Of a DNA stretch of 64,000 bases, positions 1 to 64,000 are shown piece after piece; position 1 is the stretch's first letter; each line of letters begins with the position of its first letter. Location of the stretch: IMG/VR virus record IMGVR_UViG_3300032782_000004, one strand, 5' to 3'. A program made the position numbers and the translations under genes. The notes under the pieces are model-generated. The model searched no databases. It saw nothing but the letters and a program-made list of their open reading frames with translations, and was not told where the DNA came from. The stretch is from a virus (taxonomy: Duplodnaviria > Heunggongvirae > Uroviricota > Caudoviricetes).

Positions 1-99
1 CGAGCAGGCTCGGCCAAAGCGCGCGCAACCGTTTGAGGATCCCCCACGGCCCAACGCCGTTGACGAGAACGAGCGTTGCGCCGACAAGCGCGATCCAAA

Positions 100-3000
100 T
101 CATGCGACTACCTGGAACACGGCCCCGTTGTGCCCTGCTACACCGGCCGCGCCGCCCAGTCCCGAACCTGCGGCACCGCCGGCCACGTTGAGCGTTGGAA
201 ATGCCGTGAAGAACGGCGGCAAAAAAGCTGTTTGCGCACTGGTCAAAACGATCAATCCGCCGCCGCCGCCGCCTCCGCCGCCACCGCCAGGACCGCTTCC
301 AGCAGAGCCGGTCGCGTTGCCTCCGGCGCCTCCGACTGCACTGATCGTCCCTGAACCGGTAATTATGGGCGACGCGATCAGCACTACGCCTCCGCCTCCG
401 CCGCCGCCGCCGCCGGAGCTTGTTCCGCCACCCCCGCTGGTTCCGCCTCCGCCCCCGCCGCCGCCCCCGCCACCAGCGACTTGATTGATCCCAACACCAA
501 ATAGCGTCCCGGTCGAGGATCCCATGGCGGCGAAAAGCGAACCGCCGCTAGCGATGCCCGGCCCATACGTTCCAGCGGATCCGCCGGCTGCGAGACCCGT
601 ACCGCCGGCACCGCCGTTACAGAACCCGGGTGCGTAAGGGGCCATCGGCGCGTACACCGCATTGGCCGGCGACACGCTTGAAGCTGGGTGTCCTACGGCT
701 GTGACAGCGCCGCCAGCACCGCCCGGCGCGCCAGCGAGCAGCGTCCCGCCGCCACCGCCCGATCCTGCTGTGGCGCCGGATCCTGCTGTGCCTGAATTAT
801 CTACAGTGCCGTTGATGGTAGCCGATACGTTCGCGTAGATCCTGTATCCATTCGATTGAATACGAACGGTCGAATCTAGAAGCAGTGAAGTGGCGTACAG
901 ATCTCTGTTCAAAACATATATTGCATCGACCGGTACTATGCCGGCCACAGTCGACGTGCCATCGAAGTGCAACGCGAGATCAGCGCCGTTACCGTACCAT
1001 CCGTAAGATATTTGAGGGCCTGTCCCGATTTGCTGGCATACCCAATCGAGTGCCTCCATCTCGGCGACCACGAACCCATTAGTCCCCGGGGGTAGAGTCG
1101 CTATCACAGTGCCGGCATTGTTCTTGACTTCCAAGAAATACGGCGCCGCGTCCCCTCTTACGATCTGTAGCGTGTCTCCGAAGCGTTCCCCGCCACCGGT
1201 TTTGATCGTTACCGCGAGGTTGTTGGTGAGCCCCGCAGAGGGCGTCAAATACTGATTGCCTGAGTTTCCTCCTGTGTAACCGCCACTGGCGCCGGTGCCA
1301 TTGAGCGACACGCTTACCGATCCGGTAGAAGGCAACGTTGCACCCACTACCGGTGCGGCGGTTACACCGCCGACGATCAAGACAATAGTCGAGGCGCTGC
1401 GCGTGCCGCCGGTCTCCAAGAAACTGGACCATGACGGTCCGTCGAACGTAGCTGTCGCAGCCGTTAGTGCGGTGGCTTTCAAAAATTGACAGTTGCTGAA
1501 CACTGCCAATTGGTTGACTGAAATGGAATTGGTGTTGAGCTTAGTACCGAGCGCGCTAAGCGTTTGCGCTGTAAGCGATCCTCCAGAGAATACCGACGTG
1601 TACATGTAAACGGCGGCGTTAGACGCCCCCGCTCCGGCAGTGACGTTGCCGAAGATCGTGACGTTCGTGAAATACACTAAAGCGAGTTTGGAAGTCGTAT
1701 GCGAATCGAATGCGCCGAGTATCCCGCCCGAAGCGGCACCGACTTCATCACCGCCAAATATCACAGAGGAGGTCGGTGCTCCGGCGTCGTCGGTTACAGT
1801 GAAATTTCCTGTTACGGTGATGTTATGTACAGCTACGACCGCTGAGGAACCGGCATGGGCTCCCGCCGCGTTGTTCCACGTCAAGCTGCCGGATATGACC
1901 GTCCCGCCCGAGTTTGAGATAGAATCGCCGCGGAGCTCCGTCGAAGCGTACGGTGGGAATGAGACGCTCTCGACGTAGCCGTTCGTCGAGGGCATCATCC
2001 AACCGACATAGTTGGCGGCCGCATCGGCTGCGGAAGCGTTGGTCCGCGATGCGATAAACGATGCGATGGTCGCGTACGGTTGAGCGGCGGAGCCGTTGTG
2101 CACGGTCGATGTCGTGTCGCCGTCGATGAACCGCTGACGGGACAGCGGCAACGCGCCAGGGCCCGTCGCACCGGTGGCGCCAGGATTACCTGCCGCGCCG
2201 GTCGCGCCGATTGCACCGGTCGGACCTGTACGTCCCGTCGACCCGGTCGCGCCAGTCGCCCCGACGCCGCCAGCGGCACCGGCCGCACCTGTAGGCCCTG
2301 TCGCACCGGCGACACCTGCGGCGCCCGCGGCTCCCGTAGGACCGGTCGCGCCCCCACTACCCGCGGGACCGGTTCGTCCGGTAGCCCCAGTCGCGCCGGC
2401 CGCTCCGGCGCTCCCAGTCGGACCGGTCACGCCGGCGGTGCCGGCGGCTCCGGTCGGTCCGGTACTTCCACCGCTTCCGGCAGCTCCCGTCGGGCCCGTA
2501 ACACCGGCCGCGCCAGCGCTCCCCGTCGGACCGGTTCGCCCCGTCGCGCCAGTCGGCCCGGTTGATCCCGTTGCACTTGCCGCCCCAGGCGCGCCCGTCG
2601 CACCGGTCGGTCCCGTAGCGCTCGCGCCGGTAGCTCCCGTCGCGCCTCCGGCGCCGGTCGGTCCGGTATTTCCAGTCGATCCGCTGCCGGCGGCCCCCGT
2701 AGCGCCGGTTGCGCCGGTTGCCCCACCTACTCCCGCTGCGCCCGTCGCGCCGGTCGTGCCAACGGGGCCAGTCGGTCCGGTTCCGAGCGGCCCTGTCGGA
2801 CCGGTAGGCCCAGTCGCGCCTGCGCCCGTCGATCCAGTGGCGCCGGTAGGCCCAGAGCCCCCGACCGATCCTGTCGGTCCGGTGCTCCCGGTTGGGCCCG
2901 TTCCGAGGGGACCAGTTGGGCCGGTTGATCCGGTGTTCGCGGCGGCGCCCGCCGGACCGGTAAATCCCGTCGGTCCGGTGTACCCCGTCACGCCTGTCGC

Positions 3001-3684
3001 ACCGGTATTCGCCGCCGCACCTGCGGGCCCAGTGCTGCCGGTCGGTCCCGTCGAACCTGTACCGCCGGTGCTACCTGTTGGGCCCGTCCCGATCGCGCCG
3101 GTGGGCCCGGTCACGCCGGCGGGCCCCGTCGATCCGGTGCTTCCAGAAGCGCCCACAGAGCCTGTGGGCCCACTGGCTCCGGTTGAACCGGCCGGTCCGG
3201 CGCTCCCCGTCGGGCCGGTCGCGACGGCGCCGGTGGCACCGATCGGCCCCGTTGCGCCGGTGCTACCGGTAGGGCCCGTACCGATCGGACCGGTCGCTCC
3301 GGTAGGTCCAGTTGATCCAGTGTTCGCGGCGGCGCCGGCTGGGCCGGTCTGCCCCGTAGCGCCGGTAGGCCCCGTCGATCCGGTATTCGCAGCAGTCCCG
3401 GCCGGGCCTGTTTGCCCGGGCGCGCCCGTCGGCCCCGATGCGCCGGTCACACCCGTCGCGCCGGCAGCTCCTGTTGCTCCGGTTGATCCGCTCCCGGTGG
3501 GGCCCGTCACGCCGGCGATACCGGGGGCCCCTGTCGGCCCCGTCGATCCGGTCGGGCCGCCTACGGGGCCAGTCGGTCCGGTTGGGCCCGTAGCCCCGGT
3601 GATGCCCGTGCTTCCGCCGCCCCCGCCGCTTTTACCGGGCTCTGGATAAGTCTCACCCCGTATTCTGCCGGCGATGCGGGCCAT
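100..3684 (-). CDS. collagen-like tail fiber/tailspike protein with beta-helix domain and poly-Gly C-terminus
   Basis: 1194-aa ORF. The N-terminal ~600 aa are uninterrupted Gly-X-Y triplets ([13 protein letters not shown]...). The central region has beta-helix-like repeats ([22 protein letters not shown]). The C-terminus is poly-Gly. A GGAAGAGGA RBS-like sequence lies upstream of the ATG at 3682-3684. Confidence 0.6.
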
Positions 3685-3724
3685 TGGTCCTCTTCCGAAT
3701 GCTCCGACCCGATCGCGGGGGAGA

Positions 3725-3934
3725 TTACTGCTTGTGCTGTGAGATCAACTCTGCGAGACGGCCCGCGACCTCCGGACGGAGCTTGATGTTGCCCATCGAT
3801 CCGTTTTCTGTGTCGCTGTCGGAAAGCTCGATGGATCCATCTTCGAACACGCGTACGGTCGGGCAACGCTTGAAGCCGCAACACACCAACAGCTCTTCGT
3901 GAACCAGTTTCGGCACAGGCGCCTCCTTTTTCAT
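3725..3934 (-). CDS. small hypothetical protein
   Basis: 69-aa ORF, 4-nt overlap with the upstream gene (translational coupling). No recognisable motif. Confidence 0.3.
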
Positions 3935-4470
3935 CCGGTCGCGACGGCGACCTCTTGCACGTCGAGTGTCGACGATTCGGCGACGGCGCTGATCGCGTCA
4001 CTGCCGCCGGCGATCACCAAGATTTGAACGTTCACGGTCACGCCGATCGTGAGACCGGTCGCTTCGGCCAAAAAGGGGATCGCTTCGAATCCGTCGGCGT
4101 CGACCGTCGCATTTTCCGCATTCGGGAACGTGAGCGAAACGTCGTTGACTTGGACTTCCACCTGAGCGGCGACGGCCGAACCTGTCGAATTCTTGAGTGA
4201 GATGACTCCTGAGATGCGCACGACGCCGGTTGACTGCGGCGTGATCGGGACATCGACACCAGCCGGTGCGCCGCTGTCGATCACCTCCCACGGGATTTGC
4301 GTCCCGCCGCCAGCGGCGATGGATGTCGTCAACGTCGGGCCCGCCGCGAAGTTCCGCGCGAAGGGAGACGCAGCACTGCCTCCTCCACGTCGCTCGTCGT
4401 AAACGTGACGCGCGTAGGCGCGTCCGATTCGAAAGGACATCTCACTGACTCCTGGCGCGCGCGCGCGCAT
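3931..4470 (-). CDS. hypothetical protein (putative virion-associated)
   Basis: 179-aa ORF in the structural gene block, co-directional with its neighbours. No motif recognised. Confidence 0.35.
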   Translation of the reverse strand: MRARAPGVSEMSFRIGRAYARHVYDERRGGGSAASPFARNFAAGPTLTTSIAAGGGTQIPWEVIDSGAPAGVDVPITPQSTGVVRISGVISLKNSTGSAVAAQVEVQVNDVSLTFPNAENATVDADGFEAIPFLAEATGLTIGVTVNVQILVIAGGSDAISAVAESSTLDVQEVAVATG

Positions 4471-4692
4471 CGATGAATTCGGTCACCGTCATCGGCACGA
4501 GCCCGTGAACGACCAGGAAGTCGAGGAATACGGTCCCGATGCGGTTCGATAGCAGTCGCGCGACCGTGGCGTCCCAGTCGGAGTACACGAGAGCTTGCTG
4601 CCCCGCATCCCACTCCGGCGATTTCAGATAAGCAGAGCATGCGCGCTGCTCGTCCAGTTGTGCCTTGGTGATCATGACTTGCATGGAAGCCT

Positions 4693-5832
4693 CTACTTTC
4701 GCTTCTTCCTGTGAGCGCTCTTGCTCTTGCGCGGCGCTGCTCTGCGAATGGTTGTCGTTCGCGTTGTCGTACGCTTGCTGCCCGCGGCGACCGCGATCAC
4801 GCCGATGATCGCCGCGATCCCGAGCGAACCGGCAACGATCGCGCCCGTCGACAGACCCGTCGACTGTGGAGGTGTGACAGTCGGTTGAGCTGACGGCGCA
4901 GTCGTTGGGATCGGAAGCGTCGCGGTTGGCGCCGTTGACGGCAGTGGGATCACCGACGGGAGCGACGCGGGCGTTGGAAGAGCTGTCGGAATAGACGGGA
5001 GCGATGGGAGCGATGGCAACGGCGCCGCCGGCGTCGGGAGAGGTGCCGGAGACGGAAGAGGGGCAGGCAGCGGCAGCGGCAACGCGCCTCCGCCCATGCA
5101 GTTGCTCTGTCCCGTCGGCGTCCACCACGCCGGGCGTGGGCTGCACCCCGCCGGCGCACTCGGAACGAACTTCTGGAGAGCAGCGGCCGTCGCGGGGCCG
5201 TACTTGCCGTCCGCGGTAACGCCGAGCGCTAGTTGCGCGGCGCATACCAGCGCGACGTTGGCCGGATTGCACGGATCAATCGAAGCGAGCGCTTGCGCGG
5301 CCGCTGGAACCGCAACCGGCGTCACCGTCGGAATCGTCGGCAGCGACGGAAGAGCTGTCGGGAGCGAAGGCAAAATTGACGGGAGCGAAGGCAACGCCGG
5401 CGCGGGAGCAGATCCCACCGCCGCCGCCCAAGTCTTCGGCCCGACGATACCGTCCGCATCGAGGCCGTGAGCCGCTTGCCACGACTTCGTCGCTGCTTGC
5501 GTGTTCGGCCCGAATAAGCCGTCGGCCGTCACGCCGATGATGGTTTGCCACAACGCGACGTCCGCGTCCGCGACATGCGGGCCGGGATTGGTGATGCTGA
5601 TCTGCTTGTGGGGCGCGTTGAGCGGTGCCGGTGCGATAGCGCCGACGAATCCGACGCCGGCAGCGCTCGGGACGTTGAGCGCTTCGCCGCGACTGATCGA
5701 TTGCCACGTGCGCACGCCTGCGACCATCTTGGTCGGTTTTTGCGGGTTTGCGTTGATGAGCGAGCTCATCGGAACGCCGAACCTGCGGGCGATCATCGTC
5801 GGGCTTTCGCCCGCTCTTACGGAATAGCGCAT
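4693..5832 (-). CDS. LysM + peptidoglycan-binding (PG_binding_1-like) protein with Pro-rich linker and C-terminal TM anchor plus poly-basic tail
   Basis: N-terminus YSVRAGESPTMIARRFGV...LINANP is a LysM-like fold. ADGLFGPNTQAATKSWQAAHGLDADGIVGPKTWAAA is a PG-binding repeat. Pro-rich PLPSLPS linker. C-terminal hydrophobic segment IVAGSLGIAAIIGVIAVAA followed by a KRK-rich tail. Confidence 0.6.
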   Translation of the reverse strand: MRYSVRAGESPTMIARRFGVPMSSLINANPQKPTKMVAGVRTWQSISRGEALNVPSAAGVGFVGAIAPAPLNAPHKQISITNPGPHVADADVALWQTIIGVTADGLFGPNTQAATKSWQAAHGLDADGIVGPKTWAAAVGSAPAPALPSLPSILPSLPTALPSLPTIPTVTPVAVPAAAQALASIDPCNPANVALVCAAQLALGVTADGKYGPATAAALQKFVPSAPAGCSPRPAWWTPTGQSNCMGGGALPLPLPAPLPSPAPLPTPAAPLPSLPSLPSIPTALPTPASLPSVIPLPSTAPTATLPIPTTAPSAQPTVTPPQSTGLSTGAIVAGSLGIAAIIGVIAVAAGSKRTTTRTTTIRRAAPRKSKSAHRKKRK

Positions 5833-6674
5833 CAGCGTCTCCTTCTACGTCGACCCTTCCCGCCCTTCGAGGCGGCGAAAACGATTCCGCCGATTCCGGC
5901 GACGAGCGCCGAACCGATCAGCACCTTCTTGGTCATCGGCGTCATCATCGACGCGGCCGCGACCGTGGGAGCGGGTTGCACTTGGCAGTACTGTTTGGTC
6001 GGATCGGGGAACGGCGTCGGAAAATCCGCCGGGTGCATCCCCGCGATCATGATGAGCGCGCACAACGTGTCTTCGTCGAAGGCGCCATCGGTGCGCAGCG
6101 TCTTGCTCGGGCTCACCATCTGCTGCGCACTGGGGCCGTAATTGTTGTTGTACCAAGCCTGAAAGCAACCGGCTTCCAAGTTGATGGCCGGGCCCCACGT
6201 CGGGCACGGAGCGTTCCCATTCGCGATGATCTTGGCGTTGAGCGTGTTGAGCGAAGTCGTAACCCACGTCTGTTGTGCGAGGGATAGCAACGCCCAGATG
6301 TCCGGATCTCCCGGACCGCCGAGCGCGAATCCGAGCGCCCTCGCGCCGCCGAACGAGATCTGTTCCCCGAGGACTCCTTGTGCATGTTGCATGGCAAGCG
6401 TTCCTTTGCAGCCGGAACATCCTGGATGTGCCAGCGCTCTCTGTTGAACATGGAGGCAATCCGCGGCGCGCAGCCCCTCGTCGGTTGGGCCTTGTACCGG
6501 GACGTCGGTGACAAAATTCGGATGCCCGTACGCTTGCGCGGGGGTCACGGGAACCTCGGGATCGGCACCGCAATCAGTGGCTGTTGTGGCAGTACCGAAG
6601 GTACAGCACCCACAACTCCGCCCACGCCGGCGACTACTCTTGCTCCGATGCGGCTCATGGGAACCTCGTGCCAC
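5832..6674 (-). CDS. Cys-rich tail-anchored membrane protein (C-terminal TM + RRRRRR)
   Basis: 280-aa ORF with many Cys. C-terminal hydrophobic helix LIGSALVAGIGGIVFAA followed by GGKGRRRRRR. Start overlaps the stop of the upstream gene. Confidence 0.4.
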   Translation of the reverse strand: MARGSHEPHRSKSSRRRGRSCGCCTFGTATTATDCGADPEVPVTPAQAYGHPNFVTDVPVQGPTDEGLRAADCLHVQQRALAHPGCSGCKGTLAMQHAQGVLGEQISFGGARALGFALGGPGDPDIWALLSLAQQTWVTTSLNTLNAKIIANGNAPCPTWGPAINLEAGCFQAWYNNNYGPSAQQMVSPSKTLRTDGAFDEDTLCALIMIAGMHPADFPTPFPDPTKQYCQVQPAPTVAAASMMTPMTKKVLIGSALVAGIGGIVFAASKGGKGRRRRRR

Positions 6675-7028
6675 TTACGCCGGAAGAGTCCACTTTAGGG
6701 CACTCATTCGAGGTAAAAATGGCCGCAATCAGACCGCCGGCTAGCGATGCGCCAAGAACTGCGCCGGCAATTGGATGTTTTTTCGATACGGCTGATAGTG
6801 CGGCGCCGCCTATCGCTGAAGCAACTCCACCGCCAGCCGCAAGACCAATCCGTGTCGGCAGAAGCTGAGAATCAATTCTGGCTTGATCTTCTTTGGAATT
6901 AAGCAGGCCGCACATGAATCCGGTATCGAACATGCTGTTGATCACCGCGCTGCCTATTGTTGCTCCGACAAGAGCTGCTGTTTTGCTATCGAACAGCGCG
7001 CCCAAACCACCTAGCATCGCAATGCTAG
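6655..7028 (-). CDS. glycine-zipper small membrane protein
   Basis: Internal ATG at 7026-7028 of ORF 6655..7653. Product MLGGLGALFDSKTAALVGATIGSAV...GGGVASAIGGAALSAV is rich in GxxxG motifs. The upstream part of the listed ORF is Arg-rich junk in a region that is open in many frames. Confidence 0.35.
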
Positions 7029-7100
7029 CTGCTGCTCCGACAGCGGCTCTTGCGCGATCTCTCGCTGGAGGCACTGATGTGATCTGTTCTCCGAGAAAAG

Positions 7101-7339
7101 TCACGGGAACCTCGCTTGAAGCTGACGCGGCGGCCCACTGACCGTACCGGACGGCTTCGCGCAATCGGCGCCCGCACCGACCGCGGCTCCTACGGCGCCG
7201 CCGATCACGGCGCCATAGAGTACCGCGTAATCCGCGTGCTTCCGCTTTGCTCGGAGAGCTTCGCTCAAGTACGCACTGCCGATAGCCCCGAGCAATACGC
7301 CGGCGCCGCCGCCGAATCCTGCGCCAAGTCGGCTCATGG
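7101..7339 (-). CDS. glycine-zipper small membrane protein
   Basis: ATG at 7337-7339 is preceded by GGGAGGG. ATGA overlap with the stop of the 7334..8227 gene. Product MSRLGAGFGGGAGVLLGAIGSAY...AVIGGAVGAAVGAG. Confidence 0.4.
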
Positions 7340-8227
7340 CACGTCCCTCCCGAGGTTCTCCTCGAATACGAGCGCGCCCGCGATAGTCCCGTACTGTGCG
7401 AACGCGCTGTACGCGACGACGAACTGATCTTCCGGGCACAGCGCCGCGAACGGTTGCGAATACGAGAAAGAGTCGGCGAGCGACGGATTCGTCGTGGGAT
7501 CGTTTTGCCGTACGCTCGCGAACAGTGCGACGTCACAGGGAACAGGTACCGGTATGTCGAGCGCGAGCTCGCTCCAATCGGTACGCCACGGATAACGAAG
7601 CTCGTGAATGTTGCCGAGGCTGGCGCCGATGGGCATGCCCCAGGGGCGGCCACCGTTCGGCGGCACGTACGGCGCGAGGCTCTGATAGAGGAGCGCCGAG
7701 CTCAACGCGTCTTGAAAGTTGATCCCGTCCGCGTTGCCCGGATTGCGCGTGTCGCGCTGGACCTTGTTGATGACCATCACGTGCCAGGAGATGTCACCGT
7801 CGAGCGGGTGCCAAAGCGGACTCGTGATCTCCTTGCGGAACGTGACGGTGCTACCTTCCGGAGGACCGCTACCCGTAGCCATCGGAGCGGTCCGCGCCGG
7901 AATGCGTGCGACGAGCTCGGCGTACTGACGGATGCCGACGAGACGCGCGCCGAGGTTGTCTGAACTCTGCTCACCGGAATTGAAACTGGCGCGCGCGAGC
8001 AGCATCAAGTAACGCGCGCCGCCGATCGCTGCGCTCGGCGTAGATGGGACAACGAGACCCGTGTACGCGTTCGTGTCATAAGCGTCGCTGCCGATGAACC
8101 CGAACTCCGGATTCGGGCCGCCCGTGACGATCTCGTACCGCCCATTGGCGAGCACCGAACGCAATCCGGCTGCCACCCCGCCGGGGTGTTTTTGCAGGCG
8201 GATCACGTTGTCGGTGCGAGAGTTCAT
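7334..8227 (-). CDS. hypothetical protein (putative virion component)
   Basis: 297-aa ORF, coupled to flanking genes by 4-nt overlaps. No motif recognised. Confidence 0.4.
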   Translation of the reverse strand: MNSRTDNVIRLQKHPGGVAAGLRSVLANGRYEIVTGGPNPEFGFIGSDAYDTNAYTGLVVPSTPSAAIGGARYLMLLARASFNSGEQSSDNLGARLVGIRQYAELVARIPARTAPMATGSGPPEGSTVTFRKEITSPLWHPLDGDISWHVMVINKVQRDTRNPGNADGINFQDALSSALLYQSLAPYVPPNGGRPWGMPIGASLGNIHELRYPWRTDWSELALDIPVPVPCDVALFASVRQNDPTTNPSLADSFSYSQPFAALCPEDQFVVAYSAFAQYGTIAGALVFEENLGRDVP

Positions 8228-8829
8228 TTATTCGGCAAGAGCACGCTGAGATCGGGCGTCTGGAGCCCGAGCTTTCGAAGACGAGCGCGCGCGTCTTCGT
8301 CGGAGATATCGTCGATCGTCTTGTCCAAAAACTGAAAGCCCGTGAACGTGATCCCGATGAGATACGGCACGCTCACCGGCGTTTGCGTCAAGATCGCGCT
8401 GACCTTCACGTTCGACTGCTTGTAAAGCGGCCATCCTGACGGCCACGTCATCGCGAACACGTCGAAGAGGTTACCGAGATCGGTGAACGTGTCGTTGACG
8501 TTGTACTTCGGACCGCCGTAGACCGCCATCTGTACGCCGACGCCGGTCTGCCCGCTCTGCTTGAGCTGGTTGAAATACGTCGATTGAAACGGGCTGCCCG
8601 GAAACGAATTCGGTTGAAAGAGATTGTAGGTCACGCGCGTGATGAGCGTGTCCTGCGTCAGGTTGTTCTGAAAGCTCTGCACGACCGGTGGCGCGTTGAC
8701 GACGCTCGATGAGAACTGGATCGGAATGTCCACGACAAGCGGGACGCGCGGAACACCGATCATCATGGCGTAGGCCATGCGGGGCGCGTAGAGCGCCAGA
8801 TTCGCGACGTTGTGGTCTCTCGGTTCCAT
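8224..8829 (-). CDS. hypothetical protein (putative virion component)
   Basis: 201-aa ORF with ordinary codon usage. 4-nt overlap with the downstream gene. Confidence 0.4.
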   Translation of the reverse strand: MEPRDHNVANLALYAPRMAYAMMIGVPRVPLVVDIPIQFSSSVVNAPPVVQSFQNNLTQDTLITRVTYNLFQPNSFPGSPFQSTYFNQLKQSGQTGVGVQMAVYGGPKYNVNDTFTDLGNLFDVFAMTWPSGWPLYKQSNVKVSAILTQTPVSVPYLIGITFTGFQFLDKTIDDISDEDARARLRKLGLQTPDLSVLLPNK

Positions 8830-8917
8830 TCAGATCTCCCGATCAAGTCCTCTGAAACAGAACGGGCGGCGCGGCGCTGTTTCGCCACGCCGCCCGTAGC
8901 TGCTTACGCCGTCAGGA

Positions 8918-10246
8918 TCAGGAGGCCGAGGCAGTCGGCTTCATGATCTGCGGCATGTTGTTTTCGCAGTAGGCCTTCCAGCCACCGGGCATTTCCCAGC
9001 CCTTGATCTTGATTCCGAGCTTCAAGATGCCGCCCTTGAAGACCTCGCGGCAGACGCCGACAGACTGCGGCACGAGCACCGGCGTCGCGTCGAGGGTCTG
9101 CTCGAGCATCGTGTTGACGCCACCGGCGACGATGGCCCCCGCAGTCGGAGTACCGGGAGTCGCCGGAGCGGGGAGCACGGCCGTCGTGCAGAGCAGGTTC
9201 TCGTCGGGCGAGATGTTCGAGCCGAGCGGATCGTTGTTGATCGAAACCGCCTCGAGCATGAGCGCCTGATGCACGGCGTCCTGTACCATGAACAGCATCC
9301 CGATGGGAATGCCGCGTTCGAGGAAACAAGGGCTCTCGATCGGGCGGTACATCTGACCGCGACAACCGTATCCTTGCCACCGGAGGCCGCCCCAGGTGAC
9401 GGGCGCGAGATCGAAGTCGCGCGTCGGGTGGAAGATACCGACGTTGTTCGTCGCGCTCCCGCCGTTGACGCTGCCGACTCGACGGAAGTTGACGGGCAGG
9501 AAGATCGTCGCCGATCCCTTCGAGCGGTATGTCGCGTTGACCGCGGCGACGAACTCGATGATGGCGATCTCGCTCGTCCCGCTTGCTTCGGCGTCGGCGA
9601 ACGAACCGAAGTACGACACGTCGGCGGCGATCTCGTTGAGGATGAGTTCACGTTGCGAGGTCTTCCACTGGAACTGGTAGGCGTTGATGAAGTTCCAGCC
9701 CGCGCGCCACACGTCGCCGCCGAAGATGAAATCGGCGGGCGTGAAGTTCGAACCGTCGGCGAGCACCTGAGTGCTCATCGCGCGATTGGTGAGATCGTTG
9801 ACGGTGAACACGTCGGGCGACGGCGGGGGGTTCACCGTCGTTGTCGGCGCGTTGAACGCATTTCCGATCGTCGAGAAGCTCATCGGCTCGTGAAAGACGT
9901 GTACGCCTACGCCCTGAGCGAGGATATCCGTCTGCAAGATGCCGTTGATGAGGAACGTCGAGTCGATCGACGCGACGCCTGGCACGCTGGAGCTGCCCGA
10001 GAGCAGATTCACCGTATCGCCCAGCGTGCTGATCGCCTCCTCGGCAGTGAGCGGCAACGGGATGGTCCAAACGACCTCCTCGATGACCGGGATGTTGCCG
10101 AAGGAGCAACGCAGACACTTGTCCGCACCGCGCAGATCGCCCGGCGCCGCGCCGAGACCGAACTGGAGACGGCGGGTCTTGTCTTGCGAATCGCCGAACC
10201 GCGCCGTTCTCCGGCCGACGATGCTTCTGTTGGTATTTCGAGCCAT
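8918..10246 (-). CDS. hypothetical virion structural protein (possible major capsid protein)
   Basis: 442-aa ORF, the largest non-repetitive ORF in the structural block, with composition typical of a globular protein. The capsid assignment rests on size and position only. Confidence 0.3.
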   Translation of the reverse strand: MARNTNRSIVGRRTARFGDSQDKTRRLQFGLGAAPGDLRGADKCLRCSFGNIPVIEEVVWTIPLPLTAEEAISTLGDTVNLLSGSSSVPGVASIDSTFLINGILQTDILAQGVGVHVFHEPMSFSTIGNAFNAPTTTVNPPPSPDVFTVNDLTNRAMSTQVLADGSNFTPADFIFGGDVWRAGWNFINAYQFQWKTSQRELILNEIAADVSYFGSFADAEASGTSEIAIIEFVAAVNATYRSKGSATIFLPVNFRRVGSVNGGSATNNVGIFHPTRDFDLAPVTWGGLRWQGYGCRGQMYRPIESPCFLERGIPIGMLFMVQDAVHQALMLEAVSINNDPLGSNISPDENLLCTTAVLPAPATPGTPTAGAIVAGGVNTMLEQTLDATPVLVPQSVGVCREVFKGGILKLGIKIKGWEMPGGWKAYCENNMPQIMKPTASAS

Positions 10247-10327
10247 GATCTTCGCTTCCTTTTTGCTCGCCGTTTCACAGGGCCGACGCGAGCGTTTTCA
10301 CCCTTCGAGAATTTCCGTGGTCGTTGT

Positions 10328-12118
10328 TCAGTTGGAACCGGTGTCGTACAGCACTTCTTCTTTCGGCCCGTCACCGAGGCCGAGGAACGTGCCGTACTGA
10401 TCGCCGTCACCGATGCACCCGCACGCCGGATCGGTGTGCGGTTGCGCTTGTGGGCCGGGACCGGGTCCAGCGGGCGGCCCCGGTTGCCATCCCGGAGCGC
10501 TCGGAGATGCGGGCGACGACGGCGTAGCAGCCGCGCCCGTACCCATCACTTGAGCGGCAGTCGGGTAATTGCTCCCCGGGCCGCCGGTGCCCATGACGTT
10601 TTGCAAGCTGGGGTATTGATCCTGCACCCCGGCCGACGCCCGAAGTGCTTGCGCGGCGTCGGGATACGGCGAATCGCCCGCGAGCGCGAACGGTCCGACA
10701 TCTGCTCCGACACCGAGTTGAGACGCGCCCGAAAGCGCGCCCGAGGTGGCGCTCGCCACGGCGGTCTGATTGGCCGCCATGTTGATGTGCGCCGAGACTT
10801 CCGCCGGATAGAGCCGTGCAATGAAGCTCTTCCGAAGAGAGCCCACCGACGTATCGCTTGGCGCGAGCAACGGCATGATCAGGTTGTTCCAGACCATCTT
10901 GAAGAGCGAGATCCCGGCGCCGAGCGCCGCGCCCTCGAATGCTGCGCGCACCATCGGATGGCGTTTCGCCGCCACCGCGCCCACAATCGGAACCGCGATC
11001 ACGCCGACGGCGGCGCCGACGCGAATGAGGCTCGGCCGCGACGCGACGTTGAGCGTGTTGCCGAGCGTACCGGCGCCGGTGCTCGTGAACTTGGTCACCG
11101 GCTGGGCGGTCGTGCCGGCGGGGTTGTACGTCGCGAGGAAGCGATCGAGCCCATCGGCGAGCACGAAGCCGATGCCGCCGGTGAGCGTCGCGACTGCGAA
11201 TTCGGCGAGGCCGAATCCGCTCCCACCGCGCGGCTCGGACATGCGTCGACGATGGCTTCGACGACGATGGTGACGCGGCGTCTCCATGACGGTCTCACGC
11301 GCGCGCCGTGCGCGACGTCGCCGCACCGGACGCCGGCGATGACGGCGCGCCTCGAGCATCGTCGTTTCGCGGGCACGACGGCTACGACTGCGCTTCCTGC
11401 GCCGTGGGGCGCTGCGCTTCTTCTTTCGCCATCCTTTGCGCGCGGCTTTCGCGTGACCCGCCGGATCTCCACGCCACGCCTGAACGTGGGAACGACGACG
11501 CCGCCGACGAACCGGACGCGGAGCCTCCATGACCATGCTGCGCCGGCGACGCCGACGACGATGCTTTACCGTCTCGGTGGTCCGACGACGACCGCGACGA
11601 GACGTCTTGCGCGGCGCAGTCTTGGTGCGCCGGCGGGCGCGCTTGGTGGAGGTCTTCTTCCTGCGGGTTTTCTTGGCCATGCTTTTGACACCTTCACGCG
11701 CGACTACGGCGCGAATCCCTCGACCAAACGTGACGGTCCTTTCGACCTTGAACCCTTTCGGGTCGAACTGGCGAAGACGGACGTACTGGTCGGTGACGTC
11801 CACTTTCCCGTGCTTGTACCCGTGAGCTTTCGCCCATGCTTTCGCCGTAGCGGGTGTCCATCCCGCGCTCCGGTCGAAGAGCAGCGATTGGACGGACATC
11901 GAGCGGCGATGAGCCTCGTCGACCGGCAGTGATTTCGGGCGCAAACGACCGATCGACGGCGATTTCGGGTGTGAGCCACCGATCGGCGAGAACGGGAGTC
12001 GAGCGCGTTGTCCGCGTCGCCGTTCGCTGAGATCCGCCAACCGATCGTCGTAGAGACCCATGTCACGGTGCCAGAACAGGGTCCCAATACGAATTAGACG
12101 AGTCAATACGCGGCACAA
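10328..12118 (-). CDS. extremely Arg-rich (protamine-like) protein with Gly-rich hydrophobic C-terminal half
   Basis: The central ~200 aa are >40% Arg/Lys (RRRRRRS, RRRKRSRSRRAR), followed by GGIGFVLADGL...VGVIAVPIVGAVAA. True start is uncertain, possibly the MSVQSLL Met near 11899. Confidence 0.4.
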   Translation of the reverse strand: MCRVLTRLIRIGTLFWHRDMGLYDDRLADLSERRRGQRARLPFSPIGGSHPKSPSIGRLRPKSLPVDEAHRRSMSVQSLLFDRSAGWTPATAKAWAKAHGYKHGKVDVTDQYVRLRQFDPKGFKVERTVTFGRGIRAVVAREGVKSMAKKTRRKKTSTKRARRRTKTAPRKTSRRGRRRTTETVKHRRRRRRRSMVMEAPRPVRRRRRRSHVQAWRGDPAGHAKAARKGWRKKKRSAPRRRKRSRSRRARETTMLEARRHRRRPVRRRRARRARETVMETPRHHRRRSHRRRMSEPRGGSGFGLAEFAVATLTGGIGFVLADGLDRFLATYNPAGTTAQPVTKFTSTGAGTLGNTLNVASRPSLIRVGAAVGVIAVPIVGAVAAKRHPMVRAAFEGAALGAGISLFKMVWNNLIMPLLAPSDTSVGSLRKSFIARLYPAEVSAHINMAANQTAVASATSGALSGASQLGVGADVGPFALAGDSPYPDAAQALRASAGVQDQYPSLQNVMGTGGPGSNYPTAAQVMGTGAAATPSSPASPSAPGWQPGPPAGPGPGPQAQPHTDPACGCIGDGDQYGTFLGLGDGPKEEVLYDTGSN

Positions 12119-12321
12119 ATCGCAAGAAATCGTGTGATCGCCGTGCGCCTATTCTGAGCGTCGTCGTACAAATCCGACTTCGAATGTAAACAACAAGAGA
12201 AGCGCGTATTTACACGCACGCGCTCGAGCACGATCGCCAATCGAACAACGTTTCGAAACGATCGCGCTAAAACGGTTGCGGCGTACTACGTTCGTCGCAC
12301 AACCGATTAACTGTTGTCCTA

Positions 12322-13503
12322 CTACTTGATGCTCGGATAAAGCAGATCGAGGAGCGTTGGAGCTCGAGCGAGTCCCGTTTGATCGGGCGCGCCGCTCATT
12401 CCGACGAAATCACCCTCGCCACGCTCTTTCGCTTCTTGTCCCGGCTCTACCCACCATTCGCGCGCGTGCGGCGGGACCCGCCCGATCGGCAGCTTCGTCG
12501 TGCCGTCCATTTTCACCCAGTCGCCGAGCTCGTCTTCGAAGGCGATGAACACGTGCGACGGCACGTCGTAGGGCTCGTGGTGACTGCTGCCGATGATCAT
12601 CGCGGCGATTCCGATCGACATCATCGCTGCGGCAAGTGTGATGGACATATCGTCGCAGTTGGAGACGGTTACGTCATGCTCTGGCAAATAGACGTAGCGA
12701 TCATCGGTCGAAATGTCCCAGCAAGAAACTCGTCCGACAGAACGTTCGATCGCCTTGACGGCGGCAGATGTGCCTAGCTTCTCTCGTTGCCCGATACGCC
12801 ACAGCGGAAACTTCCCCGCGCCGCCGTGCTCCATGCTAGTCGCTATGCGTTTTGGTTGAAGCAGGACATCGCCTTCACGAAGCTCCTCGACGAGAATTCG
12901 ATCGAAACTTTCTAGACGCTTGTACGCGGGTTGACATTGGACTTGATCGCAGCGGCCACCGTGCTTGCACTGGCCCACGTAGACCTTGTGGTTTTTCGTC
13001 AAATAGACGGTCGAACCGGTAGTGAGGTCGATCGCATCTACGTCAAGTTTACCCTTCGCCCATTTTTGCGTGATGGTCGACCATCGGTCTTTACCCCAGA
13101 TGCGTTCGCCTACTTTGATTTTCTCGATCGGAACGAATTCGAAGTCATCTCGAAGTAAAAGCGTCCTTTCCGGAAAACAGTCGCCGCCGATGATGCAAAG
13201 TCCACCCTCGTCGAGGCACAACGTCTGTTCGGGCGTTGCCATGAACTCGCCCATCATCGGATCGGCGATGTACGGCACTTTCTGCCTGAACGCGTCGAGT
13301 ATGGCTTGCGCTTTCTCGCGGTGCCCTTTCCGCGAAGCGCCGGCCTTGTCGAGGACCTGCGTCACCCAAGCACGGAGTCGCGGGCTCATGCGCCCCTTGA
13401 ACGCGCGCTCGGCGACTTCCTTCAAAGACAGCTTCGCGCCTTTGCCTCCAGCCGGATGCGGACGAGTATCGGTGCGTACGTTCTCTACGGGTTTGTCGAT
13501 CAT
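12322..13503 (-). CDS. transglutaminase-like cysteine peptidase interrupted by a mini-intein (Hint domain)
   Basis: ATG at 13501-13503 overlaps (ATGA) the stop of the 13500..14597 gene. After excising residues 103-282 the product reads ...EGGL-CDDMSITLAAAMMSIGI, i.e. a G-x-C-x-D-x-S TGase catalytic motif. Downstream HVFIAFE...GDWVKMD matches the His/Asp motifs. The listed 737-aa ORF upstream of 13503 is an out-of-frame artefact. Confidence 0.55.
   Translation of the reverse strand: MIDKPVENVRTDTRPHPAGGKGAKLSLKEVAERAFKGRMSPRLRAWVTQVLDKAGASRKGHREKAQAILDAFRQKVPYIADPMMGEFMATPEQTLCLDEGGLCIIGGDCFPERTLLLRDDFEFVPIEKIKVGERIWGKDRWSTITQKWAKGKLDVDAIDLTTGSTVYLTKNHKVYVGQCKHGGRCDQVQCQPAYKRLESFDRILVEELREGDVLLQPKRIATSMEHGGAGKFPLWRIGQREKLGTSAAVKAIERSVGRVSCWDISTDDRYVYLPEHDVTVSNCDDMSITLAAAMMSIGIAAMIIGSSHHEPYDVPSHVFIAFEDELGDWVKMDGTTKLPIGRVPPHAREWWVEPGQEAKERGEGDFVGMSGAPDQTGLARAPTLLDLLYPSIK
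12658..13197 (-). other. mini-intein (Hint domain, no endonuclease) inserted at the catalytic Cys of the TGase-like peptidase
   Basis: Begins Cys (CIIGGDCFPERTLL). Contains a TxxH-like block (VYLTKNHKVYV). Ends ...VYLPEHDVTVSN followed by +1 Cys. About 180 aa. Confidence 0.45.
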
Positions 13504-14597
13504 CGTCGTTTTCGTTTTCGCTTGCGTGTAGCGAGATAGACGACGCCGCCGAGTGCGCCGGCTCCAATCAATCCGATGCTCGCCACCGCGGCGGTGCTGA
13601 GTTCCGTTTTTTGCGGCGGCTTCACGGCTACGAGGGGCGGGGGCGCTTGAGGGGGCAGTGCGTTCGGCAGCGTTGACGGTAGCGGCGCATGCGTCGCGCA
13701 CGCGGCGGGCGCGGGCGCTCCGAGCACCTTCGTGAGCGCGGTTGCCGTCGCCTGCTCGTAATTGCCGGTATCGACGGGGACAGCGGGGGTTTGCGACGAA
13801 TTCCACGCCGTCTTGAACGCGTGCACGGTCGTGTTGACGAGTGTTCCTGATTGCGCGACCGATTGGCAGTAGTTCGGATCGGCGCCAATGGCGCTGGCCG
13901 CCGCTTGCGCGGTAGTCGAGATGTTCCACGGGAACGTGTCGGTGCTCGCCGGGAGCGGCTGTTCGCCCGCGTCGCCGTAGAACGCTTGAAGCGCGACGCG
14001 CGCGCTCGCGATCGCGGACGACAGCGAATTTTGCACATCGAGGCGCGCTTGAGTCACCGCCGTCTGATCGCCGGCTGTGATCGCCGCGATCAAATCGGTG
14101 TTGCGCTTGAGAGCCGTTGCGGTGCGATTTTGCACGTCTTCCGCGCTCGCCGTCGCGACGGTGTTGGATCCGCTGGCGGCTTCCTTGACGGAGGCGTCGA
14201 TGGTCGTGACGGTGTCCGGCACCGCCGCCGCAAACGATTGATCGTCCATGGACGAAAGCGTCCCGACCAGCATCGTCGATTGATCGAGCGTCGCGTAGTC
14301 GCCGAGGATCCCCGCTGCCGCGGCGCCGAGCATCGACGGCGTCACGCCGTCGGCGTATGGAAGTGCTACGAAATACGCTTTGGGGCGCATGTCGAGGCTG
14401 CCATCGAACCACTTCGACGGCAGATTCAGCGTCTCGCCGGCGACGAGCGACTTGAAAGAAGCAAAACCGTTCGGATAGACGACCGATCCCTTGTGCGGAT
14501 TCGCGTGCACCAGATCGATGGCGCACTTCGGGCATCCGGCAAATTCGATTGCGATCTTTGCCGGGCTGTCGCCGGGCCGAACGACGTACGATCTCAT
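13500..14597 (-). CDS. LysM-like N-terminal domain protein with C-terminal TM anchor and KRKRKRR tail
   Basis: N-terminus YVVRPGDSPAKIAIEF...DLVHANP...LVAGETLNLP is LysM-like. C-terminus IGLIGAGALGGVVYLATRKRKRKRR. Paralogous architecture to 4693..5832. Confidence 0.5.
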   Translation of the reverse strand: MRSYVVRPGDSPAKIAIEFAGCPKCAIDLVHANPHKGSVVYPNGFASFKSLVAGETLNLPSKWFDGSLDMRPKAYFVALPYADGVTPSMLGAAAAGILGDYATLDQSTMLVGTLSSMDDQSFAAAVPDTVTTIDASVKEAASGSNTVATASAEDVQNRTATALKRNTDLIAAITAGDQTAVTQARLDVQNSLSSAIASARVALQAFYGDAGEQPLPASTDTFPWNISTTAQAAASAIGADPNYCQSVAQSGTLVNTTVHAFKTAWNSSQTPAVPVDTGNYEQATATALTKVLGAPAPAACATHAPLPSTLPNALPPQAPPPLVAVKPPQKTELSTAAVASIGLIGAGALGGVVYLATRKRKRKRR

Positions 14598-14650
14598 CGC
14601 CTCAAAGGCTACGCGCTAGTCCGGAGCTTCGTCCAGAGTCCCACGAAATA

Positions 14651-14842
14651 TCAAGCGATCTCGCGCTGCGGCTGATGCACTATCGGACGTCCGTCGCCGA
14701 ACGCTAAACGGATCCCTTCGCCCTCGACCGCCATTTTCACGAGCGGCGTCTTGAGCAATTCGGCGAGCTTGGCGGCGTACTCGTACGCTTGGCGATCATT
14801 CGCCGCGTCCACTTCGATGCTCATCATGACGCGGTAGCGCAT
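14651..14842 (-). CDS. small hypothetical protein
   Basis: 63-aa ORF between two larger co-directional genes. Confidence 0.3.
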   Translation of the reverse strand: MRYRVMMSIEVDAANDRQAYEYAAKLAELLKTPLVKMAVEGEGIRLAFGDGRPIVHQPQREIA

Positions 14843-14857
14843 GGCGTGCGAGGGCGC

Positions 14858-16675
14858 TTAACCCTGCCCTTCTCTTGGGATCGTCGGCATTCCCCACGGC
14901 TGACGTTGCGGTTGAGGCTGCATCGGTTGAATCGGTGGGGGAACGAACGCGGGCGGTGGCGGAAGCGTACCGTGATGAGGGGATTCGGGGACAGCTATGT
15001 ACCCTGGAGGCGGCTGATAGCCTTCCGTCACCTCGACGTACCCAGGAGGCAACACGGTTCTCGGTGGCGGTTTCGCGTTCTTCTGAATTTTTTCGAACTG
15101 CTCGCCAAGCCAGTTGAGGATCTTGTCACCGTTGGCCACGCCGGTTTCCCAACCGCGTAGCGATCCGTCACCCTTGTTGACGACGATTTTTCGGCCGCCG
15201 ATGTCGATGACCTTTATCGGGCTATCCTCATCGGAAACAGCAGCCGCGGCGGCTTCCACGGCACCGCCGCCGCCCCCACGGTTCGGTAATAGATCACCGA
15301 CGTCGTCGAGCACTTCGGCCGCCGTTTGAACGAGTGTGATCGCCTCGCGAAATTGATCTTTGAGTGATACCGGTTGAGGAGGTGGAGGGGGCGGTGCGTA
15401 ACCGGGCCCGTATCCGCCTTGCGCCCCGTACCCCCCTTGCGGCCCGTATCCGCCTTGCGGGTAACGCAGCGGCGCACGTTGACCCCCCATCATCGCCCTG
15501 CCACCGCCATCTGGACCTCTTGACGGCTCCCCACCGATCGCGCGCATGAGCTGCTCGACGGGGACGAATCCGAACCCCGGTACCCACAGAGTGCCGGGAG
15601 GAGGCTGCATTGGAGGCATACCGAACATGGCCGCCATTGCTGTCATCGGGTTCGGGGTCGCCGCAGGCGCGGTAGTCGCGGCTGAAGTAGCCGCCGGTTG
15701 TTGCGGTTGAGTCATCTCGAGCATTTGCTTGAACCACGTGAGCATCGCTCCCATATCGGGGGCGGCAGACGGGGCTTGCGGCATCGGCGATGCGATCGGC
15801 ATTTGCGCCGTTGCCGGCGCGGTTTGCCGCTGCCACTGCTGAAACATCTCGAACATCTGTCGAAACGATTCCAGTGTCGATTCCATGCCCGGTGCGGGAG
15901 GCGCGTGCACAACGACGGGAGGCGCCTGTGGCACCGACGGTTGTTGCGCTGCGGGCGTGTACGGCGACGGCGACGGCTGCGCGTAACCCTGCGGCGGCGG
16001 ATAACCCGGTTGAGGCGCGTAGCCTTGCTGGGGCGGGTACCCGGGTGGAGGGGCGTATGGATAAGGCTGTCCAGGCGGGCGCGTGTCCGGCATCGTGATG
16101 CGCGCTCCTTTCATTCGCCATTGCCGTGTCGTGACGTCATTGGCCTTGATCTCGTATTCGGCTTCTTCGCTTTGGCCGTGAATGACACGGATGGCTTCAT
16201 AGAGCTCGGTGCCGGATCGCGGTCGACTGGTGATCACGCGAGTCACGGGGCTACCGCCGGTGAGCCTACGCACGTGTACATCGAGCGTGTTTGCAGGCCA
16301 AACCTTGAGGATCCCGTCGTAACGTTCGAGCGGATCGTCCGAATTGAAGGTGACGCCGTCGACGTTGCCGCGTTTCTGATCGACGTACTTCTGCATTCTG
16401 CGATTCTCGCGGATGCTCTCGGCGTCGACGGCGCCGACCTCGCGCACTTTCGCCGGATCGACTTGCGTCTCGCCGTTGTCGTCCGGCGTGGCGCCGATCT
16501 CTTCCAGGATATCGGCTTCGTCCTGCGCGGTAGGCTCCGAGAACCTTCCTACCGGGCCCTGTTCGGGCGATTTTCGTCGACGAGACATCTTGACGAGATT
16601 GCTACGGATTGGCTTGACCATTTGCGGCGGCCGGCGCGGACGTGACGACGACTTGCTCTTCCTCTTCCTCCTCAT
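14858..16675 (-). CDS. Pro/Gln/Gly/Tyr-rich low-complexity protein (possible scaffold/decoration protein)
   Basis: Globular N-terminal ~200 aa, then PGYPPQQGYAPQPGYPPPQGY-type repeats. Start uncertain; an ATG at 16586-16588 would avoid overlap with the upstream gene. Confidence 0.4.
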   Translation of the reverse strand: MRRKRKSKSSSRPRRPPQMVKPIRSNLVKMSRRRKSPEQGPVGRFSEPTAQDEADILEEIGATPDDNGETQVDPAKVREVGAVDAESIRENRRMQKYVDQKRGNVDGVTFNSDDPLERYDGILKVWPANTLDVHVRRLTGGSPVTRVITSRPRSGTELYEAIRVIHGQSEEAEYEIKANDVTTRQWRMKGARITMPDTRPPGQPYPYAPPPGYPPQQGYAPQPGYPPPQGYAQPSPSPYTPAAQQPSVPQAPPVVVHAPPAPGMESTLESFRQMFEMFQQWQRQTAPATAQMPIASPMPQAPSAAPDMGAMLTWFKQMLEMTQPQQPAATSAATTAPAATPNPMTAMAAMFGMPPMQPPPGTLWVPGFGFVPVEQLMRAIGGEPSRGPDGGGRAMMGGQRAPLRYPQGGYGPQGGYGAQGGYGPGYAPPPPPPQPVSLKDQFREAITLVQTAAEVLDDVGDLLPNRGGGGGAVEAAAAAVSDEDSPIKVIDIGGRKIVVNKGDGSLRGWETGVANGDKILNWLGEQFEKIQKNAKPPPRTVLPPGYVEVTEGYQPPPGYIAVPESPHHGTLPPPPAFVPPPIQPMQPQPQRQPWGMPTIPREGQG

Positions 16676-17075
16676 CGTCCGGCAGCCCGTCGCTCGGACT
16701 CGCTTCCGACGTCGAGAGCTCTTGGATGAACACGTCGAGCGGCATCGCCTCCTCCGTGAGACGATAGGTGCCGTTCGGAATGAGATTCCGCATCCCGACT
16801 TTGCCGTCCTTCGACACCGAGTAGACCTCGATCCCCTCGTCGATGACGAACATCCGAACCACGTCCATTTGAGGGACGAGCGGATGCGGTTGGCTGACGG
16901 CCCACACGACGGGCTCTTCCACCGGTGTCTCGATTTGCACCTGGAACGCGCCTTTGCAGTGCGGGCAGTTCACGTCTTGCACGCGCTGGCGCGTTTCCGG
17001 CAAAAGCGTGTTCGAAATAGTGCGCGTCAGCATCGGGTATCCGGGCTGCGGCAACGCGACAGTCTTCGTGGTCAT
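16602..17075 (-). CDS. hypothetical protein with CxxC pair and acidic C-terminus
   Basis: Internal start MTTKTV. Contains CPHCKG. Poly-Glu stretch DDEEEEEEQ near the C-terminus. Confidence 0.35.
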   Translation of the reverse strand: MTTKTVALPQPGYPMLTRTISNTLLPETRQRVQDVNCPHCKGAFQVQIETPVEEPVVWAVSQPHPLVPQMDVVRMFVIDEGIEVYSVSKDGKVGMRNLIPNGTYRLTEEAMPLDVFIQELSTSEASPSDGLPDDEEEEEEQVVVTSAPAAANGQANP

Positions 17076-17637
17076 ATCGTTTTGGACTCCGCGAACGAGT
17101 AGTAGCTGCGCCTCTTCTTGTCGCCGCCGACAATCACGTGATCGAGCAGCGGTAACCCGATGGTTTCGCATGCGTCGGCAAACGCTTCGGTCGTCTCCAT
17201 GTCGGCGTCGCTCGGCTCGGCCTCGATGCCGGACGGGTGCACATGGAAAATGATCACCGCATGGGCGCCATCCGCGATTGCGGCTTGCAACGTCGGCTGA
17301 AGCGGCGCCATCACGCTGGAAGGCTCTCCTCGGCCCGTCTCGGCGAGACCTTTCATGCGCAAGTGGATGTCGAGCGTCATGATTCCGAAGACCTCGTTCA
17401 GCTCATCGCCGATAGCATCGCTGATCAACGAGAACGCCTTCTTCGGCGTGTTGATCGGTCCGAGCTTGTCCGCGAGCGCGTTGCACGCGGCAAACTTGTC
17501 CGCATCCTTTTCGATCTTGATGAAAGGGCGACACTTCGCGCCGCGCCCGTCGGAGAGAACGATCGGCTCTGACTCACGCGGCCGTCGGGGACGTTCTGTC
17601 AATCGCCGAGGTTGTTCTGCGGCGCGCGGCCCCATTC
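17072..17637 (-). CDS. RadC-like JAB/MPN domain protein
   Basis: C-terminal HVHPSGIEAEPSDADMETT matches the RadC/JAB signature H-x-H-P-S-G-x3-P-S-x2-D-x3-T. Start inferred at MGPRAAE; the upstream part of the listed ORF is Arg-rich junk. Confidence 0.6.
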
Positions 17638-17700
17638 GCCCGCGTCCGGGGATCTCGAGCGCGCCGTGCGCTCGAGCTTCGCGGCAACCACAGGAGCTTT

Positions 17701-18027
17701 TCACGCGGCGCGTCCTCCCACGTCGATGGCCTTCCCGTTGATATCGACGAACTCGCTGAGCGGAATTTCGTGTACGCGGCAGACGATATCGTCGATCGAC
17801 AAGACGACGCGATGGAACGAACCGCCTTTCAAATAGACGTTGTCCACCCGACGCGGCAAGACGAGATCTCCGATCTTGTACCCTGCGGTCGCGGCGTCCG
17901 CGCCGACTTCCTCGAGGAGCACGAACTTCGAGACGCCCTTCGTCGGATCGGCTGCGACGATGTGCTCGGACACCCGAGTGATCAGCAGTCGTCCGAACAC
18001 CTGTTTGCCTATCGGCTCGAATCTCAT
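17701..18027 (-). CDS. GroES-like co-chaperonin (Cpn10 fold)
   Basis: 108 aa. MRFEPIGKQVFGRLL...VLLEEVGADA...YKIGDLVLPRR...VVLSIDDIVCRV follows the Cpn10 pattern (I-P-L-x-D-R-V ... G-D-x-V ... D-I-x-A). Confidence 0.5.
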   Translation of the reverse strand: MRFEPIGKQVFGRLLITRVSEHIVAADPTKGVSKFVLLEEVGADAATAGYKIGDLVLPRRVDNVYLKGGSFHRVVLSIDDIVCRVHEIPLSEFVDINGKAIDVGGRAA

Positions 18028-18509
18028 GGATCGGTCTCCTTGACGGCGGGAAGCACGGGCACGGCCGCCGGCGAAAGTTCCTTGTTGTTTTCCGGAGGTT
18101 GTGTGCGGATCCCCGCCGCGCGGAGCGCCTCGAGTTCCGTTTGGGCCGCAACGAGCGCGGCGAGCACTTCACTGAAATGTTCGCGGCTCGGCGCGAAGTA
18201 GGGCTCGTTCGCAATCTTCTTGGCGTCGACCGGCGCGAACATGCGGGAGGCGTTCAAAATGACGAGCGCGCTCAATCGCTGCTCGCGATCGGGGCACTCG
18301 GGCAGACAAGGTTCTGTTTCGACGTGTACGCCGGGACACCCCTCGGCATGATGACACCTATCGACGAGCTCGACGGCCGCTCGGGTCGCGATCTCCCACG
18401 CCCATTGACTCCGCCAAATCGCGAGTTTCATCGCGTTCCAGTGCCGAACGGGGACAGCGACCCGCTGATCGGCAGGGGTCTCGAAGCCCATCATTCTGCG
18501 AGGATCCAT
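18024..18509 (-). CDS. hypothetical protein
   Basis: 161-aa ORF, 4-nt overlap with the GroES-like gene. Confidence 0.35.
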   Translation of the reverse strand: MDPRRMMGFETPADQRVAVPVRHWNAMKLAIWRSQWAWEIATRAAVELVDRCHHAEGCPGVHVETEPCLPECPDREQRLSALVILNASRMFAPVDAKKIANEPYFAPSREHFSEVLAALVAAQTELEALRAAGIRTQPPENNKELSPAAVPVLPAVKETDP

Positions 18510-18707
18510 TTAAATTGTCGCTCCGTCCGGTTCGCGGATGCGAAGGTAACCATCACTCGACGGCCGGCTAGCGGCCTGAAGGAGAATCGACCGCATCCAC
18601 GCGCTTGTGCTGATTTTGCAGCGCTCGGCGCGCTGTTCAATCAAGCGATATTGATCGGGAGTCAGCTTGAGGCTGGCGTTCTTCGACTTGGTCGGTGCGC
18701 GCCTCAT
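18510..18707 (-). CDS. ribbon-helix-helix (MobC/CopG-like) DNA-binding protein
   Basis: 65 aa. LKLTPDQYRLIEQRAERCKISTSAWMRSILLQAA has the RHH pattern. First gene of the leftward operon. Confidence 0.45.
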   Translation of the reverse strand: MRRAPTKSKNASLKLTPDQYRLIEQRAERCKISTSAWMRSILLQAASRPSSDGYLRIREPDGATI

Positions 18708-18800
18708 TGTTCTACCGTTGTTTGCCTTTCGTAGCCCCCCTGTAATACTGCGTCACGTTCGCTAGACGTGTCAAGTTACGCCACGTAGACTCACACGGGA
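18708..18800. promoter_or_regulatory. divergent intergenic region (probable promoters for leftward and rightward operons)
   Basis: Strand switch between the minus-strand gene ending at 18707 and the plus-strand gene starting at 18801. Contains tgtcaag...tagact elements. Confidence 0.25.
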
Positions 18801-19220
18801 ATGGCGCAATTCGGCGTCGGACCCGAACTCGCGGCGCAGTGCCCGCTCGCGCCGGCCCCCGACGGTTGGCGTCCGTGGACTGATGCGGACGGCCCCGTAC
18901 CCGATGCGCTATCGCAACACGCTCAAGCGCTGGCCGCGGATCAATCCGTCGCGCTCGGTGCGACTGAAAGCTATCCGCTCCCCGGCATCACGACGCTGAT
19001 CCGTATCGAGCCGCGCGTTTGGGGCCGCGACGCGCAAGGCACGCTCGTCGAAGGATGCTTTCGAACAGGCGGCATTTATCTTCCGGCCGAAAGCACGTCT
19101 GCCGCCGCCGTCGCGCCGTCAAGCACCGACGAACTCACGAAAACGGTTGGGATTTTGACCGCAGTGAGCTTGGCGGTCGGAACCGCCGCTACACTGGCGG
19201 CATGGGCTGGCAAGAAATGA
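18801..19220 (+). CDS. hypothetical protein with C-terminal TM segment
   Basis: 139 aa. C-terminus VGILTAVSLAVGTAATLAAWAGKK. Confidence 0.35.
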   Translation: MAQFGVGPELAAQCPLAPAPDGWRPWTDADGPVPDALSQHAQALAADQSVALGATESYPLPGITTLIRIEPRVWGRDAQGTLVEGCFRTGGIYLPAESTSAAAVAPSSTDELTKTVGILTAVSLAVGTAATLAAWAGKK

Positions 19221-19401
19221 CGCCCGAACGCCTCTTTCTCGGTGGAGCGCCTACCGTCGGTTTCGGCCAGATCGAAGCCATGGCGCCGGCGATTCCACCG
19301 TCATCGCCGTTTACTATCGCACTCGCGACCAGCGTGATGGGCGCCGCAGCAGGATGGGTCATCGAGGAGGTCGCGCTGGCCGTTCGAGGGAAACGCAAAC
19401 G

Positions 19402-20166
19402 ATGAACGAGATGATTTTCCTCGGGGCTTGCCCTGTCATCCGACCGGAGGGCATCTACTACGAAGGCCGAAAGGTGATTTCTCTCGGGCTCGGCGACGTC
19501 GGCGATCTGCTCGCTTACCGCCAAGAATGGGAGCCGTTCATCGCCGCGCACCTCGATCTATGGCGCTACGTGAACGGCTTGCTCGAAGGCATTCCTTCCG
19601 CGCAGACGTGTCCGCCCGGTATCTCGGATCCCCTGCAAGCTGTGAACATCAGCGAGTTTTGCCTCTTTCTCGATTTGACGCGCATTCGAATCAGCGACAC
19701 TAATCCTGGCGGCATCTTGCAGCAATGGAACGTCTGGAGCGGCAAGTCGAGCGCCGACATGGTCGCGGGCGCGTCGGACATGCTCAAGTGGTACCAGAGC
19801 GTCGTGACGCAAGTTGCTGGGCCGTACAAGGACGAGCTCGTTCGAATCGCGAACGCTTACAACATCACCTTGCGTTTACCCGATGTCCCAGATTTCAGCG
19901 CACAACAAGAGCTCATCGCGCGCATCGAGGGCGCGTACGTTACGACGAAGGGCGTACTTCAGATTTTAGGGTACGGCGCCGGCGAAGTGCTTGAGAGCGC
20001 GGCCAACGTGACGCAAGCGACAGCGCAGGGCTTGAGCGAAACGGCCAAAGGGATCAAAGGCGTTGTCACGAGCGCGTGGACGTGGATCGGTGTCGCAGCA
20101 GTTCTAGCCATCGTCGGCGGGGCACTCGTCGTCTACTACGTACCTCGACGACGCCCCGCCCAATAA
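19402..20166 (+). CDS. hypothetical tail-anchored membrane protein
   Basis: Internal start MNEMIFLG. C-terminus WIGVAAVLAIVGGALVVYYVPRRRP. Confidence 0.4.
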   Translation: MNEMIFLGACPVIRPEGIYYEGRKVISLGLGDVGDLLAYRQEWEPFIAAHLDLWRYVNGLLEGIPSAQTCPPGISDPLQAVNISEFCLFLDLTRIRISDTNPGGILQQWNVWSGKSSADMVAGASDMLKWYQSVVTQVAGPYKDELVRIANAYNITLRLPDVPDFSAQQELIARIEGAYVTTKGVLQILGYGAGEVLESAANVTQATAQGLSETAKGIKGVVTSAWTWIGVAAVLAIVGGALVVYYVPRRRPAQ

Positions 20167-20168
20167 GT

Positions 20169-20477
20169 TCATCGAGAGCGAAGGAGCCAGGTCAAAACGA
20201 TAACGCCGAGTACGATCACGACGACAACAAACGTCGACGGGCGCGCGTTTTTCAAGAAAAGTCGCATCCCAGTCGGATGAAGCGAGAACTTCGTCTCGCT
20301 CGGGAGCTCGTCGCGATATCGTTCGATCGAGCTTTGGCTTCTTCTCTCTTCCGCTTCCCCACGTAGCTCCGAGAGCGTTTCGCCAAAGCGGCGAACTCGA
20401 TGCCAAAGCACGATCACCTCGGCTTTGATCTCGTCCGACTCCTTCTCGAGTTCACGTAGCTGTTGGCGCTCGTCCAT
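20169..20477 (-). CDS. coiled-coil protein with C-terminal TM (holin/lysis-accessory-like)
   Basis: 102 aa. Charged helical N-terminus, C-terminus TFVVVVIVLGVIVLTWLLRSR. Confidence 0.35.
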   Translation of the reverse strand: MDERQQLRELEKESDEIKAEVIVLWHRVRRFGETLSELRGEAEERRSQSSIERYRDELPSETKFSLHPTGMRLFLKNARPSTFVVVVIVLGVIVLTWLLRSR

Positions 20478-20483
20478 TCGGAT

Positions 20484-20819
20484 TCAAGACGTGAGAACCC
20501 ACGCCGATCCATTCCACTGAGCGGTTCTCGGGGCGCCATCCGGCCCCACGTAACTGTAAAGTTGCCCGGCAACCGGGTTGCTTGGGAGCGCCCCCTGCGA
20601 GACGGTCGCGCCGCTCGCCATGCCGCCGATGAACGCGCCGATGACGGCCCCCGTTGCGCCGCCGACGACCATCGCGTCTTCGATGTCCCCGCCGTGCTTT
20701 GCGATAGCGTAACGCACACGAGGCCGCGTCTCCGCCGCGTACCGCCCAGCAGCGGCACCGGCCGCGCCCCCGAGCAGCGCGCCGAAAGCACTCCAGAGTC
20801 CTGTCTTGGCGTTGCTCAT
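20484..20819 (-). CDS. glycine-zipper small membrane protein
   Basis: Internal start MSNAKTGLWSAFGALLGGAAGAAAG...GGATGAVIGAFIGGMASG. Confidence 0.35.
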   Translation of the reverse strand: MSNAKTGLWSAFGALLGGAAGAAAGRYAAETRPRVRYAIAKHGGDIEDAMVVGGATGAVIGAFIGGMASGATVSQGALPSNPVAGQLYSYVGPDGAPRTAQWNGSAWVLTS

Positions 20820-20830
20820 TTTCGATCTCC

Positions 20831-21256
20831 CTAGGCGGTCTCGTACGGAGCCGCAAACAGCACGCACATGACGGGGACGGCTTGCATGCCCCGCACGACA
20901 ATGAACCACATGGCGTCGGACTCGAATGGGAGACGTACCACACTGTGCGCCGATCGCTCGACGATCCCGCGCATCAGCGTTGGGACCCCCCCACGCTCAC
21001 GCAAGCGGCGCACGTAGTCGGCACGCGGTTCGGCCTCGAACCCGGAGGGATCTTGCTCCGAAACGCGAATCACCAGATCTCCCGTCTTGAACGCGCTCCG
21101 CGCCGAACGGTACGCGGAAAGAATTTCACCGGGAGCGAACAGCGTGGAAACCAACCGTTGACATTCTTCGGTCGTCCCCGGCGCAAATTCGAGGCCTGTC
21201 TTGAGCGTCGTGCCTTGTACCGCTTCGAGCATGACGCCATGGTACCATACGTGCAT
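20831..21256 (-). CDS. hypothetical protein
   Basis: Start uncertain (ATG at 21254-21256 or downstream). Confidence 0.3.
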   Translation of the reverse strand: MHVWYHGVMLEAVQGTTLKTGLEFAPGTTEECQRLVSTLFAPGEILSAYRSARSAFKTGDLVIRVSEQDPSGFEAEPRADYVRRLRERGGVPTLMRGIVERSAHSVVRLPFESDAMWFIVVRGMQAVPVMCVLFAAPYETA

Positions 21257-21872
21257 GGTAGTTCGCGAATGCCCGCTGTTCACGAAGGTCGTCGATAGGC
21301 TCGCGCCCATCTCGCACGAACTCGCGTCCGCACTGAAAAGCAACGGGATCGGCGCTGTTGGCCGCTATCTCGACAACTTGACGGGCTACGAGCGCGATGG
21401 GCTGTTCGCCGCAGGGCTCGGTATTTTGCCGTTGTCCGAAGCTCCGGCGCCTTCTGCGCCGCTCTCGAGCGCATTCGGTCAAGCGCGCGCCGAAGCGCTC
21501 GTACAAAAAGCGCATCTCCTCGGCGTCCCCGCCGGCGTGCACGTGATGATTGATCTTGAGGGGCAACAGGGCGGTCACGCGGATGCGATGGCCTACGATG
21601 ACGCGCTCTCCGCCGAGCTCGCAAAAAACGGCTACATCCCGCTCGCGTACATCGGAGCCGGGCAGCCGCTCTCGGGTGCGGAGCTCTTCGCGTTGCCGCA
21701 CATTCGTCTCTACTGGCGCGGCGGATCGCTCGCCGTCCCGGAACCGCAATGTGGATTTGCGCTCTGGCAGATCCCACCGCTCGAGCAGACAGTTTCAGGG
21801 GCGATCGTCGACGTGAGCATCACGGGCGCCGACTTGCGCGGACGACGCCCGATGTTGTGGTTCCAGAACTAG
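21255..21872 (+). CDS. putative glycoside hydrolase-like (DUF1906/Rv2525c-like) cell-wall hydrolase
   Basis: N-terminus ELASALKSNGIGAVGRYL and overall length resemble TIM-barrel GH25-like hydrolases. Weak, pattern-based call. Confidence 0.35.
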   Translation: MVVRECPLFTKVVDRLAPISHELASALKSNGIGAVGRYLDNLTGYERDGLFAAGLGILPLSEAPAPSAPLSSAFGQARAEALVQKAHLLGVPAGVHVMIDLEGQQGGHADAMAYDDALSAELAKNGYIPLAYIGAGQPLSGAELFALPHIRLYWRGGSLAVPEPQCGFALWQIPPLEQTVSGAIVDVSITGADLRGRRPMLWFQN

Positions 21873-21913
21873 AATAGACGGGCCCTACTTCCCGTGGAGC
21901 GGAAGAATTCTTC

Positions 21914-22897
21914 TTAGGGGAGACCGTGCGGCCAATTGACCGCAATGCCCGACGCCGCCGCCGATTCTGCTTGCTTGAGCGTCATGCCGGGCCGGTAGTT
22001 CGCCGCAAGCCCCTTGTTCGACCACGTCTGGACGTCGATCAACGCCGGGTAGACCGGCGTCGGAGCGGGCGTCGGGACGTTGCCGCCGAAAGAATCGAAG
22101 GCCGCGATCAGATCGCCCCAAGCAACACCGTTCGGAGCCTTCTGTTGCCCCTTCGCGAGCATGTCGAGCGTGATGACAGAGTAGAGCTCGCCGCCGCCGG
22201 AAGGCCCGGCCTCCGCGGCGATGGCGGCCGCTGTAAACGTTCCGAAGAGCCCCCATGTATCGATCTTGATCCCCGCTCCGGATCCGGACGAAACACCGCC
22301 TACGCCCAAGAACGCGTGTCCGTTGTTCGGATCAGGCGTCGCCCTGTCCCAAATGAATCCGTCACCGCTCGGGAACGGATCGACGTACGAGTCGGGTAGC
22401 CCGACGCCGAAGCAGAGATTCTCGAACAGATACGCTGCCGCCACGACGTCCGCGAAGTTCGCCGCATTGATCGAGACGTAGCCGAGTATCTTCTCGCTGT
22501 TCGGGAGACCAGTCGTCTTCCAATACTTGAAGACGTCGGTCAGGACGCATCCGTTGTCGGTGCTCGGATCACCAGGCACGTAGCCGCCGACTTTGGAGTA
22601 CGCCGACACGATTTGCGTCGCGGCCGCATGGTACGGGGTGCCAGTCGCGTTGCCCGTGAAAGTCGCCGCCGCGTGGAACATCATCGCGATAGCGCAATCC
22701 CCGAGCACGTCGTTGTCGTAGATGTCGCGCAACGGCACGAGCGCCTTCGACGAGAAATCGAACGCCTGCGGGACCGGCGGCAGTTTCGAGTGCACAACGA
22801 AATCGGAGAAATGCAAGTGCATCTCACCGGGCCGGCGCGGTTTCAAGCCGCCGATTTTGACGTTGCGCCCGAGATGTGGTGCGAATACTTCCTTCAC
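21914..22897 (-). CDS. papain-like (C1-like) cysteine peptidase
   Basis: NDVLGDCAIAMMFHA resembles the papain Cys motif (G-x-C-x-x-x-W/A-F). NNGHAFLGVGG resembles the His motif. Confidence 0.45.
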   Translation of the reverse strand: MKEVFAPHLGRNVKIGGLKPRRPGEMHLHFSDFVVHSKLPPVPQAFDFSSKALVPLRDIYDNDVLGDCAIAMMFHAAATFTGNATGTPYHAAATQIVSAYSKVGGYVPGDPSTDNGCVLTDVFKYWKTTGLPNSEKILGYVSINAANFADVVAAAYLFENLCFGVGLPDSYVDPFPSGDGFIWDRATPDPNNGHAFLGVGGVSSGSGAGIKIDTWGLFGTFTAAAIAAEAGPSGGGELYSVITLDMLAKGQQKAPNGVAWGDLIAAFDSFGGNVPTPAPTPVYPALIDVQTWSNKGLAANYRPGMTLKQAESAAASGIAVNWPHGLP

Positions 22898-22922
22898 GAT
22901 CGTCTTCTCCCTTTCGAGTCTG

Positions 22923-23249
22923 TCAACGGCCGCTGTCGGTGACGAGAGCGCCGCGAGCGTTACGCGCGGCGTTCAAGCCCGCATTGATAGCAGCGTCGGG
23001 TCCGTCTTCTTCGTAAATCGTACACACCGCTTCGAAGACGCGCGTCACCTGCTCGATGGACAACGCCTGCGCGCTCGCTGCCGTTTGCAAATCGCCGAAG
23101 CGGTTCGTCGCCCACGTTACGCACCGATCTACGCCGGCGTCGTGAACAGGTGTCGGCGGCATTGGCGGCGGCGCCGGCGCGGGCTTCAGTTGACACGAGG
23201 AAAGCGCGGCGCAGCAGACCGCAACACGAAGCAAGCGCGTCATTTTCAT
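22923..23249 (-). CDS. lipoprotein
   Basis: Internal start MKMTRLLRVAVCCAALSSC (signal peptide + lipobox LSSC). Confidence 0.45.
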   Translation of the reverse strand: MKMTRLLRVAVCCAALSSCQLKPAPAPPPMPPTPVHDAGVDRCVTWATNRFGDLQTAASAQALSIEQVTRVFEAVCTIYEEDGPDAAINAGLNAARNARGALVTDSGR

Positions 23250-23425
23250 TCCGCCTTTCCCACGTGGTACCCGAGATAAAAGCCCGCAGCCGTGCCGAGC
23301 ACGAAGCACACGCCGAACACGGCCCACGACATGCGAAACAATACCACTCGAATCGCTAGGCGGTCAGTCTGGATCCTCGATACTTGGCAGTAGCCGGAAT
23401 TGAAATCCGGCCACTACCCCGATAT

Positions 23426-24055
23426 TTACTGCCACGAAGTGGTCGTGCGGCTACCGCCTGGCGTCGGGCACGAACTGCACCCGCCAAGAGCAACCGAGCT
23501 CACGTAGCCCTTGACGGATCCGTCGTACCCCCAGCACCCTCCGACGCAGTCTTCTCCGTTCGGAGTGTAACCGCATACGACGAGGTTCGTCGCGCCGCAG
23601 CCGTACTCTACCGTGCACATCGTAGCGAACGATGCGTGACAGGCCTTCATGGCCTGGTCCTCGTTGTACGTTCCAGCCGGCACGCAATCCTGCCACGTCT
23701 GGCCCGTACCGTTGTCGTGCGTGATGGGCGTAGAGCACACATCGGTCCCGCCGACGCCGATAGCACCACCGGCGTTGACCGCGCCGCCCATGCTCGTGCC
23801 ACCCGTGCCGCCGCTAGCGTGCGCGCCGCCCGTGCCGCTCGCGCCGCCCGTGCCGCTCGCGCCGCCCGTGCCGCCAGCACCGAACGGCGGAGCCGCATCG
23901 CGCCCCGCGTCGTCGTCGAAGCGGCCGATCGCGCCGGCGTCGTTGTCGACGACCGCGCCCGCATCGTCCTCGATAGGGCTTCGCCCGAACAGCGCGAACG
24001 GTGTGTTGTCGCATCCGATCAAAGCCAGCGCTGCGAAGCACAGAAATTTGGTCAT
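23426..24055 (-). CDS. Gly-rich, Cys-rich secreted lipoprotein
   Basis: MTKFLCFAALALIGC has a lipobox. GTGGASGTGGASGTGG repeats. Cys-rich C-terminal half. Confidence 0.45.
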   Translation of the reverse strand: MTKFLCFAALALIGCDNTPFALFGRSPIEDDAGAVVDNDAGAIGRFDDDAGRDAAPPFGAGGTGGASGTGGASGTGGAHASGGTGGTSMGGAVNAGGAIGVGGTDVCSTPITHDNGTGQTWQDCVPAGTYNEDQAMKACHASFATMCTVEYGCGATNLVVCGYTPNGEDCVGGCWGYDGSVKGYVSSVALGGCSSCPTPGGSRTTTSWQ

Positions 24056-24233
24056 TGTATCGTCCCGAGAGTACGGACGATGGCGTTCAAAACTTCCCTA
24101 CGGCGCGCGGCGAATACCGGATGTTCGATGACGTTGGACGAGATCGCAAGCATAGCGAGAACTTGCTGGCGGTGCCCTTCCACCCATGTTGCGTAGCGTG
24201 AGCGAAATGGAATGACCGTCTGGAAACCGTTTC

Positions 24234-24557
24234 TCATTTTGCGATTAGTCCTTCGAGCGGATCACCGAACCCTTCGGCGATGGCTAGTTTCTGGTAACGA
24301 ACCGCCTCGTTGATATACGGGAGCGACGCGAGCACAGCTTCTTCGCTGTCAGGCGCGAACACCAAGTAGGAGCAAGCGAGCTGCTGCACGGCGAGATATC
24401 GCGCGCTCGGTCTCTTGTCTCGCTCCTGCCCCGGACGGTACTCGCGCCAGATCGCGTCGCGGATTTTTTTCGGAAGTGAAAACCAGTGATCACGACACGC
24501 GAACATGCGTAGCGGCACTTGCCGCTTGCAGCCTGGCGCGTGACAGCGATGCGCCAT
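24234..24557 (-). CDS. zinc-finger protein (C-x4-C ... C-x2-H-W)
   Basis: HAPGCKRQVPLRMFACRDHWFSLPKKIRDAIW. Putative Zn-binding motif at the N-terminus. Confidence 0.35.
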   Translation of the reverse strand: MAHRCHAPGCKRQVPLRMFACRDHWFSLPKKIRDAIWREYRPGQERDKRPSARYLAVQQLACSYLVFAPDSEEAVLASLPYINEAVRYQKLAIAEGFGDPLEGLIAK

Positions 24558-25048
24558 CTAGCTCTCCTTCGGCTCGTCGTCGTCTATCTTGAACGTGTGG
24601 GAGCGCCCGTCCGTATTCGGTATGTCCGCTCGTGCGGCCGCAAGCTCCAGTGCGATGACACGCATATGTCGAGCAGCGAAAGCGGCGAGTGAAGGCGGCT
24701 CAACCGTTCGAACGGCTTCCTCCGACACCTCCGCATAGTACCCTAACTGGGTCCGCAAGCTCTGAGCGATACGGTCGAGAAAAACTGGGTCGTTGCTCTT
24801 TGTAACCCGCGGGGTGAGCCCGCCGTCCGAATCTCGGACGAATTCCATCAACCCACGCCGCAACCAGCGATCGACGTCCTCTCGCACATCCGGATGCGCG
24901 TACAGCACCGTCGCGAGCCCGCCTGCCCACGCCATTCGCAGCGTGTCGTACTCTTCGTCCGGCAGACGTACGCGGAGAATCTTCATGATCCAACCTCCAT
25001 TGCCCGCTCGTCGGTGAAGTTTCGCGTCTAATTCTTCTCGTGTTCGCA
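24558..25048 (-). CDS. hypothetical protein
   Basis: ATG at 25046-25048 preceded by AAGGGAGAA RBS. The upstream portion of the listed ORF is judged non-coding. Confidence 0.4.
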
Positions 25049-25182
25049 TGGCGTATTCTCCCTTGCCACTCGATTGATCAGCGCGCCTACCGCCAGCGCC
25101 GCGAACCCGCAGCCCAGCGCGAGTGCCCAGAGCGCAGCGGCCAGAAGGCCAAGCGCGAAGAGGACGGGGGCTCGAAGGAGGG

Positions 25183-26331
25183 TCATTGCGCCAACCTATT
25201 CCCAAACCTATCCACCTCGTAAAGCACCGTCCCTTTGCGAAATGCGACTTTGTGCGGGTATTCTGGCGAGCTATCCCAAGTATGCAAATCTATTATTGCA
25301 ATTTCGATCGCGACATACCTATCTTTGGCTGTACTGCGAAACTCGTCGGCGAAGTAGGGCCGCGCGACAGCATGAAATTTCCCTGATCCGCATTCCTCTT
25401 TGTCCGGAGCCCATCTGGGATGCTCAAGCGTCCCCCCTGGCTTCCACACCGTCTCGTTCGGCGTGTTTTCCTGTGTCTTCCAGTCTCTCGATACGCGCTT
25501 GTACAGGACGACTTTTTCTGCTGGCTCGATCGCATGCGCCTCTAACCATCCAGTCGTTCCGAGCGGTGTGCTCGGCTGCACGATTGTAGCGGTGGGAGAC
25601 TTGCTAGCGACCTTCGCCGTCGCGACTAACAGAATTGCTACGGCGAAGCTGAAAAGATCTATCACGGAGAACGATGAATAAACGTGAACAGCAACGGACC
25701 CCCACGCCTCGACATGCGAGGATTCCCGCGCCTCGACATGCGAGGACCCCCACGCCTCGACATGCGAGGACCCCCACGCCTCGACATGCGAGGACCCCCA
25801 CGCCTCGACATGCGAGGACCCCCACGCCTCGACATGCGAGGACTCCCACGCCACGACGTGCGAGGATTCCCGCGCCTCGACGTGCGAGGACCCCCACGCC
25901 ACGACGTGCGAGGATTCCCGCGCCTCGACGTGCGAGGACCCCCGCGCCACGACGTGCGAGGACTCCCGCGCCTCGACGTGCGAGGACCCCCGCGCCACGA
26001 CGTGCGAGGACTCCCGCGCCACGACGTGCGAGGACTCCCACGCCTCGACATGCGAGGATTCCCGCGCCTCGACGTGCGAGGACCCCCGCGCCACGACGTG
26101 CGAGGACTCCCACGCCTCGACATGCGAGGATTCCCGCGCCTCGACGTGCGAGGACCCCCGCGCCACGACGTGCGAGGACCCCCACGCCTCGACATGCGAG
26201 GATTGCGGGATCTTCGAGATCTGAAGCCTGATGTCGGGGGCGCTCCGGATTTCGATCCACGTCTCGGCATCGAAGGATGCGGGGAGCGCGTCCAATTCGG
26301 CCTGCGTATGGACTACTACAATCTTCATCAT
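25183..26331 (-). CDS. octapeptide tandem-repeat protein (SSHV[EV]A[WR][GE] x ~21) with unique N- and C-terminal domains
   Basis: ATG ATG at 26331 preceded by GAGGAG. The repeat region is translated as SSHVEAWGSSHVVARG... and is flanked by non-repetitive N-terminal (44 aa) and C-terminal (~170 aa) sequence. The other frames over the repeat lack such flanks. Confidence 0.5.
   Translation of the reverse strand: MMKIVVVHTQAELDALPASFDAETWIEIRSAPDIRLQISKIPQSSHVEAWGSSHVVARGSSHVEARESSHVEAWESSHVVARGSSHVEARESSHVEAWESSHVVARESSHVVARGSSHVEARESSHVVARGSSHVEARESSHVVAWGSSHVEARESSHVVAWESSHVEAWGSSHVEAWGSSHVEAWGSSHVEAWGSSHVEARESSHVEAWGSVAVHVYSSFSVIDLFSFAVAILLVATAKVASKSPTATIVQPSTPLGTTGWLEAHAIEPAEKVVLYKRVSRDWKTQENTPNETVWKPGGTLEHPRWAPDKEECGSGKFHAVARPYFADEFRSTAKDRYVAIEIAIIDLHTWDSSPEYPHKVAFRKGTVLYEVDRFGNRLAQ
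25697..26205. repeat. perfect/near-perfect 24-bp tandem repeat (~21 copies)
   Basis: Unit gacccccacgcctcgacatgcgag with few substitutions. Open in four reading frames. Confidence 0.85.
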
Positions 26332-26390
26332 TGCTCCTCGAATCTATCTAGGGTCATCATCCTCGCTGCTTTCCAATTCGATTCGGGTCG

Positions 26391-27092
26391 TCACCTCTGT
26401 TTCCGCGCCACGTCTGCCTCTTTCGCGCGCAGTGTATCAATCTCCTCGGCTTGCTCGTCGGTGCAATGCTGTGCTCCGGCGAGTTTCCGCTCGAGGCTTT
26501 CATTCTGTTCGCGCAGGGCGGAGAGCTCTGCCCGCAGCTTGTTCGTGTCCTCGTACGCTTTTGCAGCGATCCCACTCATCTTCAAGCAGTCAGCCCGTGC
26601 CTCTTTCGCTCGCGCTTCAGCGATGAGCGTGGCGCCGCGGTCTTCGAAGTGTTTCTCGTTCAATCGCCGGAGCTCTTTCCTCTGCCGCGAGCACTTGCCG
26701 CGGAGGCGCTCGTTTTGCGCGTCGACGTTCTGCCCGCAATCGAGTGCGATTCGTGCGTGGCGCTCCAGCTCCGCGTTCTTCGCCTCCGCCGCGGCGAGCT
26801 TCTCGAAAAGCGTTGCCGCGTCCTGAGTCCGGATGGTGAGCACCGACTTGCCGGCGTTACGCGCAGTGTTGATGGCGTTGACCATATCGGCTAGTTCGCG
26901 GTCGGAGATTGGCCCGCGGCCGTGCGCCCCTTCCCCGACTTCGGTCTTCGGCGGGGCGGCCCGCAGTGAGCACCCCGCGGTGAGTAGCGGTCGCATCCTC
27001 TCCAGCTCTTGCTGGGCGGAGAGGGAGGCGTCGCGCCGACCGGCAACACCACCTTGAGCCTGCCCCGTCGTGCCATCGGGTGCGTCAGACAT
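26391..27092 (-). CDS. coiled-coil protein
   Basis: 233 aa. Long heptad-like charged helices (AELERHARIALD...ELSALREQNESLERKL). Confidence 0.4.
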   Translation of the reverse strand: MSDAPDGTTGQAQGGVAGRRDASLSAQQELERMRPLLTAGCSLRAAPPKTEVGEGAHGRGPISDRELADMVNAINTARNAGKSVLTIRTQDAATLFEKLAAAEAKNAELERHARIALDCGQNVDAQNERLRGKCSRQRKELRRLNEKHFEDRGATLIAEARAKEARADCLKMSGIAAKAYEDTNKLRAELSALREQNESLERKLAGAQHCTDEQAEEIDTLRAKEADVARKQR

Positions 27093-27288
27093 CGCGAGTC
27101 TCCTTCGCGCGCTCCGGCTTCAGGCGGTGCAACTCGCTCTCCTCGAACCAGCACCTTCCGCGAGGAGCGTCAAGGAGTTCACCGTAAACGATCGTTCGAC
27201 GCACCTCGGTCACGCGGAAGCGGCGACGATCGCCTATCGCGGGCTGGTATGTGTAGATATGGCCAACGCGGATTTCGTGGATGTTCAT
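27085..27288 (-). CDS. small hypothetical protein
   Basis: Internal start MNIHEIRV, ~67 aa. Confidence 0.25.
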   Translation of the reverse strand: MNIHEIRVGHIYTYQPAIGDRRRFRVTEVRRTIVYGELLDAPRGRCWFEESELHRLKPERAKETRDV

Positions 27289-27691
27289 CAGATTCTCTTC
27301 CACCTTTCGATCGGAGTCGCGTACGGCAGCCGGCACGTGGAGAGCTTCACGCCGCCACCGCCCTTTCCCTGCGGCAAGTTCGCGCGCACGAGCGCCTCGG
27401 CGAGCTCGGGACAAACGCTGTTTCCGATAAGTCGCACCGGCCGGCGAGCGTCTCTCGGGCCATCGCGCCGCAGAAGTGCGCCGCCGATCGCTGCGAAAGC
27501 CCAGTGGTGCCGTACAATCCGCCGCTGGCGTGGATGCCCCACCCGTGCACTTCCGTGCCGCCTCCGTTCAGACCGATGAGCGCTGCATAGACTTGCAGCC
27601 GCGTCGGCGACGGTGGAACGGCCGGTATCGGGAACTCCCACGGCGGCGAGTCGTAAAAAGGCTCGTGAAGCCCATGCGATGAGCGACGGCA

Positions 27692-28039
27692 TCAGAAAGG
27701 TCCTTTCTTCGCCGCCGCGATCCTCTCGCAACGCTCTGCTTCCTTGGTCATGCCGACCACGCTCGAGGGGGACTTGTCGAAGAGCCTTGCGATCTCGTTG
27801 TTGCTCTTGCCTTGACTCTTGAGCCACAAGTAAACCGAACGCCGAGCGGCACACACGGATGCCGTCCGAGGACCGCCGTACAGATCCTTCAAGGAGATGC
27901 GGTGCGCGAGCGAACGTGCTTCGATCTCCTTACGTAGCCCGATCTCGCTGATCCGCAGAACAAACTTCGAAAACGATCGTCTCATCCTGAGCTCCAAAAC
28001 GGCACGAATCTGCTTCCCGTTCACATCTCTCGCCGTCAT
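27692..28039 (-). CDS. DnaA C-terminal domain-like helix-turn-helix protein
   Basis: KDLYGGPRTASVCAARRSVYLWLKSQGKSNNEIARLFDKSPSSV resembles DnaA domain IV. ATGA overlap with the SNF2 gene. Confidence 0.45.
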   Translation of the reverse strand: MTARDVNGKQIRAVLELRMRRSFSKFVLRISEIGLRKEIEARSLAHRISLKDLYGGPRTASVCAARRSVYLWLKSQGKSNNEIARLFDKSPSSVVGMTKEAERCERIAAAKKGPF

Positions 28040-29682
28040 TTGCAGCCTTTGCTCATTTTCTTGAGAGCCGCGGCGAGCCGCGCCAGCCCTTCGTCCTTTT
28101 TCCCGACGAGCGTTTCTTTGAGCCCGTCGCCCGAATCCGTTTCAACCAGATCGAGGAAATTGTCGAGCTTGCCGATGACCGCATGGAGGATGAGTTCATC
28201 GCCGGTGCCGCGAGCAATGACGTATTGAATCAAAACCGGCTCAGTCGTCGAAGCGCCAAAGCGGTGCATACGCGATTCCCATTGTACCAGTTCGCGCGGC
28301 TCCCACACGAGTTCGGCGATAACCCCGACGCTCGCGAACGTAAGATCGATACCGGTCGACGTGCAGTCGATATTTGCGACGAGGCAACAAGCGCCTTCCG
28401 TTTTCTTGAGCTCGTCGATGATCTTGCCTCGACGAGTGATCGGGATCCCCCCGTGGATGAACCGCGTCGGCGCGACGTCGGCGAGGATCTCGGCCGTCTT
28501 CTCGCAAACGGCGCGGCGGTACGTGCCGACAACCACGCGATGGCCGGCTTCGAGATGGCTCTTGATCAGCTCGATCACGCTCTTGAACTTGCCGTCCGCC
28601 GCGCTGTCGAGCGCCATGCGCATGCGGCGCTTATCGCCGACGAGCCGAGCGTTCACGCCGATGCGGTTTCTCGCCGGCACGTCGACATCGACGATCTGAC
28701 GCTGAAGCGCCGGCAGCTCCTTTAGAACTTCCCGCTTGGTGCGGCGAAGGCAAAACCAGTCGAGCCGTTGTCGAAGCTCTTTCAGATTCGACTTGCCATC
28801 GAAGCTCCAGACTGTCTTCAAAGTCCCGTCTGGCCCCGGGACGTCGATCTTCGTGCCGCCGCAATGGCGGATCCCAAATGGAAAAAAGTCCCCGAAGCGG
28901 CCGGGGCTGATCGTCTCGACGATGTTGTAGAGATCTCGAACGCGCTCCGTCGGCGGCGTCCCCGTCAAGGCGATTCGCCCTCGAGCCGCGTGCGCCAACT
29001 CGCGGCACGCTTTCGACCGGCGAGAGCTTGGGTTGAGCAGAATGTGCGCCTCGTCGAAAACGATCGTCAGATTGCTGTCAGCCCACTTGAGCAGCATGTC
29101 AACCCACGCATGGACGATGTCGTAGTGAATAACGACGACATCGGCCGTGCTTGGGACCGACTTCGGCTTGAGGCCGTAAGGCGCAAACACGGTCGCTTGA
29201 GGCCACCACTTGGCGAGCTCGCCGCCCTTGTCGCCGAGACCGGCGGGACGCTCCCATACGCCGCGAACGTGGGCGGGGCAGACGATAACCGTCTTGCGCC
29301 GAAGAGCGCGCGCCGCCTTAGCGGCTTGAAAGCTCTTGCCGCAGCCCATGTCATCGGCCAAGAGCGCCCCCGATCCCGCCTGGTTGATCAGAAAATCGAT
29401 GCCGGTCTTCTGGTACTCACGCGCCCCCTCGTACGACGCGGGCAGATTGTGCGGCCACTCGCGTCGATTCGGCGGCGCGTTTTCGGTCTTCAACCCGAGC
29501 TCTTTCAGGCGCGCAACGACCTGCTCGATCGCGTCGATGTAACCGACGTGGGCGCGCTCCTTCGTGTTCCAGCGCGCGCCCGGTACGATCCGGGCGGCGG
29601 CGTTGAGCTTCGGCGAGTAATAACCGCCGGCGATCGCCCAGAGAGGCGAATCTTCGAGCTGGTAGACGCGAAAGCCGCTCAT
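28036..29682 (-). CDS. SNF2/RAD54-family helicase
   Basis: Motif I LADDMGCGKS, motif II IVFDEAHILLNP, C-terminal helicase motifs (LVANIDCTSTGIDL, WEPRELVQWESRMHRFG). Start at MSGFRV (29680-29682) preceded by AAGAG. Confidence 0.7.
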   Translation of the reverse strand: MSGFRVYQLEDSPLWAIAGGYYSPKLNAAARIVPGARWNTKERAHVGYIDAIEQVVARLKELGLKTENAPPNRREWPHNLPASYEGAREYQKTGIDFLINQAGSGALLADDMGCGKSFQAAKAARALRRKTVIVCPAHVRGVWERPAGLGDKGGELAKWWPQATVFAPYGLKPKSVPSTADVVVIHYDIVHAWVDMLLKWADSNLTIVFDEAHILLNPSSRRSKACRELAHAARGRIALTGTPPTERVRDLYNIVETISPGRFGDFFPFGIRHCGGTKIDVPGPDGTLKTVWSFDGKSNLKELRQRLDWFCLRRTKREVLKELPALQRQIVDVDVPARNRIGVNARLVGDKRRMRMALDSAADGKFKSVIELIKSHLEAGHRVVVGTYRRAVCEKTAEILADVAPTRFIHGGIPITRRGKIIDELKKTEGACCLVANIDCTSTGIDLTFASVGVIAELVWEPRELVQWESRMHRFGASTTEPVLIQYVIARGTGDELILHAVIGKLDNFLDLVETDSGDGLKETLVGKKDEGLARLAAALKKMSKGCK

Positions 29683-29749
29683 TTCTCTTTTTCTTCGAAT
29701 TGATCTTGAAGAAGCGCTTTTAGACGGCCCAGCTACTTCGTTGCTCCCG

Positions 29750-30604
29750 TCACTTCTCCGACTGTATTTGCAACAGCGGGATGGTGTTACCGGCTGTGTA
29801 GGTCGGTAGCTGGCCGTTCCACTTCTCGGCAATGCGCAAACGGATCAGGTCCGGGTTCCCCCTGAGCGCGTTGGCTTCCCGGGTAATAGCGTCGGCGCGC
29901 GCTTTTGACTCTGCTTCTGTCGCATAGGCGGTCGCCTCGGCGGCAAGCGTTTGCTCTTTCGCCTTCGCTTCGGCTTGCGTGATCTTTTGCCGCTTCTCGT
30001 TCTCCGCACGAAGAGCGTCCTGCTCTGCCTTCACTTTCGCTTCGATGCTGGCGTTGAAGTCCTTCGAAAAAGCGAAGTTAGTGACCGCGACGTTCGAAAT
30101 TCGAATCCCGCCGTTGCAGCCGCGAGAATCGAGCGTCTTGGCGACGAAGTCGTTCAGACCTTTTTCGATCTCCGCCTTCACGGCCTCGCGTTTGGTGACG
30201 AGCTCCTCGGCGGTATACTTCGCGGTAACCGCCTTCGTGACCTCTTGAATGGCCGGGTTGAGAATGCCGAGACTCCACGCACCGTCCTCGCTTCCAAACT
30301 TCTGAACCAGACACACGGCCTTGTCCGATGTCGGCGCGTACTGGATCGTCAGCTTCGTGTGCACCTCTTGAAGGTCCTTCGAGACGCACTCGGCGTCGTG
30401 CTCCACCGGCGCCGTCTTCGTGCTGACGTGGATGACGTCGTCCGCAAACAGGTTGTACCAGGCCAATCCTTCGGGGAGCGTAGAAGGTTGCACCGCCCCC
30501 CAGTGTTTTACCACGCCGACCTCGCCGGCATCGATCGTGGAACACCCACATCCGCTCACGAACAGCAGCACAATCAGAAAACACAACAGCTTACCGGTCA
30601 TCAT
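29750..30604 (-). CDS. SPFH/Band-7 (prohibitin/HflKC-like) lipoprotein
   Basis: Signal peptide + lipobox (LLFVSGCGC). SPFH core followed by a long Ala/Glu/Lys coiled coil. Confidence 0.65.
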   Translation of the reverse strand: MMTGKLLCFLIVLLFVSGCGCSTIDAGEVGVVKHWGAVQPSTLPEGLAWYNLFADDVIHVSTKTAPVEHDAECVSKDLQEVHTKLTIQYAPTSDKAVCLVQKFGSEDGAWSLGILNPAIQEVTKAVTAKYTAEELVTKREAVKAEIEKGLNDFVAKTLDSRGCNGGIRISNVAVTNFAFSKDFNASIEAKVKAEQDALRAENEKRQKITQAEAKAKEQTLAAEATAYATEAESKARADAITREANALRGNPDLIRLRIAEKWNGQLPTYTAGNTIPLLQIQSEK

Positions 30605-30706
30605 CGTCTCGACCTGCCCCTTTCGTCACGGCGTTCACGAGCATCGCCACCACGGCGATGACCGTTGTGCACATTATTGCAATTTCGATGATACGGGCCA
30701 TTTAGC
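30602..30706 (-). CDS. small membrane protein coupled to the SPFH gene
   Basis: 34-aa ORF, not in the supplied track (too short). MARIIEIAIMCTTVIAVVAMLVNAVTKG. AGGTGGG RBS. ATGATGA overlap with the SPFH start. Confidence 0.35.
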
Positions 30707-30858
30707 CCACCTTTCCTGCGAGCGCCTTTTCCTTTTCTGCGAGCGCCTCTTCGTAGAAACGGATGATCGTTGCCCAGAACAGCGCGTCGAGGATCGCCCC
30801 TCTTTTGTGGTACGCCGACACGGCGTTTTGAGCGGCTTCTCGAAAGTTCGTTTCATGC

Positions 30859-31749
30859 TTATCCGGTTAGCGCCCAACGGACGCTCCTGATGAACGTCGC
30901 CGCAACTTGTGGGACGATGGCATTGCCATAGGCGCGCAGCTTGCCCACGCGGGCGGGTACCCCATGAGCCAGCGGGAATGTTCCGGGTTCAACTGGCCGC
31001 CGCTTGCCGTCTTGGCAGTCGACCCACTCGCAATTACCCCAAGCACTTGGCGCGGCAACGGCCTGCCCTTCGTGCCGTACTGCTCCGCGTCCGTTTTCCG
31101 ACCTCTGTCCGAGCGATGGTCCCTTGCCGCTGGGGTCGCCCACGAAGAAAGGCTCGCGAGTGTGTTCAGATCGTGTCCGCGGGTCCCGCGCTGAACCTCT
31201 TTCAGAGACCCCTCCAACGTGCGGACGCCCTTGTCCGCGTCCGACTTTCGAGGAGTAGGCCACGAAGTAGAGTCTTTGCCTGATGTGCGGGGCACCGACG
31301 CCCGCAGCGCACAGATCCGACGCCCCGACGGCGTAGCCCGCTCCTTCCAGGTCAGCGTAAACAATGTCGAGCCACCGGAGCCCGTCAGGGCTCGCAACCT
31401 GTTCTCCAAAGACGACTGGAGGTCGACACTGGCGGATGAGCTCGAACCAGACAGGCCATAGGTGACGCTCGTCGGTGAATCCTTTCCTGCGCCCGCTTTG
31501 TGAGAACGGTTGACACGGACAGCTTCCGGTCCACACCGGCTCGTCGTCTGGCCATCCTGCGAGACGGAGCGCGTAGGACCATCCGCCGAGTCCCGCGAAA
31601 AAGTGAGCCTGTTGCCGCCCCGCGAGATCGGAGGCGGCGAGTTCTTGGATGCTACGCGGATCGATTGCGCCGGTGGCGATGTGACCCGCACGCTCGAGGT
31701 TTTGGAGCCATTCGACGGCATAGGGTTCGTTTTCGTTATAGAAGTTCAT
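30859..31749 (-). CDS. DNA (cytosine-5)-methyltransferase
   Basis: Motif I FFAGLGGW, motif IV SCPCQPFSQSG, motif VI FGEQV, motif X GNAIVPQVA. Confidence 0.75.
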   Translation of the reverse strand: MNFYNENEPYAVEWLQNLERAGHIATGAIDPRSIQELAASDLAGRQQAHFFAGLGGWSYALRLAGWPDDEPVWTGSCPCQPFSQSGRRKGFTDERHLWPVWFELIRQCRPPVVFGEQVASPDGLRWLDIVYADLEGAGYAVGASDLCAAGVGAPHIRQRLYFVAYSSKVGRGQGRPHVGGVSERGSARDPRTRSEHTREPFFVGDPSGKGPSLGQRSENGRGAVRHEGQAVAAPSAWGNCEWVDCQDGKRRPVEPGTFPLAHGVPARVGKLRAYGNAIVPQVAATFIRSVRWALTG

Positions 31750-31792
31750 TGGGCGTTAACCGGATAAGCATGGTTCGTTTTATCGAGGACGC

Positions 31793-33301
31793 TCACCGTA
31801 GTACCATCAAGCGTGAGGCCGCACGCGTTATGGCAGTGTAAAGCCAACGCCGCCAATCCTCGTCCGAGACCGGTCCCGGCCGTTCGACGAGTACGACGAG
31901 ATCGTCGAACTGCGAGCCTTGCTGCTTGTGCACAGTCATGGCGTATCCGTAATCGAAGAGCGCCCCAGCCATCGCGAACGAGTGGATGCCCGTCTCCTTC
32001 GCGAGCTCCTCCGACGACGCGAACGTCTTCTCGCGTCCGAACTGCTGCCGAAGCATCTCGTACTCACGCGCCGCGATCCCGTCGTCCGGAAACTCGATGG
32101 GTCCGACGAGCTGCGTCTCGCTCTCTCCGATCTCGACGCCTTTCGCGTTGACGTTCTTCTTCGAGACGGCGTCTGATATCAAAACACCGCGCATGCCGTT
32201 GTAAATCGGCTCGTCGAGCGATCCGCGTGACGGCTTCATGTTGCGCAAGCAAATGACGTGTTCGCCGGCACGTGGAAGCTCGCGCCCGCTGCGGGCGACG
32301 CCGCGAATTCGTCGGATCATCGCGTTGACGCCTACTCGACGCCTGTTCGTGTAAACAGACATGCCCATCTCGAGGAGCCGCGCAGCGTCCGCCTCCCCGT
32401 AACGCTCTTCGAGCACTCGCTCGAGAAAGCGTAGGCGTTCGAAGCGCACCGCTTCGCCGGGGAGGCTATCGGGGAGCCGTCCCTCTTCGCGAACCATCTT
32501 CGATAGCGCGATGATCGGATTGCCTTCCGCCTGCCGATGAATTTTTTCGAGACGAAGGTTCGGATTCCTCATCAAGCTTCCGACGCCGCCGACCGGCGGG
32601 AGCTGGCCATGATCGCCGATCGCAAAAATCGGAACACCGAAACTCTTCAAATCACGAAGTATCTCGTCGTCTATCATCGATGCCTCGTCGACGGCGATGA
32701 GCGTGTAGTTGCGGTCGAGGAGTTCGCGGCGGATCCATTCCTTGCCGCGACAGATCTTGCACGTCCCGTCGACCTTCTCCGGCGAAACGCGAAACGCCTT
32801 CGGCTTGATCGCCTCGAACTGAACGACTGTCATCCCGTGCCGGTGGTCGGCTTTGCAAATCGCAACACCGTTGCTCGCTCCGACACCGACGCTGGTGAAT
32901 GAGAGCTCGTTGACGCAATCCTTCGTCGGGCACGGCTTCTTGACCTCGACGCGCTTCGGCTCGCGGCAATCGCATGGCCGATAGATGAGCGAGTGGATCG
33001 TGCCGCAATAGGGGCGCTCGTCGTGTGACGGAAGGCCGTCTTTTCGCGGCTGCACGCCGATAGTTCCGATGCCCGCCGCAATGAGCTTGCGTTTCAAGAC
33101 GCTTGCGGCTTTGCCCGTATACGCGCAGAACGCGATCGGGGGCTCGAGGACTTCGGCGACGAGCGAGACGACGGTGCTCTTCCCACTTCCAGCGTATCCT
33201 GCGAGAGTGAGAACTGGACTGTCGGCGTTGCGCGCCCAGCGAACGACAGCATCGTATGCGACACGCTGATCGGGGGAAAGATCTTTGACTGTAAGGCTCA
33301 T
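31793..33301 (-). CDS. RecD/Dda-like superfamily 1 DNA helicase with Cys-rich insertion
   Basis: Walker A GYAGSGKST, Walker B LIAVDEASMI, C-terminal HKQQGSQFDDLVVLV...YTAITRA. A CxxC/CxC-rich insert lies between motifs. Confidence 0.65.
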   Translation of the reverse strand: MSLTVKDLSPDQRVAYDAVVRWARNADSPVLTLAGYAGSGKSTVVSLVAEVLEPPIAFCAYTGKAASVLKRKLIAAGIGTIGVQPRKDGLPSHDERPYCGTIHSLIYRPCDCREPKRVEVKKPCPTKDCVNELSFTSVGVGASNGVAICKADHRHGMTVVQFEAIKPKAFRVSPEKVDGTCKICRGKEWIRRELLDRNYTLIAVDEASMIDDEILRDLKSFGVPIFAIGDHGQLPPVGGVGSLMRNPNLRLEKIHRQAEGNPIIALSKMVREEGRLPDSLPGEAVRFERLRFLERVLEERYGEADAARLLEMGMSVYTNRRRVGVNAMIRRIRGVARSGRELPRAGEHVICLRNMKPSRGSLDEPIYNGMRGVLISDAVSKKNVNAKGVEIGESETQLVGPIEFPDDGIAAREYEMLRQQFGREKTFASSEELAKETGIHSFAMAGALFDYGYAMTVHKQQGSQFDDLVVLVERPGPVSDEDWRRWLYTAITRAASRLMVLR

Positions 33302-33666
33302 TTTTTGGCGCTTCCTTCGTACTTCTTCTTGAGACGTGCGAGTTCTACGCGCTCCTCGCGTTCGATCTCCTCTGCTTCTTGCTTCACAGCTTGAGCGTAC
33401 AAATCAAGTCGTATGACTACATCGCGTAACGCCTGTTCGACCGGACGAGGCGGCCACAACGTCTTTTTCGACATCATGCGGAACGTTTCGACACGGACGG
33501 CCGGTGTGGAAAAACGCACCCCGTAGAAACCACTTCGGCCATAGTGGGCGATAAATCCGAACGACGATCGAAAAACAGCGTACAGCTCTTCCGTGAAAAG
33601 TTTCGGCTTGTAGCCGGATTTCACGAATCGCTCGAACGCGGCGGTGACCTTTTTGACGTCGCTCAT
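33298..33666 (-). CDS. hypothetical protein
   Basis: 122 aa, ATGA-coupled to the RecD-like gene. Confidence 0.35.
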   Translation of the reverse strand: MSDVKKVTAAFERFVKSGYKPKLFTEELYAVFRSSFGFIAHYGRSGFYGVRFSTPAVRVETFRMMSKKTLWPPRPVEQALRDVVIRLDLYAQAVKQEAEEIEREERVELARLKKKYEGSAKK

Positions 33667-33907
33667 GGCTCCACCTTGCCCGACTCAACTTTGGCGACAG
33701 TCATCTCCGCACCGGTGCAACCGCTAGACGACGACAACGGCGAATCAGTTTCGACGGACCCGGCAGGCCGTTTCATGAGCGCGCTCTTACCCGCAGGATC
33801 GACGACGATCACTTCCCATCCGTGACTGCCGCAATGGTTGAGCATGGCTTGTATGTCCTTTGCGTAGGGCGTCGGGAGCGGGACCAGCATGTACTCCCAC
33901 TTGATCA
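33663..33907 (-). CDS. small DUF4177-like protein (GTG start)
   Basis: GTGA overlap with the stop of the 33905..34381 gene. Product (M)IKWEYMLVPLPTPYAKDIQAMLNHCGSHGWEVIVVD. The longer listed ORF 33663..34055 would overlap the upstream gene by 150 nt. Confidence 0.35.
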
Positions 33908-34381
33908 CGAGTCGCTCCCTCTGCACTTTGGGCCTAGGCCCGTCGCGATCGACATCGGATCCGTAAGTCGCCGTCCGCAGCGCCCACAGCGCCCCTCGTG
34001 CCAAACGCCGAGCTCCGGATGCATTTTCCCGGCTGTCAGGTGCGACCAGATCCACGTGAAGGCAACCGCGCTCGGCGCGCTCGGCGCGATCCGACTCTTA
34101 CGGCCGTGCGTGTAGACCGCGCTGCGAAAGATGCATCCGAGGTACTCGTACGAGTCCGGCCGCGTCAGCACCGCCACGAAGTGTGACGGCGCCCCGCCGC
34201 CGCTGCGGCACATCTGGATGCGGTACGTGAACCGGGTACCTGTTCGCTCCGACTGAAACGTGACGTGAGCGTTGCCGGCAAGCATGAAAGCGACGGTGCG
34301 TGCTGGATCGAACAACCGCGCGCGCGGGCCCGGGGCGTTCTCGTCCGTCGTCATTGAAATTTCGTGTGCGACTAGAGCCAT
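33905..34381 (-). CDS. hypothetical protein with C-terminal CGRCGRR...GPKCRG motif
   Basis: 158 aa. First gene of the leftward operon after the strand switch. Confidence 0.3.
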   Translation of the reverse strand: MALVAHEISMTTDENAPGPRARLFDPARTVAFMLAGNAHVTFQSERTGTRFTYRIQMCRSGGGAPSHFVAVLTRPDSYEYLGCIFRSAVYTHGRKSRIAPSAPSAVAFTWIWSHLTAGKMHPELGVWHEGRCGRCGRRLTDPMSIATGLGPKCRGSDS

Positions 34382-34581
34382 TCTGTTTCTATGCGCCTTT
34401 CTTACTCTTTCTGTACGGCATCGGCAAGAGAGATCTTCCTTAGGTTCCCGCCGATCAAAAATGCCGGTCCAAACGAGGATGTCGTATGCCGCTTACAGCT
34501 CCTTTCGCGGGCGCCTAGAAAACCGCCGGAGCAGCCCCTCTTGACCGCCTCCGAAATTCAGCGGAAACTGCCCTCTACAAG
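34382..34581. promoter_or_regulatory. divergent intergenic region (strand switch; probable bidirectional promoters)
   Basis: Lower-GC 200-bp gap between the minus-strand gene (start 34381) and the plus-strand gene (start 34582). Confidence 0.25.
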
Positions 34582-34911
34582 ATGAGTGACCCCCCGCGAC
34601 GTCGAGTCGTTGCGGCCCCTGCGCGCCGGATGAAACCGGAGTTGCAAGCGGTCCGGGCGATCCTCGAGCCCGACGATGACGAGCTCGTCGTCTTGCGGCT
34701 CGAGGCGGATGTCGCCGTCGACGTCGGCGTGCAGGCGGTATTCACGAGCGCCGGCGTCGGAGGGATCGAACCGGACATCTCGCCCGTAGAACTCGACGAG
34801 TTGATCTCGGAGGAATGGCGTACGCTCCGGCACGGGCTCATGGCGGCCGGCGTCTCGAGCACGCAGCTACCCGTCGCGCACGATCGCGACTGGATCGAAT
34901 GGAAAACATGA
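34582..34911 (+). CDS. hypothetical protein
   Basis: 109-aa ORF, first after the strand switch. Confidence 0.3.
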   Translation: MSDPPRRRVVAAPARRMKPELQAVRAILEPDDDELVVLRLEADVAVDVGVQAVFTSAGVGGIEPDISPVELDELISEEWRTLRHGLMAAGVSSTQLPVAHDRDWIEWKT

Positions 34912-35213
34912 TGACGTCGAAACAGATCGAGGCGCTACTCGAGAGAACGTACGAGGCCGTCGAGCGCATCGCACGCGAACTCGGCGAGAACAGCCCAGAC
35001 ATCAACGACGCCTCCGCGAAGGAGCTACACAAGCTCGGGCAACAGGCCCGCGAGCTTGCCGACCGCGTGCGCGTGCTGCAAGGGCAGATACAGAAACGGT
35101 ACGAGGTGTACTCGAATGCGGCCGGTGTCGAAGAGGCGCTCGCGGAGACAGCGGACAGCCTCGCGGACGAGCTAGAGGCGATCGCGGTGCAGCTCGAGGA
35201 CTACCAAGACTAG
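34886..35213 (+). CDS. coiled-coil hypothetical protein
   Basis: MENMMTSKQIEALLERTYEAVERIAREL... is helical and charged. Confidence 0.35.
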
Positions 35214-35227
35214 ATCGGAGAAAGACG

Positions 35228-36549
<1,322 letters not shown>

Positions 36550-36550
<1 letters not shown>

Positions 36551-36945
36551 TGTTCCCTCTCCTCTGGCTTCTAGTAGCTGGCGGTATCGGCGCCGGTACC
36601 GCGCTCCTCGTAAAGCGCGCTTCCGAAACCACGGTGACCATGATCCCCGGTCAAGTCTGGACGATGGTCGCCGTCGTCACGCCGTCCAAGCAGTGGACGG
36701 ACATCTCCAAAGGAATGGTCGCCAGCGCCATCCGTCAAGCACTCGCCGGCATCGGTGTTTACGTCATCGACGGGTTCTGGAGTAACACCTACCAGTTCAC
36801 CGTCGCGGCTTCCGTCATCTCGACAACGCAGCTCAAGGACGCGACGCTACTCTCACTCAACTCGGAATGGGCTTCGCAAGCAAAGATTACGCAGATCAAC
36901 CAAGCGCCGGCGGAAGTCCCGGTGATGACACCCAAGTTTCCGTGA
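36550..36945 (+). CDS. membrane protein
   Basis: N-terminal TM MFPLLWLLVAGGIGAGTALLV. ATGA overlap with the upstream gene. Confidence 0.4.
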
Positions 36946-37088
36946 AAGGACAAGTCAAAGTGGCGAAGAAGAAGCATTCGACCAAGAGAGCGGCACCGCG
37001 TGGGGCTTCCGGCGACGAACAGGCAGGCGATTTCGCATCATCGATTATGATGACACTCGGCTACGAGTGGATTTGAAAGGGCACGGCG

Positions 37089-38558
37089 ATGGCAAAACGG
37101 TACATTGGAGATGCGATCATCACGATCGAGTACGTCGACGGCAACGAGTATCGCGGCACGATCCGCGTCAGCGGCCACACTTGGAGGTTCTCGGATCTTC
37201 ACGCCCCAACCGCCGGATTCAACTTCGCGTACGACTCGCCTCGCGCGTACGACGAGATGGCCCAAAGCGCCGTGTCGTTCGGATCGTACTACGCGACCGG
37301 CAACCGCGGAGACGACGCGCCGGATTGGGCGCCATCGGCGGAAACCGCCGACGCTATCGCCGAAGCGACAGAGTGGGCGATGAACGATAGAGGCGAGTAC
37401 GAAGTACGACGAAGCGCGGAAGGATCAGCGCGGGAGGCGGAGCATCGCGTCGCCGATTTCAACACTCTCGACGATCTCATCGAGCACGCGCGCAAGGAAG
37501 GCGCGACGCACGTCTACAAGGGGCACAAGAGTTGGGGTGATCCGAACGAGGCTTACCTCTACTTCCCTCGCGGAGACGGCTCCTACGAGGAGGCAGGCGT
37601 CTACAACGAGCGAGGGTATTTTCACGTCCCCGCTCAAACGTCTCGAGGGACAGTGCCGCAACTGCCGCGCAACGCTTATCCGATCAAGAATCCGCGGTGG
37701 GAACAAAGATCAGTGGATCTGAGCGAATCTCGTGAAACCGCTTCCAACGCAACGCGGTTCAAGCATCTACTACACGGCACTAGATTCAAGTTCGTAGATC
37801 CGACGAATCAAGATCATCCCGGTTTCGGTCGTGAGGACTGGACGTGGGTGAAAACGGGCCACAACACGTACCGCAGCCCGCTGTCCCCGCCGGGGCGCAA
37901 GTACGAACACCGCACGGACGTCAACGTGCTGGTCGTGCCCGAGCACGAGGAGACCCACGAGGCGCACGATTTGAGCGAACGCAGACGCAGCGACAACTAC
38001 GTTCGACTCTACAAGGTGATCGCACAGGGAAACGTCATGACGCATTTGGGGCGCCAGACGTTCTCGAAAACACAGGCCGAAGATCTCGCAAACGACTTGA
38101 GACGACGAGGTTACGGCGACGTCCGTATCGAACGCTGGGGACCGAAAAACCTATCCGAATCTTCTGTCGTCCGCGACTACATTGCCGTCGACCGCAACGA
38201 CCGCAAGGTCGCCGGCCCCTTCCGAACCCGTCACGAGGCCGATCGGCATGTGCCCGAAGGCGGGTACGTGAAGTTCACCTCGTCGCAATTCCGGCGGCCG
38301 CCGCCGGCGCCCTCATCGTATCCGATGTTCCGCGAAGGCTCTAAACGAGGTTTCAGACCCGGAGCGCGTGTTCGCGTTACGGATAACGACTCGATGTACC
38401 GCGGCTGGACCGGAACCGTAGTCTCGCCTGACGTGAACCGTACAGCGCATCTCGGCAATCACGAACGTGCTCTTCTCCAGCACGGCGCCGTACTCGTAGA
38501 GACCGGCGGCGGGAAGTTGTTCGTTGTCTACCCGCACGCCCTCGTGCGCAAAGCATGA
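37089..38558 (+). CDS. hypothetical protein
   Basis: 489-aa ORF with globular composition (Y/W/H-rich). No motif recognised. Confidence 0.45.
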   Translation: MAKRYIGDAIITIEYVDGNEYRGTIRVSGHTWRFSDLHAPTAGFNFAYDSPRAYDEMAQSAVSFGSYYATGNRGDDAPDWAPSAETADAIAEATEWAMNDRGEYEVRRSAEGSAREAEHRVADFNTLDDLIEHARKEGATHVYKGHKSWGDPNEAYLYFPRGDGSYEEAGVYNERGYFHVPAQTSRGTVPQLPRNAYPIKNPRWEQRSVDLSESRETASNATRFKHLLHGTRFKFVDPTNQDHPGFGREDWTWVKTGHNTYRSPLSPPGRKYEHRTDVNVLVVPEHEETHEAHDLSERRRSDNYVRLYKVIAQGNVMTHLGRQTFSKTQAEDLANDLRRRGYGDVRIERWGPKNLSESSVVRDYIAVDRNDRKVAGPFRTRHEADRHVPEGGYVKFTSSQFRRPPPAPSSYPMFREGSKRGFRPGARVRVTDNDSMYRGWTGTVVSPDVNRTAHLGNHERALLQHGAVLVETGGGKLFVVYPHALVRKA

Positions 38559-38595
38559 GAAAGAGTTGCGCCAAGAGGGCGAGAATGACGAGTGA

Positions 38596-38836
38596 TCAAT
38601 CGTCGTCCTTCGACCGCTTTTTCGCCGTTGGTGTTCCCGGGCTCGTCGGTAACTCCTCATCGAACTCGCGAATTACCGCCGCCGCCATTTCGGGGGCGCG
38701 ATCGAGCGGCACGCGCCAGTATCGTTCGAAGATCAAACGCAAACAGCCGCACCGTCGACACCAGACCGCTTGGCCCATCATCGCGTGCCAGTAGCTTCCG
38801 CCGCAGGCGCATGTCTCACTGAGCGGAACGTTGGCC
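38596..38836 (-). CDS. small zinc-ribbon protein
   Basis: Internal start MANVPLSETCACGG...CRRCGC. Convergent with the upstream plus-strand gene. Confidence 0.35.
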
Positions 38837-38882
38837 ATTTTCAGGGTTGTCTCGAGTCCTCGAGCCGAGGTAATCCCGCGAG

Positions 38883-39425
38883 ATGCACGCGCTAGCACTC
38901 TACCTCTCGATGGTTCTCGCCTCCATTGCGCCCCACGTCGAACAGGGTCGCAGGGAAGCGATTGCGCAGGACGTCGCCGCCGCGACGCTATCGGAAACGC
39001 GAGCGTTCGAGGATGACGCGAACGGCCAAAAAACGGCGCTTCTCCTCCTTTCGATCGCGCATTACGAGACCGGAAAGTCATGGGCGTCCTGGATCGACGA
39101 CGGCCGGTGCAATGACCCCGCATGGCGCGCACGACACGCCGCCTGGCTTCGGGGCGGCGATTGCGACGGCGGGCACGCTTACTCAATGTGGCAGGTTCAT
39201 GTGCCACGAGCGCTCGGTCGGGCTCTGAGCGCCGATCGACAGGAAGCGGCGCGCACCGCCCTCCGCTACGCGCGCGCGAGTCTCAAGCTCGGCGTCGGGC
39301 TCTGCGCGTACTCGGGGGAGCACTATCCGCATTGCCGGCTGGCCGCCAGGCGCCTCGAGACAGCACACGCGTGGGCGCTACAATTCCCGTATCCGAGTGA
39401 AAATCGATCACAGGCGTCGCGCTGA
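38883..39425 (+). CDS. putative lysozyme-like/lytic transglycosylase-like protein
   Basis: HYETGKSW...GHAYSMWQV resembles the E...G-L-M-Q core of SLT/lysozyme-like domains. Weak. Confidence 0.3.
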   Translation: MHALALYLSMVLASIAPHVEQGRREAIAQDVAAATLSETRAFEDDANGQKTALLLLSIAHYETGKSWASWIDDGRCNDPAWRARHAAWLRGGDCDGGHAYSMWQVHVPRALGRALSADRQEAARTALRYARASLKLGVGLCAYSGEHYPHCRLAARRLETAHAWALQFPYPSENRSQASR

Positions 39426-39591
39426 GAAGCTCCCGCAGATCGCTCAACTCAGGCGAGAGGTCGCCGCGTTGAGAGACGAGATCGCCGAGATCAAACGCAT
39501 GCTCTCCGGCTTTCAGACGGACGTCTTGAACGGCCTAGCGCGTGAGATCAACCGGCGCCCCTCGTCGATCCCGCCGCCGAAAAAATCCTGA
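39397..39591 (+). CDS. small coiled-coil protein
   Basis: 64 aa. Confidence 0.25.
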   Translation: MKIDHRRRAEKLPQIAQLRREVAALRDEIAEIKRMLSGFQTDVLNGLAREINRRPSSIPPPKKS

Positions 39592-39802
39592 TTGCGGTCG
39601 TCATGGAGGCTTGACGATCGACATCCATCTACGACCGCGACGTGCTCGCAGTTCTGACAATTCGACCGCTGCTTGACGGTCCTTCATCCATCGCAACGCC
39701 TGTTAGAAACGATTTGGTCTTCCGACTGATAATCGTCGTCTGTCACGGCACTTCTTGCAGGCCACCCGACGAGGAGATTCACGTCGCCTTTCGCCGCCTC
39801 GG

Positions 39803-40344
39803 CTGATGATCGTCATCCGTCACGGCGTCTTCTACGAGAAAAGCCCCACCGACGTCTTCGCCTCCGAGGGGGTTTGACGATCGCCATCCGTCACAGCGTC
39901 TCCCGCGAGTCGTGAATTCGGCGAGATGGGCGGCGTCAAACGTGGTCTGACGATCGCCATCCGTCACAGCGTCTCCCGCGAGCGCGGGAACGCCGCCGTA
40001 TTCGGCCCCGCACAGGATCTGACGATCGCCATCCGTCACAGCGTCTCCCGCGAGCACGCAAGCGAAAACGAAAACGACGATGATCGACACTGACGATCGC
40101 CATCCGTCACAGCGTCTCCCGCGAGGTTGCGAATCTCCATTGAGATTGTTGGAGATGGAGCTACTGACGATCGCCATCCGTCACAGCGTCTCCCGCGAGT
40201 CGGGGGGCTTGCGGCGCGAGGAGGACCCGTCCTTCGCTGACGATCGCCATCCGTCACAGCGTCTCCCGCGAGCGCGGGAACGCCGCCGTATTCGGCCCCG
40301 CACAGGATCTGACGATCGCCATCCGTCACAGCGTCTCCCGCGAG
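39803..40344. CRISPR. CRISPR array: eight 36-bp repeats (first degenerate) with seven 35-38-bp spacers. Further decayed repeat remnants at 39726-39761 and ~39611-39650.
   Basis: Repeat CTGACGATCGCCATCCGTCACAGCGTCTCCCGCGAG at 39874, 39947, 40019, 40090, 40164, 40237 and 40309; degenerate copy at 39803. Spacers at 39839-39873, 39910-39946, 39983-40018, 40055-40089, 40126-40163, 40200-40236 and 40273-40308. Repeat decay toward low coordinates implies the leader lies on the cas-gene side, so transcription is probably on the minus strand. Confidence 0.85.
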
Positions 40345-42203
40345 GCGTCGTGTAGAAAGCCGCTGACTTCGACCTCTTGCACGTCGCTTTGCGAGCGGTT
40401 CCCCTCATCGGCTAGGGAACGAGCCGTATCTCCACGGAATTGCGGGGAACCGTTCTTTGCGGCACCGAGCCGCTCGATCTCTGAGACAGGCGTCGTGATG
40501 GATGAAGATCGGCCACGCTGAACGTGGCGCTCCGGGGGATCCCCGGTTGCCGGACCGATACGGGGCCGTGAGGGAGAGTTGCCTCGCCCTCCGTGCCGTC
40601 CGTTTGTCACGGCCGTTGTCCCCCTTTCGGGGGGTTTCGAACCCGCGCTCCGCGGGCCCGCTTCGCCGGTATCGCTACCGGAAGAGTATTGTAAAAGGTT
40701 TGCCGCGGCGTTGTCGTCACGGTCGTCGATGTGCTCGCAAGAAGGGCACTGGAAATTCGGATATCCAGGCGAAGTCTCGCGCACGGTTAGGCACAACGCG
40801 CAGCGCTTTGTTACCGGCTCGTCTTGAGGCGCTTCCTCGAGACGGCCGCCGATCCATTTCATCTTATAAGCCACACGACGGCGAACATCGCCCATACGCG
40901 CGGCGTGGACCATCGGCGCCAAGCGATTGCGCGTTTGGGCGTCGTTCGTGAGGTTGCGCGAGAGCATAGAATGCACCGAACCGGCTGGGCGCATGCGTAC
41001 GATTTCGACGCCGGTGTCGACAATCTGCCGAACGCTCTTGCCTACGATGTCGTCTCGAAGATCGGTGATCCGCGCGTGATAGTGCGCAACGCGCCGCTTG
41101 GCTTCGAAAAAACCGGCGCTCTGGGCACGCGTCGCAATGCCCGCTCGATAGCGTCGCGCCATCCGACGCTCCCACAGCTTTCGGAGACGCTCGAACCGCG
41201 CGATGCGATCGTCGTCGCGGAGGCCAAGATGGCGGATGTTCGTCGAGCGTTCGCCTTGCGTCGCGACGGATAGGTTCACGACGCCGACCTCGACTCCAGC
41301 CACTCGGCCTTTCACGCGCGGTACCGGACGATCTCGCAGAGCGCGACCGGGCCCTCGTGCTTGCGGCGTCGGATCGGGTACTTCCGCTCGTAGCGCGATG
41401 TACCAGCGGCCGTCTCTCTCTGAGAGACCGAGAGCGATCGCTTTGCCGCCGTAGGGAAAGTGATGCGATTTCTCTTGCGTGACGGGCAAGTAATCACGCT
41501 CTTTCAAGACAACTTCGCCGATCCCCGGGATCGTCACGGTCCGTGACGTGATGCGGATCGGGTTCGGCTGGTCAACGTGGTAAGCCGCGTGTCGCCGGCC
41601 GCGAAAACGGGGGCGTCCCGCGCGCTCGTACCGCCCGGCTTTGATATGTTCGAAGAAATGCTTCCAGCCGTCCTCGACGTCGATAACGGCTTCGCGAATC
41701 GCGAACGAGGAGAGCTCGGTGAGCCAGCCGAACCGCTCCGGCTGTTCGTCGCGTACGAAGGCGACCTGGGAATACCAGTCGATCGACGTGGCGGCAAAAT
41801 CCGGGATCGCAGCGCCGGATGCGGGCCGGTAACGCACACGCTTTTGCGGCGTCCAGGCGACCGACGCGTGTTGACCAAAAAGCGCCAAAAGCCCGACGAC
41901 GACGGCGGCGCCGAGAGTCACCTGCGGCGCATCCTGCTCGATACGAGGCGTACGGACGTCGACCGGCGCGCCACGAGTGAGCGCAGCCAAAGCGTAGCCG
42001 AGCATGCACGCCGCTTCGCCGCCGGCGCAGTCATGTCCGGCGAGAGCGCGCGCGCCGCGCGCAATGCCGCGAGCGGCGTCGAGCTCGATCCAACGCTCGA
42101 GTACCCAGTTGTGCGCGACGCGAGCGCCAGCGACGTGTTTCGCGAGCGCACGCCGCTGTTCAGCGGTCGGATCAATCTCGGTCTTGTACGCGCGAAGGAT
42201 CAT
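40326..42203 (-). CDS. TnpB/Cas12-like RuvC-domain RNA-guided effector (compact type V CRISPR effector candidate)
   Basis: N-terminus MILRAYKTEIDPTAEQRRALAKHVAGARVAHNWVLERW is typical of OrfB_IS605/TnpB. RuvC-I-like GVEVGVVNLSVAT (Glu in place of Asp), RuvC-II-like TGVEIVRM, zinc finger CALC...CPSC, RuvC-III DDRDDNAAANL. ~130-aa low-complexity C-terminal tail. The ORF terminates inside the leader-proximal CRISPR repeat. Confidence 0.7.
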   Translation of the reverse strand: MILRAYKTEIDPTAEQRRALAKHVAGARVAHNWVLERWIELDAARGIARGARALAGHDCAGGEAACMLGYALAALTRGAPVDVRTPRIEQDAPQVTLGAAVVVGLLALFGQHASVAWTPQKRVRYRPASGAAIPDFAATSIDWYSQVAFVRDEQPERFGWLTELSSFAIREAVIDVEDGWKHFFEHIKAGRYERAGRPRFRGRRHAAYHVDQPNPIRITSRTVTIPGIGEVVLKERDYLPVTQEKSHHFPYGGKAIALGLSERDGRWYIALRAEVPDPTPQARGPGRALRDRPVPRVKGRVAGVEVGVVNLSVATQGERSTNIRHLGLRDDDRIARFERLRKLWERRMARRYRAGIATRAQSAGFFEAKRRVAHYHARITDLRDDIVGKSVRQIVDTGVEIVRMRPAGSVHSMLSRNLTNDAQTRNRLAPMVHAARMGDVRRRVAYKMKWIGGRLEEAPQDEPVTKRCALCLTVRETSPGYPNFQCPSCEHIDDRDDNAAANLLQYSSGSDTGEAGPRSAGSKPPERGTTAVTNGRHGGRGNSPSRPRIGPATGDPPERHVQRGRSSSITTPVSEIERLGAAKNGSPQFRGDTARSLADEGNRSQSDVQEVEVSGFLHDASRETL

Positions 42204-42457
42204 TTTACGGCTCGAATGTTACGGCAGTCGGGGCACTCGTTTGGGACGGTAAGTAAGACCATCCTATTTCGATGCGGGAGAACTTCGACAGTCGGATTAA
42301 CCAGATCGTCTTGAAGCACAAATTCGGCATTGCAATCGACGCAAATGATCTTGATCTTGAAGTTCAGCCGAGCCGTTTTCGGGTTCCCGCGTGTCACTTT
42401 GAATCTTCGTTCGGCTCGAACTTGCCGTTTCGAAATCGTCCAGTCTGAACCCCCCAC
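42200..42457 (-). CDS. small zinc-ribbon protein, translationally coupled upstream of the Cas12-like gene
   Basis: 85 aa. CVDCNAEF...CPDC. Its stop overlaps the start of the Cas12-like ORF (4-nt overlap). Confidence 0.4.
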   Translation of the reverse strand: MGGSDWTISKRQVRAERRFKVTRGNPKTARLNFKIKIICVDCNAEFVLQDDLVNPTVEVLPHRNRMVLLTVPNECPDCRNIRAVK

Positions 42458-42569
42458 ACGTCCTCGCGTGCTTTTCGCCGAGCGGCCATTTCCTCGGTAA
42501 GCCGTCGAAGCCGCGTACGGAACACTTCATGCTCCTCGTGTTGGATCTCGAGCCGCGTCCGTCGTACGG

Positions 42570-42848
42570 TCATCCGTCGCCCTTTTCCATGATGAGTGTT
42601 TGGCACAACTGTCCGAGAGCGTCGGCGAGTGAGTCGCCGAGATGTGTCCTGTGCCCTCGTGTTACGGCCCATTCGTCGTTTTTCTGCCGACTGATCGTGA
42701 CACGCTCTTGAAGATTGAGATTTGCCTCGAGCGTACCGATGATGTCGAGCGCCTGCTTTGCACGCACGACAGCTTGACGTTCTGCATCGCCCAATTGGCG
42801 AAAACGAAGCATGTAGTCGAACACGTCGCTTGCTTGTTCCGAGGTCAT
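42570..42848 (-). CDS. hypothetical protein
   Basis: 92-aa ORF with ordinary composition. The overlapping 255-aa ORF 42394..43161 looks like Arg-rich junk. Confidence 0.3.
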   Translation of the reverse strand: MTSEQASDVFDYMLRFRQLGDAERQAVVRAKQALDIIGTLEANLNLQERVTISRQKNDEWAVTRGHRTHLGDSLADALGQLCQTLIMEKGDG

Positions 42849-43314
42849 CGCCGCATTCTCTCCGCTTCACGCGATCCCATCTTACGTCCGCGCCCCCGCG
42901 ATCCAGATCCAGAAGCGAGCGACACGATGCGCCCAAAGAATGTGCCGACGTACTATCCGGATGTTTTCGAGAGCGATGGCCGCCTCCGCGAAGAGGCCTA
43001 GCATGTCCCATTCGAAGTAGAGCGCAATCCAGTCGATGCGCTCGCGATCGAGGCAAAGGACAGCGTCGATGGCCCGGTCGCGTTGGGAGGCGAGAAGCGC
43101 GATCATGGCTGCTTTCGCGCCTTTCGAAACGGACTATCGCTGGTAGCGAACTCGAGCGCATCGAGCGCCGTCCCGCAAGTTCGATCGAATCCGAGATGAC
43201 GGATTGGCGCCCATGCGTCTGCCACGGAGCACGCCAAGATTTCTAGATCGCGCGCTTTGGCACAGATGTCACATTGGATAGGCACGCCACTGAAGTGCGT
43301 ACAGTTCGCTTTGT

Positions 43315-43758
43315 TCATCGTCGTCCCCCTTCGAGCGCGAGACGAACACCTGTTGCAACAGCATTGATGAACACGAGGTACGCCAAGGCTGCGATCGCGA
43401 GCCATGACGTGTGCGAGTAGAGCAAAACCCCCTCGAGGAGCACCGTGAATCCGAGCGCCTTCGACATCGATCCGAATGCGATTTCGGTCCAACGCACTAC
43501 GGTGGTCGCGCTGAAAAGCAAGCCGCCGGCGACGAGCGCCCAGATCAGATAGCCGCGGGCAAGCTCGTGGTGCGCGAGCCAGTAGGTCGCGACGGGGACC
43601 CCGCCGCCGAGAGCGGCGCCGAGGACGGCCGCCGCGCGGTTTCGCGGGTGAAGCGCGAGTCGAACCTCGCCGAGCACGCCCAAGCGCTTCGGTTGACGTG
43701 CCGGAGACGGCGAGACAACTCGAAGGTTCGAGCTCGACTTGCGCGCAGCGGCGGTCAT
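43315..43758 (-). CDS. multi-pass membrane protein
   Basis: Internal start MTAAARKSS. Three or four hydrophobic helices (AAVLGAALGGGVPVATYWL, LIWALVAGGLLF, LAIAALAYLVFINAVATGV). The upstream part of the listed ORF is Arg-rich junk. Confidence 0.35.
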   Translation of the reverse strand: MTAAARKSSSNLRVVSPSPARQPKRLGVLGEVRLALHPRNRAAAVLGAALGGGVPVATYWLAHHELARGYLIWALVAGGLLFSATTVVRWTEIAFGSMSKALGFTVLLEGVLLYSHTSWLAIAALAYLVFINAVATGVRLALEGGRR

Positions 43759-44357
43759 CGCGCGCCTCGCGATAGTTCCCATCCCGCTTCTTCGATGAGC
43801 CGCTTGAATTGGAGGCCAGCGTACCGTCCGAGATGCTTGTAGATGATGTCCGTAGCGCGGGTTCGATCGAAATCGCGGATCAGGACCAGATGGTACGCAT
43901 CGAATTTGTCCTGCAAACGTCCGGCAACCATTTTCATGGCGACCAGAAACTCTGGCGTAACGACAGGTAGCGGTACGCCTTCTACCCTCACTGCCGCGTA
44001 AAGGGCGTCTTCGTAGAGCCGCGCCCATTCATCCAGTCGAGTGATGACGTTCAACTCGATGCCCCCTTCTACGGTTCTCACGCCGCCGATAGTTGAGGGC
44101 TCGCCTTTGTAACCGAGATCGGATTCGGCGATCACGTCTAGATTGGACGTCAGACGAGGCGCCCCCCAGATTTGGGCGGCCGTGCCCCCGACGATGGCGA
44201 TTCGTTCGTTCGGATGCGTCGCAGCCACATGTTTGGCGGCAGCCATGAGCGCTTCACGCGACAGAAAACGAGGCTGATCTACGATTCTTGCTGACATCTC
44301 AAAGACTCCCTTCGCCTCGGGTATACGCACCCTAGCTGCCGCGTCTTCCCTTGTCAA
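43755..44357 (-). CDS. nucleotidyltransferase-fold protein (minimal NTase-like)
   Basis: IAIVGGTAAQIWGAPRLTSNLDVI fits the G-[GS]-x9-13-D-h-[DE]-h NTase motif. 4-nt overlap with the downstream membrane-protein gene. Confidence 0.4.
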   Translation of the reverse strand: MTREDAAARVRIPEAKGVFEMSARIVDQPRFLSREALMAAAKHVAATHPNERIAIVGGTAAQIWGAPRLTSNLDVIAESDLGYKGEPSTIGGVRTVEGGIELNVITRLDEWARLYEDALYAAVRVEGVPLPVVTPEFLVAMKMVAGRLQDKFDAYHLVLIRDFDRTRATDIIYKHLGRYAGLQFKRLIEEAGWELSRGAR

Positions 44358-44427
44358 CCACTCGCTGACGATTGTCTATCTGCGGTTGACAGGGGATACC
44401 AGAAGAGATAATCCCGTAGACCTGAGC

Positions 44428-44988
44428 ATGAAATCGAATTTCGGCGCTCCTGTAACCGCCCTTCTCGCGGCCGGCATGGTCGGCTCCTACGGGCTTGAGC
44501 TCAACGCCGGGGGGCACGTCGCCTGCGTCAATGCCGGCTTCGTAGCGGGCCGCCCAGAGCTCAGAACAGCCCTTTCAAGCCTCTTCCTGCACGATCCGTC
44601 GAACCCGTGGCACCTGGCCGGAAACGTTGCCTTCCTGGTCGTTTTCGGTATTCTCGTGGAGCTAGAAATCGGTAGCCTCGGCTTCGCGGCCCTCTTCGTC
44701 GCGGCCGGTCTCGGCGGCGCCGCGATGCACTGGCTCATCGATCCATCATCGACCGTCCCGCTCGTGGGCTGCTCAGGCGCCATTTTCGGGCTCCTCGCCG
44801 TTGCGGCCGTCCTGCGCCCATGGCTGCTCACGCCCGTCGTCGTGTACGTCGGGCTGACCGTCTGGGAAGCGCTGACAGGCACCGGAGGGCACGTCTCGGT
44901 TGGGGCGCATCTCGGGGGCTTCGTCGTCGGCGCCATCGTCGCCGGAGTCGTGAGCAGGCGCGACAGTACGGTATTGGAGCGCGCATGA
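44428..44988 (+). CDS. rhomboid-family intramembrane serine protease
   Basis: 6 TM. GCSGAIFGLLA (catalytic Ser in a GxSG context) and GAHLGGFVVG (catalytic His in TM6). Start at MKSNFGAP. Confidence 0.6.
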   Translation: MKSNFGAPVTALLAAGMVGSYGLELNAGGHVACVNAGFVAGRPELRTALSSLFLHDPSNPWHLAGNVAFLVVFGILVELEIGSLGFAALFVAAGLGGAAMHWLIDPSSTVPLVGCSGAIFGLLAVAAVLRPWLLTPVVVYVGLTVWEALTGTGGHVSVGAHLGGFVVGAIVAGVVSRRDSTVLERA

Positions 44989-45348
44989 CCCCGCGGGCGA
45001 GAGGGCGCCGTTTGGCGGATTTGCACACAACGACGGAAGCACTACGACCGGAGATGTTCATGGCCGATAGCTTTGCGATCCCCACGTACGTCGCCGACGC
45101 GCTGCGCGTTTGGCATGCAGCCGCGATCGAATACGATCCGCTCAACCCATCGACAGTGGCGTCGGAGCGCGCGGTGGCTGCTTGGAGATCGTTCGAGGGC
45201 GCATGCCTGAACTGGGAAGCCGTCGGGCGCGCCAACAAGAAGCAGAGGGGGCCGACATGATCGGAAAGACGATCGCCGACTTCGAGCGGATAGCGCTATC
45301 CGTCAACGACGGTCACCTCGAGAAAGACGACGGTGATACATTGTCGCC

Positions 45349-45555
45349 ATGAACAAGCCCGCGAAGACCGCGCCCAAACCCGAAAAGCCGATCCAGTGGG
45401 CGATTCGTCTGCCCGCGTCCTTCTTGATACGTCTCGACAAGCTCGCAGAGAACATGTCGCAGCCGGGAATGAAGCTGACTCGAGCTCAGGTTCTCCGTCT
45501 CGCCGCGTATCGCGGCGTCGACCTGATCGAAGCGGAGCTCAAGAAAAAGCCGTGA
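45349..45555 (+). CDS. ribbon-helix-helix-like small DNA-binding protein
   Basis: 68 aa. IQWAIRLPASFLIRLDKLAE...LTRAQVLRLA (beta-strand followed by two helices). Confidence 0.35.
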   Translation: MNKPAKTAPKPEKPIQWAIRLPASFLIRLDKLAENMSQPGMKLTRAQVLRLAAYRGVDLIEAELKKKP

Positions 45556-45867
45556 AGCTCTGGATCGTGATCATGCCGTCGGGCGAACAGCATATTCTCG
45601 ACAAGGAACCGATCGGCGGTATCGAGGAATGGGCGAAAGGCTTGTCGGTGACGATCTTAGAATTTCGCTTCACGCGCTTCGTCAAGAGAGCCGCCGGGGA
45701 GGGCCCGGCGAAATGAGCTTTCTCGAATGGGCCGTGTTCGCGTATTCGGCCGGGGGCGTCGCGACGGCGTTCGCAGCCGTCGATCATCGTGGCCGTCGCC
45801 CGCCGATCGAAGACTACCCGTTCATCGTCCTCGGTTGGCCCATCGTGCTCTGGCACACGCTCGTCGA

Positions 45868-46146
45868 CTAGTCGCGGCGTCGACGTCGCTGTCGGCGCGC
45901 CCCGCCGACGCCTTCGAAGACCTTCTGCAAGTTCTTCTTGAGATCGGGGAGCGCCGTCGCAACCGACTTGGCCGCTCGAACTGTATCGCTGTCGATGCCG
46001 TCGAGGATGTCGAGCGGACTCGCGAGTAGATCGTGTTCGTGAATGAGACGAACGGCTTTCAGCGCCGCCGAAAGCCGCTCTTTCTCCGGGGTACGCTCGT
46101 CGACAGCTAGCTCGACGAGATCGCGCGTTTTCTGCCGAAGGTTCAC
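45868..46146 (-). CDS. hypothetical protein
   Basis: 92 aa. Confidence 0.3.
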   Translation of the reverse strand: MNLRQKTRDLVELAVDERTPEKERLSAALKAVRLIHEHDLLASPLDILDGIDSDTVRAAKSVATALPDLKKNLQKVFEGVGGARRQRRRRRD

Positions 46147-46442
46147 GGCTCGTCGTCCTCGTCGGGTTCCCGGCGACGTCGACTGCGGCCTTTGCCGTCG
46201 CCGAATGTTTTCTCGTACTCCTCGAGCATCGCGTCGGCGTATTTGGTGGCGATCTCACACATGTCCTCGACGATCTCGTCGTTGTCATGTGTGTCGGGCG
46301 GCGCGTACCGCGCCAGCGCGTCGTGCGTCCACGCCACCCAGAGTTCCGAAGCTTGCTTCACAGAGACGGGCATTTCCGATCTTCTTTCGTCGCGTCGACT
46401 GTCGACTGTCGACAGATTGCAGCGCTTGTCGATCGCTGTCAA
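46143..46442 (-). CDS. hypothetical protein
   Basis: 99 aa, ATGA-coupled to the downstream gene. Confidence 0.3.
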   Translation of the reverse strand: MTAIDKRCNLSTVDSRRDERRSEMPVSVKQASELWVAWTHDALARYAPPDTHDNDEIVEDMCEIATKYADAMLEEYEKTFGDGKGRSRRRREPDEDDEP

Positions 46443-46548
46443 CCGAGGATCGACCGCTAGTCCCGGATGGTGGAGTCGAACCGCCGCACGCCTCGACCGC
46501 CGACGGGCTGCTCACCGAAGTGTTCCGGGGCGGTTGTGCTTCCGGGGT

Positions 46549-46905
46549 TCACGACAATGTCAAAGCTGAGCAGGCATCCTCGATAATGTAGAGTTCCGCG
46601 TCTTCCGGCAAGTATTGCGACAAGATGATCAGGGCGAAGTCGGCGCCGAGCTGCGCATCACAAAACTCTTGTATCAACTCGTACCCGCCGGGTTTGCCGT
46701 TACCCGTACCGTCAAATATGAGCGGGCCGGGCCCTTTCAGTTCCGGCCCCCCAATGAAACGCGATGGAGGAGGCGGCGTGCAAAATTGCACGAAACGTCC
46801 GGTCAAGCGGTTCTCGATGATAACGAAACGTCTGTGCTCGATCGGCGATTGCGCCAAGCGGTCGAGCGCCTCGACGATCGCGCCCTTGGATTCCTTGAGA
46901 ATCAT
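46549..46905 (-). CDS. hypothetical protein
   Basis: 118 aa. Confidence 0.3.
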   Translation of the reverse strand: MILKESKGAIVEALDRLAQSPIEHRRFVIIENRLTGRFVQFCTPPPPSRFIGGPELKGPGPLIFDGTGNGKPGGYELIQEFCDAQLGADFALIILSQYLPEDAELYIIEDACSALTLS

Positions 46906-47282
46906 TCTAGCGTGACTTTTTCGAGTTTCGAAGGCCTGTAGCTTGGCCCCAACGCATTCGAACGCGAGCGACGGGCAACGTCGCTGGAGCCTTTTTCGGT
47001 TTCGGGGCTTTCTTTTTCATCGTTGCTCATCGGCGATCAAGAGACCTCGCCGCTTGTTGTCGCGCGCAAACGCGATGTCGCCGCGCGCCGAAAACCACGC
47101 CGCGATGCGATTGAAAAAACTTGCGATGGCGTACAAGACGCGAGCTTGCCCGCGGGGATAAAGCCGATTGCCCAGAATCCCTTTTTCCCAGCGCATGCAT
47201 TCGTCGCACCAAGTATGTGCTTCTGACGGCCGCGGTCCGACAAACGCGATTGCCGAGTCCTTCGTAAGCGGGTGCGTCGTGA

Positions 47283-47693
47283 TCATCGGGGACGCCCAGA
47301 ACTCGCGAAGCGCTCTTGAGCTTCGACGGCCAAATCAAGACACTCGAGGACATCGAAGCCGAGGTCGTCGATCCAACGGACGGTCGAGAAGATCAAGTTG
47401 CCGAGTTCTTTCTTCAGTTCTCGAATCAACTGATCACGATCGGGGCGCCCTTCCGCGACGCGCTCGATGAATGCGACGAAATCGGGCTCGAAATCGTCGC
47501 CTACGCGAACGCTCGCGTCGCGAGCGACGCGCGCGATATCACCGACTCCAACCGTCAATCTGACGGCTATCTCGGTGAGCGAGTGCCTCGTAGCGCCCCA
47601 GATTTGGCGCCCTTGAGCACGCAAAGCGCTAAGCCCAGCGTGCACTTGCTCACGCACCGGAGGATGTTTCCGCAAATCGACTTTCATGTTCAA
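47283..47693 (-). CDS. MazG-like nucleotide pyrophosphohydrolase
   Basis: TEIAVRLTVGVGDIARVARD and ELGNLIFSTVRWIDDLGFDV match MazG helices (E-x-x-E-L-x-E ... E-L-G-D-x-L). Confidence 0.45.
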   Translation of the reverse strand: MNMKVDLRKHPPVREQVHAGLSALRAQGRQIWGATRHSLTEIAVRLTVGVGDIARVARDASVRVGDDFEPDFVAFIERVAEGRPDRDQLIRELKKELGNLIFSTVRWIDDLGFDVLECLDLAVEAQERFASSGRPR

Positions 47694-48463
47694 TCACGTT
47701 TCCCTGTTTGCGTCGTTGAGGGGCGCCAGTCGCAGCCCCCGTACTTGCGACGTTTTTCCAAGACGTACGATACGAATTTGCCGATGGCATCGTCGATGCT
47801 TTTTGCAGGTGTCGTGGCCCCTCTTGCCGCGTCTTCGCCGCAGTCCCAAGAGCTCTCACCTTTTCCCGGAAACGGTACCGGTTCGAGCATTTCGATTTGA
47901 CACCGCACGATCGTTTTGGAGAACCATCGAGGACGGCGCCATGAAGCCTCTTCGAGCATCGCGCATCCGAGATAAGCGCGCTCCGGCATCGGCACTTCGA
48001 CGAAGTGGTATTCGAGCGGGCGCGATTCGTGACGTTGAGCGCCGAGAAAAAAATCGAGGATATCGAAGCTGCCGTCACGCCATCGCGGCGTTGAACTACG
48101 CCACGAATGCGGATCCGCCCATGTACGCCACCGGATCGCCCAGTGATACGCACCGACGCTCAGTTCTCGCGCCTCGCCGGCGCGCGAGAGACGACGCAAG
48201 TCGAAGGACAGATAAATCGCACCGAAACCGAATTCCGCGTGAACGTCGATGCCGTCCTCATCATGTCGAACGCCGGCACCGAGACGGGGGGCGCCGAGCG
48301 CCCATTCGACGCCGATCGAATCGTCACTCTCTCGCCAATGCAGCCAAGCACGTCCGTGCCATGGAAAGCCGCTTGGAGCTACGCCATCGGCGCCGCGACG
48401 CTTCTCATTCAAGTTTTGCCAGTGCCCCCAGACGAGTCGGCCCCGATCTTTCCGTTCACTCAT
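47690..48463 (-). CDS. hypothetical protein (Trp-rich)
   Basis: 257 aa, coupled to flanking genes. Confidence 0.35.
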   Translation of the reverse strand: MSERKDRGRLVWGHWQNLNEKRRGADGVAPSGFPWHGRAWLHWRESDDSIGVEWALGAPRLGAGVRHDEDGIDVHAEFGFGAIYLSFDLRRLSRAGEARELSVGAYHWAIRWRTWADPHSWRSSTPRWRDGSFDILDFFLGAQRHESRPLEYHFVEVPMPERAYLGCAMLEEASWRRPRWFSKTIVRCQIEMLEPVPFPGKGESSWDCGEDAARGATTPAKSIDDAIGKFVSYVLEKRRKYGGCDWRPSTTQTGKRD

Positions 48464-48648
48464 GCGGCGGCCCCGCGCGACGACCGCTGCCGTAGAAGTT
48501 CACGTAAACCGAGTTCTAGTACCGCGCGTACGACGGCGCTCTCCTTGACCTCGACGCCGACCTCCCGGCTCATGTGCCGCCGCTCGTGCTCGAGCGCGCC
48601 GCGAAACTCGCGGGAGACCCGAACGCTGATCATGTCGTCGTTTTTCAT
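48460..48648 (-). CDS. ribbon-helix-helix (CopG-like) regulator
   Basis: Internal start MKNDDMISVRVSREFRGALEHERRHMSREVG...AVVRAVLELGL. Confidence 0.4.
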   Translation of the reverse strand: MKNDDMISVRVSREFRGALEHERRHMSREVGVEVKESAVVRAVLELGLRELLRQRSSRGAAA

Positions 48649-48898
48649 GCCGGTGCACCCTACGCCTGTCCAGATTGTCTGACAAGTAAGACGAGCATCT
48701 TGACCCGCGCTTCGCGTTGGCGATAGCATCCTTCTCCCGCTTGAGACGTCTCGTCTCGAGGGGCTTCCACGTCGAACTGATCAGCACGGCACCTCGCCGC
48801 TTGAGGGTGACCGAGCGACGGAGGGCTTCGCGTTGACGCACGCCTCGATTCCTATTCGTTCGTCTATCGTCTGCCGCGCACGTGAGGGCCGTTGAAGC

Positions 48899-50131
48899 GT
48901 GGCCAAAACAGCGCCCTGGGACTCACATCTTCTAAAAAACAAGCAGGGCGCTTACCTGCCGTGCCTCAACAATGCGGTCGCGATCCTGACGCATCGAAGC
49001 GAATGGCACAACGTGATCGCCTACGACGCGTTCGCCGGCGTCGTGATCAAGAAAAAGCGCCCGCCGTGGTGCGAGGATACGGCGCCGGAGGACGACTCGC
49101 TCGGCGACTGGTCGAAGGAGGACTCGCTGCGCACCGTCGTCTGGATCACGCGCGAGTACAATTGCCCGGTTCAGACGTACATCGTGGACGAGGCCGTCCA
49201 GGTCGTTGCCGCGCGCTGGCAGACGCATCCGGTGCGTGACTGGCTCAACGCGCAGAAGTGGGATCGCAAGTCGCGGCTCGACTCGTTGTTCATTCGACTC
49301 GGCGGCGCGCCCGACACTATCTACACGAAAGCGGTCACGAAGAATTTCTTTCTCGGTGCGGTCGCGCGGATCATGCGGCCAGGCGAGCAAGTCGATTCGG
49401 TGCTCGTGCTCGAGGGCAAGCAAGGTGCCGGCAAGAGTTCTTTCTTTCGAATCGTCGCGTCGGAGCCGTGGTTCCTCGAAACGTCGATCAACATCGGCAG
49501 CAAAGACGGTTACCAAGCGTTGCGACGAAAATGGATCGTCGAGTTCGCCGAGCTGAGCGCACTTCGACGATCGGATTTCTGGTTGATCAACCAGTTCATC
49601 ACGGCGGTCAAAGACACGTACCGCCCCTCATACGGGCGCTCACCGATCGATTTTCCGCGGCAGGTTGTCTACGGCGGAAGCGTCAATCCGGACGGTGCCG
49701 GCTACTTGAACGATCCGACCGGCGCCCGCCGATTCTGGCCGATACCGGTCAAGAAAATCGATCTCAAAGCGCTTCGCGCTGAGAGGACGCAGCTCTGGGC
49801 CGAGGCCGTGTACCGCTATCGCAAGTGCGAAAAGTGGCACTTGCAGGACGCGAAGCTGCTGCGCGCCGCCGCGGAGGAGGCCGAAGAACGACGGCAAATG
49901 GATCCGTGGGAAACGCACGTTCAAGAATTTCTCGGCCGCGTGAAAAACAAAAAGCTTTACGCGAAGGACGGCGTACGCATCGAAGATCTGCTCGACGACG
50001 CCGTTCAAATGCCTCGCGATCGACAGGAGCATTCGCATCGGATTCGGATGGGACGCGTGCTCCACGTCATCGGCTGGGGGCGCGTCGTGCGAGGTTCCGA
50101 CGGGGCTCGGCGCTACCTTCCAGACGAATAG
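48899..50131 (+). CDS. VirE/P4-type primase C-terminal domain protein (P-loop NTPase)
   Basis: Walker A GKQGAGKSSF, Walker B VLVLE. N-terminal PriCT-like region. Confidence 0.65.
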   Translation: MAKTAPWDSHLLKNKQGAYLPCLNNAVAILTHRSEWHNVIAYDAFAGVVIKKKRPPWCEDTAPEDDSLGDWSKEDSLRTVVWITREYNCPVQTYIVDEAVQVVAARWQTHPVRDWLNAQKWDRKSRLDSLFIRLGGAPDTIYTKAVTKNFFLGAVARIMRPGEQVDSVLVLEGKQGAGKSSFFRIVASEPWFLETSINIGSKDGYQALRRKWIVEFAELSALRRSDFWLINQFITAVKDTYRPSYGRSPIDFPRQVVYGGSVNPDGAGYLNDPTGARRFWPIPVKKIDLKALRAERTQLWAEAVYRYRKCEKWHLQDAKLLRAAAEEAEERRQMDPWETHVQEFLGRVKNKKLYAKDGVRIEDLLDDAVQMPRDRQEHSHRIRMGRVLHVIGWGRVVRGSDGARRYLPDE

Positions 50132-50419
50132 AAATCGAGCATTATTTCCGGTACTGGCGGTCCTAACTATGCGAATACTATCCGATAAAAGTAAAACATC
50201 CAGTACCTCCAGTACAAGAGGGGGGGTCTGGGGAGGGGCATTGGAGAAGGGTGAAAATCTATGGCCCCTCCCCGAAAGACAAACCTCCATTGGAGGTACT
50301 GGAGGTCGCCGATCGGCGCCGAAAATCACGATTCAGCGTGAATCGTACTGCGAATCGTATTTTCGAGCCTTTTCGGATGCGGCAAATTCGGTTGTCGATC
50401 GCAAAATGGGACTACAAAA

Positions 50420-51016
50420 ATGGCTCCCGGCGGAGATCCCCGAAAAGGTCGAAAAGTGACCGCTGGAGGCGATCCGGATTTCTGGCGCACAGAGACGCCA
50501 GAGCGACGCCAATCGGCTGTCGAAACGGCTCCAGTGGCTTTGAACCGCCGGCGACGTACCGTACGCGCGTACACGATTCATCCGAAGCGCATGCTCCACG
50601 TGCTCGAGGAGGATCGCGCGACGTACGAAGCGCCCGTCGAATCACGCCCGACGACGCGCGGTGAATGCGTCGGCGGCGCGCGTCCATGCCCCTTCGTAGG
50701 GTGTCGCTATCATTTGTTTCTCGACGTCAACATGCGTACCGGATCGATCAAGTTCAACTTTCCCGACCTCGAGCCGGAGCAACTCAACGAATCGTGCGCG
50801 CTCGACATCGCCGATCGCGGCGGCGTCGCGCTCGAGGACGTCGGCGAGCTGACGAATATCACTCGCGAGAGAGTCCGACAGATCGAAGTGCGCGCGATGG
50901 CACGGCTTGAGGTGGCGCGGCCGCTTCGAGAGCTCGTCGACGATCGAAGCGGGCTCACGCCAGTGCGCGTCCTCCCGCAAGTGAGATCGCCGCGTGACAA
51001 GCTCGACGGGAAATAG
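50420..51016 (+). CDS. sigma-70 region 4-containing protein (putative phage sigma/anti-sigma-like regulator)
   Basis: [27 protein letters not shown] matches the sigma region 4.2 HTH. Start uncertain. Confidence 0.45.
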
Positions 51017-51042
51017 CACGACCTAAAATTGAGGTACCTACA

Positions 51043-51282
51043 TTGCGCCCCATCGAAGAGATAAAACGCTTGATCGAAATGTATCCGCCGCGCTTCCGCC
51101 GCTGGTGCGACACGCCCGAGAACGGCGGTTGCGCCTGCATGGGGTGCGTACGCTGGCCCGCGCCATCGACTGTTCGCGGAGATCCCGAAGGGAAGCCGTT
51201 TCCGAACCCGGAGGATGCGCTCACGAGAGAAGAGGTCGAGATGTGGGCGCAAACAGGTCCGAAGGCCAAGACGCCTCGATGA
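51043..51282 (+). CDS. small Cys-containing hypothetical protein
   Basis: 79 aa. Confidence 0.25.
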
Positions 51283-51561
51283 AAGAGACGAACCGGGGGG
51301 GTAGTGGCCGGATTTGAAGCGTCATTTTCAATTCCGGCCACTACCGAAAAACGTGACCGATCGCCTTTGCCGTTCGGCCGGATTGGCGCTCGACATCGAC
51401 GACACATTGGTGTAAAAGTGTCTCCAAAATGGCCGCCAAGAAGCGCACAGAGCAGGATAACGATTTGGTTCGCGTTCAAACACGTGCCCTGGAACATGAA
51501 GCGCGTCGATGGGCGCTCGCAGCGCGCAAAGAGATGCGAAGCCTAAGCTCGTGGTTGCGAC

Positions 51562-52998
51562 GTGTGGCAAACGCCGCCGCCGCTACGGAAAAAGGATAAA
51601 GGCAGATCGATGCGCAAGATCGAGCGATTGACACCCGAACAAGATCGGCAGCTTCCTCTCTGGTACGCAGAATGGCTAGCAGTAGGACGCGCGACCGGCG
51701 AATCCGACAAGTCGCGTACTGAGATTACGATCTCGAAGATGTACGCCCGCATCGGACAGAAAGAGCCGGGCTACATCTGGCTCGACTCGCCCGCCGCGTA
51801 CTGCATCGCGATTGAGATCTTGCGAGCGACAGCGAGCAAGTCGCTCTGGCCGCAGCTCCGGTCGCAGCTCCGGTCGCAGCTCTGGTCGCAGCTCCGGTCG
51901 CAGCTCTGGTCGCAGCTCGAGTCGCAGCTCGGGTCGCAGCTCCGGTCGCAGCTCGGGTCGCAGCTCGGGTCGCAGCTCCGGTCGCAGCTCTGGTCGCAGC
52001 TCGAGTCGCAGCTCGGGTCGCAGCTCCGGTCGCAGCTCGAGTCGCAGCTCGAGTCGCAGCTCGAGTCGCAGCTCCGGTTGCAGCTCCGGTTGCAGCTCTG
52101 GTCGCAGCTCTGGTCGCAGCTCCGGTCGCAGCTCGGGTCGCAGCTCGTGTCGCAGCTCCGGTCGCAGCTCCGGTCGCAGCTCGGGTCGCAGCTCGAGTCG
52201 CAGCTCCGGTCGCAGCTCGGGTCGCAGCTCGAGTCGCAGCTCCGGTCGCAGCTCGGGTCGCAGCTCGAGTCGGACGCGAGAGCAGCGGCCCATCAATGCT
52301 TTTGGGGCCAGCACGAAGCTGGGTGGATCGCGTTCTATCTGTTCTGCCGCGAAATCGTCCGCGCGAAATATCCGGCGGAATGGTCCGAGGTGCTCGACTG
52401 GTGGGCAGATCTCACGCGCTCCTGTTTCTGGTGGTGGCCGTACAAGGGTATCGTGTTCGTGTCCGCTCGACCGGCGACGTTGCGCCTAGATGCAGCGGGA
52501 CGGCTTCATTCTGAGCGCGATGCCGCGATGTCGTTCAACGACGGGTACGCGCTACATGCGTGGCATGGGACGGTCGTTCCCGAGAAGGTCATCGTCGCGC
52601 CCGATTCTTTTTGCAGCGACGAGATTCGCGCGCTCGACAATACCGAGGTGACGCGCGCCCTGGCAGAGCGTCTCGGATGGGCGAAGTTTCTGGAAAAGCT
52701 CGGCGCAACACCGCTCAATTCCTGGACGGACCCGCGCACCGGGCTTGCCTACGAGCTTCTCGAAACGAACCTTGGCGGGGAGCCTGCGCGCTTCGTCAAG
52801 AAGCAGTCGTCGGTTTTGAAAGACGGCTCACAGCCGTTCTACATGGAACCAGTGCCCCGCGAATGCGCGACTGCGCAAAGCGCTCGCAAGTGGCAGGCCA
52901 TGGCGGCGTTTCTCGATGACGGCGATGAGCGCGGCGCACTGGAGCTCGCCGCCCATTGCAACAGGGATCCGGAGCTCGTTTACCAGTTCGAGGCATAG
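51562..52998 (+). CDS. tetrapeptide tandem-repeat protein (SQL[RWGE] x ~35) with unique N- and C-terminal domains
   Basis: The repeat-region translation SQLRSQLWSQLRSQLG... is flanked by a ~95-aa N-terminal and a ~240-aa Trp/Cys-rich C-terminal domain. Confidence 0.45.
   Translation: MWQTPPPLRKKDKGRSMRKIERLTPEQDRQLPLWYAEWLAVGRATGESDKSRTEITISKMYARIGQKEPGYIWLDSPAAYCIAIEILRATASKSLWPQLRSQLRSQLWSQLRSQLWSQLESQLGSQLRSQLGSQLGSQLRSQLWSQLESQLGSQLRSQLESQLESQLESQLRLQLRLQLWSQLWSQLRSQLGSQLVSQLRSQLRSQLGSQLESQLRSQLGSQLESQLRSQLGSQLESDARAAAHQCFWGQHEAGWIAFYLFCREIVRAKYPAEWSEVLDWWADLTRSCFWWWPYKGIVFVSARPATLRLDAAGRLHSERDAAMSFNDGYALHAWHGTVVPEKVIVAPDSFCSDEIRALDNTEVTRALAERLGWAKFLEKLGATPLNSWTDPRTGLAYELLETNLGGEPARFVKKQSSVLKDGSQPFYMEPVPRECATAQSARKWQAMAAFLDDGDERGALELAAHCNRDPELVYQFEA
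51848..52272. repeat. 12-bp tandem repeat (~35 copies)
   Basis: Unit tcgcagctccgg with third/ninth-position variants (ctcgag, ctctgg, ctcggg). Open in several frames. Confidence 0.8.
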
Positions 52999-53088
52999 TC
53001 CCATGAAACGCAAAGCGTCTCCGCGCAACAGACGACTACAGAGCAAAACACGCCGCCTACGAACGAGTCAGAAAGGACCGTATCCGCA

Positions 53089-53433
53089 ATGAACGCAAAA
53101 CAAGTGATAGCCCTCTTCAAGAAGACTGAGTTCTTGGGTCGACATGGGGATGTCGTGATCGTTCGCGATCAGGCCGCGTCTGCTGACGGAGAGCCCCTGA
53201 AAGAGAAGGTCCTCGCGTATGGCGAGGTGACCAACCACAGTCACAGGATCGCCAAAGGACGAGCGCAGGTCGTCGCCGTGGCGAACGCTGTCGCGCAGCG
53301 GCTCGTGAACGTCGCGCGAGCGGCCGTCGTGGACCATGAGGAGCACACGGCGCAGAAGCTCCCGAAGGGGATGTACCGGAGCGGTATTCAGGCGCAATGG
53401 ACTCCAGAAGGGCTACGACCCGTGATCGACTGA
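53089..53433 (+). CDS. hypothetical protein
   Basis: 114 aa. Confidence 0.3.
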   Translation: MNAKQVIALFKKTEFLGRHGDVVIVRDQAASADGEPLKEKVLAYGEVTNHSHRIAKGRAQVVAVANAVAQRLVNVARAAVVDHEEHTAQKLPKGMYRSGIQAQWTPEGLRPVID

Positions 53434-53446
53434 GAGGCTCTCGCCG

Positions 53447-53734
53447 ATGAAAAGCGACCTGCTCCAGTTCTTCGACCTGCCCATGTGGCTCGCGCTGTTG
53501 GCGTTGATTCTGACGACGCTCGTTCGCCTGCGACGACTCGAGCGCGACGCGCACGCACCGGTCGACCTGCGGCCGGCGATTGCCGATGAAGTCACGCGGC
53601 AGCTCGCGAAGCACCCCATCACCACGCACGACCACAAAGTCCTCATCGAGATGATTCGCGCCGACTCCGAAGTTGCGAAGGAAATGGTCAAGAGCATGGG
53701 CGAGCGAGCGAAGCGTTCCGAAAGGTTCGGATGA
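53447..53734 (+). CDS. hypothetical membrane protein
   Basis: N-terminal TM LPMWLALLALILTTLV. Confidence 0.3.
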   Translation: MKSDLLQFFDLPMWLALLALILTTLVRLRRLERDAHAPVDLRPAIADEVTRQLAKHPITTHDHKVLIEMIRADSEVAKEMVKSMGERAKRSERFG

Positions 53735-53856
53735 AGATCTACGTCGCATCATCCTGGCGCAACGTCTTGCAGCCAGGCATCTGGTCCGGCGCCGAGGCGT
53801 GGGCGCTGGTCGTCGAGGAGTTGCGCCGTCGCGAGACGGTCAGGGGGGCGAGTTGA

Positions 53857-54239
53857 TGGCCCGCATGAGCGACGATGAGATTTCAGAACTCGCCGAGGCG
53901 CTGGAAAACGCGTGTCGTGCGTTCGAACGAATGGGCGGGTGCATCACGAGCGCGCACATGACCTTTGGCCGGTGCCCAATTGGAGCGCTGCTCAGACGAA
54001 TCGGTGACCCGCATCCGTCCGGGGATGTAGCGGCGAAGCTCCTCAAGATCGATCCAGGCGCCGCGTGGTCGTTCATGGCCGGGTTCGATGGCCGTAATGA
54101 ACCCGATTCCGATCGCCGCCTCTTCCAGCTCGGTCGACTCTTCCGCGAGCAGTACGATCCCGATCGCCACCAGCCATCGAAGCAGCACGCCCGCACAGCG
54201 GCGAAGCGGAAAGCGAAAGGTGGAGGTGCCCCGGCATGA
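53857..54239 (+). CDS. hypothetical protein
   Basis: Internal start MARMSDDEISELAEALENACRAF. Confidence 0.3.
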
Positions 54240-55396
54240 ACCTTCAACCTTCAGCCTCTCGCACGGCGTTGCTTCTCGCATGCCCTCGCCCGTTCGACCC
54301 CGAACTCGACGTCGAGCTCGAAGAACCGGGCGAGCCAGCGCGTTACGGCAGCGCCTTCCACCAAGTGATCGCAGCGTGCCTTCGAGGATCAGCCAAAAAA
54401 CCGCTCGAGAAATCGATCGCTGCATATACACGCGAGATCAACCGGGCTACGAAGAAGTTCGACGTCGTCGCCGCCGCGCAAGAACTCGCCGGACACGTCA
54501 AAAGCAGTGTGCAAGTGCTTCGAAAATGGCTCGCACGCGAAAATCTAATCGTGCAGCAAGTCGAAACAGCACGCGCAGTGCACGCGACCGCGATAGGGGA
54601 TTGGACGAGGCGAACGATTTCGCCGCACGACGAGGACCATCGTTACGACGTTGTATCGGACGAAGTCCCAGGCACGATCGATCTAGTCGCCGCGAATTCC
54701 AAGCGGATCGTCGTCCTCGACCACAAGACAGGCGGCATCGACGAGAACTTCGCTCGTCCGAGCTTGATCCCTCAAATGCGTACGCTCGGATTGGTCGAAT
54801 TGGGTGCACGATCAGCCGTCATCGAGGTCGCTATTTTTCACGCTGACAGGCGCGGCTTGCCGATCGTCTACTCTGAAGAGTACGAACCTGTCGAACAGCA
54901 CAAACACGCCGCTGCGCTCGCCAAAGCTGTCTCGCGCATCGGTCAGGGATTTCTTCGGCCCGGCCCCTATTGTAGACGGTGCCCGGCACGCACCACTTGT
55001 CCGGCGCATGCGGCTGATCTCCTCGCCGAAAGCTCGGCGGCGCTCGTCCAATCGGCCAGTGCGCTCGCCGTAGAGCCGATCCAAGGGCCGTTGGCTCCGG
55101 CGACGGGCGCGAGCATCGAGCAGCGAGCCGGAGCGCTCTACGACCTTCTCAAGAAGTTTCGCGCGCTCGAGAAGGCAGGCTCAGAAGAAATCAAGCGCCT
55201 CGTCCGTGAAGGCGCTGTCATCGAAACGCGAACGGGCGAAGTGCTCGCCCTTCGAAAACAGAGCTACGAGACGCTTTCGAAAAAGAGCGTCATCGAAGCG
55301 CTCGGGAAAGTCGCCGGGGAGAGGGAGCTCGAGAAGCTTCGGAAAAAGGGCGCCCTGCGAGAAACGACACGAGAAATGCTCGTCCCGGAGAAGTGA
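54236..55396 (+). CDS. PD-(D/E)xK nuclease, Cas4/RecB-exonuclease-like, with C-terminal Cys cluster
   Basis: Motif II-III IDLVAANSKRIVVLDHKTGG. C-terminal CRRCPARTTCP plus N-terminal Cys form a Fe-S-type cluster. GGAGG RBS. Sits in the replication module, not adjacent to the CRISPR array. Confidence 0.6.
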   Translation: MNLQPSASRTALLLACPRPFDPELDVELEEPGEPARYGSAFHQVIAACLRGSAKKPLEKSIAAYTREINRATKKFDVVAAAQELAGHVKSSVQVLRKWLARENLIVQQVETARAVHATAIGDWTRRTISPHDEDHRYDVVSDEVPGTIDLVAANSKRIVVLDHKTGGIDENFARPSLIPQMRTLGLVELGARSAVIEVAIFHADRRGLPIVYSEEYEPVEQHKHAAALAKAVSRIGQGFLRPGPYCRRCPARTTCPAHAADLLAESSAALVQSASALAVEPIQGPLAPATGASIEQRAGALYDLLKKFRALEKAGSEEIKRLVREGAVIETRTGEVLALRKQSYETLSKKSVIEALGKVAGERELEKLRKKGALRETTREMLVPEK

Positions 55397-55423
55397 AGGA
55401 CAACCCTCAACGAGAGAGTTCAA

Positions 55424-55720
55424 ATGAAGAAGGATCGCGTGCGCGTCGGATTACCGGTCGCCCCCGGTGTGCACACTATAATCAGGGAGAAAGACGACGG
55501 CAACGGTACGCAGACGACCGAAGTCGGATATTTCGCGGCGTTGAAAAACGGCGAAGCGATCCCTGACAACACGGAAATCGTACTCCTCGACGAAGAGTCC
55601 GAAGGCGGTTGGCGCGACGTAAAATTAAGCCATCGCGCTGGTCCGGCGCAAGTTGCAACGCGGGCATACCGCGACGGGTACGATCGAATTTTCGGCAAAC
55701 AGGAAGTCGGACAGGCCTAG
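55424..55720 (+). CDS. hypothetical protein
   Basis: 98 aa. Confidence 0.3.
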   Translation: MKKDRVRVGLPVAPGVHTIIREKDDGNGTQTTEVGYFAALKNGEAIPDNTEIVLLDEESEGGWRDVKLSHRAGPAQVATRAYRDGYDRIFGKQEVGQA

Positions 55721-55735
55721 AAAAACGAAGGGAAG

Positions 55736-56131
55736 TTGATGGAAGCGGACAAGAAGAAGTGGGACATCGCGACGGTCGTGAAGGGCGCGCGCTACGAGAT
55801 CCAGATCAGCGTGTTGCGTCTCTTTCGGCCTATGTACAGCTTGCAGATTTGCGAGATCGGCGGGAACCGATTCCTTCGAATCGCAACGAGCGGTCAAGGC
55901 AAAATCGAAGTGGCGCCAATCGACACCGCCGAGCTCGTTGAGCTCGTACAGCGCGCCGAGACGTGGATTTTGAGCGATCGGCAGGCACGCGAAGACGAGA
56001 TCGTCGAGGAGCGTGCAAAACGTGACATGCGTGATGCAACGCCGCAGGGGCCCGCGCCGCGGCGGACAGGTAAGACGGAGCGCAAGCGAGAACGCGATCG
56101 TGATCGAAGGAGAGGTGACAAATGGGCCTAA
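55736..56131 (+). CDS. hypothetical protein
   Basis: 131 aa, basic C-terminus. Confidence 0.3.
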   Translation: MMEADKKKWDIATVVKGARYEIQISVLRLFRPMYSLQICEIGGNRFLRIATSGQGKIEVAPIDTAELVELVQRAETWILSDRQAREDEIVEERAKRDMRDATPQGPAPRRTGKTERKRERDRDRRRGDKWA

Positions 56132-57039
56132 CCGATATGGCGAAGGACAAGCACGGGCGGGAGTTTCGAGATGGGTGCCTGTTCTGGCGTTGGGGAACTA
56201 AGTCGCTGTACCGGTTCTTGCAGACAGAGGACGCGCTGTTTTCTCTTGTGCACGGCTTCAAGCTCAAAGGCGTTAGCGCCTCTGCGCACCTTGTACAGCA
56301 AGGCGATGCGTACGAGATCCTTGCGTACGGTTTGTCGGGCGATCCCATCCCGGGGCAGTTCAAGCCGGAGCGCGACGCGGAGGGACGGCCAGTGCTCTGC
56401 GACTTCCAGTGCATCGACTGCAAGCGGTATCCGCGAACAGAGGAGATCGCGGGGCTGCGAGGTATGTCCGCATGGCGCTGCGAGGAATGTGGGCCGATCG
56501 CGACAGCGCGACACTTGATCGATAAAAAGATCGACATCCGGTACCCATGCGGCACTTGCGTGAACGTCGGCGATAGTGTCTATGCTCATGCTCTGGGCAA
56601 AGCCCTGGTGACCGATCTGCGTCCGACGAACGCGCACGGGAACACCGTGATGATCGAGTACTACGACGGAGGCCAAGTAGCTATGGCCCCTCAATACCTG
56701 ACGCTGATATCAAGAGAGCCGCCACCGCATGCCGCCAAGAAGATCGAAATCCTGGTGGCTGATCTGCGTCCTTCGGCGAAGGAGCTCGAGTCGATCTTCG
56801 AGGCGCGCGTTGTGCGGCTGCATGACAAGAGCCCGTGGTCGACGTCTATCTCTTCAAACCTGTGGGCGGCCGTGCTCTACCGCGGCGCCGATGTTCGCGT
56901 GCTCACGCTGACGCGAGACGAGATTGAGAAGAAGAGCGGCGAACTCGAGCCGTCGCTGCCACGCGGCTTGCGGCAAGCGCAGGCATTCCGCGCGCTGTGC
57001 ATCGAAAAAGCGAAGACGTTTTGGGGCGGAACGAGATAA
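56122..57039 (+). CDS. Cys-rich hypothetical protein
   Basis: 305 aa. CDFQCIDC...CEEC...CGTC motifs. Confidence 0.35.
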   Translation: MGLTDMAKDKHGREFRDGCLFWRWGTKSLYRFLQTEDALFSLVHGFKLKGVSASAHLVQQGDAYEILAYGLSGDPIPGQFKPERDAEGRPVLCDFQCIDCKRYPRTEEIAGLRGMSAWRCEECGPIATARHLIDKKIDIRYPCGTCVNVGDSVYAHALGKALVTDLRPTNAHGNTVMIEYYDGGQVAMAPQYLTLISREPPPHAAKKIEILVADLRPSAKELESIFEARVVRLHDKSPWSTSISSNLWAAVLYRGADVRVLTLTRDEIEKKSGELEPSLPRGLRQAQAFRALCIEKAKTFWGGTR

Positions 57040-57224
57040 CGAATGGACCTCTCGTATTGCGAACGCGAACTGCTCGTGAGGATAGCTCTACGGATCAGAG
57101 AAAGAGCTCAAGCCGATGAAACGCTCTTAAAGACGCCCAATCGCTTCGACATTGCCGGCGTCAGGTATGTGATGGGACGAGCTAGTACGCTACTGTTAGC
57201 TCTAGCGAACGAGGACTGAAAAAA

Positions 57225-57698
57225 ATGGTAGAAGAAAACTTGGAAGAACGGGTTAATCACCCCAAATGGTATACCAGCCATTCGAGTGGCATCGAGTGTA
57301 TCGATCTCATCGAGCACTTGCCGTGCAATCTCGCCAACGCCGTGAAGTACATTTGGCGTTGCGGCTTGAAGATGTCAGAAACACCGCTCCGCGAGTTGAA
57401 GTCGGCAAAGTGGTACGTCGAACGCGAGGATCGACGATGGGCGCTCTACGGAATCGAATCGCCTTCATCTGAACTGGACGTTGTTTGGCGTGCTGTCGCC
57501 AGGCGCGTCATTCTCGCCGACGGCGCTGACCAAACGACGCTAGCTTCGTTTCTCGACGCACTCCTCGACTACGATTTCACCGGAATGGCCGAAGTGCTCG
57601 ATGAGTCCATCCGCGAAGCCGAAGCGGCGCTAGCGATGCACGAAGCTGCGGTAACGATGGCTGTCCGCGAAGCCGAGGCTGCGAAAGAGTCCAAATGA
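57225..57698 (+). CDS. DUF3310 family phage protein
   Basis: NHPKWYTSHSSGIECIDLIEHLPCNLANAVKYIWR matches the DUF3310 N-terminal signature (NHP.HY...IE.ID). GAGGA RBS. Confidence 0.55.
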   Translation: MVEENLEERVNHPKWYTSHSSGIECIDLIEHLPCNLANAVKYIWRCGLKMSETPLRELKSAKWYVEREDRRWALYGIESPSSELDVVWRAVARRVILADGADQTTLASFLDALLDYDFTGMAEVLDESIREAEAALAMHEAAVTMAVREAEAAKESK

Positions 57699-58195
57699 AA
57701 CTGGTCTACGTCGCGGGCCCTTTTTCCGGCCCTACGCGCAACGTTGTCGAGGCGAACATCCGGCGTGCGGTCGAGGTCGGGTTGGAGGTCGCGAAAGCGG
57801 GCTTCATGCCCGTAGTGCCGCACGCGAACACGGCAGATCCGGAGTACGAAAAAGTTCAGCCTTACGAGTTCTGGATCGAAGGTACAACGGCGCTCCTGCT
57901 TCTATGCGACGCGATGGTCGTCGTCCCGGATGCGACAGTGGTGTTAATTTCAATTCGGCGTTTCCAACAATCGGGGCGAGGCATGCACGAACTGCTAGCC
58001 AGCGCAGATAGGTGCGGTGTCGTCGAGACGTGGTGCGAACCTACTTACGATACTCGGGTAGCTTTAATGGGACGGTACTCCAGGTCGGCCGATTCGAGCG
58101 GCGTCAAGAGAGAACGTGAACAGGCTGCACGCCGCGGGATCCCCGTCTTCGAAACACTCGAAGCGCTACGAGCGTGGGGCGATGCGAACAATTGA
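57695..58195 (+). CDS. DUF4406/nucleoside 2-deoxyribosyltransferase-like protein
   Basis: MKLVYVAGPFSGPT...AKAGFMPVVPH matches DUF4406 (MK.VYIAGP..G). Confidence 0.5.
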   Translation: MKLVYVAGPFSGPTRNVVEANIRRAVEVGLEVAKAGFMPVVPHANTADPEYEKVQPYEFWIEGTTALLLLCDAMVVVPDATVVLISIRRFQQSGRGMHELLASADRCGVVETWCEPTYDTRVALMGRYSRSADSSGVKREREQAARRGIPVFETLEALRAWGDANN

Positions 58196-58391
58196 ACGCA
58201 TCTTGCGGAACGTCGCGCGCTGCCGTGCGTGCGGCGACGTTGTTGAAAGCACGCATCGGCGCCATTTCGTCAAATGCCGATGCGGCGAGCTGTTCGTCGA
58301 CGGGGGTACTGACTACTTGCGTCGCGGGTGGGGCGCGGCGGGATTCGACGAACTCAGCGAGTTCGAAACTCAACTCGAAAAGCCTGGTTGA
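58182..58391 (+). CDS. small zinc-ribbon protein
   Basis: MRTIERILRNVARCRACGDVVESTHRRHFVKCRCGELF. Confidence 0.3.
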   Translation: MRTIERILRNVARCRACGDVVESTHRRHFVKCRCGELFVDGGTDYLRRGWGAAGFDELSEFETQLEKPG

Positions 58392-58502
58392 AGTGATCCG
58401 CCGGACATCTGCCGCCCACTTGAGCCTTCTTTGACAGAAGGTTTCACGGTTGCTATCTTTCAACCAGAGCGCCGGGTTCATTCCCCGACCCACGTTCTCG
58501 GC

Positions 58503-58539
58503 CGCACCCCTTTTCGACGGGGGGTGCGGCTTTTTTCTT
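58503..58539 (+). terminator. rho-independent terminator
   Basis: GCCGCACCCC-ttttcgac-GGGGTGCGGC followed by TTTTTTC. Confidence 0.6.
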
Positions 58540-58637
58540 GCGATCGATCAGGCGTTTCGCTAGAACCGTCAACCTGAGCCCAACGTCGAAGCGACGCCAC
58601 TCGAAGGCGGCGGCGGGCAAAGAGAACCGGGAAAAAC

Positions 58638-60533
58638 ATGCCGCAGGATGCGTCCGCGCTGGAGCGCGAGCCGTACGATCGCGTGTTGGTATTAGGCCAG
58701 CCGCATCACGGCAAAATGTTGCCGAATTCCGAACCTGTGCTTACGCCTACAGGTTGGAAACCGATGGGCCGCCTGATCGTCGGCGAATACGTGATTGGAT
58801 CTAACGGGTACCCGACAAAAGTCGTTGCCGTGTACCCGCACGACCACAAGCCGATCGTCAGGCTGACAATGGATTGTGGTGCGACAGCGCGTTGTGGCCT
58901 CGAGCATCTCTGGTTCACGACTACTCGCCACGAATTGCGACGCGGTAGTCGACGGTACCCTCCAGGCACGCCACATCACATGCGCGGTACGGTAAAGCAA
59001 GAGTTTGTGGGTTGGGGTGAAGGAAGCGTCAAGACAACCCAAGAGCTGATCGAGACGCTCGACGCACGTCACTATATACCGCGAGTCGCACCTATCATGT
59101 ATGCGGACGTGGAGCTCCCGCTCGATCCATATTTGCTCGGGCTCGTTTTAGGTGACGGCTCGATAACAGGTAGCGGGCAGATTACACTCACGAAACCGGA
59201 CGAAGACATACTCGACGCCTTCGAACGTGAGGTCAGAGCTGTAGGCGACACGCCTGTACGCTATGATAACACCAAGTGCAACTACGTTCGTGTGAACGGC
59301 ACGAATCTAAAGAAGTGTTTGAATGCGCTCAACTTGTACGGAGCACGTTCGTCGACGAAATTCATACCGGAAATATTCTTGCGAGCGCCGCCTAAAGCGC
59401 GCCTCGCGCTGTTGCGTGGTCTCTGTGATACCGATGGGCATGCTGTCAAGAACATCTGTAGCGTTGGTCACGCGCACGACGGTTTGAGCCTAACGGCTGA
59501 GTTCTCGACGACATCGGAGCGACTTTGCGATGGCGTTATCGAATTAGCGCGTTCGCTCGGCAGCCGTGCGAGGGCGCGCTACAAACCGGAGCCGTACTCT
59601 CAAAGCGGCCCCGGACAACCGGCTTGGTGCGTGGACATCTCTTTTGAAGACGGCACATGTCCATTTTCTCTCCCGCGAAAAGCAAATCTGTGGGTTGGCG
59701 GTGATCGTGAAAAGCTCTACCGCCAACGGCTCGAGAAGATCGAGCCGGCAGGCGAAGAGGAATGCACGTGTATTACAGTCGAAGCTGAAGACGGGTTGTT
59801 CGTAACTAACAACTACATCTTGACACACAATTCGACAAGTGTGGTCGCTAGTGCTGCCAAAGCATTCGGTATGGGCTACGTGATCAACTGCGGGAAAAAA
59901 ACGGGGCTCCTCGAGGCCGCTCGTCGATGCGACCGCTTCAAATGGGATCTCGTTCGCGACGAGGTTCAAATGGAGGACGCGCTCAAAGAAGCGCGTCGAG
60001 GCTCCAAAGACGGCGTTTACAAATGGGTCGCCATCGACGATTACAACCTCTACGCGAGCTGGCTTGAGGTCGCGCTCGAAGATCAAACGCGCAACGCCAA
60101 AGGCGAAGCCGACGGGCGCCGCTTTTGGCGCGAGTACCGAAAGCGGCTCGTAAACATCCTCGTTCGATGCTTCGACATCAAAGCGCATTTCTATTGCATC
60201 TCACATTACATCGAGACGGGCGGCGGCCTCATCGACGGCCAGACCGAGAAGGTTGGCGTCGACGTCGCGCCGCTTTTCGGCGGCGCCGCGCGCAAGGAAA
60301 TCCCCGGCATGTTCGCCGATATCGTGTTTATGGCGCCAAGCTCGAAGAGCCAAAAAGAGCGCAGCTTTTACATCAACCCGATCGGCGTCTACGGCCCGAG
60401 CTGTCTGAGCTTGCCTGAAACGCGCGAGATCGACGCCGACGTCGGCGCGCTCCACGACGCTTTCATGAAAGCCGGCAAATCCGGCAAGTCAGAGAATCAA
60501 AACACCGGCAAGCCCGGCTATCACAGGAAGTGA
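58638..60533 (+). CDS. AAA_24 (Sak4-like) RecA-fold ATPase interrupted in its P-loop by an intein carrying a LAGLIDADG homing endonuclease
   Basis: N-extein ...RVLVLGQPHHGK and C-extein STSVVASAAKAFGMGYVINCGKKTG...YKWVAIDDYNLY splice to a canonical Walker A GQPHHGKST plus a hhhhDD Walker B. Followed by a DUF669-like gene, as in Sak4 modules. Confidence 0.6.
   Translation: MPQDASALEREPYDRVLVLGQPHHGKMLPNSEPVLTPTGWKPMGRLIVGEYVIGSNGYPTKVVAVYPHDHKPIVRLTMDCGATARCGLEHLWFTTTRHELRRGSRRYPPGTPHHMRGTVKQEFVGWGEGSVKTTQELIETLDARHYIPRVAPIMYADVELPLDPYLLGLVLGDGSITGSGQITLTKPDEDILDAFEREVRAVGDTPVRYDNTKCNYVRVNGTNLKKCLNALNLYGARSSTKFIPEIFLRAPPKARLALLRGLCDTDGHAVKNICSVGHAHDGLSLTAEFSTTSERLCDGVIELARSLGSRARARYKPEPYSQSGPGQPAWCVDISFEDGTCPFSLPRKANLWVGGDREKLYRQRLEKIEPAGEEECTCITVEAEDGLFVTNNYILTHNSTSVVASAAKAFGMGYVINCGKKTGLLEAARRCDRFKWDLVRDEVQMEDALKEARRGSKDGVYKWVAIDDYNLYASWLEVALEDQTRNAKGEADGRRFWREYRKRLVNILVRCFDIKAHFYCISHYIETGGGLIDGQTEKVGVDVAPLFGGAARKEIPGMFADIVFMAPSSKSQKERSFYINPIGVYGPSCLSLPETREIDADVGALHDAFMKAGKSGKSENQNTGKPGYHRK
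58716..59831 (+). other. intein (372 aa) with LAGLIDADG endonuclease; class-3-like features
   Basis: Block A-like MLPNSEPVLTPTGW. Block B ...CGLEHLW (Trp at B12). LAGLIDADG motifs LLGLVLGDGSI and LALLRGLCDTDGH. Block F ECTCITV (Cys at F4). Block G ILTHN followed by +1 Ser. Position 1 is Met. Confidence 0.55.
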
Positions 60534-60539
60534 AGAGAG

Positions 60540-61154
60540 ATGGCAAGCAATTCGACGCAGTCCCAAAAGAAGATGGAATACAAGCCCGTCGTTTTCGACG
60601 TCAACGAGATCGCCCCCGACGCTCCGGCGGGCGAGTGGAAAATGTCGATCCCTCGCGGCAAATGCAAGGTGCAGCCGACAAAGGAAGATCACTACCCGAT
60701 GCTCATCGTCCCGATCCGACTCGATGGCACGGACGAAGAAGACGAGACGCATCAGAAGGCGCTCGGGACCGAGCTCTCGGTGTTCGTCACGTTCTTCGGA
60801 GACGAGAAGGCGCGCGCCGCACGCATGAGCAAGCTTCGTTTGCGTCAAATGTGCGAGCTCCTCGACATCGATCTCGATATTCTCCCGAAGGAGCTCAACG
60901 ACCCCGAGAACGATCTCGAGCCGCTCATCCGCGCACTCGAAGGGAAAAAGTTCACCGGGTGGACTCGCGTCACGACTCGACGGGATACCGGCGAGGAGGT
61001 CACCGAGGTCGTGTTCTCCGATCCAAACCGCCGGATCGGCGGCGGAGGCAGTGACGAAGACGACGAGGACGAAGAGGAAGACGACGACGAGAAGCCGGCA
61101 GCGCGAGCAGCGAAGAAGGCCCCGGCAAAGAAGGCGAACGGCAAGCGCCGTTGA
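60540..61154 (+). CDS. DUF669-like (phage SSB-like) protein with acidic then basic C-terminal tail
   Basis: VFDVNEIAPDAPAGEWKMSIPRGK...MLIVPIRLDG resembles the DUF669 core. DEDDEDEEEDDDE acidic tail. Position directly after the AAA_24 gene. Confidence 0.4.
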   Translation: MASNSTQSQKKMEYKPVVFDVNEIAPDAPAGEWKMSIPRGKCKVQPTKEDHYPMLIVPIRLDGTDEEDETHQKALGTELSVFVTFFGDEKARAARMSKLRLRQMCELLDIDLDILPKELNDPENDLEPLIRALEGKKFTGWTRVTTRRDTGEEVTEVVFSDPNRRIGGGGSDEDDEDEEEDDDEKPAARAAKKAPAKKANGKRR

Positions 61155-61160
61155 ATCTCG

Positions 61161-61355
61161 ATGGCAAGCCCGCGTAAGGGCCCTCGTAGAAAGTCGCTGC
61201 TCGAGGACGACGATCTCGTCCTTCTCGGACGAACCGAGACCTCGGGCGGCGACATTTGCGAGCGCTGCGGACACGTGCGGGACGCACACACCGAAGACAG
61301 GTGCACACGCGACAAGTGCGAGTGCGAGAAGTTCGAAGGGTTGGAGGAGAGTTGA
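61161..61355 (+). CDS. small Cys/His-rich zinc-binding protein
   Basis: CERCGHVRDAHTEDRCTRDKCEC. Confidence 0.3.
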   Translation: MASPRKGPRRKSLLEDDDLVLLGRTETSGGDICERCGHVRDAHTEDRCTRDKCECEKFEGLEES

Positions 61356-61472
61356 AATGCGTCGGGTCGCACCGCGGAAGGAGCGCGCGCCATAAGCCGC
61401 TTTCAGCTCGTCGACTAAGGCTTGCCCCGTGTCGACGGGGCGTTGTGTGTAAAAGAAGAACAGGAGAACAAA

Positions 61473-62075
61473 ATGGGAAACCCGAACAATCTGGAACTGC
61501 ATCAGGGCGACAATTTCATTTTCGGCGTGGACGTCTCGGCGTCGATGCAAACGGCCGACTGCCCCGGCGGCGCGCAGCGGATCGAGTTCTTGAAGGAGAA
61601 AACGATCCAGTTCGCGCGTGAAGCTTCGAAGTACGACCCCGACGGCATCGACGTGCTCGCCTTCGGGCATCAGGTGACGCCATACCCGAACGTCACCGCC
61701 GACAGGGCGGCCGACATCATCGGCGCGCTGCGGGCAAACGAGGGTGCGACGATGACACATCTGCTCATCAACAAGGCCTGGACGATGCACAAGGCAGGCA
61801 AGTACGAACAGACCGTATTGTTCATCGCGACCGACGGCGATCCGTCCGACAAGGAGGCGGTGAAGAAGGTGATCATCGATATCACGCAGCAAGTCGGCGA
61901 CGAGAAAGAGTTCAAGATCTCGTTCCTGACTGTCGGGCAGCCGACACCCGCTCTGACGGCTTATCTCACTGCCCTCGACGACGATCTCAAGGGCGCCAAG
62001 TACGACATCGTCGACGTGAAGCGCCTCGAAGACGTCGATTTCATGACGGCGTTCGTCGGGGCGCTGAACGACTAG
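61473..62075 (+). CDS. von Willebrand factor type A (vWA) domain protein
   Basis: MIDAS motif GVDVSASM...T(MTH)...IATDGDPSD. AGGAG RBS upstream of the ATG at 61473. Confidence 0.55.
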   Translation: MGNPNNLELHQGDNFIFGVDVSASMQTADCPGGAQRIEFLKEKTIQFAREASKYDPDGIDVLAFGHQVTPYPNVTADRAADIIGALRANEGATMTHLLINKAWTMHKAGKYEQTVLFIATDGDPSDKEAVKKVIIDITQQVGDEKEFKISFLTVGQPTPALTAYLTALDDDLKGAKYDIVDVKRLEDVDFMTAFVGALND

Positions 62076-62142
62076 TGAATGTTCGAGGGCTTCGATCTCC
62101 GACAAGATCGAGGCTCTCGAATTCAAAAAGAGAGGCTTCGAT

Positions 62143-62295
62143 ATGTTCAGTTTTCTGCTTGAGTTGATCGGTATCGGAAGCGTAGTCGGCGGTATCTATG
62201 CGAAGGTCGGACCGGACGGACGTTGGAAGCAGCTCGCTCGACGGCTAGGCGCTGATGTCGCCGGAGCGATCGACGATTTGAAAAAAGAGAAATAG
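62143..62295 (+). CDS. small membrane protein
   Basis: 50-aa ORF, not in the track. MFSFLLELIGIGSVVGGIYAKV... Confidence 0.25.
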   Translation: MFSFLLELIGIGSVVGGIYAKVGPDGRWKQLARRLGADVAGAIDDLKKEK

Positions 62296-62414
62296 CAGGT
62301 TGCGTATTCCGACGGCGTAGCGGGGCCGACAGGCGACCTTCCTACCCCCTAAGGAAGCTTGTCGGCTCTACTACGCCGCCGGTACCGATCGAAAGACCTT
62401 CAAAGGGAAAAGAC

Positions 62415-62804
62415 GTGATGTTGAAAACGGTCGATGTTTCCAATGGCGTGCCGGTGCCAGACGTAACCGGCCTCAACATGCGCGAAGCACAAGCCACCAA
62501 GGACAAGCTCACGGAGCGCCTTCGCGAGATCAATGCTCAACCGAACGGGAAAAAGAGCCCAGAGCGCGTCGAGGTTCTTGCCCAAATGGCGGCGCTCGAC
62601 AAGCACCTGGCCGCTCTGAAAGAGCTCGAAGCTGAAGAGCGCAAAATCCGGAACTTCGCCGGCCTGGAATCGCCTCTCGCCGAGGCGTGCGCCGCAACGC
62701 TCGACGCCGACACGTGGGCGCGTCTGGCGGCCGACGCGCTGACGCGGCAAAAGGAACGACTCCGCGCGGCGGCGGAACGTAAAGCGAAGAAGGCCGCGCA
62801 ATGA
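62415..62804 (+). CDS. coiled-coil hypothetical protein
   Basis: 129 aa, helical and charged. Confidence 0.3.
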   Translation: MMLKTVDVSNGVPVPDVTGLNMREAQATKDKLTERLREINAQPNGKKSPERVEVLAQMAALDKHLAALKELEAEERKIRNFAGLESPLAEACAATLDADTWARLAADALTRQKERLRAAAERKAKKAAQ

Positions 62805-63115
62805 ACGAGCACGTGAAACGATCCCCGGACGGCGCTTGCGAGTGGTCGTGCGCGAGCGCCGCGACCGAACCGAAGTCGAAAGGGGCTGATCGGCGCATCT
62901 TTCGACTGTTCGTGTCCGTCGATCCTGATGACTCTACGCTTGTGACAATCGATGAGAGCCGCGTGACGAGCAATCTCCCGGGCGCCGTACGCACGGTCTC
63001 GGCAGAAAACCGCATGATCAGTTTGACGCCCGGCGAGTGCGAATGGCTCCTCTCGGTGCTGCCGCGCGCGCTCGATCATCTGCACAAAGCCATCAAGAAG
63101 GCGCAAAGCTCCTAA
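62801..63115 (+). CDS. hypothetical protein
   Basis: 104 aa, ATGA-coupled. Confidence 0.3.
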   Translation: MNEHVKRSPDGACEWSCASAATEPKSKGADRRIFRLFVSVDPDDSTLVTIDESRVTSNLPGAVRTVSAENRMISLTPGECEWLLSVLPRALDHLHKAIKKAQSS

Positions 63116-63120
63116 AAGAA

Positions 63121-64000
63121 ATGGCCGTTGGAAGCGGGACACCAAGACACGCCAAAGCGCGGCGAAAGAGCTTGCCCGTCGCCGAGGGCGAGTACGATCC
63201 CGTCGCCGCCGGCGCCCGTTGCGACCTTTGCCCTCTACGCGGCAACACCGTCGTTCCTCCGGAATGGCCCAAAATCTCACCGACCGTCGTGTTCATCGGC
63301 GAGGCGCCCGGGAGAAAAGAGGAAATCGAACGCCGGCCGTTCCGCGGGATGACTGGGCAGTTCCTCCGAAGCTTGTGCCGCGAAGTAGACATCGATCTGC
63401 GCGGTGCGGCGCTTCAGAATGCAGCGCTTTGCAGATCTAACATCGACAAGGAGAATGACGAAGCGGCCGTCTGTTGCGCTCCACGGCTCCTTCGCGAGCT
63501 CGCGAAGTTCGACCCGTCCATCCCGCTCGTTACGCTCGGGAAGACCTCCACGCTCTCCGTGCTCGGCGTACGCAGCATCATGCACGCCCGCGGTTTCGTC
63601 TGGACCGCGCGGGAGGTCGACTCGTGGTCCGCTTGGCGCGAAGCGAAAAAGGCCAAGGAGCGGGGCGCGCCGAAGTGGAAACAGCTTTGGCTCAAAGCGC
63701 AAATCTACGAAGGACGACGCGCGCTCGCCGGCCGCACCGTGCTCCCCACTATTCACCCGGCGTTCGTGCTTCGTAGCGACACGTGGCAACCGATCCTGAA
63801 GATCGATCTCGACCGCATCTCACGCTGGTTGCGCGGCGATCTCAAGCGCTCTCACCTTCTTGACAACACTAAGTACGTCGTCGTGACGAAGCGTAACGAC
63901 GTTATCCGCGAACTCGCCAAGCTGAAGGACGTGATCAGCGAAGACATCGAGACCGGCGAAAGCGCTGCCGGGAAAAATGACGGAGCGAACCCGAACCGGA
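63121..64000 (+). CDS. uracil-DNA glycosylase family 4-like domain fused to a downstream domain (possible DNA polymerase A 3'-5' exonuclease start); 3' end outside window
   Basis: Frame-1 ORF open to the window edge, absent from the supplied track. CDLCPLRGN (Fe-S Cys), VFIGEAPGRKEEIERRPFRGMTGQFLRSLC (GEAPG motif), TIHPAFVLR (HP motif), then ...VISEDIETGES (DxE exo-I-like). Confidence 0.6.
   Translation, partial: MAVGSGTPRHAKARRKSLPVAEGEYDPVAAGARCDLCPLRGNTVVPPEWPKISPTVVFIGEAPGRKEEIERRPFRGMTGQFLRSLCREVDIDLRGAALQNAALCRSNIDKENDEAAVCCAPRLLRELAKFDPSIPLVTLGKTSTLSVLGVRSIMHARGFVWTAREVDSWSAWREAKKAKERGAPKWKQLWLKAQIYEGRRALAGRTVLPTIHPAFVLRSDTWQPILKIDLDRISRWLRGDLKRSHLLDNTKYVVVTKRNDVIRELAKLKDVISEDIETGESAAGKNDGANPNR

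Follow-up and report, generated by a model that had tools for sequence, protein, structure and literature searches.

Organization of the locus

In the window (the whole 64,000-nucleotide stretch of phage DNA that was analyzed), an open reading frame encodes a 631-aa protein in which the Walker A motif is interrupted by an in-frame insert of 372 aa (Table 1). In the annotation of the source metagenome, the gene is assigned only to a “hypothetical protein.” A protein identical to that of the window (P0108) is encoded on 6 metagenome contigs from at least two samples. The reading frame runs unbroken through both insert junctions, and removal of the insert (58716-59831) yields GQPHHGK|STSVV, where the vertical bar marks the insertion site.

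Table 1. Features annotated in the interrupted ATPase gene, with positions in the window; assignments are predictions.
Feature	Position	Strand	Remarks
Precursor ORF (N-extein, intein and C-extein)	58638..60533	+	631 aa plus stop
N-extein, 26 aa	58638..58715	+	Ends in first part of Walker A (GQPHHGK, 58695-58715); alignment A1 against intein-free homologues
Intein, 372 aa	58716..59831	+	Met27 to Asn398 of the ORF; absent from all 15 aligned homologues
Splicing block A, MLPNSEPVLTPTGW	58716..58757	+	Met (not Cys, Ser or Thr) at intein residue 1; relatives have an xxPxxEPVLTPxGW motif directly after GK
Splicing block B, GATARCGLEHLWFT	58878..58919	+	His90 (B10); Trp92 (B12, W of WCT)
LAGLIDADG motif 1 (block C), LDPYLLGLVLGDGSI	59121..59165	+	Reads LLGLVLGDGS, with acidic residue of GDG; Pfam LAGLIDADG_3 in two stretches; conserved columns in alignment A2
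Endonuclease block D region, KFIPEIF	59358..59378	+	Nearly invariant Lys; in A2, K222 and P225 are nearly invariant or invariant
LAGLIDADG motif 2 (block E), LALLRGLCDTDGHA	59403..59444	+	Reads LLRGLCDTDGH; LAGLIDADG_3 and Hom_end, best stretch residues 252-324; D245, D247 and G248 nearly invariant
Splicing block F, EECTCITVEAEDGLFVT	59757..59807	+	Cys378 (F4, C of WCT), proposed initiating nucleophile (role from PMC2807308)
Splicing block G, NNYILTHN	59808..59831	+	Thr396 (G5, T of WCT), His397, Asn398
C-extein, 233 aa plus stop	59832..60533	+	Starts at Ser399 (+1); completes Walker A as GK|ST
Walker B-like motif, WVAIDD	60021-60047	+	Within C-extein

We used the extein sequence, spliced in silico, as a query for homologues; every protein retrieved in this way was intein-free, the identical 631-aa protein escaped detection, and intein-bearing alleles were found with the intein as query. 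The intein-free homologues (n = 107) share 40-87% aa identity with the extein, nearly all are 241-277 aa long, and none could accommodate the insert. We aligned 15 of the 107, and all 15 have an uninterrupted G-x-P-H-x-G-K-S/T-T. At the DNA level, the empty site in L004 reads GGAAAA|AGTACT, and the window reads GGCAAA|[1116 bp]|TCGACA. When spliced in silico at the intein-free site, the window sequence becomes CATCACGGCAAA|TCGACAAGTGTG. A sequence-only reading of this DNA had proposed that excision at these positions restores the Walker A motif GQPHHGK|ST; the comparison with intein-free AAA_24 homologues that it suggested bears this out, as it maps the insertion site between K and S/T and finds no conserved non-intein domain there in any of the 15 aligned sequences. 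Because the aligned homologues read GxPHxGK|ST straight through and none of the more than 100 found has the insert, the junction is unambiguous, and it cannot slide because the flanking residues differ (K|M vs N|S).

The same alignment bears on the class of the intein. Class 1 inteins carry Cys, Ser or Thr at residue 1, a position occupied here by Met. A class 1 intein would require a shifted N-terminal junction, at which the Ser of MLPNSEPV, or some other Ser, Thr or Cys residue, would be the nucleophile and MLPN would stay in the mature ATPase. This Ser lies just four residues downstream of the proposed junction, and a few members of the intein family do carry Ser or Cys at position 1. However, nothing intervenes between GK and ST in intein-free homologues, whereas retention of MLPN would leave four residues inside the Walker A motif; furthermore, the conserved register of block A in relatives puts residue 1 directly after GK, and the column of that Ser is unconserved in relatives (D, S, N or G). 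We consider a class 1 junction very unlikely, and the dismissal of the NSEPV Ser in the sequence-only reading is upheld, since homologues have no MLPN residues.

Identity of the host ATPase

The spliced extein scored 24.1 bits against PF13479 (AAA_24), for which the Pfam cut-off is 27. All 15 of the intein-free homologues matched PF13479, with E values up to 0.01 (best, 2.7e-15), and a match to PHROG 124, “Sak4-like ssDNA annealing protein,” was detected at 1.2e-6; the proposal of a Sak4-like AAA_24 host is supported on both counts. No PDB sequence match was found for the spliced extein at E ≤ 10. The extein retains the Walker A and Walker B-like motifs and every invariant residue of the family. 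Based on these similarities, the host is predicted to be an AAA_24 (Sak4-like) recombination ATPase with a RecA fold. Its gene sits in a replication and recombination module, with genes for a PDDEXK exonuclease (54236-55396) and a helicase-primase (48899-50131) nearby in the window and a DNA polymerase A gene downstream in L002. Because Pfam sees neither AAA_24 nor a splicing domain in the unspliced product, it is the recognition of the intein that recovers the probable function of this gene, that of a Sak4-like recombination ATPase within the replication module.

Splicing blocks and the class 3 signature

Class 3 inteins are defined by a non-nucleophilic residue 1, a WCT triplet and Ser or Thr (Cys in rare cases) at +1 (PMC2807308); for this definition and the associated mechanism we relied on PMC2807308, PMC3196547 and PMC5050341. 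The sequence-only reading had assigned the triplet to the Trp of GLEHLW, the Cys of ECTC and the Thr at G5, with THN followed by a +1 Ser. Each residue is located as it claimed: His90 and Trp92 lie within GLEHLW, Cys378 within ECTCITV and Thr396 within THN, and Ser399 follows. All are nearly invariant in relatives. His occupies B10 in 238/238 aligned family domains, Trp occupies B12 in 227/235, Cys is at F4 in 227/236 and Thr is at G5 in 230/235; the C-terminal His and Asn occur in 229/235 and 234/235, respectively, and 228/235 have Thr or Ser at +1. Overall, conservation of WCT, His B10, His-Asn and Thr/Ser +1 is about 97% or more of the 235-238 aligned domains. An additional Cys is present at block B position 6.

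Residue 1 is variable. In the spectrum computed from 257 family domains, the residues observed include A (134), P (17), Q (11), S (10), E (10), M (9), G (9) and L (6). Met was found in 9 of 215 aligned domains (about 4%, with Ala at 62%), at P-loop and non-P-loop sites alike, and in close AAA_24 relatives residue 1 is Ala, Leu or Ser. We considered whether Met1, or the ATG that encodes it, is a special feature and rejected this; residue 1 is free to vary in the family, so its identity here is unremarkable, and no ribosome-binding site is visible upstream.

Taken from its sequence, the insert falls within the published definition of a class 3 intein, with the caveat that a WCT triplet alone is no proof of splicing competence, because WCT grafted onto a class 1 intein was not enough for splicing (PMC7664689). 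The class 3 assignment with Met at position 1, as first proposed, agrees with the presence of all signatures and with homology to the Alice helicase intein (see below); its mechanism is read from sequence. Class 2 (KlbA-type) inteins also do without a nucleophile at residue 1, and by that mechanism the +1 Ser would attack the N-terminal junction directly with no block F intermediate. However, class 2 inteins lack WCT, have standard blocks B and F, carry Asp at F4 and Cys at +1, and are known in KlbA only (PMC2807308, PMC3196547), whereas in the window intein WCT is complete, the +1 residue is Ser and the sequence is homologous to class 3 inteins, which makes a class 2 mechanism highly improbable.

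We searched both the whole protein and the intein with the Pfam intein splicing-domain models (Intein_splicing, Hint) and found no match at E ≤ 1; the assignment of the splicing domain therefore rests on the family alignment, the PDB matches and the predicted fold. At the same threshold, the only Pfam matches to either query were to endonuclease families. The insert begins with ATG, and LAGLIDADG enzymes are known in introns and as free-standing genes, so that the insert might be read as a free-standing or intron-encoded LAGLIDADG gene, in frame by chance and perhaps translated from the ATG at 58716. Against this, the frame is continuous over both junctions, and splicing blocks A, B, F and G, which match solved inteins, are formed by the ~100 residues before and the ~45 residues after the endonuclease; moreover, most relatives have Ala rather than Met at this position, and we saw by eye no Shine-Dalgarno-like sequence directly upstream of the ATG. 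Such a non-intein origin is extremely improbable.

Predicted structure and related inteins

AlphaFold (AF2) modeled the intein with a pLDDT of 89.8 and a pTM of 0.89. In a Foldseek search of this predicted model against the PDB, the best match was PI-SceI (1ef0; E 2.2e-21, TM 0.71), and the next matches were VMA inteins, PI-PfuI, I-DmoI and the class 3 MchDnaB1 intein (6riy); matches to PI-SceI and the VMA inteins span E values of 1e-16 to 2e-21. The model thus has a PI-SceI-type two-domain fold, in which an intein splicing domain (HINT) is combined with a LAGLIDADG endonuclease. By sequence, the PDB matches were 6riz (gp41-1 with an engineered WCT; 1e-8), followed at 1e-5 to 6e-5 by 6rix and 6riy (MchDnaB1) and 6bs8 (Msm DnaBi1), both of which are class 3. 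The empty site defined by intein-free homologues, the predicted fold and the matches to solved class 3 inteins together corroborate the original identification of the insert as an intein.

The intein family comprises 15,647 database clusters, and its best-matching members are mostly inserted after the GK of a P-loop. An HMM built from relatives matches the window intein at E 7.6e-144, a profile that includes the window protein itself; a search of the window with this family HMM found no second intein. Relatives occupy the GK|S/T site in PhoH, helicases, terminases and AAA_24 proteins, and this site is a common insertion point among bacterial, archaeal and phage ATPases (PMC5050341). Within this very large and well-described family, the window intein is an ordinary member. 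Class 3 inteins are reported to be monophyletic.

The nearest characterized relative is the intein of Alice gp175, a DNA helicase of a cluster C1 mycobacteriophage, which aligned over its whole length with 38% identity (E 1e-69). The Alice intein is of the same type as MP-Catera gp206 in InBase, and it is listed as class 3 (bioRxiv 10.1101/2025.01.02.630785). Like the window intein, it lies between a P-loop GK and a Ser (GSGK|A...THN|S), it has the block A motif xEPVSEPVLTPTGW together with HLW, vCITVEA and LTHN, and it carries a nested LAGLIDADG endonuclease within a similar length (359 aa in Alice vs 372 aa in the window). The two differ in host protein (a 980-aa SF2-type helicase in Alice vs a 259-aa AAA_24 ATPase), in residue 1 (Ala in Alice vs Met) and in source, as Alice is an actinobacteriophage whereas the window belongs to an uncultivated phage from a soil metagenome.

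The mycobacteriophage Bethlehem DnaB intein, the prototype of class 3 (PMC2807308), shares with the window intein a non-nucleophilic residue 1, WCT, Ser/Thr at +1, a LAGLIDADG endonuclease, a phage origin and an ATPase/helicase-type host. It resides in another extein at another insertion site; its mechanism has been shown biochemically, whereas we infer that of the window intein from sequence. The matches to MchDnaB1 (6rix, 6riy) and Msm DnaBi1 (6bs8) noted above cover the N-terminal splicing region of the window intein. These mycobacterial DnaB-1 mini-inteins share the class 3 catalytic Cys, His, Thr and Trp (PMC7664689); however, they are ~140 aa long, lack an endonuclease and interrupt a cellular replicative helicase. 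PI-SceI (the Sce VMA1 intein; 1ef0, 1vde, 1lws), although the best structural match with the same combination of splicing domain and LAGLIDADG endonuclease, is a class 1 intein (Cys1, Asp at F4, Cys at +1) with a eukaryotic host and only 15-17% identity. A mycobacteriophage TerL1-a intein occupies the same Walker A position, between the invariant Lys and Thr (PMC5050341), in another extein family.

Nested endonuclease

Both LAGLIDADG motifs of the insert retain a conserved acidic residue. Pfam matches on the insert to LAGLIDADG_3 (E 1.4e-8) and Hom_end (E 3.9e-5) were both above the cut-offs, in agreement with the nested endonuclease with two LAGLIDADG motifs that had been proposed. The predicted fold likewise matches I-DmoI and the endonuclease domain of PI-SceI. 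The released intein or its precursor is probably a site-specific endonuclease, with indirect support from the patchy distribution of the intein and the dN/dS of the endonuclease domain (see below).

Composition, selection and mobility

The intein has a GC content of 0.552, compared with a mean of 0.618 across the window, and ranks in the lowest 0.24% of 1116-bp windows; its GC3 is 0.60, compared with 0.74-0.77 in the exteins. The earlier statement that the gene region is lower in GC than its neighbors holds for the intein, whereas the C-extein is just mildly low (0.586). Relative to P0109, dN/dS was 0.078 over the intein as a whole, 0.094 in its N-terminal splicing region, 0.095 in its endonuclease domain and 0.12 in the extein, values that are approximate because dS was saturated in this sole pairwise comparison; they point to purifying selection on both the splicing and the endonuclease domains. 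We also compared intein-bearing with intein-free host genes. The spliced extein of P0112 and intein-free P0041 share 97.3% identity, and the spliced extein of P0121 shares 99.1% with intein-free P0078; at 86.8%, intein-free P0004 is nearer to the window extein than is any intein-bearing allele (83.1%). The low GC, the purifying selection and the presence of the intein in only some of a set of nearly identical host genes speak for an element that is active in homing.

These data also bear on whether the intein might be a decayed, non-splicing remnant, so that the ATPase would be permanently inactive or would accommodate the insert as an extra domain, with the gene dispensable or complemented by other recombination genes. 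Inactive class-3-like inteins do exist, for example Arsp-FB24 Arth_1007 (PMC3196547); an Arthrobacter relative of the Catera gp206 intein is an inactive pseudogene, although one in which the Cys has been lost (WDT) (PMC3196547). In the window, however, the catalytic positions are all intact, dN/dS is about 0.08-0.1 across both intein domains and 0.12 for the extein, neither the Walker A and Walker B-like motifs nor the invariant family residues of the extein have been lost, and the identical allele turned up in independent samples. A remnant is unlikely.

Proposed splicing and homing pathway

Very probably, then, a 372-aa class 3 intein with a nested LAGLIDADG endonuclease interrupts the Walker A motif of a putative AAA_24 (Sak4-like) ATPase between its invariant Lys and Ser. 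Following the published class 3 mechanism, the F4 residue Cys378, with His90 and Trp92 of block B activating it, would after translation attack the Lys26-Met27 bond to form a block F thioester branched intermediate. Transfer of the N-extein onto the Ser399 (+1) side chain would then produce the usual branched intermediate at block G, and cyclization of Asn398 would free the intein; an O-to-N acyl shift would restore GQPHHGKSTSVV and with it ATP binding by a functional 259-aa ATPase. Met would be tolerated because residue 1 is not a nucleophile in the class 3 mechanism. For homing, the endonuclease would cut intein-free alleles encoding the P-loop in co-infecting related phages, and repair off the intein-bearing copy after the cut would spread the element.

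With this assignment, AAA_24 ATPases would be a further group of P-loop proteins that class 3 inteins have entered; in the literature that we searched, we found no intein in a Sak4 or AAA_24 host. The pairs with and without the intein, whose exteins are 97-99% identical, could be used to study homing and moves between nucleotide-binding-site hosts, and protein engineering would gain another natural class 3 intein, one with a bulky residue 1 and a THN C-terminal motif. Current understanding is unchanged, as publications from 2009-2011 onward have already described class 3 inteins as elements of phage origin that favor P-loops.

The intein might in addition act as a conditional switch on the Sak4-like ATPase, with a reversible Cys disulfide keeping the ATPase unspliced under oxidizing conditions; we give this only a slim chance. 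If it were so, this would also be the first intein host described in the Sak4/AAA_24 family. A redox switch has been documented in the class 3 intein Msm DnaBi1 (PMC6195587), and the window intein has a C-x-C pair (Cys376, Cys378) that occurs in every AAA_24-hosted relative examined and is missing in nearly all other relatives.

An intein in the P-loop of a Sak4-like ATPase

In an alignment (A1) of the window protein with 15 intein-free homologues, the motif G-x-P-H/K-x-G-K-S/T-T is uninterrupted in all 15 homologues, and the window protein has 372 additional residues precisely between the P-loop Lys and Ser. The window ORF product reads MPQDASALEREPYDRVLVLGQPHHGK^MLPNSEPVLTPTGW ... NNYILTHN^STSVVASAAK... 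(^ marks a junction); because the two junctions have different flanking residues (K^M and N^S), the insert boundaries are fixed and cannot slide. Using the in-silico spliced sequence as a query, we identified 107 homologues (40–87% identity), none with the insert; nearly all are 241–277 aa long, and PF13479 (AAA_24) is precomputed for most. The empty-site DNA in L004, a related 89-kb contig, is ...CACTACGGAAAA^AGTACTTCT..., and the occupied site in the window is ...CATCACGGCAAA^(1116 nt)^TCGACAAGT.... The sequence-only reading had placed an insertion in the P-loop and proposed mapping it against intein-free AAA_24 homologues; the empty sites fix the same junctions, between Lys and Ser of GK^ST. 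That reading had argued against a junction at the Ser of NSEPV, which the intein-free homologues and the differing junction residues rule out.

The spliced extein scored 24.1 bits against AAA_24, just under the Pfam cut-off of 27; however, all of 15 intein-free homologues hit PF13479 (E as low as 2.7e-15), and there is a match to PHROG 124, “Sak4-like ssDNA annealing protein” (1.2e-6), which favours the proposed Sak4-like AAA_24 host. The extein contains a Walker B-like WVAIDD and every family-invariant residue. In a 50,697-record collection of cultured phages, no close extein homologue was found, and all matches were intein-driven; the source phage is uncultivated (JGI metagenome 3300032954, SRA run SRR8881745; contigs 68–92 kb). 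Database protein P0107 (199 aa) has only a 47-aa stretch (KWVAIDDYNLYASWLEVALEDQTRNAKGEADGRRF) in common with the extein, the rest being low-complexity; a frameshift in the gene as called on a related contig probably explains it.

In the central part of the insert, Pfam identified LAGLIDADG_3 (E 1.4e-8) and Hom_end (3.9e-5), both above cut-offs and in support of the two LAGLIDADG motifs read from the sequence; no Pfam splicing-domain model matched the insert. Based on phmmer analysis against PDB, solved inteins match the N-terminal ~70 residues and, weakly, the C-terminal ~40; matches include 6riz (gp41-1 with engineered WCT, 1e-8) and the class 3 inteins MchDnaB1 (6rix, 6riy) and Msm DnaBi1 (6bs8). 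AlphaFold2, supplied with the intein, short extein flanks and a 35-sequence alignment, gave a confident model (mean pLDDT 89.8, pTM 0.89), for which the top Foldseek match in PDB was the two-domain intein endonuclease PI-SceI (1ef0; E 2.2e-21, TM 0.71), with other VMA inteins and PI-PfuI also among the top matches and I-DmoI and MchDnaB1 matching separate domains. From the Pfam endonuclease matches, the PDB intein matches and the predicted PI-SceI-like fold, the insert is a full-length intein, its splicing domain interrupted by a LAGLIDADG endonuclease. The alignment and motifs contradict a free-standing or intron-encoded endonuclease, a class 1 intein with another junction, and a class 2 mechanism.

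Pfam-A misses both the intein splicing domain and AAA_24 in the unspliced product, and automated annotation of the window gene gives “hypothetical protein” or “LAGLIDADG” only. This blind spot may extend to class 3 P-loop inteins generally.

Class 3 assignment and proposed splicing

Class 3 inteins are defined by a residue 1 other than Ser, Thr or Cys, the WCT triplet, and Ser or Thr at +1, and most occur in ATPase P-loops of phage and helicase-like proteins (PMC2807308, PMC3196547, PMC5050341). The window intein has all of these features: Met27 (position 1), His90 (B10), Trp92 (B12), Cys378 (F4), Thr396 (G5), His397 and Asn398, followed by Ser399 (+1). The WCT signature, THN end and +1 Ser of the sequence-only reading are therefore all present and match the published definition. 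Among 257 intein domains taken from the best family hits, the aligned domains conserve B10 His (238/238), B12 Trp (227/235), F4 Cys (227/236), G5 Thr (230/235) and the C-terminal Asn (234/235); the +1 residue is Thr in 175, Ser in 53 and Cys in 6. Residue 1 varies freely (Ala 134, Pro 17, Gln 11, Ser 10, Glu 10, Met 9, Gly 9, Leu 6, Cys 4, Phe 3, Asp 2), and in the closest AAA_24-hosted relatives it is Met, Leu, Ala or Ser. Met at position 1 thus fits class 3 chemistry, as suggested, but is not unusual; it also occurs in P0258, after GLGK, and at a non-P-loop site, DK^MQPVSEPVLTP, in several large proteins. Six of these (P0160, P0161, P0202, P0208, P0230, P0285; 1300–1600 aa) carry a closely related Met1 sub-group at xDK^MQPVSEPVLTP.

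Following the chemistry in the class 3 literature, whose residues are present here, Cys378, helped by His90 and Trp92, would attack the Lys26–Met27 bond to form a block F thioester branch; the N-extein would pass to Ser399, Asn398 cyclisation would free the intein, and an O-to-N shift would restore GQPHHGKSTSVV. The Walker A loop is split before splicing, so the unspliced ATPase should be inactive. A Cys376-x-Cys378 pair is found in all AAA_24-hosted relatives examined; conditional splicing through it, redox-gated for example, is an improbable though conceivable refinement.

Relatives and mobility

Among characterised inteins, the closest is that in the gp175 helicase of mycobacteriophage Alice (38% identity, E 1e-69), which is 359 aa long (GSGK^AEPVSEPVLTPTGW...YALTHN^S), compared with 372 aa here; exactly this Alice intein was classed as class 3 in a 2025 survey (bioRxiv 10.1101/2025.01.02.630785). 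A word-index search identified 41 intein relatives, ~17 of them AAA_24 proteins with an intein; the remaining hosts are PhoH, SF1/SF2 helicases, terminase and others, with most inteins immediately following a P-loop GK or GR. Among the 41 is P0108, identical to the 631-aa window protein and present on 6 contigs from at least 2 samples. Exhaustive HMMER analysis of 1.84 billion representatives identified 15,647 clusters at E ≤ 1e-3 and 2,666 at E ≤ 1e-30. P0150, P0166, P0180 and others (1400–1900 aa) match the window intein in as many as five separate stretches, and on that basis are multi-intein proteins or carriers of class 3 family intein fragments.

The intein belongs to a well-known kind and would not surprise a specialist; its main value lies in correct annotation and in natural allele pairs with and without the intein. 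Our full-text literature search found no paper pairing an intein with Sak4 or AAA_24, so inteins in this extein family may be previously unreported; more than 12 intein-bearing AAA_24 alleles are already in databases.

The low GC expected of an invasive element holds for the intein (0.552 vs 0.618 for the window; lowest 0.24% of equal-sized windows), and its GC3 is 0.60 vs 0.74–0.77 for the exteins. Comparison with a 75%-identical allele (P0109, locus L005) gave dN/dS values of 0.078 (intein), 0.094 (N-terminal splicing part), 0.095 (endonuclease domain) and 0.12 (exteins), all approximate because dS is saturated. The spliced exteins of P0112 and P0121 are 97.3% and 99.1% identical to intein-free P0041 and P0078, respectively, and the window extein is 86.8% identical to an intein-free allele vs ≤83.1% to other intein-bearing alleles. 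No second intein of this family was found in the window. Low GC, purifying selection and patchy distribution are sequence-level evidence that the intein is a living mobile element. A decaying intein that no longer splices is the sole rival with some weight, and a very unlikely one, as the catalytic residues are intact and selection is purifying. The LAGLIDADG domain retains the aspartates of both motifs and the conserved Lys of block D; it is most likely a cutter of the uninterrupted P-loop-coding DNA of related co-infecting phages, where repair would copy the intein in.

Genomic neighbourhood

Coordinates of features in the window
Feature	Coordinates	Strand	Basis or description
Collagen triple-helix repeat protein, 1194 aa	100-3684	-	Pfam Collagen E 2.4e-12
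TnpB-like gene, 625-aa ORF	40326-42203	-	HTH_OrfB_IS605 and Cas12f1-like TNB domains
Helicase-primase	48899-50131
PDDEXK exonuclease	54236-55396
166-aa protein	57695-58195	+	First ~79 residues match DUF1937, DUF7768, PHROG 355 (nucleoside 2-deoxyribosyltransferase)
Small Cys-rich gene	58182-58391	+	Called in related locus L003 as 69-aa DUF7695 protein
Strong intrinsic terminator hairpin	58500-58540		13-bp stem, 9 GC pairs, T-run
Precursor ORF, 631 aa	58638-60533	+	ORF translation of window
Insert, Met27-Asn398, 372 aa	58716-59831	+	Alignment A1
LAGLIDADG motif 1, LLGLVLGDGS	59121-59165	+	Sequence
LAGLIDADG motif 2, LLRGLCDTDGH	59403-59444	+	Sequence
204-aa protein	60540-61154	+	Long acidic tract (DEDDEDEEEDDDE), then basic tail

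The neighbours of the ATPase gene have phage replication and recombination functions, including the helicase-primase, the PDDEXK exonuclease, nucleotide-kinase-like and deoxyribosyltransferase-like genes and, further downstream in the related locus L002, UDG-DNA polymerase A. The C-terminal half of the 166-aa protein has no Pfam or PHROG match, so it may be an insertion or a divergent domain. The terminator hairpin lies just 5' of the ATPase gene and 3' of the Cys-rich gene, at whose position a 125-aa minus-strand ORF, probably a mis-call, is annotated on the JGI contig. The 204-aa protein has no Pfam or PHROG matches; a candidate counterpart of 200–204 aa immediately follows the ATPase gene in L002, L003 and L004, and the 204-aa protein is a candidate that could be a cognate SSB-like partner of the Sak4-type protein. 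Elsewhere in the window, the collagen-repeat protein is probably a tail fibre, and the 625-aa ORF is, from its predicted domains, a TnpB-like (IS605/IS607-family) nuclease gene within the phage genome.
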